A stretch of DNA of 51,805 nt, filler included, from Basidiobolus ranarum (lineage: Eukaryota), in assembly GCA_040143965.1 (NCBI GenBank). It is 3 parts of 3 records of this genome, joined end to end, with 100 filler letters (N's around TTAATTAATTAA, not from the genome) between each part and the next. Parts side by side here need not be neighbours in the genome. Positions count along the whole stretch, not along the records: positions 17,328 to 34,527 come from JASJQH010000312.1; 2 more parts are not named here. One strand, 5' to 3'. Position 1 is the stretch's first letter. Every line of letters starts with the position of its first letter. A program made the position numbers and the translations under genes. Below are positions 1 through 51,805 of this stretch, one piece after another. The notes under the pieces were generated by a model. The model was not told the DNA's origin, did no database searches, and saw only the letters and a list, made by a program, of their open reading frames with translations.

Positions 1-2263
1 ATTATTCCAACCAATCTTATGCGCAATATCAAGCACCCGCTACTACTACTGCGGTATATCAAGGACAGCCTACGGTTTCATCAGCTAAGTCATCTTCTAT
101 TGCGTCGACTTATTCAGTTCCGGCGAAATCAGTTTCGATTCCACCACCTCCTGTAGCTTACTCTGCTGGTCCGCCACCTCCCCCACAACAACAGCAACCA
201 CCACCACCACCACCACCTTCTCACTCCTTTAAGCCTTCGACTCCTTCACCACCTCCACCCCCACCCAGCTCCGAACTAAAACCTTCTTTTTCCGGTAGTA
301 CGAATAGCACATATTTCGGAGGCAAGACTCAACCAGTTAAGGAGGCTTACAAGCCTGCGTACACTACTGTGAAATCGAAGAAATCTACTTTACCCACCGT
401 TAGCAAGACAAACGTTTTCGAAAGCAAAAAAACTGAGACACCAAGGTTTATTTTATTTGCATATTTGTTGTTTCTCGATGATGTTTTCTTAACTATTTAA
501 ATCTTCATAGTCAACCGAAACAAAACCCTTCTTCCAGTGAGTGGCCTGAAAGCTTAAAGTAGGTCTTCTTTAATATTTACACGTTCTTTAATTTCTTTAT
601 TCATGATATACATATATTACAGGGATTATGTATCTAGAGTGTTCAGCACATGCCCTGCTGGTAAAATTGATATTGTAGAGAAAGAACTCAAGTCTCTCAT
701 TTCTGAGCATTTCCGCCGGGGCGTACTTTGGACCACAGATTGGACCTCCAAAGCCCTTCCTAAGTACTTTTTTTTACAGTCGTTTTTTAATCTTTTGAAG
801 TGATAATAACACGGTTGATTTTACCACTAGGGCTTGTCAAACTAACGAAGTTTCCAAGAAAAGACCTCAGTAAGTACTATATCTATCTGCATTGTTTTTC
901 AGCAATCTAATCTCAGTGTAGTCATAGCCAACCAGCCTCAATTCCCAACAACAAATCAGATGAAGTCAGTAAGAGGGAGAAAAGACTAAAGAGATTCCAA
1001 ACCTCTGAGCCGGCTAAGCTAGCGACGATCCCACCACCACTTCCTGTTTATAGTAGTGTATGGTTGCTTAACATACTTCATTTTAAGATAGCACTTATTG
1101 ACTGTTGAAATTAGGACGTAATTGATTGGGATGAGTATACTATCGTTGGCACGTGTACTAAGTTGGAGAAACAGTATTTACGTCTTACTTCGGTTTGTTT
1201 TATGATTAATAATACATTTGCAACTTTTCTCGTTTATTAATTCTGGATTCCAGGCACCTGATCCTGCCACAGTACGCCCGTTACCTGTTCTCAAAAAAAC
1301 TCTAGAGCTCTTGAAAAAGAAGTGGAGAGCCGAGTCCAACTACACATACATATGTGATCAGTTCAAATCACTTCGACAAGATCTTACAGTCAGTGTCACA
1401 TACGATCATCTACATTGAATATTTACTAATCTGATGTACATCTTCATAGGTTCAACGTATCAAAAACGATTTCACCGTCAAAGTATATGAACAACATGCA
1501 CGCATTGCTTTGGAGAAGGTTAGTTAATGACTTTCGAACATGGTCTAGAGTATTATTTACTTACGTTTCGGTTTTCTATAGGGCGACCTTGGTGAGTACA
1601 ATCAATGTCAAACTCAATTGAAACAACTTTACGCCTATAACATTCCTGGTCATGTTATGGAGTTTACTGCCTATCGTATTTTGTATTTTCTGCATACCCG
1701 TAACCAATCTGGTAACTTCAACCTAGAGATACCTATTTGCTTCCCCCTCCTCTACTAACCCTTGGTGTATCTAGATATTAACACTATGATGGCTGAATTA
1801 ACTGCACAACAAAAGGATGATTCAGCTGTCAAGCATGCTTTGGAGGTTAAGTCCGCCATTTCCATGTCCAATTATCATTCATTTTTTAGGCTATATCTTA
1901 CCGCCCCAAACATGGGAGGCTATCTAATGGATCATTTCGCTGATCGGGAACGTATCACTGCACTCCAGATTATGTGTAAAGCGTAAGTTCAATTGCATAC
2001 AAATTCAAGTTTGTTGTTTGAACATTCCGCTTACTTTGCATTGTCATCCTTATCCTCGTAGGTACCGACCCAATCTTGAAATTAAGTTTGTTGCACAGGA
2101 GTTGGGATTTTTAGAGTTATCAGAATGCATCACATTCTTGGACTCTTACAAAGTTACATATTCCGACTCTGAAAAGACAACATTGAATACGAAAGCCGCT
2201 TACCCTATTTTTGTAGAAGCTTCGAAGAGATTCGGGAAAGTAGATATCAAGGGACAGATATAA
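1..2263 (+). CDS. THP3: SAC3/GANP/THP3 (LENG8-like) PCI-domain protein, multi-exon, 5' end outside the window
   Basis: Spliced exons give [40 protein letters not shown]...[56 protein letters not shown], the typical Thp3/LENG8 motifs. The N-terminal part is Pro-rich (frame from nt 3). Stop TAA at 2261-2263. Confidence 0.88.
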
Positions 2264-3944
2264 AGTAGCCGGATAACAAACAAGTATGTCGTTTTTCCAC
2301 CAGAAAGAGAATATTCCTCAGTAGCATTCGATTCCTAAACCCGTCTTGGATCTTCTCTTTCTACATACCTCTCAATCATTTCAATTTTTTGTCGGGGAAT
2401 TTTTCTACTCTTTTTACACTTAATCTTTTTTTTTAAATAACTTGATCCATTCATTCTTCATCGAGAGTTGCGCTTTGCGTGTCAACATAACAAATGTACA
2501 GCTGTTTAGTCATGTTGGCAAAAGGTTCCATTATGGTGAACATTGGAGTTCTTTCGCGCCCACTGAGAATTCATGTACAACTTCCACTGGATCTCGCACT
2601 TGTTATCTTGGCCATTCTTTCGATGATCTGCACCTATTTTTATGTTTGTGCACTGACTTTCCTGGTTATCATATCCTCCACCGTCGTCTAATCCTATGTC
2701 AGCATTGGTGTGTCGTTGTTTAGTTATGTCTCCAATTCTAGTCTCCGTCCAGATATATTCTTCAGCCAAGAGCAAACCTTTGGTTAGCTTTAGATAGTAA
2801 CGGGATTTACTGAATCTGAAAGAGATATATTAATAGATACGAGGATGCGTTTATTAGGTTCATTAAATAGGGATTCACATAGAACAATTGAATAAAAGAG
2901 AAGAATTTTATTAAATAAATACTTTGGTATCCTTACTCTTTTTGGTGTAGATGGTGACATCTTTCGAAATATAGTATGGGAAGTAGAGTAAACCCAATCA
3001 TTTTTCACTCCTTAAAATATGTACGGTTTTCAGTAGGAATAATATAATAGTCAGTCACTCTAGTTTATACTAAATACTGTACGATACTATAACTGTCAGG
3101 ACTAAAGTAATAAAACCATCTTATATTTCTTTACCTCAATAAAAATTACTAAAGTACAGGTATCAACTTTAAATAAATAATAATACACTCTAGAAATTCA
3201 CACGAGTTTGGTTTACATGAAGGATTATGGCTCCATATTGAAAAGAGGTTAAAATACTCTCAAAAAAGTTTACTACGATAATCCCCTCAAATTCATTCAG
3301 TTGGAAGAAACGGCATATTTCGAGTTCATTCCGCTTTTCGTTTTACACTGAGTATAGTAGCCCGGTTTTTTTGTGCTATGGATTTGTATCGTTCATAAGA
3401 TACTTGAACTACAGTACCTAAAAATACTAACGATAGTATACTAAAGGCCAAAAGTTTTAACTACATAATTAAGTGATTAGTTTCCAAAAAAGTGGGAATG
3501 GACGACAATAGAAAAAGTTATCCTTTAGAAAACTACTTTAAACTTGCTACAGTATCAGAAACGTAAAGTAAACCAACCTGAAAGTTGTAATCGAAACCGG
3601 CAAACTCTTTACTTGTGCTTACCATGTTCACAAGATAATGTTAGTGAAAATAATCGAATTATTTATACAGTTCATTTGCTCAATAAATATAAACAAAATT
3701 AGGTTAAATATCACTACAGATGTTCCATCCAGTATACGCATAAATTATGTGATAATTATACAAGCGTTCAAAAGATATGTGACATCTGGATAAATAAATC
3801 CAAAGGAAATGGGTCTACCAGAAATTACGTATTAAAATTGGTTGCACAACTTGGTTCTTGGAGAGAAAATATTTATGCTTGAAGTTCATTGAATCCAGTG
3901 TTTCGTTGATTGTAGTAATATATTATTGTAAGATTCAATCCAAA

Positions 3945-4440
3945 AGTAATGTTCACCGCATGGTTATTCTCAACCGTCAAGATAACATAGTCATCAACAG
4001 TACGGAAAGACATAGAATATACGGTGACTCTCGGTCACAACCGAACTCGACCATAAATGATGTCGCTCAAGGTCGTTGACTGAGTAATTGCTCGATGATA
4101 TGCCGGATAGAAATGTACACCACAATAAGCGAGCTCTCACGACGAGAGCTCTGTGTGCTTCATAGTACCGATAGAAAATAGACGTAAGTCTACAATCCAC
4201 ATCAATTGAAGGTTCTCTGTCTTCAAACATTCTCTTTATATAGAGCATTTCACACCCCTTAGAATGAATAGTTAATGATCGGAAAAAAAGAAATTCAAAT
4301 AAGCCAGCAACCCATGCTGATATCAATACCATAAACATAGTCATTGTTTTGATTTTGATTTTTGGAATACATACAAAATATTAGATAATGTTGGGTGGTA
4401 CATGCTACGGATTCATTAGGTATTATTAGCTAGAACAGCT
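3945..4440. repeat. Dispersed ~450 bp element downstream of the secreted-protein genes, copy 1
   Basis: Aligns by eye with 5797-6200 (ttcaccgcatggttattctcaaccgtcaagataac; gcttcatagtaccgataga). It also aligns partially with 4446-4615 and, in reverse, with ~15680-15880. Confidence 0.85.
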
Positions 4441-4748
4441 TTATAATTTTCGGAATACATACAAAATATCAGATAGTATTGAGTGAAGAATATTATGGAT
4501 CCAATTAACTATCAACATATTCTCATCATTGGGAGTGTCCACTGCATGGTTATTCCCAACCGTCAAGATGATATATTCATCCATAGTACAGAATGGCATT
4601 GAATATTTGGTGTTCTGGAAGAATGAACTAGTTATATATATTCAGTGCTATGATAAAAATGTATAGATTTATTTCGAAAGACATGGAGGTTATATTGTTA
4701 TGTATTTCTATGGATTTTCATTCTGTCAGGAGAGGTTGACTCCGGTTA

Positions 4749-5138
4749 TTAATCATTCTTACATGTTGCTTGCTTACCCTTGTTAGGCCAGTCCTTAAGA
4801 TCAGTATCTTTAGGGTTTACTCGATGAGGGAATCCACCCTCTGAAGACTGAGGCCAAACTTCATTTCCATTCTTCTTTAGATCTGCAAGGTCTCTCTCGA
4901 TATATTCCCTGTCTTTATCAAGAGCATAGCATCCTACATCCGCAGGGCATTCAGTGGAGGTTTCAGCCAGGAAGGTTATATCACCATGATGACAAATGGC
5001 ATTCATTCCACTCTCTTCAATAATGAGTCCTGGGTAGTTTTCAGGAGTAAATAGGTCCCCTGGAGATGAACTGGGTAGACAGTGCATCGAAGATAGAGCA
5101 GTAATACAAGCAAGTGTGGAAATGAATAAGCGTGCCAT
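4749..5138 (-). CDS. Small secreted 4-Cys protein, unknown family, copy A (129 aa, acidic)
   Basis: Intronless ORF with a hydrophobic signal peptide (MARLFISTLACITALSSMHC|LP). It shares the FTPENYPGL, NAICHHG, CPxDVGCY, LKKNGNxVWP and WPNKGKQATC motifs with its paralogs in the window. ATAAATAG box at 5171-5178. Confidence 0.85.
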   Translation of the reverse strand: MARLFISTLACITALSSMHCLPSSSPGDLFTPENYPGLIIEESGMNAICHHGDITFLAETSTECPADVGCYALDKDREYIERDLADLKKNGNEVWPQSSEGGFPHRVNPKDTDLKDWPNKGKQATCKND

Positions 5139-5419
5139 GTTGTCATGTTTTTGTGGGTATGTGAATGGTCCTATTTATGTATTGCGGTTTACGAACACAC
5201 TCATGTATAGCAATGAAACATGATGTTGCATAAATAATAGACTCTTTCGCCGATTAGTTTCTTTACAAATGCATAATTCCATCGAAATCTGAGAAAATTT
5301 ATTTGGGCGCATGGCGCCAATTCTATCTCAACCATAACAACAAAATCCCAAACACTATTGCGTTTTACATTAGTGACAATTCCTAATTGCATTCTGGGCG
5401 CCTGAGAAGACGAATGAAA

Positions 5420-5597
5420 GAAATTCTAAAAATGAATCCTAGTTGTGATGATTTGACGGAAGTTGCGCTAACAAAGGCCAGTCATGGTATATATATACAT
5501 GAGTGCATATCTTAGTCCAGGATTCTTTCAATGTTGTATTAAAATAGAGCATAACTACTGCTACTACCGACTTTGTTATTACCGAGTGGGCAGGCAT
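5420..5597 (-). pseudogene. Degenerate copy of the COG4 3' end (end of penultimate exon, last intron, last exon)
   Basis: Blocks match 8693-8857. gaaattctaaaaatgaatcctagttgtgatgatttgacggaa resembles gaaattctagaatttaagtttagctatgtcatcgtggcggaa; gtgcatatcttagtccaggattc resembles gtacataccttaaaccaagaatt; accgagtgggcaggcat resembles gccaagtgggcgggcat. Confidence 0.7.
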
Positions 5598-5796
5598 ACT
5601 CTGTATACGTCATTAATCGCAATTATATTGCCCTTGAAGCTCGAATAGATAGTTTCTATACCTAGGGTACTGATATATAAAAAAATTCAAAGCGATTGAC
5701 AGTCTTTGGACCAACCACGCATCATGTAGTCTAATTGGATAAATATATACCAATGTGTCTAGATAAAGAGATTAACACTGTAGATGTTTTAAGAAA

Positions 5797-6200
5797 TATT
5801 CACCGCATGGTTATTCTCAACCGTCAAGATAACTTAGTCATCAACAGTACGGAAAGACATAGATTATACGGTGACTTTCTACCACAACTAACCTTTAGCT
5901 CCCGTGATAAGAGCTCTGTGAGCTTCATAGTACCGATAGAGAGTAGGCAAAAGCCTACAGTCCACATCAATTGGAGATTCTCTGGCTTCAAGCATTCACT
6001 TTATATAGAGCACTTCATACCTCTTAGAAAGAATAGTTAATAATCGGAAAAAAAAATTCCAAAAAACCAGCAACGCATGCTGAGATCAATGCCGTAAACA
6101 TGGTCACTATTTGTTTTGATTTTGAAATACATACAAATATTAGGGGCTGTTGTACGTGCTCTGGATTCAAATAACTATTAGTTTTAACAGTTTTAATTAA
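5797..6200. repeat. Dispersed downstream element, copy 2
   Basis: Direct repeat of 3945-4440 with an internal deletion. The ORF track gives near-identical peptides (HRMVILNRQDNxVINSTERHR) at 3858 and 5735. Confidence 0.85.
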
Positions 6201-6209
6201 CAAACACAT

Positions 6210-6281
6210 GATGAACTGAGTAGACAGTATATCGATGATAAAAAGACAATACAGGCAAGTGTGGCAATGTAAACGTGATAT
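6210..6281 (-). pseudogene. Truncated pseudogene of the secreted-protein family (signal peptide only)
   Basis: The reverse complement ATA TCA CGT TTA C-- ATT GCC ACA CTT GCC TGT ATT GTC TTT TTA TCA TCG ATA TAC TGT CTA CTC AGT TCA aligns to the start of copy D (14979). It has ATG>ATA, a 2-nt deletion and no mature domain. It retains its own ATAAATAG box at 6308-6315. Confidence 0.85.
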
Positions 6282-6439
6282 AATGTTTTTGTGAGTTGTG
6301 ATCAGGCCTATTTATTATGCTTTACGGACATGAAAATCTATATATTGATAGAGATAGATCGAGTAAACAATGAATATAAAGCTGGTCTCTTAAAAAAATC
6401 CACATCCAAAAGTACATTGCTGACAATACCGTGACTCAG

Positions 6440-6829
6440 TTAACTGCATCGAGCTGTTTGCCCTTTTCCAGGCCAATTCTTCCTTCTTGAAAACTTTGGA
6501 TCAACTGGACGAGTGAAACCCTGGCTGGTTTCAGTAGGCCATATTTTATTCCCATTAGCCTTCAACTCTTTCAGTACTTGCGAGATCTTAGCTGAATCTT
6601 TATCTAATCCGTAACAGCCGACATCCTGTGGGCACGTTGCGGTAGTCTTAGATAAGAAGATAGTACCACCGTGGTAGCAAATGGCATTCTGACCATTGCT
6701 TTGGAAAACTAATCCAGGGTAGTTTTTGGGAGTGAAAGGATTTCTCTGTGGGTTGACGGCAGTAGATTGTCCGCTAGCCATGAGTGAGAAGCTGAGAAGA
6801 GTAAAGAGAGTAATGAAAAAACGAGACAT
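6440..6829 (-). CDS. Small secreted 4-Cys protein, divergent basic paralog, copy B (129 aa)
   Basis: Probable start MSRFFITLFTLLSFSLMASG (signal peptide) at 6829, with a TATAAAA box ~45 nt upstream. Shares NPFTPKNYPGL, NAICYHG, CPQDVGCY, LKANGNKIWP and WPGKGQTARC with the family. Confidence 0.85.
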   Translation of the reverse strand: MSRFFITLFTLLSFSLMASGQSTAVNPQRNPFTPKNYPGLVFQSNGQNAICYHGGTIFLSKTTATCPQDVGCYGLDKDSAKISQVLKELKANGNKIWPTETSQGFTRPVDPKFSRRKNWPGKGQTARCS

Positions 6830-7691
6830 AATTACTGATACGCTTATGAGATTTCTAGCTAGAGATTGATCCATTTTTATAATGATTTGGTTAATCCTAC
6901 CTTGTGGTTTATTTCGCAATTACTAACCAAAGATACAGTGTTGACAATAATGTAAATGATCAGAGATTACAACTGATCTAATTAGTAAATATCCCAAAGA
7001 CAACTTTTACCAACACGTCTCTCGTATATTCAAGAATTCTTGTATCCCAACAGCGCTGTTTACAAGATTTCACGAATATGATGAGCGCGGAATCCTTTCT
7101 AGAGGCAGGAGTTGTCCATCAAATACTTGTTGCAGATTATCCGTGTGCGTAAAACTCGGATGATCCATTAGCTTCTTGTAGATAAAGTGATGTATGTATC
7201 GGATAGAAATATATTTGGTTTTTGTCGATGGAAATATAAATTCTAGTTGCAAATCATCTTTGAATGTTGCATTGTACCTGCATTGAGATAGCCATTGAAT
7301 CAACTTAAACCATGTTAAGCAAATCTCAGTGGGTACTAGTAGCCACATATCAAATGTGCATATGTGAAATAATATGCGCATGTTGAAATACGAGTATATC
7401 TGCATGGCTCTCATAATGCATAATGGTCATACTCCTTAGATCCTACTCTTGTTTGAAGATAAATTTATGTATACATATATACCAACTGTCACTCCTAATT
7501 ACTCTACTGATGTTGTATTCAAGGTACCATATAATTACTCTCATGACATTTCATTTCAAAAGGTACTAAATCTGCTTAACATGTAGACTAAGTTTTCATC
7601 CTTGAGTGTATTGATAGTTCAATGAGCTATACCATATTCCCACTACTATTGAACTCCTCTAATATTTACAAGTTTTTTGTTGAATTTTTAT

Positions 7692-8264
7692 CTAGCCCAC
7701 AACGGCGGATATTCTGTGAACATGAATTAGGCTGTATACTCTATGTGAGCGAGAGACTAAATATATGAAGAATGTAATACTGAAACAAGTCATTATAACC
7801 TGGACGTAGAGTTCTAACATTTTATAGATGGAAGGCATATGTTTATGCAACTGCACTATTTTTGATAATAGGCAGCGTATATTTGCATTTAGTAGGAAGA
7901 GTTTACCCTTGTTAGGCCAGTCCTTAAGATTAGTATATTTGGGGTTTACTCGATGGGGAAAGCCACCCTCTGAAGACTGAGGCCAAACTTCGTTTCCGTT
8001 CTTCTTTAGATCTGCAAGGTCTCTCTCGATATATCTTCGGTCTCTATCGAGAGCATAACATCCTACATCCATAGGACATTCCGATGATGTTTCCGCCAAA
8101 AAGGTTATGTCGCCATGATGACAGATGGCATTCATTCTACCCTCATTAACGATGAGTCCTGGATAATTCTCTGGAGTATATGGGTTTCCTGGAGATGCAC
8201 TGGGTATACAGTGTACGGAAGAAGCGGCAATACAGGCAAGTGTGAAAATAAGTAAGCGTGCCAT
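7692..8264 (-). CDS. Secreted-protein family copy C; homology stops at ~7903 and the C-terminus is replaced
   Basis: Signal peptide and family motifs run up to DWPNKGK, then the sequence is unrelated (LFLLNANIRC...) instead of QATCKND. The true 3' end is uncertain; GTAAAC at the breakpoint could be a splice donor. Confidence 0.7.
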   Translation of the reverse strand: MARLLIFTLACIAASSVHCIPSASPGNPYTPENYPGLIVNEGRMNAICHHGDITFLAETSSECPMDVGCYALDRDRRYIERDLADLKKNGNEVWPQSSEGGFPHRVNPKYTNLKDWPNKGKLFLLNANIRCLLSKIVQLHKHMPSIYKMLELYVQVIMTCFSITFFIYLVSRSHRVYSLIHVHRISAVVG

Positions 8265-8699
8265 AATGTGTAATGTATTTGTGAGTCTGTAGCTAACTCT
8301 ATTTATTCTGATTTACGAATATAAGCATCTATGTGATTGCTACACATCCAGCCAAACAAACAACCCAACATAGAGTTGCATATTTTACGGGCTCTTTGAC
8401 CGCTTCTCTATTTGCTAATGTATAATTATATCGGTACCTGGACAGGTACGTGGTATAAACTCTATATGAATCATAACAACAGTGTTTCAAACATTATTAC
8501 TCATTCATTGGCTGAAGATAAAACTATCACAGTTTACTTGACAAAACCAGTACTGTGTTCAAATTATTTAATGTGTACTATTGTATTGTTGTTTGTTAAT
8601 ACTATTTGATGCATATTGGTGACAATTCATCGTTGTGCTGGGAATGCGCATTGGACGCCAGTGAAGATGAATGAATTCTCCCTGTTGCTGCGAGAAATT

Positions 8700-11600
8700 C
8701 TAGAATTTAAGTTTAGCTATGTCATCGTGGCGGAAATCAGACCTATGGAGGTAACATTAGTAAGAAACAAGTTATAATTCTCATTTGTGTGTGTACATAC
8801 CTTAAACCAAGAATTTTTCGTACTTCAGACTGGGTTAATCGCCAAGTGGGCGGGCATGTTTTATCTCCCCAGTAATCATAAATATCATAAACTTGATCTA
8901 AATTGAGTAGCACTGCTATTTGATTAATTTTGGTGAACTTGTCTCGAATGGGAAGCCCAGAAATGGTGGAGAAGTAAGCATTCAATGCACGAATGTCCTT
9001 GTCTAATCTGAGTGCACCAAGCTACACGTGGTATTGTATGTTAGCAATGTATCACTTGAGATATTCAAGTGTGAGCGTTACCTGTGTAAATTTAAATTGT
9101 ACGATCATCCTTTCCCAGTCTGACGCAAAGGTCTCGATCAAGTGAGACATCAATTGTTGATAGTTGTTCTCGGTAAGATATTGCTAAGAATTGAATTAGC
9201 AAGAGATAAATGTATGACAGCAACAAACCCATGGATTACCTTAAATATCGCTATGAAACGATCGAGATTGCCAACAAATCTTTTGGTGAAGGTTTGACTA
9301 TTCTCTGACTCAACATACTCTTCTTCACTAAGAAGATATTTGACATCTTTGTAAGACTCTTGTAATATCGGACGAATCCTAGGTTTAACCCGTTGGTTGG
9401 CTAACTGAGCTAAACTTGTCTAGTGGTGATAGAGCTAGTTAGTACATAACTCTCAGAAAATCAATATATCTATCGAGATTACCTGTAGAATCTGTTTTAA
9501 TTGAGCCCCAGGGTCATTAAGTGATGCTAAGCATGTTTGGACTGTAATCTTTTCACCATCCTTGAGAGCGGACATCATCTTCAACGCTTCGTTCTGAACC
9601 TCTTCCATAAGCTTCTGCAAGTAATCACAACTGACATCCACGTCGTTTAGTAATACCTGAAGGTAGTGGTTAGCTTAATTTCATATGAAGATACGTGCAC
9701 GGTATACCATATAGATGATGTTTTCATCACGGGCTTCGGTGCTGATACTTCCAGAGAGCCTTTTCTGAAATACACCAATATAATTGTGCACCAGTACTTC
9801 ATTGATCACGGTAATCATGGCCTTCAAACATTCAACGTCGTAGGTAGAGAGTGCTCTATTACAACATTTTTTCAACAAGTAGAAGACATCATCAACAGAG
9901 CTTGAAGTATGATTGCCATTCTCATACTCGTCCATCTTGATGGCCTGAAAGGAGTCTCTTTAAGTAGCTGCTAAAAATTGTAAACATATGCAAATGAACC
10001 TACTCTTTCAACAGACCGCGTTAAGTAGAAGCTTTCCATTGCGATACAATCACCCGTTAATTCTTGTACTAGCGCAGCCAGTTCACTGGTACGTAATAGG
10101 CCATGTTCATCATACGCCTCAGCATTCTCCGAAATGAGAACATCCTCCGCTTGATGCTTGGACTTCAAAATACTAATCTCACTCTATCACAATGGTGTCA
10201 GATCAAATCAAGATACATCCAAGTCATGTCATCTACTAACCTGTGCTCTAGAACGCATAAACCGTTGATAGAGATGCACTCTCTGACAGATCATTACGAG
10301 TTCGTTAAGCAATAAATCCAAGGTTTTAGGCTCAGGTATCGCATCACTTGCTTTATTTTGAGTCGGAGGTTTTTTACTAGCATTATTGAAGGCGTTGATC
10401 TCGGCAATCTAAACCATGGGTATTGACAACATAAATACAAGCTGGTATCACCTCGGAAAAAATTGTAAACATACTCTGCGCGATATCTGGCGCTCTTCAC
10501 GGAAAGAGTCGATAATCCTTCTTCCTCGCGTGATTCCCTCTTCTTCCAGTCTTTGGATCACTCTAAGCACTTTTCCGGGTCCGTAATGACTTTCAATTAC
10601 TGGGGTATGTTGATCAATAATAATGGCGATTGTCTCGAACAGATTCATGAGAATGTCAGGAAAAAAAGTAGCAGTGGACACTAGGGTAATTGCGATTACT
10701 AAAAACGATTCAAAAGATATAGTAAGAGATACGTGAAGATTACCTGGTTTAGCCAAATTCTCTTGGGCTTGCTTGGAGATGATCCCGCACACATATTGTG
10801 AGTATTTATCTAATCCTTGCTCTTCTTTACCCATCAATGGGAAAAGTTTGAAGTACCGTCCAATATCTTTTTGATTATCTGCGCGTACTGCTGCTTCAAA
10901 TTCATCAATAACCATTGAAACAATTTTGTTTCGGGCATTTTCGAGAAGTTCTCTAGGGTTATCCTCATATTCTGCAGCAGACTATTAGTACTAAGGGTTT
11001 AGTGTGATTACTGGTACATTATTACGCAACCTGAAAGAATACCCACCACTGCAAAGTAAGCGAAGCCCTCATCAAATATCAGTGGATCCAATGAAAGATA
11101 CCGGCGTATTAACGTGGCTCCGCTTTCATAATCCTTGGTCTCAATGGCTAAATGAAGACCATTTATACATTCCTAGAATCAATGAAAAATCGTAAATAAT
11201 TACGTTTATGAGGAAAGAAGGTAAATAGAAATTTCAAAGTACCCTAAGCTCTTGAGTATCTCCTATTTTCTTAATTGCCTCTTTGACCGCATTCTGTAGG
11301 CATAAGTTTTAGTTCTGGTGAAAAAGGATGTTTTCACTGTGTTGCTAAATTTGCCTACCTGCTCAAAGTCCAATTGACGAACTTTGTAACTGATATTTTC
11401 AGCTGTGTACGAGGTCTTGATAATGTTTTCAACCATGTTTTCAGTTTCGTTTGAGATTTTCAGTAATTTTGGCCTTTGAACCAATAGATAATTTTAAATA
11501 ACATTAAAACAGTGACTTGATATCACTTATTTCTAACTTGCATACCTTATCACATTCAAACCCTCTAGTGCATCGTATACATCCGATTTTGAAGCTAAAA

Positions 11601-11757
11601 CTTGATCTAATTCAGAGTCCACCAAGCTTTCCTCTGCATCCAATAATCTTAGGGCTTCTTGGATATCTTCTAGATTGGTTAAGCTTTGCAACTCCACCAA
11701 GTCTAACTTGGCTGGGTGCTCAGAGAATCGCGTACTTGTCTCCATTGCGACAGTCAT
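8700..11757 (-). CDS. COG4: Conserved oligomeric Golgi complex subunit 4, multi-exon
   Basis: Motifs AENISYKVRQLDFEQ, RYFKLFPLMGKEEQGLDKYSQYVC, SSSVDDVFYLLKKCCNRA, LRLDKDIRALNAYFS, RDKFTKINQI and WRLTQSEVRKILGLR. The last exon (8700-8742) reads SDFRHDDIAKLKF*. Start MTVAME at 11757 (or the next Met). Confidence 0.92.
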
Positions 11758-12266
11758 AAGGAAGTTATGTGTATCGTCAGCAATTAGAGTTGAGAAACTA
11801 AATAGTTTGACCAAATTATGATTATTGTGATTAAATTTATATCAATATCCTGCTTATTGTTTTAACTTGCACAGACAGTCCATACATGCTAGTTTGTGAT
11901 AATCATGTTGTTACCTCAAACTCGACCGCTTGTTTTATTGAAATGGCATCAGAGAATTTCAATGTATTTTAACATATCTACCTAAAACTACACTTGACAC
12001 AATTGGAATAGCTAATGGAGTTGGTACTCAGGTCTCAGCTTATCCCACGATTTATGATGGTTGCGAAGATGGTTACCTCAACCTCCATAATAACGATAAA
12101 TCTAATTAACTAATGGGAAATAGTCAAGCTGGCCAATCAATCGCGCTCTTACCTTTTCATGCAATCCAATGGCAAATGTTTGTGTATTTCGAGGTAAGAT
12201 GATAAAGTAGGTGACTTACACAATTCATTGTCCACTTCTGTTCAACCTTGAACGAAACCACCTTTC

Positions 12267-14258
12267 ATGTCAAATTATAATCCCAATTCCGGTTACGGGA
12301 TGCCAAGCCCGAATGCACCTAACGGGGGTGATTATAACTATCCTAATGCCGGCGTAGGAAATGGTTATCCAAATACTGCACCTGCTTTCCCAGTCCAGAA
12401 TACTGGAAGTTATTACAATAACCAACCTGGTTCGTATACTAATAACGGCCCCCCTTATAACGGCTATACCGAACTTGGACAAGGATATTCGAATTTACCT
12501 GTTCAACCACCCATAACTCCTCATATCCCTGGCCAAGGTGTAGGAGACTCCCAAAGCGATAAAGAAGGGTTCCCTCCTGCTCCCTCTGGTGACCATATTG
12601 GACCGTTCCTTCGCTTTTATGATGTAGATTTGAACTCTCAAGTATGGTACGGTAGTGTCTTGTATATTACTTTGAACGACCATAGTTCTCGAACACCTAT
12701 CCTAAGTCTTTTGGATGGACCAAACAACTTTCAAATCCCCGGTGAAAAATTATATACATACGGGTCTCACATTTTTTGGCGATTTGATATTCGAGTTAGA
12801 ATGGGTCAACAAGAGAAAATAATAACCTATTCTATTGAGAATAAAATGAGTTACAAGTTTGCTGTTGCTAGTTTTCAGGAACAATGGCGAATGGCATTCT
12901 GGAGTTGCAATGGGTTCTCAGCTGATGTAAAAGACCCAATGGGTCAATTCGGTGGTAAGGATCCGTTATGGAGAGATTTGATGAGTCAACATGCCATCAA
13001 ACCTTATCATGCTATGATCGGTGGTGGTGATCAGTTATATTGTGATGCTGTATTCCCCACCATCAGTGAGATTGTTGGTTGGTTAAGCATTTCCAATCGC
13101 TCAACTCGTGATATGGCTCCTTGGACCACTTCTATGGCTAACGAAGTAGAACGGTTTTATTTCAACAATTACTGTCTAAACTTCAACTCTGGCGTTTTTA
13201 AAGAAGCTCAGGCGTGTATTCCCACTATCAATATCGTAGATGATCATGATATCTTTGATGGCTACGGCTCTTATCCTGATTCCCTACAAAACTCACCTGT
13301 TATACAAGGTACTTTCTATTGAATACTTTTACAGTGGATATTTTTAAACTAATTTCAACTAATTTCTTCAGGAATCGGAAAAACTGCCATCGATTACTTT
13401 TTGATGTTCCAACAGCATACCACTCGCGAACTAGCCTTTAAGCATGGATACTTTGGTAACCGGAGTTACCAAATGTTCAAGCGTCTTGGTCCTACTACAT
13501 GTCTCCTCGGACTTGACACTCGTTCAGAAAGATTGAAGCATCAAGTTATCTCACGTGAGACATGGAATATGATCTTTGACGTTTTAAATAATCAGATACC
13601 TCCCAGTTGTGAACATCTCATCGTAGGATTTGGTGTTCCAATTGTATACCCTCGTCTGTCGATCGCCGAAAGTACCCTACAAGGAATCTCCACCTCGTCA
13701 CTATTTCAAAAGACCGGAGCTTTTCCGCAAGTGATGAACGCTTTTGGTGAACCGGAACTGTTAGATGATTTAACGGATCATTGGACTGCCGAACCTCATA
13801 TGTTGGAGCGACAGCTATTCGTTCAAGGCCTACAAAATGTCGCCGAAAGTAAGAAAGTCAGAGTGACGTTTTTGGCGGGAGATGTACACGCCGGAGGAGC
13901 CGGGTACTTTGCTTCCAAGGGTAAAAGCGTTGACCCGAGCCGTGATCATCGATACATGGTACAAATTATCTCCTCTGCCATTGTCAATGCACCCCCACCA
14001 GATGTGGTGGTACGTGTTCTTCATGTCTCCTCATCTACGTATAAGCTGGATGACAATACGGAGGAACAAATGTTCGAGTTATTCAACACTGACGTTAACG
14101 GAAAATCCCGAATTTTGAAGAAAATTTTGAATCGTCGTAATTGGTGTTCTATTGATCCTACCGAAAACCATGGTCTGAAGTTCACTCTATTTATCGAGAA
14201 AGAAGATCATAATGGTACGGTTGGCTATGTCGTCAATGTACCAAAATTGACTGCTTAG
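12267..14258 (+). CDS. PhoD-like (alkaline phosphatase D family) metallophosphatase, 2 exons, intron 13309-13371
   Basis: Motifs FWSCNGFS, MIGGGDQLYCD, DDHDIFDGYGSY, LDTRSER, EPELLDDLTDHW, TFLAGDVH, QIISSAIVN and RRNWC. The intron joins CAA G|GA ATC in frame. The N-terminus is low-complexity (N/Y/P/G). Confidence 0.88.
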
Positions 14259-14439
14259 ATCAGCCAAGATTCATACGCTGTTAATCCACTTTTTGATTAC
14301 CAGCATTAATTTTGTCAATTTTGATGGTGATGTGGGGTGATAATAAAGTATATTATTGATATATTAAAAATTAGAATAAATTGACCACATGAGGATCATA
14401 TATAGTCTAATCCTACTGAATGTTGTGTAAAGTGACTAC

Positions 14440-14603
14440 TGCATTAAACGCTTACTTCACTATCTCGGAGCTAATCATTCAGAGCCAGTACGAAAGCTTA
14501 GGTTAAGATATCCACACACACACACATTATGCCTTGCTTTTATTAGCGCGATATTCATAGGCCAGATCTCCACCACGATGACATAGCTAAACTTCAATTC
14601 TAG
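14440..14603 (+). pseudogene. Degenerate inverted copy of the COG4 3' end
   Basis: tgcattaaacgcttacttc resembles COG4 tgcattgaatgcttacttc, and there is an intron relic with a (CA)n tract. The final exon relic ag|gccagatctccaccacgatgacatagctaaacttcaattctag reads PDLHHDDIAKLQF* versus COG4 SDFRHDDIAKLKF*. Confidence 0.85.
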
Positions 14604-14978
14604 AATCTCTCAGCGCATCATGATTCATTCATCTTCCAAGACTTATTCTCCATGCAATAAGGAATTGTCACCGATGCATATAAAATAACCTTGCCAATTA
14701 GTTTTGTCAAGCAAGAGATACTTCGCCAATGAAAGCGTAACAATATTTGGGATTTCGTCGTTATGATTGAAATAGAGTTTGCACCTTGCGCCCAGGTATC
14801 ATTTCTCAGGGTTCGATGGAATTATGCATTTGTAAAGAGTGGATTAGTGGCAGAACCAGCCATATATACAACGCCATGTTTCATTGTTTACTTGATCAGA
14901 CGTGTACCAATATATGAATTCCAATGCTCGTAAACATAATAAATAGGACTAACCAAAGGCTCAAAAATACATCACAAC

Positions 14979-15377
14979 ATGACCCGTTTACTCACTGCCA
15001 CACTTGCCTGTATTGCCGCTTTATCATCGGTACACTGCCTACCCAGTTCATCTCGAGAGAATACGTTTACTCCAGAGAAATATCCAGGGCTTATCGTTAA
15101 AGAGGGCGGAATGAACGCCATTTGCTATCATGGCGATATAATCTTTTTAGCAGAAACTTCATGGGATTGTCCAGCTGATATAGGATGCTACGCTATTGAT
15201 AGTGACCGAAGAGAAATAGAGGAAACCTTGGCTGAACTAAAAAGAAATGGAAACAAGGTCTGGCCGCTGCCATCAAATGGTGGCTTCCCCTTGCCTCGTC
15301 GCGTAAACCCCAAAGACACAAATCTAAAAGATTGGCCCAATAAGGGCAAGCAAGCTACATGTAAAAATGATGAGTAA
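14979..15377 (+). CDS. Small secreted 4-Cys protein, copy D (132 aa)
   Basis: Complete intronless ORF with a signal peptide and all family motifs including KGKQATC. ATAAATAG at 14939-14946. The upstream ~400 bp is homologous to the promoters of copies A, C and E. Confidence 0.87.
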   Translation: MTRLLTATLACIAALSSVHCLPSSSRENTFTPEKYPGLIVKEGGMNAICYHGDIIFLAETSWDCPADIGCYAIDSDRREIEETLAELKRNGNKVWPLPSNGGFPLPRRVNPKDTNLKDWPNKGKQATCKNDE

Positions 15378-15679
15378 CAAGAAGGAATCATATCTGACTG
15401 AATGAAAGCCTATATGACCCATCAATAAACCTGTCTCTACTTTTCACGGTTATATAAATGGACGACTTTAATCTTAAAGACAATACTATATTTGATCTAC
15501 AGGGCATCATACACAGATTAAAATTCGCAAAGTGCTTGAGATATTTAGTCTTGAAAGCAAAGCTAATAGAGTAGAATCATGGATACGACTGAGAAGTTTA
15601 TAAATCCTGCTCCTAAAATGGTTATGGAAGAAATCTTCAGGAAGGCCATTGTTTGTAACCAGTACTGGCCGAGAGAAGC

Positions 15680-15880
15680 CCAATCGATATGAACTGTAGG
15701 TATTCGCTTACCCGCTTTTAGTACTATGAAGCACACCTAAGCATGCAAAACTTTAATATCTTTATCCTGAAACATTGATATGTTCAACAAGGCACGGTCA
15801 CCAGATTTACAGCCATGAATATATTAGTATAGGTAGTCATAATGATTGGGGATAATCAATTGCGGTGAACAATACTTGAG
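15680..15880. repeat. Diverged inverted copy of the downstream element
   Basis: gtactatgaagcacac (15721) is the reverse complement of gtgtgcttcatagtac (~4153). The reverse complement of 15841-15878, aagtattgttcaccgcaattgattatcccc, resembles aagtaatgttcaccgcatggttattctc at ~3944. Confidence 0.7.
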
Positions 15881-16489
15881 ATACCTTTAATTTTAATATA
15901 TCTTGGAACGTATGATCACAAGGTGTAAACACTATTTATCAACAAAAGCCGGGCCTATGACTCTACTCTTCTGTTCTTCGCTCATAGCTAGTACAAGATT
16001 TATATTATCGGTTCATAAAGAAGTTTCTTCACTCTTGAATATTATCTTTATCTTAATTTCAGAACAGTTGGTTTGATCACGACTGTGATATTTGCAAGAT
16101 ATCCACTGATTATTATACCAGACTAAGATTAAAAGGGGGTTTTGAGGGTATAGGCCATGTATAGGCATAACGAAAACATATGTATATACATATAACGAAG
16201 TATAGTTTATTCCATATGACTACTAGAGTACCTTTTACCAATTCGATCTCAAGTCCACAGAGAAGAATGACTCGATAAAGGAGAAATAACCGAAGGAGTC
16301 ATAATTTTTGTGGCAATGTTATCAAGCTACATGATTGGTTTAGAAAACTACCAATCCGTTTGGACTTCAGCTTTATAACAACACTACCTATCCTTTTGAG
16401 CTTAAAGGGCATACGATGCATCGGTGTACAATGATATCAGTGTTTGCCAATTCCACGTATAGAACTTGTTTGTGATCAACGCGGTATTC

Positions 16490-16636
16490 AGGATATACCC
16501 ATTGGGCAAATATCTCAGTCAGAAATATGAACGATTCTTGGATCAAGATTTAGATATATTAAGGTTTACCTTTATGAGAGCTCTTTCCTTAGATCTGATT
16601 TCTGTCACGATCAACGCAATTAGGCTTCACTCTTAG
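16490..16636 (+). pseudogene. Third degenerate copy of the COG4 3' end
   Basis: ctcagtcagaaatatgaacgattcttggatcaag resembles COG4 cccagtctgaagtacgaaaaattcttggtttaag. ag|atctgatttctgtcacgatc...cttag resembles ag|gtctgatttccgccacgatg...ttctag. Confidence 0.75.
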
Positions 16637-16956
16637 AATTCCTTTCATTCATCTTTACAAGCTTTCAATGTGTATTCTCGATACAATCAAGAATTGTCAT
16701 TCATATACATAATATAATCTTAATAAAAATCTCTAATTATGAACGTGTCACCATGTTTGAGATTTCGTCATTTTGTTTGAAATAGAGTTTGCACCATGAA
16801 CCCAGGTATGTCTTCGATGGAATTATGTATTCGTAGAGAATAAATCAGTGGGAGAGCCAGACATGTATGCGACACTGTCTTATTGTTATACATGATCGTG
16901 TCCATAAACTACAACCATAAATAGGACTGATCACACACCTACGAATACATCACAAC

Positions 16957-17227
16957 ATGGCCTGTTTACTCACTGTCACACTTGCCTATATTGCTGCTTT
17001 ATCTTCGGTACACTGTCTACCCAGTTCATCTCCAGGGAACCCATTTACTCCTGAAAACTACCCAGGACTCATCATTGAAGTGAGCGGAATGAGCGCCATT
17101 TGTCATCATGGTGATATAACCTTTCTAGCTGAAACCTCTACTGAATGCCCTATGGATGCAGGATGCTACGCTCTCGATAAAGACAGGGAATATATCGAGA
17201 GAGACCTTGCAGATCTAAAGAAGAATG
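16957..17227 (+). CDS. Small secreted protein, copy E, truncated by the assembly gap
   Basis: Signal peptide and family motifs up to DLKKN. The last ~50 nt before the gap are identical to copy A. ATAAATAG at 16917-16924. Confidence 0.8.
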
Positions 17228-17327
17228 NNNNNNNNNNNNNNNNNNNNNNNNNNNNNNNNNNNNNNNNNNNNTTAATTAATTAANNNNNNNNNNNNNNNNN
17301 NNNNNNNNNNNNNNNNNNNNNNNNNNN
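17228..17327. other. Artificial contig linker (N44-TTAATTAATTAA-N44)
   Basis: 100-nt N run with a central six-frame-stop spacer, identical in design to 34528-34627. Confidence 0.97.
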
Positions 17328-18484
17328 TTAGCCTAGCCCATGAAACATAAATTGATTCTACTCACTGATTAGGAAAAGGATATGGCTGCGATATAGATTC
17401 TAATTTCAGTTAGCTACAGTAACGATCTGTTTGTGTGTACCAATCGGTTAAAAATGCCAAGGCCTTTTTGTTCATGGCCATCGCTGCTATTCTTGATTTC
17501 TACATGATACTTGCTTGCCTGTATGACAGGAGCATACCGACTTCCTTCTGTTGGCCCAATTATTCTTAATATAGCTGGATCTCCCCCAGGCGATTAGTAT
17601 TTTTAATTTGTCTTTGGATATAAATAGAAATACTTGCACTCTCTAGATTGGGAAGCCATGACTTGGTGTATTTGCTCCCACTCCAGCATGCGCACATATC
17701 ATGCACACCACAATAATCACTCAGACAACCGCACTTGCTCTGTCTCCTTATCCCGAAGAAGGGGGTTAGGTCTATTGGCATCGCTCACCAAGTGCTTCCA
17801 ACATCTGAGTTATATTTTAGGACTGAGGTGATACACTGATGCGTAACACCAGGTGTAACCGCTCTGCCCCAAATTTCAGATAGATTGTGTTCTGATATAG
17901 GTAGCGATAGTAAATGTTCACAGCATTCAAACAGAAATATCGGAAAGCTAGTGTAAAACAAACAGTGGAACGTGTTCAGTGTGTGCGAAGCTCATGATCG
18001 TTTATAGATTGGTGGTACGCAATACATGTAAAATTCTTTCCTTGGGTTCAATAAGCGCGAGTAGGATAAATGGGCCTAGTTTGATATCCACATGCCTGCG
18101 ACTTGATTAGTTAGAAATCTGGGATTACTATTGAAATCGCATAATATGATGATGCTATGGTTTGCTACTCGCTAAGCATTCAACAATAAAAAATATTTTT
18201 ACAAGTTGGATTGGTGAACGAACAATTTATACAATATTGAATCATAATATATATACATCGTTTCTGTGAATTCCAACACGCTCCCTCAAATTCCTTTTTT
18301 ACTGAGTACTTGTTTAACGCTATTGACGAATAAGAGCTCGAATAATCGTTTAGATACTTTTTTGAATCGGCTGGTGGCTCATACGCTCCCATACTTTATC
18401 TTTTTTGTCACCCGCTATACAGCAGTTTGACATTTACTTTGTTAATTTACTGTCAAACCTGAGAAATGACATATACAGTCAACT

Positions 18485-21400
18485 ATGGGAACCAACAAGA
18501 ACAGTAATAAGCCTTCAGAAGATAAAAATAGAATGCCTGATCCATTTCCTCCAGTCAGAAGATTTGGTAGCATTCAACGTAGTCAAACCCTACCTGTACC
18601 AACTAAAAAAGTCGAGGACACCAGCATCAATTTTTCCAACGATTTCTTCGCACTTGCATTGTCCTCGTTACCTAGTTTACAGCAGCCCAAATGGCAAAAA
18701 ACGATTGAAGAGAGGATTAAATCAGTAGTATCTATAAAATTTAGTTTAGTCGAATTTTTTGATACTGAAGGTTAGGATTGATATAGTCAGTGTTCAGTTG
18801 CTTTTTACATAGATTTATATTCAATTTTTCTTCTCAGAACCTTTAAACTCCGAGGCTACAGGTTTTGTAGTGGACTCGAAGCACGGCCTGATATTAACTA
18901 ATAGGTACACGGATCCTATCATTCACATAATTGGTGTTCGACAACTCTAATCGACTAGTTAGACATGTAGTTTCTCCGGGGCCTTTTGTGGGAGAAGCAA
19001 TTTTCCATGATCTAGAGGAAGTGGGCGTATTTCCTGTTTATCGGTATAGAATTAAGATTATATTGTAGCCATTTCCAAAACTTATATTTCGACATTCTTA
19101 TCATCACTAGTGATCCTGTTCATGATTTCGGGTAAGTAGTAAAAGAGTTTAGACACTCTCTTCCAGCTCACTAAACCGTTGTTTCGCTATAGTTTCCTTC
19201 GGTTTGACCCAACAAAAATTAAATATATGCCCGTTACAGAAATAGCACTAGAGCCTTCAGCTGCAAAAGTTGGTTTGGAAATTCGTGTCATTGGTAACGA
19301 TAATGGTGACCAGTTATCAATTCTTGCTGGTTGTATATCTCAACTTCATAGAAACGCCAGTGACTATGGGCCTGGTAATTACAGTGATTTCAAGTAAGAT
19401 AGCTTTTTATCTCATTTTTGTACAAATGGAAATGTAAATCTTTTTCAAATATAGCACATTCTATTATCAAGCAGCCTCTAGTGCTAGTGGTGGTAGTTCT
19501 GGAAGTCCTGTCATTGATGTTGAAGGGAGAGCAGTTGCACTTCAATCAGGTTGGTTCATTGCAGTATTCCGTACATAGTTAATTCTTTTTGTTGTAATAT
19601 TTCATTGACTTTGGCGAGCTTTTTTGTAGCTGGGAGTGATGAAGCTGCTAGTAACTATTATCTTCCTCTCGATCGAGTGATTCGAGCCTTGAAATGTATT
19701 CAAAACAAGGAGCCAATTACCAGAGGCACTATCCAGGTCAAATTTATGTAATTACCATTTGTTGTAATCTTGGGAAAATTTTGAAAAGCCAGTCTGATCT
19801 TTCTTTACATCATCTTGAACAGGTATGAGCCATTCAACGAAACTCGCAGGTTAGGTTTACTCCCTGATACAGAAGAGGATGTTAGAAATACATTTCCCGA
19901 CAGTAGGGGCATGCTCGTTGTGGCTTCGGTCGTCCCCAATGGTCCCGCGTATGGACTATTGGAAGAGGGAGATATTCTAGTGATGGTTAATGAGAAATAT
20001 ACGATCGAATTTTCTCGATTGGAGGAGGTCATTGATACTTCAGTAGGCGATAGCGTTAAGCTAACAGTGGAGCGCGGCGGTGAAGTTCTCAACTTCGACA
20101 TAGTTGTTCAAGATTTACATTCGATGTAGGGTTTTTTTGATGAACGCAACAGCCATGGATCAATCTATCAATGTATTAATCAAAATCCTGTTATAGAACT
20201 CCCGCTCGGTATGTAACTATCGGTGGAGGAATCTTCAATGAACTATCTTATCAGATTGCTATGAGCTACAAAATTCCTGTTGGCGGTGTTTACGTTTCTG
20301 GGGGTTATGGTATGTGGTTTGGAAGCGGAATGGTGATCCACTCCGCCCATAACATGCTTACTCCTGATCTTGATACGTTCATTGAAGTTATGAAGCAAAT
20401 TCCGGATGGAGAGCATTTTCCCGTCAAGTATCATTATGCATCCAATCAAAGAGACATGCGGTTGAAGATCGTTCGAATGGAGCGTCACTGGTCTCCATTC
20501 AAAATTGCGACAAAGGATGGTTTGTTCATTTGTTCCCTTGAGCCTTGGGTTAGCTCGAGTTATTGACGTAACATATATTCTAGATACTTCAGGGTATTGG
20601 AACTTTACTGATTTAGGGCCGCCCCCTGTTCCTGAGCTTCGTCGTCGAGTAACTGCAGATATGCTACCCAATGATAACTCTGGGTCCGAGATGGGCCTTA
20701 TACGCTCGTTTGTTAAGATCAAATATTACATGCCCTTGACATTGGATGGTTTCCGACTAGTTAATGTTAGTGTTGGTCATTATTTTCATTGTATTTAAGC
20801 ACCCACTCAATGTTAAAACTTCAGACGGAAGGCTATGGCGTAATTGTCGACTCTACCAAAGGAATCATTGTTGTCAGTCGTTCTCTTGTTCCGGTATCTA
20901 TGGGAGACCTGACTATTATCATCGCCGATTCCATTAAAATCCCTGGAAATATTGTATTTTTTCACCCTGGTCACAACTTTGTGTTCATATCTTATGACAC
21001 GAGCTTGGTTGATGATGATATTGTCAGAAGCATCAGCATCAGTGACAATCCGCTGGAAGATGGTAAATCTCTATTCATCTGATCAGTCAGAAACAAGTAT
21101 TTACTGTTCCATTCATAGGACAAGAGGCCTACTTCTTTGGATTCAACAACTCGGATTTCCCAGTACTAACCAGAACGATAATATCATATGTAAAGAATTA
21201 TGGATTTTCCGAGAACAAACCACCCCGTTTCAAGTGAGGACAAGTGTTTAGGCCCATCATGGACAATACTAAACATAGCATACATATCACTTTTAGGAGC
21301 ATTAATTTTGACGCCATTACTCTTGGATCAACCGTCCCTTCTAATTGCGATAATGGAGTGATTATAGACAGACAAGGTTGTGTTCAAGCATTGTTTTTGA

Positions 21401-22476
21401 CTTACCTTGAGCCAACCGATGAGCATGGTAACGAAAAGGAGATTCAACTCGGATTGCCTATCGATGTCATACTCCCGGCTCTGTATGATCTTAGAGAGGA
21501 CAAGTACCCTACCATAAGAATGCTTACCATCGAGCTGACTTCACTGTCCTTTGATGAGGCCAAAGATGTTGGTTTATCCTTTTTCTGGATCAAGCTATTC
21601 AAGGAAACCAATCCCACTTGTCTAGATGTCTACCAGATATATAGGGTTGAAGCAGGTAGTCCTTGTCAAGGCGTTCTGAAAGAGTTGGATATTATTTTGG
21701 CAGTTGATGGGCAACCTTGCACTCAGTTGGCAGATATGGATATTCAGTATTATCAACCTGAGATTGAGATGGTAAACCTAATTTTGATGGTCAACACCTT
21801 TCTGTTCTCAAACTAATATTATTCCATTAGACAGTTTTAAGGGATTCGGAGGAGTTGGTGATTTCCGTTCCAACCACATCTTGCTCTGGAGAGGGTACCA
21901 CTAGAGTAGTGCGATGGTGTGGAGCTGTACTCCAAGGTTGTAAAGTCTAGAAGAGATGGAATACTTTCAGTCACGTTTTCCCGATGCTAATCCCTCATCA
22001 CGTATTCTAGAGCCTTATAAAGCAGTACTACAACAAGTGGAGAGGATACCTTCTCAGGTGTACGTATCCTCGTGTAACTACGGCTCACCCGCTAATAATT
22101 ATGGATTGGTGAGATTATTTGATATAGATGAATGTAGAGACAAGAATACCACTAACACTAAATGAATTGTATATATGAAGGCACCCACAAAATTCATTAC
22201 CCATGTAAATGGTTTCGAGACTCATAACTTAGACGCTTTACTGAAAGTACTTCGAGATTCACCAGATAATACTTACGTACGAATACGGCTTGTGAGCCTT
22301 GAAGGGCATCCGGAGATATTAACGTTAAAAACGAATTATCATTATTGGTATTGTATTAGGAATATTATTTATCTATTCACTAACATTATTCACTAACCAA
22401 TTTCACCAGGCCGACCATAGAATTGGTAAAAGATCGAGAGAATGGATTTGAATGGTCAAGAAAAGAACATTCGTGA
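18485..22476 (+). CDS. NMA111: Nma111/Ynm3-type HtrA-like serine protease (tandem protease + PDZ units), multi-exon
   Basis: Spliced motifs [17 protein letters not shown] (catalytic His), R|DPVHDFG|FLRFDP (Asp) and [15 protein letters not shown] (Ser), plus [15 protein letters not shown] and [11 protein letters not shown]. The protein ends [15 protein letters not shown]...EHS* (TGA 22474-22476). Confidence 0.92.
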
Positions 22477-23068
22477 TAATAGGAGATATTCGTAATATAA
22501 TTTTTTAATGACATCTTCCTCATTTCTTACCTTTATTGATAGAGATCGAACATATATGATGTTATCCTTATTCTTCTACATTAATCGACCAAATAGAATA
22601 GATTGAAAGGGACATAAAATACAATCTTATTTACTAATTATCGAATTATGTTGTGGTCTTGGTTGGTTGGATAGTTCAATAGCATCATTAACCCGTATGG
22701 TAAAAGACAATCACTACTGGTTACTTGTCCGGAAGGAAGGCAAGTAGATGAGCTTGTAGGGTTCTGATATACATCTCATGTGTTTGCCAAGTGCATAAAG
22801 ATTCTATGGGAGTTCGTAACGAGTTTATTGATGTATTCTATTTCCTAGAATTTAAGCGAACTTTCAAGATTGTTGTATATTCTATATATAAAATGGAAGT
22901 TTGAGGTAGGTTAAATAGAACAAAGAGTTCATGGAGTTGAATCTAATTTACCAGATATGGAAAGAATTATAGGTGACCTATATCATGAAGGTGACGTAGA
23001 GAACACTTTAATTACCATGGAATTATTACTGCATGTGTGATGTGTTTATGCCAATTAATGAGAATCTT

Positions 23069-24106
23069 TCAAACTTCTTCGCTTGACCGACTTTCCAATA
23101 CCCACATAGAATCATGGTCTCTACTACGTGAAACTAACCCATCTTGCTCTTCTCCTTCATGAACAACCTCATTGACAAGTTTCTTTGATAGCCAATAAAG
23201 ATATACAACCACACCGATACCCAATGTGGCTGCCAATACCAAACCGAATATTTTCAATGGTGAAGGGTGCTGAGTGAGGGCATCGGTAAAACTAATCAAT
23301 TGGGAACCGATGTAAATGGATGGTAACAACTTGACTAGTGATATTGCAGTTACAATCAAGAATTGAGTGGTTGGAATCGTGGTACCAGCTAAAGTGGCAT
23401 TTAAAACATTGTATGGGTATGGTGCAAAGCGTATCAACAAGAATAGCTAGATCAGATCCAAAGGGTATTAATATAACATTCAGTGGAATATGTGGATTCT
23501 CATGATTGCATCTTACTTTAAAGCCTTTCTTCTCAATCGCTTGAGTTATATTGGCCATGATATGGTGTGAGGTGAGTATCCTTCTAACATAGGTATGTCC
23601 ATATTTGCGGCACAGCATGAAGCAACTCGACCCGCCTACAAATGCACCAATAAACGCTGGCACAAACCCAAGTGGAAACCCATACACAAAACCAGAGAAT
23701 GTGGTCAAGGTACCAAGACCAAAAATGGGTGGAAACCCAGTACAGGTAATCAAAAGAGTCAACACCACACCACCACTAGGTTAGAAGCTATGCTTAGTAA
23801 TTTTTTTCAATTTTTCTTGCCAACATAAGGAAAGTGAACTTACAACAAACCACGGTCACGGGTCCATTGACTTAGTTGCTCTAGTTTTGAAATAAACGTA
23901 TCTTTATAACGTGATAGTATGGCCAAAGTCATTACCAGAAAAGCGATGGTCCAGAGAACTAAGAGAACGATTTTCCATTTTCTCAAGAGTTTTCTAAGGA
24001 TGTTTCTACTGAGTTTTCCTTCGTACTTATCGCAAGCACCTATGCCTATTGGTAATTCTTCAGATAAGTTTAGCGTCCCTCTAGCTTTAACCCTACTGGA
24101 AACCAT
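23069..24106 (-). CDS. TVP38: TVP38/TMEM64 (DedA/VTT, SNARE-associated Golgi) membrane protein, 3 exons
   Basis: Motifs GFPPIFGLGTLTTFSGFVYGFPLGF, AIEKKGFK|LAILLIRFAPYPYNVLN and KLLPSIYIGSQL, with several TM segments. Probable start MVSSR at 24106. Confidence 0.85.
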
Positions 24107-24911
24107 TTTCCTTTGATATTTAGAAGTTAGCGCAGAAATATCCAGATAAAAAGCAAGCAAGCAAACTCAGAAAAGCAGGATAAGTCAATCGCTAGAATAG
24201 TAAAAAATCAATACATTCTGATACTTAGGGAGTAAGGAGTTTTTCCGCAGATAGGTATATATTAATGTATATAGGTCACAGGACTCATGTTGCGTTTCTG
24301 GTGTTGTCAACTAATGCGGACCAATGTGTATGCGCGGATAAAGTGATAAAAATCAAGCTTGGCATTTATTAAGAATTCAGATGACTATCGAGGATTAACA
24401 ATCATGCCAAGCTCAGATCAAGCATTCATTATTTCCTAATCCAGACATTTCACAAAGATTGTTTGTCACATTGGTATTTGGGCTCAATTTCTTTTAGGGA
24501 GTCACACTAATCCATTTCCACATGTATGATATACTTCTCTACCCTAGCCCCTGTTGGAAGAGTTGGGCTTGACCGTTGATTTGATTCTCTGCCTTGTGGG
24601 AAATTATCGAAAGTTCTTCGATGCAGCCAATTTAATCAGTAAGCGATGGCTTTCCCCAGTAGTCGGGTACGACAGCTATATCTATCCATTCCTGGAGGTG
24701 AAATGACAACAAAATGCGTTCAATATCTGATGTAAAGGAGAGCTATGCATAAAAAAGCAGTAGAGGTGAATATCAATGCTATGGGCAAGATACCTCCTAT
24801 ATAAAATCAGTGGGCCTTGACACTAAGCCCCAAGAAAGATCTTTGAATAGCTAGTTCTATCCAAGCTCTGGTGCACCCTCCAAAACCCAAGACAATCATC
24901 AGTGTGGTATC

Positions 24912-25530
24912 ATGATGGTGAGACTAAGCCTTCATCAAGCTGTAATAGTGTATCTGCTACTCTGCTTCGAGATATGCTCAGCCTTACCTGTTCCTCCTAA
25001 ATTATATACTCTTGATCATGTGTCCACAGGTATTTTCATCCCGATAATTGACAAGATCCTAATCAAATGACAATGCTAATAGCAAGAGTACAATAGCTAG
25101 ACTAGAAAAGCGGCTTGGAATAGGAATCCGGCTCAAAGCTAGCCACCGAGAGCGCTCAAAGAAGACGGGAAAAGATGTGGGATTTCAAGCCGGAATTGGC
25201 TTTGAAGCTGGTATTGATGTAGGAAAAAAGGATCAAGGTCAAGGGGTAAAAGTAGTAGGCCATACAGGACTATCAGCCATTGGTAGGGTTTTTACTGACG
25301 ATGGGAGCGGAGAAGGCGAAATCGGTTTAAAGGCTAAAACCACAGTTGAATTGGGGACTGATTCCACCGGGAAAAAGGCAGAGCTTAATGCTGGTGTAAA
25401 CGTGAACGCTAATATAGGCGGTTCTATAGACACGGAACCTAAATCTATGCCCTGGGATATATCAATGCATGACATAGATCCAGAAGAGTTCAAACGCTTG
25501 TTGAAAAACAGTCAAGCAGAGAAATTTTGA
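24912..25530 (+). CDS. Secreted prepro-protein (183 aa) with a Kex2 site and a Gly-rich beta-strand mature domain; exons 24912-25029 and 25097-25530
   Basis: Exon 1 reads MMVRLSLHQAVIVYLLLCFEICSA|LPVPPKLYTLDHVST. A 67-nt GT..GCTAAT..AG intron joins in frame to ARLEKR|LGIGIRLKA... and on into the 25177 ORF. TATATAAAA at ~24798. Confidence 0.78.
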
Positions 25531-26869
25531 GATAATTTATTACCTTGCTGCACATTCCCTGATCCAGGGATACTATCGATCTACTAGCTCAATGGTGCTG
25601 TTTGCTATGGACAGAGGCTGAACTAAATAAATTAATATTGTGAATACATTCTTAAAACCATGCTAGGTAACACCGGACTTGAGGTTAGCCTACTTACTCA
25701 GCTTCAGTTAGAAATCTGCCTATAGCTGCTAATTCATTAGGTGTTACTTGTAATTTAGAGTTGAGGGTTACCTGATTCGATATATTATTAGTTGTGATAA
25801 AAGTACTGGGTATTTATGCGCGTTGCTAAATCCGTTGAAGTTTCGGTGAGAAGCTTTATATAGAGTTCTATGTCTCTGAGGCGAAATCTCGAAACCCGGA
25901 TTAAATGCTTGAGTTCGATCTGAACTGGGCGATTGAAAATCGATACAAACTCGAATTGAATGGGACAAACTAAGAGCTTGTCAATCAATAGGCTAGCTTT
26001 AACTCCCAATATATTGCTCTGTGAACACAGAGTTTTATATAGGCCTTTATTGCTTTATTTGTAAAATAGTTTGGATTTATACTTATTCGAGGATAACTGT
26101 ATGGCCCCTAATAGAGTCTATCAGCTGGAAACTAAAGCGAAGAACGACGTTTTCTGCACATGGAAGCATATTAACAATTTAGCCATTGTATAAGGAAAAG
26201 TGAAAGAGTCAAGAGTTCGGGCTTTCTCAGAAGTCATGAAATCTACATACCATTTACCAACTCAAACTATTTGTAGTTTAAGCTCAATGTGCATGTCTCA
26301 TACCTATTTGACATCCGTAGTGCTAAAGAAAAGCTGCTTCATCTCATCTTTGAACATGATTATAAACTTCATTCACAAACCTAAGGGTCTGAATTTTATT
26401 CGGTCTTTCTCATTCATATTCGAGTTTCTTAAAGTGGAGTTGATGGAAGATCTCTGCTTTGCTTATTCTTAATTAGTGAACTGGAAAATTTTTGATGAAT
26501 CCTGAATACAAAGTCAATGTAACAAGACCTGTGTTAAACTTTAGGAGTTTAGTGACGAACCGGAGAAAATAAGTAGTTCGAATACCAAAAGTAGACTCAA
26601 CACTAGTACAAGCACAAGATTCATTCAAAAGGGAAAATCGCATTAGCACCAATGAATTTCTCTGAATGACTATCTCTGATGCTGATTTGTACTTAACACA
26701 TAGTATATGGATACATCAGTTGAGTACTCTCCAGTAACATTGGAATAAAATTGCATCGCTTATCACTCTCTTTTCTTACGCCTTTACCTTGTATTTACCT
26801 TTCCCCAACTTTCAAACCCGAGTATTTAAACACGTCTTTAGTAAGGAGATTCGCTTACCAAACGCAACA

Positions 26870-27329
26870 ATGGAGTATATCACGAAGCTGCCCTCTCAAG
26901 ATTCAAGGAACTTTTCTTCCATGTCAGGAGACCAAAAACTTCAAACTCGCTTCTCAGTTCTTATTCCAACTGAGGATACTGCACCAGCTAGTCATCAAGG
27001 TCCTTATAAATTTATTTTTAATCCTCTTCTAAACATCACATGAAATAGATACGGTTAAGTTTCAATTCATCATATTCACCACAATTTCTTTATTTCAGTG
27101 ATTGCTACTTCCAGTGGAAATGTTCTACTTCGTTTTTTGTATAAAAAATTTACTGAACTGGTAAATAACTTGCTGGCTATTTAAACTACCTTGACTAACT
27201 TTTATTTTGTGTCAACGTTAGAATGAAAAAAAGAAAGCTGAACAAATTGAAGAATCTCTGAAACGTGGAAATGAACATCTTGAAACAGAGGAAACAAATG
27301 AAAATCACAAGATTAGTAAAGTAGAGTAG
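26870..27329 (+). CDS. DDA1: DET1- and DDB1-associated protein 1 homolog (99 aa); exons 26870-26999, 27099-27160, 27222-27329
   Basis: Spliced product MEYITKLPSQDSRNFSSM...RFSVLIPTEDTAPASHQ|VIATSSGNVLLRFLYKKFTEL|NEKKKAEQ... It matches the DDA1 pattern as I recall it for human (LP..NKSNFSRF...RPSVYLPT...QIIVTEKTNILLRYLHQQW). Both introns are GT-AG and preserve frame. Confidence 0.85.
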
Positions 27330-29087
27330 ATGCCTCTGTCTTGATTCTTTCTATCAAAATGACGTGCAGTCAACTTGACTACCTACCTCTACGTAATTTG
27401 TTTATCAACTTTGACCAACATAGGTGTTACTTATATGATGTCTTTTTTTTAATCATGATTAGTTTCCTTTTATTAACGAAGTATTTGAAAAGGCCAGTAT
27501 AACTTTAGTGCATCCTTCTACAAATGTAGTTAGCAAAATTTCAATGTAGGGAGAAGTTGTTGTTGTTTCACCCCGTTATTTTTGTTTGATCGATTTTCTT
27601 GGTCTCTTAGAAAATATACGAACTGGTGATTATCATCATTGTTTCGTTTAGTTAGCTGCTAATTGAAATTACTGTGCCACGTCTCATACGTTATTCTCAC
27701 AGGTCCTTCATACTTCTAACATCACGGTTGCTTCGAATTTTATCGCAAATAAGAAATGGCTTTGATCATTCGATATAAATTAGCTAAATCAGTACTCTAG
27801 CACATACTTGTGAAACCCTTTCTAAAATGAGATCTCGGGAATATCTGTAATATACTATGGCATATATAGGGAACAAACGAATAGAGAAAGATCGAAAAAT
27901 TGCGCAGAAAACTAATCAGGTGATGTTCAGGATTGACGTTTGAAAGTGGTATGAAAGGGCTGGTGGAGCCCTCATATTAAATGTCATTATCTTGTATCAT
28001 AATAAGCGACCATGTAGAGGTAGAAGATGAAATGGATATTAAACGACGAACAACCGACTGGTATAACCCCTTTTGAAGTTCAATTTGATTTTACAGACCA
28101 TTGATTGATCACAACAGTACATTCGAACTCTTCATTTGTAGCTCTGTGAAAATCAAATTATTGGTCGTAAATCCGCGTCTCAGCATGTCCCTGTATCCAG
28201 ACTCCTCCACGTGAGAATGTTAGTATTTGATGAAGTGTTGTCATTTCTGGAATTTCTAGACTAAGCTCAAGAAGGCCAAGAAGATAGCTGGTAACATTAT
28301 TTCATTTGACAGAGAAGTATTCTGGATCCCGGGCTCTTAATATGCATACTGAATACGACAATTAGAATAGAAACGTTGTTGAAGCCTGCTGACAAGAAAT
28401 GGTAGCGCATCATCGTCCTTTGTTGCATTTCCAATCCATAAAACTGCCTTAATTTGGGTGGATTTTATTACTATTTGTTGGTTCTATTGGCGTAAATTTT
28501 CAAGAGTTGTTTTCGGAATTACCCCAGGACATTATCACAAGACCTTAGTTCCGCCTGTATATTTATCCGTGAATACAGTATCATTAGTCGTTTCATGCAT
28601 GTAAGGAGTATTTTCAGCAGGTGGACAACCAATATGTCGACCATTTTTGGTTGAACTTTCATACTATATATTACATATATATTCCCGAGTTCTACACGCT
28701 ATTTATCGGGAATTTCGCAACTCTATTAGAGAACCCAGATGTAGATTCTTGAAGTTGGGACTTCCCAAGTTCATGAGATTATGTTCCTATCCTCGGATTT
28801 ATAATACCATTCGTATTTCTGAGTTGAATATATATTACAACTATTTGTTTGGACTGATTTATATGATGTATACTCAAGGTGAGGTATTTAAAACAGGTGT
28901 TTGGTGAAACATGCTGGCATAAGGGAGATGAGGGATTGGGATTGATCAATACAGGCCTATACACTAGGTGGGGAAGCTGAAGTATCCCACTTTGGGTGGT
29001 ACACACTAGTGACAGAGGAGCCAATGACTGAAAGAGATAATCTAATTACATATGAAAATGACCAGTTGTTTGGCTATGTTTCAACAA

Positions 29088-29558
29088 TCAATCCAGCATT
29101 TGCCCATTTAAAATTAGACTCTTCATTGGTGAAGGTGGTCGGTCTCTTGACTTTGAAAAGTTCCTCTGGGGTGACATTTTCATGGAGATACTTCGTTTGG
29201 GAAACGTGGGTGGAGATAGCGGCAATGATTCACTGTTCATAGTGCTCGTGATGCCACCATATTCTGCACCTTCAACCAAAGGCCCGGCATCGGGAAAAGA
29301 GAATCTTCGGAATTGGGACGGGATCTGGGGCCGGCTCTTGGGAGAATTGGCAATATTTGTTGGGTTCCAGGAAGTGTTTTTGGGCAGCGTTCCGGAGTTA
29401 GTCAATGGTGATGTGGCTAATTGTGTGGCTGTTGGTGAGGTAGGCGGGACCCCAAATGTCCCTGAGTTCCAACTAAAACCGCTTCCGCTTATAGATGGTG
29501 TGCGCTTGCGACTGGGGATAGTAAGTGGTTGAGGACGGTTGGTGGTTGGTGAACTCAT
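29088..29558 (-). CDS. Intronless Ser/Pro/Thr-rich disordered protein (156 aa), function unknown
   Basis: Clean ATG ORF with higher GC than its flanks. It has many SP/TP and basic-x-S sites (RKRTPS, RRFSF, KRSIS) and ends RPPSPMKSLILNGQMLD. Confidence 0.72.
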   Translation of the reverse strand: MSSPTTNRPQPLTIPSRKRTPSISGSGFSWNSGTFGVPPTSPTATQLATSPLTNSGTLPKNTSWNPTNIANSPKSRPQIPSQFRRFSFPDAGPLVEGAEYGGITSTMNSESLPLSPPTFPKRSISMKMSPQRNFSKSRDRPPSPMKSLILNGQMLD

Positions 29559-30798
29559 ACTTTGTATTTAGGAGAGAGTAAAGAAGTGGAGGCACTATGT
29601 TGCGGATGAGCTATACGTTTGTTAATAAAGAAGGCGCAGAGTAAACAATGAACGTGGAGGATATACTTGTAACAATTAACTCAGAGGTATGATTGCAATA
29701 GTTATTTAAGATCAAAAAGGTTCTGTCCCTCAGAACTTTTTGCTGGCTATTTAACCAAATCGACTGGCGCCAAGTCACTTGATTAATTGGCCAGCTCATT
29801 CAGTCCAAATCTCAACTCAATAGCTTAGGCCAACACGAATGATGACTCTCGAATTTTCAAGTCACACCTCACCAATCAACCCCTTTATGTGAAACTATAA
29901 GAGAGCTGGCATCCCTTATTGTGTCTTACTAATTTGTTGGAATCTCTAAATTGTTTAATGGCTCAAAACCACAGATAATAATCTATTGTTTATATGGATT
30001 ACTTTGGCAGACGAGGTGAGATGGCATTCCGCTTCAACCACATTACAAGGTTTCAAGGCTCCTTCCTTAAGCCAATCAAAAGCATGTACCAAAATACTCT
30101 ATCTAAAATAGGAATCTCTGTCATAATGATCTCGACTGTACATCAAATACCTTCACATTGTCTTTGATTTACACATCACCATGAGCATGTATAACAGGGA
30201 TCAGGCGGGTTATATGGATAATGTTGGAATTTAAACGCATAGTAAAGAAGTGACCTTAGAATATGGATATGAGAACCTTCCCAATAAATTATTAGACTAG
30301 CTTTGAATACAGATATATTATTAAACTCTGATATTACTCATCATAGCAATAAAATAAATCTCACCTTGCATATATCAGTCAGTGGTGTGATGTTATTAGT
30401 AGGTATGAGTCAAAAATTATCATAGGGGTAGCTACAGACACAAAAAAATTGTAGGCTCGACTTAGGCTTGGATTGCACAATCTACCCATCACAATCTATG
30501 GTATTAACTGTATTGTTTGCATTATTGGATAATTTAATATAAAATTTATCAACTATTCTGCAACTATGTTTTGATAGAGTTCAATTTCTTGAAGAAGTAC
30601 TGTATTGTAAATACTGATTATGAAGTCTCGGTGCATATGATAACTGACACCTTAGTTACTCTTTAAATGAATCTCTAATAACCATGCCAATATTATTCAG
30701 AGCAACAACAGTTGCTGGGAAGTAAGCTCAACCACGCCTATTATACTCCAGGATCTTAGATGCTACTACAGAGAAACTGGCGGAGATCAAATATCTCC

Positions 30799-31758
30799 AT
30801 CAGATAAGTATTATTTATATGCGTAAATAATTGATACCATAATGTGGAGAGTAGGGCTTTAACTGGTAAAAAAATGAAACAAGCATGTCTGAGCCTTAAA
30901 TCTTGTAATGATATACAATACAAAACGAGTCAGATACTATTTGAAGAGAGAACCTAACCAAAAGGTTCGTTCTCTAATTATATCACTTAAGAAATATAAA
31001 TTATGATTTTTTAGATGCTATGATGATACCATAATAAGGATCTATGAAGTTTTTGGACTTGGGGCACCCTTACCCTAATCAGATTTCTGAAGCTAACTCA
31101 TACCTCCCTAGCCACTATCACACATGTCCTGGTTGTGGAGAGACTTAAAATTATAATGAATATCATATATACTCCGCAGGTATCACAACAAGTAAACTGA
31201 ACCTTTACAGAGACCATTTTTAATAAAATAAAAAGTCACTAAACTACTTTTTCCAATGTTTACCACATACCTCCATCTGATAAAGCTTGTGCTCAGTTAT
31301 GAGATGACAATGATGATGAAATACTGGATTTAGAGCTCCTTAAGTACTTAAATATTAAACCAACATACTCTTATTTTTCTTTATAGTATGTTATCGCTAG
31401 ATTTGAACAGCACAGCATCCCTGCCTTAGGAATCATTTTTCATATTTTACCACTTGCTATTGGTTTTAGTTTTATCAGATGGATCTTTCTGTTACGTTTT
31501 CCATCTTAATCAGATTTCGGATTGTAGTAACGCGAGAAAACCGGTTAATTATCAGATGACCTGATTGGCTTTGTGTAAATTATGATAGAATTGATTTGTC
31601 AATAAGCCATTGGATCTGATTGCGACAGTATTCATATATGGAGATACCCACTAGATATTCCACAATTGAGGTCAAACGCAGCAACTATCAGATCGATCTA
31701 AAGAATCACTACCCCTCGAATTGGGGACGTGATTCAAATTATTGAGTGGCTATATAAA
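30799..31758 (+). promoter_or_regulatory. Promoter with clustered ATCWGATAA (iron-responsive GATA repressor type) sites and a TATA box
   Basis: Perfect ATCWGATAA at 30799-30807 (+), 31275-31283 (+), 31472-31480 (-) and 31549-31557 (-). ATCTGAT near-matches at ~31076, 31507, 31614 and 31685. CCAAT (reverse) at ~31564 and TATATAAA at 31751-31758. Confidence 0.65.
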
Positions 31759-31841
31759 CCAGAGTTTCACTCGTAAGAACAAGAGTTTTACCAATTAGTC
31801 CTTTTCATACAATATATCTTATAATTTCAAAGATCAATAAT

Positions 31842-33023
31842 ATGCAAAGTGCAAAGCTCACAGTCAAAAATTTCAGTGCCTTTTCTTCAAAGTACGTATC
31901 TCGAGCTGTATCCCAAAAAGTAAACAAACAATTTCATCGACATATGGTGTCAAAAACGAATGATGTCCACGCTGCTGCTATGAATAATCTTTCCCTGGAA
32001 ATGGAACAACCTATTGAGCCTTTTAAGCTGCCTTGTCGTGGTGAATACAACGTTCTATTAAATACCTTTTATCGCCAGCAACTACCTGCTTGTTTGACCT
32101 CCTTCACATCAGAGGAAGGAAAACGGTTTTTTAAAGAAAGTTTGTGTCAAGGATATGCTGAAGGCTATTTTAACTTAGTCGGTAACTTCACTACTCAATC
32201 AGAACCTCATTGTAAGTCAGTCTTCCTATTTATAGTGTTGAAAATTGTATTGATTTTTGTTCATTCTTAGATTGTGGCCCTAGTTCATTAGCTATGGTTT
32301 TAAACGCTATGGGTATTGACCCTAAGAAACGTTGGAAAGGAAACTGGAGATGGTAAGTTGAAATATGATAAATGAGTTACAAACACAAGCTTATTTATTT
32401 TGATACTTTAGGTACAGTGAAGAACTGTTAGAGGGTTTTAGCCCTTCCGGAAGAGTTCAACGTAGTGGAGTTAATTTCTCTGAATTTGGAGGTAATATAT
32501 GCTAGCAAATTGATGACAAGTTTTCTACATTTTCTAACTAAATTTCCTCGCTCAGACTTAGCTAAAAAGCATTGCCACGTTGTAGCTAAAATGGCCAGTG
32601 AGGTGACATTGAGCGAATTTGTTGAGGACCTCAAACGAGTATGTTCCTCAGATACAGAGCATATTGTCATCTCCTTTAATCGTCGAGGCCTGGACCAGGT
32701 AGGAGAGGGCCATTTCTCTCCAATCGGAGGTTACAATGTCGATCGTCAACAAGCGTTGATTATGGACGTAACTAGGTAAACATCCACGACTAGTAATTAT
32801 ATCGTCTTTTCATGTGTTGCAAATGACTTACCCTGGTTTTAGGTCCAAATATCCAAGTTACTATGCTTCCGTAGAACGTGTCTTCAACTCTATGTGCGAG
32901 GTGGATAAGCACACTGGGCTCTCTCGTGGCTATTTTATTTTAAAATCAAATAGTGATACTCCCAAACATACATATATGCATCATGAGATTCCCCACTTCG
33001 CACCTGAAGCGGTCACCATGTAA
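31842..33023 (+). CDS. Phytochelatin synthase family protein (catalytic domain only, ~310 aa); exons 31842-32211, 32271-32352, 32412-32491, 32556-32775, 32843-33023
   Basis: Motifs FYRQQLP, EGKRFFKE, TQSEPHYCGPSSLAMVLNA (Cys), DPKKRWKGNWRWYSEELL, QVGEGHFSPIGGY (His), LIMDVTRSKYP (Asp) and TGLSRGY. All four introns are GT-AG and in frame. Confidence 0.92.
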
Positions 33024-34527
33024 ATTTTTCCAACGTTATGTTGATCTTTCCCAATCTTGTTTCATACTCTAATTCCCATCACCACACCACATCACATCTA
33101 TAGAATGTGGACTTGTAACATACATATTTCAGCACTCCATTCACACTTCAAATAAATTTCAAATGTTTACGGAGGTAAAATTTCAATGAGAATAATATGT
33201 ATGGGTTCCATTTTCGATTGTAGATTGTCTTTCTACCTCGACATTTTAGCCCAAGAGTATCGGGTATTATACGGGTAAATCTATCTGATAAAATGAAATT
33301 TTTTCTTTCTAACAGCTTCTCTTTTACTCTATCCATTCCGAATTTATCTGATTCGTCCACATCAGGTTAGAATAGTGGTTACACCCGTCAAATCACGAGA
33401 ATATAAACACGTGGATTTGGCATCAGATATCCATCTCTTTCCTACAGTCATAGAGATATCCGATATTTTCCTCAAACAGTATTGAGACGATTCCCCTTTA
33501 GGAATATCTGATCCGGTCCAGGTACCTTTGTACTCCAGATGAACTCCCCTGTTTCAGATGAGTTATTGCGGATTTGCTGTGGTGGGCCAATAGTGTCCTT
33601 GAAATTTTCACTGAGGTCAGTGTATACTTGTTTAAAGTTAAGCAGATTTTAGGGCATAGCGATGATTCTGACAATTATCATACCTAATTGTAGATGGAAA
33701 TACCGGAATACATGTATTTGGTTCACGAATAATTTGATGAATTATCATTGAACATTGGTCTAGATCTTTGAACATAATGGTGGGTTCAAAATGAATTATT
33801 TGTTAGATTAGCAATCTATTCAGAATTTAGGTGTTGCATTATATCGAGACTGTTGAGCAAAGAGGATGGGTTTTCCAAGTAGTTAGCGCATAAGTTATTA
33901 GTACTTCTAGTGATTACCGAGAATACAAGTCACATCCACTACTTACTATGTAGGGATCAACACATTTTTTGAGTTTGCTCAATGATGACATTGAAATGGA
34001 GCAGGGAATATGTAACAAGTGGTAATAGTAGTAATTGAACAAGTTGTCGAAGTTAGCATAGTCTAAACACCTATATAGTCATATATAGCTTAGTATTTAG
34101 TTATTCTATATTGAACTAAGATATTACCTATTGTTCTCAATTGGAATTTACTTGGAATATTTTACCAACCTTCTCAATCGGAGTTTACTTAGAGCTGTTA
34201 GCACAAGTTTGAAAAAATCTATATATCTGAGAATTTCAAAGTTGATAAAAATATTTTAAGCTTTGCGCACATGTTCCTAGGACCTTCCTTAACACATTTT
34301 ACACGTTTTTTTGTTTATATCTTGACAAAACTATAAATGTCAACTTTCTGCTCAATAAATCAATAAGTGAAAACCACCAATTCGAATAGTTCTCCAAACC
34401 ACTTCCAACAAGCTCTCAAAATACTTCAACAACATCATCCTTTACCACATTGATAATTCAAGAGAGAAAAGATGCTAAGGTGAGCTTTTTATATTTCGAA
34501 GCCTTTCTTGTTTGTATAATGTGTTCA

Positions 34528-34627
34528 NNNNNNNNNNNNNNNNNNNNNNNNNNNNNNNNNNNNNNNNNNNNTTAATTAATTAANNNNNNNNNNNNNNNNN
34601 NNNNNNNNNNNNNNNNNNNNNNNNNNN
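34528..34627. other. Artificial contig linker (N44-TTAATTAATTAA-N44)
   Basis: 100-nt N run with a six-frame-stop spacer at 34572-34583. Confidence 0.97.
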
Positions 34628-35612
34628 GGCGTAACGTGGGTCGTACACGATGAATATTGCCAGTAGTCCCAGTCCTATAACGTATATACTGATGATGGCT
34701 GGGTCTGTCCATTCGTACTTGGATCCTCCCCAATTGGTAGGAATCAGGATACAGATGACACCGGCTGCCAATAATAACGTGCCAATCCAATCCACTCGTT
34801 TAATTTTGCTCAAGAAGGTTCCTGGGGTGCGATCAGCATCGAGGAAGTAACCGATAACAAAAAGAGTTACAACAGCAAGTGGAAGTTTAATGTAAAATGC
34901 CCATCTCCAGGTCAAATTATCGGCAAGAGCACCTCCCAAAAGAGGTCCCGTAATTGAGGCAAGAGCAAAGACACCTGCCAGAATACCCATATACTTTCCT
35001 CTATCACGAAGTGGGAATGTGTCTAATAGAGAGATGTAGAAAAGGAAGCATTAGAAAATCAAGAATAGTGACAATACCGGAAGGGTAAATTTTACCTGAA
35101 ATAATAATGAAAGACAGAGAGTAGGTACCGCCACCACCAATGCCGGTGAATGCTCGAGACAAGATCAACATCGTCATGTTCTGCGAAACACCACATAGAA
35201 CTGTACCAACGATAAAGATACAGATTGCGCCAATTAATACAATCTTTCTACCGAAAAGAGTAGCCAATTTTCCATACAATGGATGTAGGATGGTCATACT
35301 GAGAAGGTAGCTGGTACCAACCCAGGAGATTGAATCCATTGCTTCGAACTCATTAGCAATATGTGATAGACAGGTGGCAACAATAGTGTCGTCGATGGCG
35401 CCAAGAAAGAAAGTTAGTGCAAGGCTAGAAAGTTATCGGGTTTAGTGAAGTGAGGAATGTGAAGGATGTTTCTGAAGTATGAATACTAACCCTATAAATA
35501 GAGCAATCAATTTACGGTATGACATCTCTTTTTCGATTACACCGACATCTTGATTTTCCAGCGACTTATCCAAATCCTTGAGTTCAAGAGCGGAAGGGGA
35601 TTTCTCGGACAT
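34628..35612 (-). CDS. MFS drug:H+ antiporter (DHA2, EmrB/QacA-like), 3' half lost in the gap
   Basis: Motifs FLGAIDDTIVATCL, SWVGTSYLL, PLYGKLATLFGRK, RAFTGIGGGG, GPLLGGALADNLTWRWAFYI and RVDWIG. ATG at 35612, with two introns. Confidence 0.9.
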
Positions 35613-36905
35613 ACTTTAATTTGAAGACTAAAAGCTTTAACCTAAGGTGCGAATGAGAATCTGCTGAAGCAGAATCTATGATATTTATTTGTTTATCTCG
35701 ATGCTACTTTTGGAAATAGTGATGTTGCTTATTGGCTAATTTTGAGCAGGGAATTTTTTGAACTAAATTGTATGCGAAGAAAACTCCAAAGTTGTAGAAT
35801 CGCTGATTTAGTGAATGCCTTGGAATTTTTTCAGGTTGCTCTAGATGCCTCATACAGCTCATGATGCACTAGGTGGCAAATTACAGCTGCAGGAAAAGTA
35901 TGACCTCAGTTTGTTCGGTTATAAAATCTGAACATCGGTGATCATATCTGGAACTAACTTCCAAAGATGAACTTTACTTTTTAGGATAAAATTAAGTTCT
36001 CCATTCTCCTTCAATTTATGGCCCTCTTCTGGACAAGAAAGTCGTATGAAATGCTTGGTCGCTACAGTTTGAGATGCGTTATAGTTACCGAAGGCTTCAC
36101 AATCTCTTGCAATCCATGACATTAGAGAGCGACTCTTAGCTCCGCCAGCAATCATTCAGCACACACTGAGCTGTAAGTAGGACACTACTCATGTGTGTAG
36201 GGCCATTGGCGGTTGCACAGGGCTGTTAGATTTAAGAACACTCCAGATTACTGTGTACACAAGCAGACTCTTCAATGTCACCAAATATGGAACGTAGGGG
36301 CCTTTGTCGCACTATAGCCTATAGTTGAGTGCTACGAGTTAATGAAGCTCAATGTTCATTAACTCTAATGCTTGGAAGATGTGACGGATTGTGGTACAGA
36401 GCCAATCATTTTCCTGAGAAAAGTATCTGAATGCATCCATATTTGTAAACCATCGCTTAATCACAATAAGCCATTAAACGTTCTTCACCAAACAATGCTG
36501 CCACTTTTAGCTTTGACGATGGGCAAAAAATACCAATTTTGGCATGCATAATGTCCACTCCCAAACTTGATTGGTATGAAGGACCAGCCTTCTTTTGGAA
36601 ACATCGGTAAGAGTAAAGTTTTGGAAAATCATTTGCTACATTTGGATCCCATGCCTAATATGTGTCAGCATGGCTAGTGTGTATCATACTCTTTTTTTTT
36701 AGCAATCTTGAACTGGTAGTATATATAGGCGTGACCCAAAATAGAAGATTTGGATTTACTGAGAAGAGCCGAGGGTATATTTGGGATTACCCCAAAATTT
36801 CCCAATCTTTAGAATCTTGTCTTTTTTTTGATTCACTATATATTAACGGTTCTTACTTGAAATAACAAGTAATTGTCTCTTATCTCGCAATCCTTTAATT
36901 AAACA

Positions 36906-38011
36906 ATGAACCTGTTCATTAAGAACTCGCTTATTCTACGAGGACGTGAGGAGCTTTACATCAATTTTTACGAAGATTCGCTAGTCATGTACGGAACACC
37001 CGAAGAGTCTTCAGGCTGTGTTCTAGGAGGCCACGTTCACTTGAATCTAACCGAATTTCTAGTCACAAAAGGAATCACCTTAAGATTTGTCGGTAAAACC
37101 GAGATATTCGCTAGCTACAGTAAGTAAATAACTCAATAGAAACCTACTTCTTTGGCTTCGATATTGATACGAATTTTTCGGTTTTTTTAGAGACACCAAA
37201 ACAAACGTATATACTAATCGATCGAAGTTGGCCCCTAGTTCGTCCTAATAGAGACAAGTGTTATTTACCACCGAACAAGTATCGTTTTGACTTTGAGATT
37301 CCAGTGAGTGGCAGGCTCCCAGAGTCTGTGCAAGTACCTGGTGGAGTGATAGAATACACCTTATACGCTGAGGTAGAGAAAGCTGGTCTCCATTTTAATA
37401 TTCAGGTTGGAAAGACTGTACTACTTAAACGTGCACCTCATCCAATCAGCGAGTGCTATCTCACTCCATCTGCAACATCGATATCATGGCTAAAAGAACG
37501 AATTCTATGCCGTATGAGTACAGAGATGCCAGTTTATGACCAACACGAACAAATAATGGTAGAAATCAAGATTCATTTTCTTGAGAGTATCATCAAAATC
37601 AAACGTATTGAATTAGCACTTCAAGAGATCATCTCATATCCAACATATGATGGCAGTCTGGTTAAGAACTCGAAAATCATTGCAAAAACCGATCGAATCT
37701 CTATGGCCATAAGAGATTTCGCTTACGAAACTTCAGCATCTCTATCTATTCCAGATACCGCCTTTTATGACTCGACCACTAAATACATTAGAGTTCGCCA
37801 TAACATCATTGGAAAACTCTTTTTCAATGATCATGTGTTTAATGGTAGTGAGCTTCATCTCAACTTGCCTATCGTGCTAAGATCGCGAGAACAATCGGAG
37901 TTACTAGAGATATTGCCTTCGTATAGAATGGAGGACGAGCCACCTTCATATAGTCCTAATATTGAACACGGTGTATCGTCTAACTCGAGCTCCACACCAC
38001 CCTCACTATGA
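36906..38011 (+). CDS. Alpha-arrestin family adaptor, 2 exons (intron 37120-37190)
   Basis: Motifs GCVLGGHVHLNL, ITLRFVG and YRFDFEIPVSGRLPESV...IEYTLYA. The C-terminus carries LPSY and PPSY (PY) motifs. Confidence 0.85.
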
Positions 38012-38265
38012 GCTGAACTCTAACTTCAGTTGCCCATAAGAAAGATCAGATCCAGCATGTAATTAGTGTAGATATATTTGTAGAACATGTATTTTTATCA
38101 GAGCCCATAGAGTATCGTTTTTATTGTGTAGATAGTGTTCGTGCAAATAAAATATCGAAAGCGTCCTTCAATATCAATGAAATGCTTGCATGATAAATAT
38201 AGAGCTGTATTAAGATTTAGCAAGTTTAGTTTTGAGTCATCAAAAGTGGTTAATACACCCAGAAA

Positions 38266-40888
38266 TTAGTTTTGAACTTCGAAAGTACTAGAGTAACCGA
38301 AATGAGAGCTAATCTTTCCAAATGCTTTGTTAGCACCGAAATAGCCGATACGATAGAAGCCAGCTAAAGTGAGAATATTAAAATGGTAGTTTAGATCGAT
38401 ATGAAGATCAAAAATTTTGGAAGTCAATTTGAACAACACTCACGTTTAGTATCAGATTCGATCTGCCACTGAATAGTTACCACACTTTCGGAAATTCCCT
38501 TGCGCTTCCACTGGAACTTCGTGCTCCAGTCTCCGTCGTTTTTGATTCTCTTCCAACCATCAGGGGTTTGGCTTTCAACCGTTAAGAATGTATCCTCTAA
38601 AGTGACCTTATTTTTCGGATGACCTCCTATGAATCCTACTGTGACAGTATCCCCAAGTTTATATGAAGTATTGGCGTTGCTCAACACGTTGCCGAATTTC
38701 TTTCCAACCGGAGCAGTATCCAACAGAACGTCAGTTTGAAGATTGAGAGCGTCGCGTGTAAGATCAGGTGGGCTGGTTAGCGAAACAACAGGCTTGTTTT
38801 GAATCATAGCGGCTGCCATCTCTTGGTAAAGTTGGATGTAACCTGGTAAAGTATTTGGTCCGTAAATTGTAGAAGCACCTTCATATCGTTGAACTGAATA
38901 CTCTTCTGGAGTCGCAATATAACTTGAATAAGTATTGGATGGACCTGCTAAAACCACAATAGGATCCTTTAGATCGCTGGTCTCAGCAAATACTTTAGCG
39001 ACAGCCTCACGTAATCGACGTCCACTCATGGTAGTAAATTCACCGGGAACTGCTGCAATTACCAACTGCCCAACACGCAGAATTTGAATGTCAACTATTT
39101 GTGGTTGCCACATATAGGGCAGCTTAATTTCACCTGTCGCCAAAAGGATCGGCTTTGGAGATTGGCATTTCTCAAGCTCCTTGCTAGGTTCTGTGAGGAA
39201 AGCCCGAACTATATCCCAAAAGGGTTGCTTCCCATGCGAGTCTCCTTGTTTGAAATCAAATTCTCCAGGACCTGTGCAAGAGATGTTTTATGAATTGAGT
39301 GGGTTTAGTGCGAGATTCTTTAAAGAAAAGTATAGTACCGTCAGTGGTACCAGCGGCGAATGAATAGCCCATAGATGGTTTACATAGATTAACGTTTGTC
39401 GTTTCATTCAGCTTAACTTGAACTTTAGTCATGTCTACGAATTGATGTCTGAAATCAATTGGACCCTTGATAGAGTCATTAGCCTCATTCATTAAATTTT
39501 TCGCTGTTTGATATTGGTAATTGCCAATAATCCGAGTAGATTCAATGTCTCCTCCGGTTTCGAACCCAGGTCCTCTATATTTAAAAGTGAATATGAAATA
39601 ATCAAAAGAAAGCATAAACTAGACATAATACCTAGCTACACAGAGTTGACTTTTGCCATTACATGTACTAGTTTTATAATCGCAAGGCAGTCCAGTATCT
39701 AGGCAACGGGCCCCTTGAGTGTTTGGTGAAACATCACCCATGTTCGATTGAGCGAAACCCGCAACGAATTTTCCAGAACCAGTGAGTGCACCTTCATTCA
39801 TATCTTTCTCTAGCAGATATGAAGCGTATCCTTTATTATCTCCACTGATAAGGGAATTATCGCTGTTCATCGAGGTACAATGTACGGCATACCAATTGAA
39901 GATACCGATTGGTTTTCCTGCCTCGTTTGTGAATTTAATCAATCTCATGTTTGTGTCTGTGTTGTGCTTGTAACGTGCTCTCTCTGACTCAGGATTTTGC
40001 TCGTATGCCCAGGGAGATCTGTTGATATTACCGTTCTCTACATCACCAGCAGATGTCGTAATGGATCCGGGGGCCAAACTTTCATGTGCTATTTTGATTG
40101 AATTCACGATACCATCAACAACGGGACGAGTAGCATCTTCGATAAATCCAAGGTTAGTAAATTGATACAGGGCATATTGATGCCAACCTCCAGGACCGCT
40201 ATGAGTATGTGTGCCAGTAAGGGCCACATTGTTGTTGTTATATAAATCCCCATAGAGTGTCTTCAGTTTTTCGACAACCCGACGACGAAGTACTTGTGAG
40301 ATCATTCCCAAGTCAGCTGAAACGTAAACAATACGTTTATCAGTGGCATTTTGGTCTCCAACGATGAAGGCTGAGTTCAAGGAAATCATTTAGCACATAC
40401 ATTCGGTGAAATTGACAAGATTATCATCATAGTTTACCTCTAGAGCGCAACCTTTGATGGATACCCCCAGATTTCTGGCTTAATTTGGCATATCCCTACA
40501 ATTGAAGAAGTTAAAAAAACTCCATACGAGTAGCGCATGCTTTCCTTATTTACCATCATATTGACCTCGCCTAAATTGACGAAACATATTAATTATTTGT
40601 GAATAATGAAGGACTGGAAATAAAGAAACTCACCGGCTGGGCTATGATAGGCAAGCAAAGTAAAGTAGAAGTAGCGTTAGATAAATTGGATTTCGAGAAG
40701 ATTTCAAGAAAACAAAGCATACCCAGTTATATCTGCTGTTCCAACACCGATCTTTGTTAAACCGCGCAAGTTTGTAAATGAAGTTATCAGGATGGTGAGA
40801 AGGCGTCTATAATAGAGCTTACCAAGTAATCTGCAGCCAGGACGATGTTCACTATACTAAGTGACCCTAAAACCTTACACCAGAGCAT
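38266..40888 (-). CDS. Neutral/alkaline non-lysosomal ceramidase, secreted, multi-exon
   Basis: Signal peptide MLWCKVLGSLSIVNIVLA, then IGVGTADITG|PAG|EVNMM|GYAK...GIHQRLRSR|AF. Further motifs THTHSGPGG, NINRSP, NWYAVHCTSM, ISGDNKGYA, GDVSPN, PGEFTTMSGRRLR and QRYEGASTIYGP. Stop at 38266-38268. Confidence 0.95.
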
Positions 40889-42053
40889 TTCTAAAAGTAC
40901 TTGACGTATTCGAGAGGAGAGTATATGAGAGAAGCAATATTCAGATCACAATGTCGTATCGATGAGGTTAGACCTCTCTTTTTAAACTCGTGAGATTCGA
41001 GCAATCACTACAGAAAGGATAGACTATCAGTTGAACGAAGAAACTGTAACTGAATATGATCTACACTCAAATCACTTGACACGTAAATATCTTGGACATT
41101 TCAAGCTACATTCCAATTTGGTTATTCACGCTAGTCGGGATGATCCCTACTGTTTCTCGGCTGTAGTTACTCCTTGGTACGAGAGAATTCATATTAGAAA
41201 CTCCCAAAATCGGAAGGTTGTGATGACTAGTTTCCGGTATATTAGGTCGAACAGATGCCAGACAGCTCGGAGGGCAAAGTTGCTCTCAAGTCAACCGTAG
41301 CTATGAAACCCACCATCAATGAAGCGTAGTGAATGACAAGTTTCAGTAAATTATTACTATAATACCTCAAGTTACACTAAATTTGAGCAATTCACTCATC
41401 ACAAATGGCAATGATCTCTGTGGGCGTAAACTTCACCTCACCATCACACCTGTCTCTTGCCTGTCACCAATTTCACATACTGAATTAGAATAATTCGTGG
41501 CATATTCAGGCTTATGAATCAGTCATACACCAAGCTAAAACCGCCAGGTAGGTTTTAATGGTATTACCGTACACAAGTATTGACCCTCCTCAGATCGAAT
41601 TCTAGAGTTTAAGAATATACCGGAATAGACCGCTAGTCGGAATTAAGTTACATCACAACAAACATACTCCCATGTGAGAAGGAAGTCTTTGCTCTATTGG
41701 TACATGAAGAAATAGGGGATTCTGACGTCAGTGTTCAAGGTCGCACTAACTATTCCTGATGGTCTCGTAAATATATCTCTTGTGAAGGTAACGAAGGGCT
41801 CAGGCGTTTCTTAACCAACAATAGGAATGGACAGGATTAAATTCTCCTGTCTGGCTGTTGATCTAGATTTGCTCGACTACTGCTGCAGCAACAAGGATAG
41901 GGATCTTGTCATGTTTGAATATTTATTGGGGTCAAAATCATTTACAATTGAAACTGGCGTTTGTCTTGAGGGTGTATGTATGCCGATGAAAGGGGTGACT
42001 AATTTACAAGTTCAAGATGGATTGAGTTTAAAAATGGCAAGTTATCCAATGGA

Positions 42054-45000
42054 CTATTTCCGTTTCTTCCCACGACTGGATTTACCTGTTGAGGAGCGCT
42101 TGCTTTTAGTTGTGGTACTTTTTGATGTCTGTCCTCCGCCAACTTTCATTGGGCAATCATTCGCAAAGTGACCTTTCTGAACAATGAATCTGAGTAAGCA
42201 CAATTCCTTCGGATTTTACCTGTTAGTCATGATTTACCTTGTTGCAATTGTAACAGCTGTTACCACCTGATGTCTGTTTACGTGTTGAGCCACTAGGCTG
42301 AGGACAATCTCTTCCAAAATGGCCAGACTAAAAATCCATTGTAAATAATAGGCTTATGGTGGACTTGTACTACACGGGTGTATGATGATTATTTCTATAC
42401 CTGATTGCATTTGTAGCATACACCTGAGATCCCAGCAGACGAGTTACTTGTATTTCCCCCAGGAATACCACAATCATCTTCAACCCATTGAAAGAAAGTG
42501 CATCGTCGAATGGATTTGGTGCATGTAAAAAATCTCTTGCCTTTGTTGGGTCCATCTTTGGAGACTGTCTTCATAACCCCCAGCAGACCGCAGCCACATT
42601 TTGGTTTGTTCGGATTTGGAGTGTCACTCGACATATCACTATCGAATTGCTATTTTCAAAAGTCAACACTGTAGCATGAAAGCTAAATGAATACACTCGT
42701 ACAGGAAACACTTACATTAGTCAACATAGACCAAAATCCATTATCCTCTGTCCCATGATTGAAAGCATCAGCACGCTCTGAGCTTACAGTCACCGTGGGC
42801 AATGATGGCACTTCATCACTCCACTGGAAGAAATCGCACCCTTGACCTTGGGGCTTTGAACAACCATAGAACTGTCTACCAGTGTTTGGTCCTTCTTTAC
42901 GAACAGTTCTAAGTGCGGAATGATCGCCACAGGAACATTTAGGAGTACTGGAGTCACCACCAAAAGTGTTATGTAGAGAGGTGCTGGAACCCATATCGCG
43001 ATTGCTTCCTTGATTGTTGGGGAATTGTGTGGGATTCCAACTATTTTGGGATTCATTTAGAGTGATCGATGTTGATCTACTAGAGCCTGATGTCTTTGAT
43101 ATAGAATAGTCAATAAAATATGGTGGCGAAGTCCATTAATGGTACGTAAGTGGATCCCATACCATGGATGAGGAATTTTCAACCCATTGAAAGAAATCGC
43201 ATCTATTGTCATCTTGGGGCTTGGAACAACAGAAGAATTGTTTCCCTTGATTAGCACCCTCTTTCCTGACTGTTCTATGTGCACTTGGTAAGCCACAATG
43301 ACAGGAAGGAACTGCTACTCCGTCTGGGAGGGGTGAATAGTTAAATTGAGTATTTCCTCCTCTTCCCCCACCATAGCCATCGTCACCACCGCCTCCTCCT
43401 CCCCCTCCATTACTCTATATGATTTTGAAAAGATATTGTTAGTAGTAGCCTAAAAATTAGACAATATGACGAATATACCCTTAGTGCTCGATCAGGATCT
43501 TCGGGAAGATGGCCAAAATGCTTAGCCAAAGCCTGATCCATTAGGAAATCGTTAGCCTCGAAACTCAAAAGACATGCAAAATTTTTAAATACCTGTTCCA
43601 GCTTGAAGCACTGATCGTTACTTTTGATGAAGACGTCTCGATACATCCCAACACCTCGCCTGATGACAATCTCTTTAGTTTGCAATCCCTCACAAATCTT
43701 TTTCATATTAATTTCCATCTTAGAATTAAGAGCATGGAAGTAAGTACCAACTCACAATTGAAAAGAGATTCAAAGTCAACTGGATTTACCTCTCTACGAA
43801 GAAATGGTTTCGAGAGTGACATCTCAAAATCAATCATATCATATCCCTCTACAAGTGCAATTCCTAGGGTCGAGGGAACAAAGAAGTTTTCTTCCTTAAA
43901 AGCATACCCACGGTCCAAAACTTTCTTGATATGCTCATGGATGGTAGCATCAGTACCTAGATGAGAAGCATTAGTCAAGCGCCTGGTGAACAGAAATTTA
44001 AGCCATCAATCATTTACCTATTCCATTTTTATCCATGACCGAAATCAGATCGGCTTCGGTTAGCAACGAAGGGGGACTGGTTTTCCCTTCGGACATTTCC
44101 AAACTATCCGGCATAAACTGCTCACCTTCCGAAAACACTGGAATGGTGTTTCCACTCCAGCGATCGTATGGATAGACCTCCAGGTAATTTCTAGCGATGA
44201 TCATCAAGCCTAGAAGGGTAGTGGTAAGCAATGTGCAATGTAGAATGAAAGAACTCAAGAGGTATCTCACCTTTGGTTGTAAAGATTTCATCGGCAATAC
44301 TAATTTCGACGACAGTCTCGTGACCCTTGGCATTCTCTGAGCAGCAGGCCAGGAATCTTCTAACAATAAACTCATAAATCTTTTTCTCCTCTCCAGTCAA
44401 ATTTCCTGCCCAAGCTGTAGGATGGATGGGTGGATGGGCCTTGTCATTATTTTTCCCTTTTCGAGGAAAGTTGAATTCTCCAGCTACAAGTCTATGTGGA
44501 ATAACTCATTAGAAAAGTTGACTATGACCAATTAAACGGGGTTGTTAATCGGCTACCTTCTAGCATATGCGCCCCATTGAGGGTCACTAGTCTGTTTTTC
44601 AATTAACGGCATCAGCTGGAAATTGGTTTCGAATTGATCCGTCTCTGTTCTTGGATAACTAATGAATCCACGGTTGTACAGGCTTTCAGCAACCTGGGTT
44701 ATCAACATGTATCATTAATGTATAATTCCTTGTGTGGATGAGTAGTAGCCGTACCGTCATTATTCGATCCGAGGATATTTTGAGGAAACGGGTACCAGAT
44801 TTCTGGAGTTCAACGGTAGTGAGTGGCAGTGGCTTCCTATAAGGATATTCGTTAATAATTTAGGCGAAATCCCGACATCTCCGTATTAATAAACCTACCA
44901 TTTACTGGTGGGTTTCGACTTTACAGAAGTAACCGTGGCAATTGAGTTCTCAACACATCTCTCATAGAGCACAAGACAAATCAATTGATCATATAAACAT

Positions 45001-46186
45001 GACCTCTTCCAATTGAACTTTGCAACTCCATCGTCTCGGTTGACCGAGACTTCGATCTTCCAAAAATCCTCTGGTACAAAGTTCTCTACTCTCAAGAACT
45101 GGTCGACAATAAACCCAAGTGTAGGAAACTGGCATGGCCCTAAGATTGAACGTTCAGATCAGCATGACTCTATGTTGATTCTACTAAGGTTTACTTACCG
45201 TAACTGATTAGTTTTTGATCGAGTTCGTGAAATTTTGGTGTGAGCTTGAGTGTTTGAAATCGGGTAAAAGCAGCCCCAATTCTCAAATCCAATTCTGTTC
45301 GTGCATCAACCGCATCCACTTGTCTGATGTCCAAGTTCATTGGATTTTGACACGCCAAGTGAATTTCTCTGTAGTGGTAGATTACGTTAATCTGATAGTG
45401 TATTGGAAATAAGGTAGACAACATCCAAACAAGATAATTGAAACCTCTCTCACCTTGTCATAACTACTGAGAATTTGGCCCTTAACACACGTACTCTACT
45501 GTTAACCTTACGACAAACCTCTACAATCTCACTACCAATGTTCTCACCCTCCCTATCACAATCGGTCCAGATCATCAGTGTTGAAGCACCGCGTACTTCC
45601 TGTTCAAGATTCGACACTATATCTTTGAAATCCTATGGATCAGATGAATGTTCAGTTTAGGAGAACTCGACATAAAATATTTCTGGAATTTCCACGAGGG
45701 AACTAATATATACCGGATTTACTGTCTTGTATACTGGAGCTTCAAATAAGGAAAGAGGTGAGCAAGAATACCACTTTTTATGACTGGGTCCAAAGTCCAA
45801 AGACATCAAATGTCCTAGTAACGAAGTCATAGTAAACTGGCATAATTCTCCATTATATTTGTATTGAAAATCGAAATTTTTGCAATATTTGTTTCTTCCA
45901 TTTCTCTAAATGTCCATAAAAATAAGTGCAAATAAACAGTCAATGAATACAACTTTCTAAATAACATGGGTATACTTTAAGGAACAATATAGAAACCAAA
46001 AAGGGTATCAAGAAGAAAATGAAGGTGTTGGTGGAAAGTAAATAACTGAACCTCTTAACAGACAAAAGGAAGGTTGCAAAGTGAATGAAGTGGTAGATGA
46101 CTTACGGTACGCGCGGCTCCGTTGGACAAAATCTGAGAAATACTTTTAGCTATGGATGGCTTTTCAGCGACACACAATACTTTCAT
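42054..46186 (-). CDS. TOP3: DNA topoisomerase III alpha with 3 zf-GRF and 2 CCHC zinc knuckles, multi-exon
   Basis: Motifs [52 protein letters not shown], the active-site [18 protein letters not shown] and GIGTDAT. The C-terminus has CxCG...GPNxGR/KxF..C...CxFFQW repeats and CYKC/CYNC..GHF..C. Confidence 0.96.
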
Positions 46187-47096
46187 TTCCGAGGATATGA
46201 CTATTTTGCTATAACCCAAGTATCATGCCACAAGTCCAAATACCTTGTTAGGTTTTAGAGAGTGGTAAAGATTTTTGTTTGGTGCTAGTACGAAAAAAAT
46301 ATTTGTTTTGAAGTTTCCACCTGTACTTCATGCCACCTAGGTGACTGATGAAATCGAGAAACACACGTTAATTGCAACCAATAACCCCTGGCTACAAAAA
46401 CGTGTTTCATAATCGCGCTAAAATATCCCTATTCACGATTTGCAATGGGCTTCATCTCGGCTATATTAGATAGTTAACCTCAATACGTACATAGCATACT
46501 GCGCAACATAGTCGTGATTCATAGAACATGTTAAACTATTGGCGAAATGATATCCATTGTCCTAGCGTGATGAATCGTATATAGATTTACGTATCTTTTC
46601 ACGCAATAATAACGCTTCTTATATTGTGTCATATATTCATCTGGAGGTTTGAGCAGTTTTATCAGTTAGCCAAAGATTCGAGAGAGCGAGATTCCCAGCT
46701 TCACTGTATAGCAATTATCACTGAAATGAAACAAGGTGGTTCAGAATCAGTGGACCAGACTATTGACTAGTGGCTTATTTTGGGATGATGAGATTTCTTT
46801 GTTTTCATAACAATCCTCGTAGATCTTATTTAGTATGCATCCAAATATTTGCGTGAGGGATCAGTCATGCTACAGTTCAACATCGCCACCAAGTTCGATT
46901 TTGTTACAATGGTTATGAGAAGTTTGACTAACTTGATGTGATTATATAATGCTTAACTAGTATATTTTATCCAAAAATATGTCATTTAAATTCATGGTAT
47001 TGCACCAATCATCTTACAGTTTCTCATTGTGGGAGAGTTTATTGTCAAGTATTATATACGTTTGCTTACCATTTACTCTTGAACAACATAGATATC

Positions 47097-47801
47097 ATGT
47101 CCGAGAAGCAGGTTCGTGTTGGCTGTGGTGCCCTGGTTTTTCGCCCTGATGGAAAATTTCTTATTGGCAAGCGTAAGGGAAGTCATGGTGAAGGTAACTG
47201 TTATTGTACCAGAATCATTTTGGCAAAAACTATTTCTTAAACTGATTCTATTAAAGGAACTTGGGCTTTACCTGGAGGTATGTTCTTTACCACATCGATC
47301 AACTATATTTCTTCTCAACAAGAGCGTAACTCATAATTAAAACTGGGTTGTTTTCTACTATAATTAGGTCATTTAGAATTTGGCGAGGATTTCGAAGTTT
47401 GCGCCTCACGTAAGTTGAATCTATTATTTTCACTCAAGACCAAATTTCAAATATTGATATTGTGTAGGCGAAACCGAAGAGGAAACAGGCTTGGTCATTC
47501 CTCCCTCCAAATTCAGTTACTTTTATGCCACTAACGATCCAATGTTAGAGGAAAATAAGCATTACGTAACTGTGTTTGTTAAAGCTGAACTTCAAGAGCC
47601 TAATCCTGAAGCAAAGGTCAGTAGTACCTATTTTGCCCCTTCCTTGAGAAATCCTAACCCATCTTTTAGATTATGGAGCCAAACAAATGTGAGGCTTGGG
47701 AATGGGTCTCTTTAGAGGATATTAAACGCCCCGACACAACCTTTACACCACTTTTCATTCCTCTTACTCATCTGTTTCAGAGCGATCGTATGGCATTCTA
47801 A
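47097..47801 (+). CDS. Nudix hydrolase, NUDT15/MTH2-like, 5 exons
   Basis: Spliced product MSEKQVRVGCGAL...IGKRKGSHGE|GTWALPG|GHLEFGEDFEVCAS|RETEEETGL (Nudix box)...TND...KHYVTVF...|IMEPNKCEAWEW...PLFIPL. Confidence 0.9.
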
Positions 47802-49690
47802 ATTTACTGATGATATGAAACACAATTCTACATCCCAAACACGAGTTCTATATATATGTTATGAATGTTAATGTGTTATTTGAAGCTCTTGATCTTGAAT
47901 TCTTATCATAAAGAAATTGATTTTACATCAACTCTATCCTTAGTAACCTTAAATAAACTAAGGTTTAGATAGCCATATTCCATCAGGTCTATGTATCTGT
48001 ATATATGTTTCTTTTGTATATATGTACAACCTGGGTAGTATGAAAGTCTAGAAGAGTTAATCACCTGTTGTGGGTCTATCACTATTGACTGGTGTATCTA
48101 TTCTATAAAACCTCTGTACGAGGCAACATTAGTTTTTATTTAGAATTGGAGATAGAAAGGAAAGAGTGGACCAAATGAAAATATGACCCACTACCTTCTT
48201 CAGCATTATTATACGTGGCTTTTACTCGACTGCGCTTAGCATGAGCGAATAGTGTAATTTGCACTAGAACAAAAGTGAGCTTAGTGATAAAATTCTTGCA
48301 AGCTAACAGTAAAAGTATGAACTAGCAATCGAAACTGTCAACTGCTTTGTCCTTGAAATAAATTTAAGGATTAAGGTATACAGATTTAACCTAGTAGCAA
48401 GTTCTATATATGTAATACCGAATAGAGGTGTGAAGAAATCAAACTTCATGTCAGCTGTCTACAGAAAGACATAATCTCGGTTAAAGAGTACATCCTGGTA
48501 CACCTTAGAGAGGAGATTGTTATTGTTGCGTGTTATGGGTTGCCTCTAAGTATTGCTTGACTAAACCTTGAAGAATAAGAAAGTAAGAATTTAGATCAGT
48601 CAATTGTACTACATGCTTAAAAATCTAAACCCTTTTTTTGAAGAGCACCAAGCCTGCTCGCTCAAGATGTGTCTGTAAAGAAATTAAAACCACGTTAGTA
48701 GTAGGATTGACAGTCTTAATCAGACCACTCAGAATATGTAAAAAATTGAGTCTCAACTCCAGCATAAATAATCGTATGACATTACCATATTAAGCCAGTA
48801 CGTTCTGGTCGGTATCCCTAACTGGTTTGAATGGTTTCTGATCTCCGACTTTCTGCTGAAATGATCGTTGTACTAAATTTTTTGGTCACAAGGCTCGTAA
48901 TTTAACCAACGGTTACCCCAACACATCTTAGGTGATGGATATGGACTCGTTGCCGAAGTACCGCTTTCTGCTCTTCAGCACGTTATCAAACTCGGAGGGA
49001 AATGGAATCTTCAATATTCTCACTGTTCATTCTCTCATCAGACTTGGATAGAGAATTCGTCGCGGCCAGGTATGATCGCGTAGAGAATCAAAGACTGGCT
49101 ATTTTTTTAGACTTTGCTTTGCATGCGTTCCTCGGGGAATCTCATTATTTGTAAGAGTTTTGACCAGCTTCACAACAGAGTGATACCAATCGGCATTGGC
49201 CTTCTTTCACACTACACCAAGGCCAACAGGGTTGTAGTAGTTCATTTTAATCAGACCTGTTTTAACCTTTGTAGTGTCCGAGTATTTTTTAGACGTGACG
49301 TCAAAAATGCTATGATTGGACGTGATGATTTTAAGACCGAAGGTTGCTTACAAAAGTATGCACCATAAAACCCTTGGAGATACATTGGCTACCAAAATAG
49401 AAAATGGGATTAGGTTTTCTAGTCATTTACAGGACCTGATTTTTTACCATGATTTTTTTCCGTTGACAATTCCTTTTAAATCTATCGTTACTTTTAGATT
49501 AACCTATTTTTTTACTCCCAACCAAAAACTCCCTCCTGTCTTCGTAGCAATTCAGAGAACCTCAATAAGAACCAGTTTCTGTATTCTGTATTTCTTTGTA
49601 CTTCTACAATCTACCGTTTATACAGTTATACCACGTTAAATCTGTGTACTTATCTGATTAGCCCTCCAAGCACTATTCAAATTGACTATT

Positions 49691-51181
49691 ATGAGTATGA
49701 AGTTTTCTGACACTTCTTTCCTTATATTCTGAGTATTAACTTTCCTCTAAAAAAAAGCAGGGAAAGCTCCAAGTTCCGCCAACCGAAGAGGTAATCGTGG
49801 GGGAAGTAAACGTAGCAAGTCGGAAGAAGAGACGCGCTGTGTTTGCGGACAGCAACGTAAGTTTTCTTATTCTGACCTCAACGTTTCACCGTCACTTTCT
49901 TTTACTCATATTGACAGCTATAGATCACGAAGGGCTCATGATACAATGCGAATTGTGTAAAGTATGGCAACATTGTGCATGCGTTGAAATACTGGATGAA
50001 AAGGATTGTCCTGAGCAATACTTCTGTGAGCGTTGTAAACCAGAAAACCACTTATATTTACAATACTACAAAAATAATCTCAAACTAAAGTATGTTTATG
50101 TCACTTGAAGTATTTCTAAACGAATACCTCATGTTTAGCTACTTCGTGTTGGTCTAACTAACCACTTCTTTTTTCTTAGTAGTATGGTGAAAACCAGTGA
50201 ACCCCCTATAGAAAGTGAGGTTAGCACCCAACCTGATATCAAATCTACCGAAGAAGTCAAAGAGAAGCAACCCCTGGACCAAGAGGGACCAGAAACAAAT
50301 GATTTTTCCGCCTTATCAGATCGGGACGCTAATGAAGATATGAAAAGAGAAGCCCGTTCGAAACGGACAAAGAATATTTCAAATCGTTCACAGAGTCCCA
50401 TTTCCTCCAGTAGAAAAGCCAAAGATTCCGAAAGTGACGAGGAATATCTTACTCGTGGAGAACGTAAAAAAAAGAAAACCAACTCTAAATCTGAAGATCG
50501 CGAATACACCATTTCAAACTCGAGAAGTAGAAAACGAGATTCAAAGAGCTGTGACTATGGAGATGACGAGACCCCCAATAAAATTCAAGAGGAAGCTCAT
50601 ATTCGTAAGCCAAATAGAAAAGAGAAAAAAGGTAGGTTTTTGACATGTACTTCCTATTTATATATCTATACTAACGTCAAATTATTCAATTTTTAGAGCA
50701 TGTTAAAGAGTACAGCAGCAGTCACGAGCTTGAAACACCTCAGGTACACACCATATCTAATGATGAGGCTATTTCCAATGGCAAGCGCAAGAAACCTCGG
50801 AAAATTTCCCCGGAGCAGCCTCGAAACTCTACCCGCTCAAAAGAAAACGGTCAAGCTACACTTGATAACAGACGTAACTATATTCGTCACCTTTACTTGT
50901 GATACACATGCTTAAATGTCATTTTTCTATTAGGCTCTCCCCCCGTGCGAATCAAGAGCGTCAGCAATCGTATGTCTTTTCATGACATGAGCAAGCGTAC
51001 GAAATATATTTTTGACTGTATAACTCGTATTCAGATTTCTATGGCGGAAAAAGCCAAGAAACAAAATTCCTCCAGCTCTGTGACCAATGGCAAAGGAGGT
51101 GAGCCAACAACGATGGAGATGGTCGAAGGTCTTACCAGAAAGCTAGTTCAATTCCAAGAGCTGTATGGTGAAATGCGGTGA
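49691..51181 (+). CDS. CTI6: PHD-finger protein, Cti6-like (Rpd3L-associated), multi-exon
   Basis: PHD finger ETRCVCGQQ|HHEGLMIQCELCKVWQHCACV...YFCERCKPENH. The C-terminus RMSFHDMSKRTKYIFDCITRIQISMA...MEMVEGLTRKLVQFQELYG resembles Cti6. The start is inferred as a 4-nt exon ATGA (49691-49694). Confidence 0.78.
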
Positions 51182-51546
51182 ATCTGATTTTTTCTATTAA
51201 CTTGACGCCGCTTTTAGCGACCACAGATCTCGGCATTTGCTGAACAGTTGTATAATATAAACGGGTTGACGCAGCGGATATAAAGCTCAATGAATATCTG
51301 TTCCATAAGTACACTTCAATCTTATGACTGCCGTTGTACTAGGAATAGGATTGTGATAGTATTCTGTAGTTATTTGGTCTTATTTTTAAACTTTTTGTTG
51401 ATTTCTGGCCTTGGGTTTCTGTTTATATAGTAAGTCAGCTGTCAAATATTTACTGAATGGAATCCCTGTACCATGACTCTTACCATATTGGCTTGGGTTT
51501 CTAGTATTCTAAATGCATTAAATAAACTGACAAATCCTTAGGTTGA

Positions 51547-51804
51547 CTAGACTGCAATCAAGCGATAAGGTCCCATGAAAAGGAAATCATCATTTGCGAG
51601 TCCAATCGGATTGGTGTTTGTTGACATAAATGCTAGGAACAACATAGTATTCCACAACAAGGTGTGACCGACGAAATTGTGGTTCCTTGAACAATCACTA
51701 TCGGGATCTGACTCAGGAGAATCGGTTTGTTTCCAATGGCCATGGAGGAAAGTGACCAGTCTCGGGGTTAATTTGATAAAGACACGAAGTATCCAGTATA
51801 ATTG
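51547..51804 (-). CDS. Possible 3' part of a gene entering from outside the window
   Basis: Stop-free frame of ~85 codons from the window edge (QLYWILRVFIKLTPRL...GPYRLIAV*). No recognised motif. Confidence 0.25.
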   Translation of the reverse strand, partial: QLYWILRVFIKLTPRLVTFLHGHWKQTDSPESDPDSDCSRNHNFVGHTLLWNTMLFLAFMSTNTNPIGLANDDFLFMGPYRLIAV

Positions 51805-51805
51805 T

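Follow-up and report, generated by a model that had tools for sequence, protein, structure and literature searches.

We found that the locus at 31842-33023 (+) of the window, a 51,805-nt stretch of Basidiobolus ranarum DNA, is a real nuclear gene for an enzyme of the phytochelatin synthase (PCS) type that consists of the catalytic domain only. Its unusual points are three residue changes at conserved sites in its product, P0001, and a dense cluster of iron-regulator-type motifs 5′ of the gene. As an explanation of the locus as a whole, we favor with fair confidence a model whereby a catalytic-domain-only member of the PCS family (PF05023, papain-like gamma-glutamylcysteine dipeptidyl (trans)peptidases) that leans toward hydrolysis and bears a presequence would be expressed from a promoter of the SreA/Fep1 type.

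The gene has five exons and four introns of 59, 59, 64, and 67 nt, all with GT..AG borders (Table 1). Its 933-nt coding sequence gives a 310-aa product that is letter-for-letter identical to P0001, listed in the NCBI protein database as "hypothetical protein K7432_006783 [Basidiobolus ranarum]". Translation of exon 1 matches PF05023 on residues 76-122 (E 6.6e-10). The gene model is based on splice-site logic, on the identity with the NCBI model, and on conservation among paralogs, and the TATATAAA box upstream of it is a putative core promoter.

Table 1 Features of the PCS-type gene and its surroundings (positions in the window)
Feature	Position	Strand	Details
Upstream cluster, eight ATCWGAT sites	30799..31693		155-1043 bp before ATG
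Perfect ATCWGATAA in upstream cluster (four)	30799, 31275, 31472, 31549	+, +, -, -	
TATATAAA box	31751..31758	+	84-91 bp 5′ of ATG; no ATG between box and Met1
Exon 1	31842..32211	+	Met1, N-terminal extension (codons 1-75, 31842-32066), start of PCS domain
Oxyanion-hole Gln119	32196-32198	+	in exon 1
Exon 2	32271..32352	+	catalytic Cys125 at 32273-32275
Exon 3	32412..32491	+	LEGF (157-160) replacing usual L-D/E-C-C; Phe160 at 32437-32439
Exon 4	32556..32775	+	Arg220, Gln225, His230 (32711-32713), Asp248 (32765-32767)
Exon 5	32843..33023	+	Ser252 (32844-32846), Lys253, Tyr254, domain end, Cys-free tail, TAA stop
Second cluster, four ATCWGAT sites	33283..33512		260-490 bp past stop
Perfect ATCWGATAA in second cluster (two)	33283, 33344	+, -	
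Artificial linker, 44 N + TTAATTAATTAA + 44 N	34528..34627		ends the 17,200-bp contig bearing the gene

P0001 scores 234.2 bits with PF05023 (gathering cut-off 24.9), and the match covers the complete profile (1-210 of 210) on residues 76-281. The sequence-only reading had proposed a PCS-like enzyme with an intact Cys-His-Asp triad, and this agrees with the full domain found here and with Cys125/His230/Asp248, which, together with Gln119, align with invariant residues of the family, including those of Alr0975 from Nostoc. Alr0975 was also the sole match when P0001 was compared with the PDB by phmmer (E 8e-21). The AF2 model of P0001 has pLDDT values >90 across most of the PCS domain; used as a Foldseek query, it returned Alr0975 chains as all of its best nine matches (E 1e-20 to 1e-18), with TM scores of 0.86-0.93 (target-normalised) and rmsd values of 1.6-3.1 Å. 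The papain-like NsPCS fold is the predicted fold of P0001.

P0001 lacks the long Cys-bearing C-terminal region (~200-300 residues; PF09328 in plants) by which a canonical full-length PCS is recognized. PF09328 gave no match in P0001, and SRGY is followed by a tail without a single Cys; the absence of a Cys-rich C-terminal domain had been noted correctly from the sequence, while the tail, put at ~25 residues, comprises 29. At its C-terminus, P0001-3 have a PEA-x-x-M/L motif in common that runs to the stop. Profile and tblastn searches for a hidden C-terminal exon or a pseudogenised C-terminal domain downstream of the gene found nothing: none of 15 downstream ORF translations matches any PCS family, and the C-terminal tails of 187 long homologs, compared with the whole window, gave nothing better than E 0.047, with the N-domain control in the same tblastn search finding the gene at E 5e-35.

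Besides the catalytic residue, the conserved cysteines in the N-domain of AtPCS1 are Cys90/91, Cys109, and Cys113; only the equivalent of Cys113 (Cys184) is retained in P0001, in which the Cys90/91 positions are Gly-Phe. We compared the subclade of four proteins to which P0001 belongs (P0001-P0004) with 301 other homologs, using AtPCS1 numbering after PMC3855540. The Cys91 position is Phe in the subclade and Cys in 268/301 of the others, and the Cys109 position is D/E/E/A across the subclade (Asp in P0001) and Cys in 257/301. Equivalents of Gln50, Glu52, Cys56, Arg152, Gln157, His162, Asp180, Arg183, Lys185, and Tyr186 are present in all four members; at the Tyr55 position, one member has Phe and the other three retain Tyr. 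At the position of Phe184, all four have Ser (Ser252 of P0001), a residue that none of the 301 others has there (F 208, Y 76, G 13). The two motif substitutions pointed out from the sequence, LEGF and DVTRSKYP, were confirmed, the latter at residues 248-255. The second-substrate cavity of AtPCS1 involves Gln50, Glu52, Tyr55, Arg152, Gln157, Phe184, Lys185, and Tyr186 (PMC3855540), and seven of these eight are kept in P0001, with the Phe184 position as the exception; in AtPCS1, the F184A substitution results in very low activity (PMC3855540).

By analogy to the family, Cys125, activated by His230 and Asp248 and with Gln119 forming the oxyanion hole, would attack the Cys-Gly bond of glutathione or of a conjugate, upon which glycine would depart and leave a gamma-Glu-Cys thioester on the enzyme. 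Depending on the acceptor of the acyl group, the product would then be gamma-Glu-Cys (water) or PC2 (a second glutathione). Because P0001 has no Cys-rich C-terminal part, has lost Cys91 and Cys109, and carries Ser at the Phe184 position, we infer that it is less likely to be a Cd-activated polymerase than an enzyme that, independently of metal, deglycylates glutathione or its conjugates and makes phytochelatins weakly at best. Fission yeast Pcs1, which has a long C-terminal region, differs from P0001: P0001 stops 29 residues past the domain, is without equivalents of Cys91/Cys109, and carries Ser where AtPCS1 has Phe184.

P0001 could also be an ordinary short-form PCS that, like its canonical paralogs, makes phytochelatins on metal exposure, with its substitutions representing neutral drift after duplication. 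It keeps all catalytic residues and seven of the eight acceptor-cavity residues, and the N-terminal domain of AtPCS1 alone is reportedly enough for core catalysis (Romanyuk 2006). An N-domain-only PCS can make phytochelatins, as the short rice OsPCS2 did in yeast (PMC12899622), which leaves a shift to hydrolysis tentative; moreover, a response to Cd has been reported for a half-size PCS from cyanobacteria (PMC7411734). Drift fits less well with the long stem of the subclade (0.37 substitutions per site) and with the fact that the changes affect highly conserved positions, and the same genome also encodes the canonical P0009 and P0010 with ARFKYP, LEGC, and a Cys-bearing tail, a coexistence that fits a division of labor. 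On balance, we regard an ordinary metal-responsive function as unlikely, although it deserves to be taken seriously, and we prefer the hydrolysis-leaning enzyme.

The phylogenetic analysis places P0001 in a divergent, Basidiobolus-specific subclade of paralogs. B. ranarum has four short PCS and B. meristosporus two, no long-form PCS was found in Basidiobolus among the homologs collected, and the tree contains 23 Zoopagomycota rows, each of them short-tailed (6-108 residues). With six short PCS in Basidiobolus and short tails as the rule in Zoopagomycota, the suggestion that the gene represents a singular undescribed system did not hold. The six Basidiobolus proteins form one clade (UFBoot/SH-aLRT 100/99), within which P0001-P0004 group with support of 100/100; P0004, the B. 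meristosporus ortholog of P0001, is paired with it at 100/92. P0009 and P0010 (315 and 309 aa), the sister group of this subclade, resemble P0001 in length class and in having a presequence-like N-terminus, and they are about 50% identical to it; they differ in keeping ARFKYP, LEGC, and the Cys109 equivalent and in having three cysteines in the tail (GSCG..CGSTGSCH).

Horizontal transfer from bacteria has been proposed for many Basidiobolus genes, and a bacterial origin would explain the cyanobacterial-like half size of P0001. Indeed, Alr0975 of Nostoc sp. PCC 7120 (NsPCS; PDB 2BTW, 2BU3, 6TH5) is a domain-only, half-size protein with the same fold and triad. However, it is bacterial, intronless, and without a presequence-like extension, whereas the introns of the P0001 gene are spliceosomal; P0001 shares 50-60% identity with fungal PCS, compared with only 26-28% with Alr0975, and it nests within a clade of Zoopagomycota, Mucoromycota, and Mortierellomycota sequences. 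Horizontal transfer is thereby effectively refuted already, and we give it almost no credence; in the tree, P0001 is instead a descendant of fungal PCS that has lost the C-terminal region, and it does not stem from the cyanobacterial branch.

Within the fungi, the bootstraps overstate the certainty of the subclade's exact origin, because a tree that unites it with the Cys-less PCS-like clade of Mucorales is not rejected in an AU test (p 0.315). These Mucorales proteins (e.g., P0100 and P0107) share with P0001 a length of ~300 aa, a short tail, a presequence-like N-terminus, the KGNWRW and IMDV motifs, and a non-aromatic residue at the Phe184 position, which is Gly in them and Ser in the Basidiobolus subclade. 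Unlike P0001, they have Gly for the catalytic Cys and keep the equivalents of Cys91 and Cys109, and the best tree places them with Mucorales PCS, apart from Basidiobolus. In agreement with this, substitution of the catalytic Cys in short PCS-like proteins of Mucorales is described in PMC4410428, in which Entomophthoromycotina (1 genome) are scored as being without PCS. We found no literature naming both Basidiobolus and phytochelatin; among the matches listed for short or Basidiobolus PCS, PMC4410428 alone mentions phytochelatin, and among the matches listed, the term "half-size" is used only for cyanobacterial enzymes and for short isoforms of algae and rice.

The PCS domain of P0001 is preceded by an extension of 75 residues. 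A basic, acid-free N-terminus with an R-H-M-V-S cleavage-like site and alternative starts at Met35 and Met47 had been described, and residue counts bear this out: residues 1-40 contain 8 K/R, 0 D/E, and 9 S/T, R33-H34-M35-V36-S37 is present, and Met occurs at 1, 35, and 47 and additionally at 54. The extension is conserved at the protein level in three paralogs, with 43/75 (57%) and 36/69 (52%) identical residues, an invariant RHMVSKT block, and a Met-Gln-Ser start shared by two of them. The first ATG downstream of the TATA box is that of Met1; it has an A at -3, and translation of the extension most likely begins there. S. pombe Pcs1 (SPAC3H1.10) has the same catalytic domain and likewise an N-terminal extension with a predicted mitochondrial targeting sequence, and Pcs1-GFP co-localises with MitoTracker, according to PMC4410428, which also reports N-terminal extensions with predicted targeting sequences for fungal PCS. 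These data contradict the earlier statement that the fission-yeast enzyme is cytosolic, and a mitochondrial PCS has therefore already been described and is not a new feature. Similarly, mitochondrial and cytosolic isoforms are predicted for Schistosoma PCS (PMC3101182).

P0001 would be cytosolic if translation started at Met54 (or Met35/47) or if the extension were a disordered linker or regulatory tail with no targeting function. Consistent with this, the gene model of P0004 begins at the Met54 equivalent and is thus without the extension, the amphipathic signal is weak (hydrophobic moment 0.26-0.42 in 18-residue windows and 0.68 in the best 11-residue window), residues 1-70 are predicted by AF2 to be unstructured, with no helix and a pLDDT of about 50, and A. 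thaliana PCS is cytoplasmic despite predicted signals, as stated in PMC4410428. The conservation of the extension with its invariant block, the context of Met1, the basic and acid-free composition, and the mitochondrial fission yeast enzyme all argue in the other direction. We therefore view a cytosolic protein as rather improbable and suggest that, as in fission yeast, residues 1 to 35-53 probably serve as a presequence for mitochondrial import.

The proposal of an iron-type promoter was substantiated at the level of a motif cluster. The density of the eight upstream ATCWGAT sites corresponds to a Poisson P of about 2e-9 versus the rest of the window, in which the highest density elsewhere is 2 per 900 bp, and none of 20,000 random placements was as dense as 8 sites per 900 bp. 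This cluster starts >1.2 kb from the next gene, which is on the other strand, and ends 155 bp before the PCS ATG. The second cluster has a Poisson P of about 2e-6, and no ORF with a Pfam match was found near it. Half of the clustered sites (6/12) are perfect ATCWGATAA, a motif that occurs 9 times window-wide versus 2.4 expected, and 3/12 are without a GATA core on either strand. A transposon or repeat origin of the clusters was rejected, as only the short motif recurs and the longest blocks are two-copy matches of 15-32 nt. Also rejected was an MFS gene at 34583-35432 (-) as an iron-related neighbor. Its Pfam matches are generic (MFS_1/TRI12), and any support from a neighboring transporter is void because the window consists of three contigs with N-linkers and this gene is on another contig, past the N-linker.

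ATCWGATAA is the SreA-type consensus, which is 5.4-fold enriched in 49 SreA-regulated genes and matches in vivo sites of the U. maydis and S. pombe orthologues (PMC2610380). With several copies of this motif upstream, the P0001 gene resembles members of the SreA/Fep1/Urbs1 regulons; the known members differ in being iron uptake, siderophore, and related genes of Dikarya, and no PCS gene was found among the reported regulon members in the literature examined. The cis-motifs point to a possible iron regulation and a possible link with Fe-S metabolism, and regulation would most likely consist of repression, under iron-replete conditions, by a GATA factor that responds to iron.

It is a real possibility, if somewhat short of an even chance, that the clusters serve another transcript or are recognized by a protein that has nothing to do with iron, for instance a GATA factor of nitrogen or light control or an unknown binder of palindromes; the gene would then be without an iron link. 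The shared core ATCWGAT is palindrome-like, another factor could read these sites because 3/12 have no GATA core, and the location of the second cluster 3′ of the gene is unusual for a simple promoter. Moreover, a literature search for fungal PCS together with Fep1/SreA returned no linking paper, with "phytochelatin synthase" absent among the matches listed, and the S. pombe PCS gene was not measurable in iron/copper arrays (PMC1929147). On the other side, the perfect sites conform to the extended motif of the SreA regulon (PMC2610380), this motif exceeds its expected number in the window, and the upstream cluster lies far closer to the PCS ATG than to the next gene.

Taking these observations further, the Cys-poor P0001-P0004 might be neofunctionalised descendants of PCS that are derepressed under iron starvation through the SreA-type GATA factor, imported into mitochondria, and cleave glutathione or glutathione-bound species to gamma-Glu-Cys independently of metal, thereby tying mitochondrial thiols to iron and Fe-S metabolism. 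We consider this full scenario a long shot; if true, the subclade would represent a regulatory and functional link undescribed for any PCS-family enzyme.

Phytochelatin synthases are usually regarded as metal-activated two-domain detoxification enzymes. The Zoopagomycota, including Basidiobolus, are a whole lineage with catalytic-domain-sized PCS only, in which one duplicated Basidiobolus subclade has shed cysteines thought to be metal-sensing and has an altered acceptor pocket, and the P0001 gene lies behind a promoter dense in iron-regulator-type sites. If its expression is not iron-dependent, the gene is one further short PCS paralog, and its value is mainly corrective, in that mitochondrial targeting of fungal PCS was already known and the apparent neighbors in the window come from other contigs. 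If, on the other hand, expression is iron-dependent, the gene would offer a testable entry to the long-suspected roles of PCS outside detoxification, in glutathione turnover and essential-metal homeostasis.

The phytochelatin synthase (PCS) gene at 31842-33023 (+) encodes a truly half-size enzyme. The region comprises one long open reading frame (ORF) fragment and several shorter ones, joined via four short introns of 59, 59, 64 and 67 nt, all GT..AG, and the five joined exons form a CDS of 933 nt whose 310-aa product is exactly P0001, a Basidiobolus ranarum entry at NCBI with the annotation 'hypothetical protein'. PF05023 is matched separately by four of the five exon translations (Pfam) and is spanned end to end by P0001 (234 bits, residues 76-281). 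The only solved structures related to P0001 by sequence are chains of Alr0975, the half-size PCS of Nostoc (E 8e-21, residues 83-287), and Alr0975 chains are also the nine best Foldseek matches (TM 0.86-0.93, normalised to target) of an AlphaFold2 model based on 138 homologs (mean pLDDT 82.4; domain mostly >90). The catalytic triad described in a sequence-only reading is found as Cys125/His230/Asp248, its LEGF as residues 157-160 and its DVTRSKYP as residues 248-255.

Features at and beyond the PCS gene (window coordinates)
Feature	Position	Strand	Remark
PCS gene exon 1	31842-32211	+	
PCS gene exon 2	32271-32352	+	
PCS gene exon 3	32412-32491	+	
PCS gene exon 4	32556-32775	+	
PCS gene exon 5	32843-33023	+	
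TATATAAA box	31751-31758		upstream of Met1
Upstream ATCWGAT cluster	30799-31693		eight cores; Poisson P ~2e-9
Downstream ATCWGAT cluster	33283-33512		four cores, two perfect ATCWGATAA; Poisson P ~2e-6
MFS transporter	34583-35432	-	beyond second linker

The same reading had reported that the Cys-rich C-terminal domain is missing, and this holds: the tail past the domain comprises 29 residues with zero cysteine, PF09328 is not matched in P0001, and none of 15 ORF translations downstream of the gene matched a PCS family. When C-terminal regions of at least 150 residues from 187 long homologs were compared with the window, the best E was 0.047 and no match lay downstream of the gene, while an N-domain control in the same search recovered the PCS gene (E 5e-35). 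Because a terminal PEA-x-x-M/L motif is common to three paralogs up to the stop, we argue that the P0001 terminus is genuine.

The short architecture looks like a lineage trait rather than a peculiarity of this gene. Protein searches covering 170-543 aa (164 matches, best 120 listed) and 544-2000 aa (57 matches) gave, among the matches listed, at least six Basidiobolus PCS, all of 256-315 aa and none long, with at least four from B. ranarum (P0001, P0002, P0009, P0010) and at least two from B. meristosporus (P0003, P0004). Among 299 mappable homologs, tail lengths are bimodal, with 99 below 100 residues, some of these short-tailed homologs being partial records, and 185 at 150-400 residues. 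In a tree inferred by maximum likelihood from 109 domain sequences (113 picked, 4 partial removed, unnamed representatives thinned to every third), the tail is 6-108 residues long in all 23 Zoopagomycota rows (15 Kickxellomycotina, 2 Zoopagomycotina, 6 Basidiobolus); PCS of Mortierellomycota, Mucorales, Umbelopsis and Endogonales have tails of 210-300 residues, and 12 short 'PCS-like' proteins that form a distinct clade of Mucorales have tails of 4-43 residues. A second, more careful tree of 76 rows places the six Basidiobolus proteins in a single clade (UFBoot/SH-aLRT 100/99) that splits into P0009+P0010 and a long-stemmed subclade of P0001-P0004 (100/100), in which B. meristosporus P0004 is the closest partner of P0001 (100/92). 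The short architecture is thus older than the duplications. Joining the subclade with the Mucorales PCS-like clade was not rejected by the AU test (p 0.315, log-likelihood difference 7.7); both have long branches. A bacterial origin of the gene is excluded by its introns, by the tree and by identities of 50-60% to fungal PCS versus 26-28% to Alr0975. Some Dimargaritales PCS models, P0005 and P0008 (Dispira, Tieghemiomyces), have Cys-rich stretches with CC pairs in a long N-terminal extension, not at the C-terminus; this may reflect either a metal-binding region that has moved or an artefact of the gene models. Our literature search, limited to article texts, found neither short PCS in Zoopagomycota nor any PCS in Basidiobolus; in the available text of one study, Entomophthoromycotina are scored without PCS from one genome (PMC4410428).

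The P0001 domain begins at residue 76, and the extension before it appears to be coding, as judged by its identity to paralogs (43/75 with P0002 and 36/69 with P0003, compared with 169/208 and 173/211 in the domain), the Met-Gln-Ser start common to P0001 and P0002, the RHMVSKT block invariant in P0001, P0002 and P0003, and the start context, with no ATG between the TATATAAA box and Met1 and an A at -3. As first noted from sequence, residues 1-40 are basic (8 K/R, 2 His, 9 S/T, zero acidic) and include the cleavage-like R33-H34-M35-V36-S37; the alternative Met35 and Met47 are both present, and Met54 in addition. The amphipathic signal is modest, and residues 1-70 are unstructured in the AlphaFold2 model (pLDDT 47-67). 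Such a presequence-like extension is not new for the family: a crude rule (at least 4 K/R, no more than 1 D/E within residues 1-30) is passed by 101 of 216 homologs with extensions of at least 25 residues, and the available text of PMC4410428 describes predicted mitochondrial targeting sequences in fungal PCS and overlap of S. pombe Pcs1-GFP with MitoTracker, contradicting the earlier assumption that the fission-yeast enzyme is cytosolic. The model of the B. meristosporus ortholog P0004 starts only at the counterpart of Met54, so the protein may exist in a shorter, cytosolic form or be dually targeted through alternative starts. Mitochondrial and cytosolic isoforms are predicted for Schistosoma PCS (PMC3101182); in contrast to that gene, extension and domain are here without an intervening intron. 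A mitochondrial location of P0001 is plausible, and for the PCS family it is already known.

The P0001-P0004 subclade is set apart by eight sites where all four members depart from a residue shared by 80% or more of 91 other rows: R79Q, A123H/S/Y, L137M, C160F, C178D/E/A, T226V/A, L247M and L264V. At the positions that we take to be Cys91 and Cys109 in AtPCS1 numbering, the subclade has Phe and Asp/Glu/Ala, respectively, compared with Cys in 268 and 257 of 301 other homologs; the Cys90 position is Gly. Unlike P0001, the canonical-type short sister paralogs P0009/P0010 have ARFKYP and LEGC and retain a Cys at the Cys109 position, and their small terminal tail carries three cysteines. Of the functional AtPCS1 residues mapped from the available text of PMC3855540, equivalents of Gln50, Glu52, Cys56, Arg152, Gln157, His162, Asp180, Arg183, Lys185 and Tyr186 are all kept, and Tyr55 is Tyr in three members and Phe in one. 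The Phe184 position is Ser in all four members and in none of 301 other homologs (F 208, Y 76, G 13); AtPCS1 F184A is described there as having very low activity (PMC3855540). In our model, subclade enzymes would keep acyl-enzyme formation, and altered metal sensing and an altered acceptor pocket would favour metal-independent glycine removal, making deglycylation of glutathione or conjugates the probable activity over Cd-driven polymerisation. PCS that consist of the domain only can yield phytochelatins; in yeast, the short OsPCS2 of rice produced them (PMC12899622).

The iron-type promoter proposed earlier stands as a GATA-type motif cluster that is real and unusual. The window holds nine ATCWGATAA (2.40 +/- 1.51 expected; 0/100 shuffles reached nine), six of them flanking the gene (upstream 30799, 31275, 31472, 31549; downstream 33283, 33344). 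The ATCWGAT core occurs 29 times (13.7 +/- 3.3 expected), at most twice per 900-bp stretch outside the clusters; none of 20,000 random placements of the 29 sites reached the eight found upstream, and simulating the upstream 2.2 kb 2,000 times with a second-order Markov model gave 1.25 on average and never more than 6. The sites are not repeat-derived, and three of the 12 clustered ones lack a GATA core on both strands. ATCWGATAA is 5.4-fold enriched upstream of 49 SreA-regulated A. fumigatus genes and agrees with the sites that the orthologues in U. maydis and S. pombe use in vivo (PMC2610380), and in silico work has proposed it for a siderophore gene of Mucor (PMC9226013). Iron-responsive repression of the PCS gene would be the most natural reading of these motifs. 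Our literature search found no fungal PCS tied to Fep1/SreA. A published study cited by PMC8070800 reportedly links a charophyte PCS with iron homeostasis.

Five CCAAT/ATTGG boxes (31459, 31564, 31609, 31720, 31791) are interleaved with the GATA-type sites in 31459-31795, two directly adjoining ATCWGAT cores (gacCTGATTGGc, ccATTGGATCTGATtg); iron regulation in fungi has its second arm in the CCAAT-binding complex together with HapX. The promoter holds two copies of a 15-nt block, TAATCAGATTTC(T/G)GA (31076-31090, 31507-31521; 93% identical); built on ATCWGAT cores that contain GATA on neither strand, it may represent a separate site type. The downstream cluster lies 260-490 bp past the stop in a region with no family-matching ORF, and its target could be the PCS gene itself, a transcript missing from the annotation or a gene past the contig end. 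Two more perfect ATCWGATAA (49650-, 50313-; spanning 49650-50321) lie on the third contig beside a PHD-finger gene.

On its own contig, whose exactly 17,200 bp match the length in the P0001 record, the gene has no ORF with a family match in ~2.2 kb upstream or 1.5 kb downstream. The nearest upstream gene candidate is a divergent Ser/Pro-rich ORF of 159 aa without a Pfam match (29091-29567, -); the first GATA-type site lies ~1.2 kb away from it. The three contigs are split by two identical artificial linkers (17228-17327, 34528-34627; each 44 N, TTAATTAATTAA, 44 N), and because the window is thus an artificial concatenation, gene neighbourhood across linkers is meaningless; the MFS transporter, the ceramidase, topoisomerase III and everything else beyond are therefore no neighbours of the PCS gene. 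In 42398-45457 (-), on the third contig, the topoisomerase III-like gene (Topoisom_bac matches) is followed by three GRF zinc-finger exons.

Altogether, the enzyme class, the truncation, the presequence-like N-terminus and the GATA-site cluster of the sequence-only reading stand, and its 'undescribed system' is overstated, as the gene is one of at least six short Basidiobolus PCS among the matches listed, in a lineage with short PCS as the rule. The point of interest lies in one subclade, which combines the loss of metal-associated cysteines, a unique acceptor-pocket Ser and an iron-regulator-type promoter.
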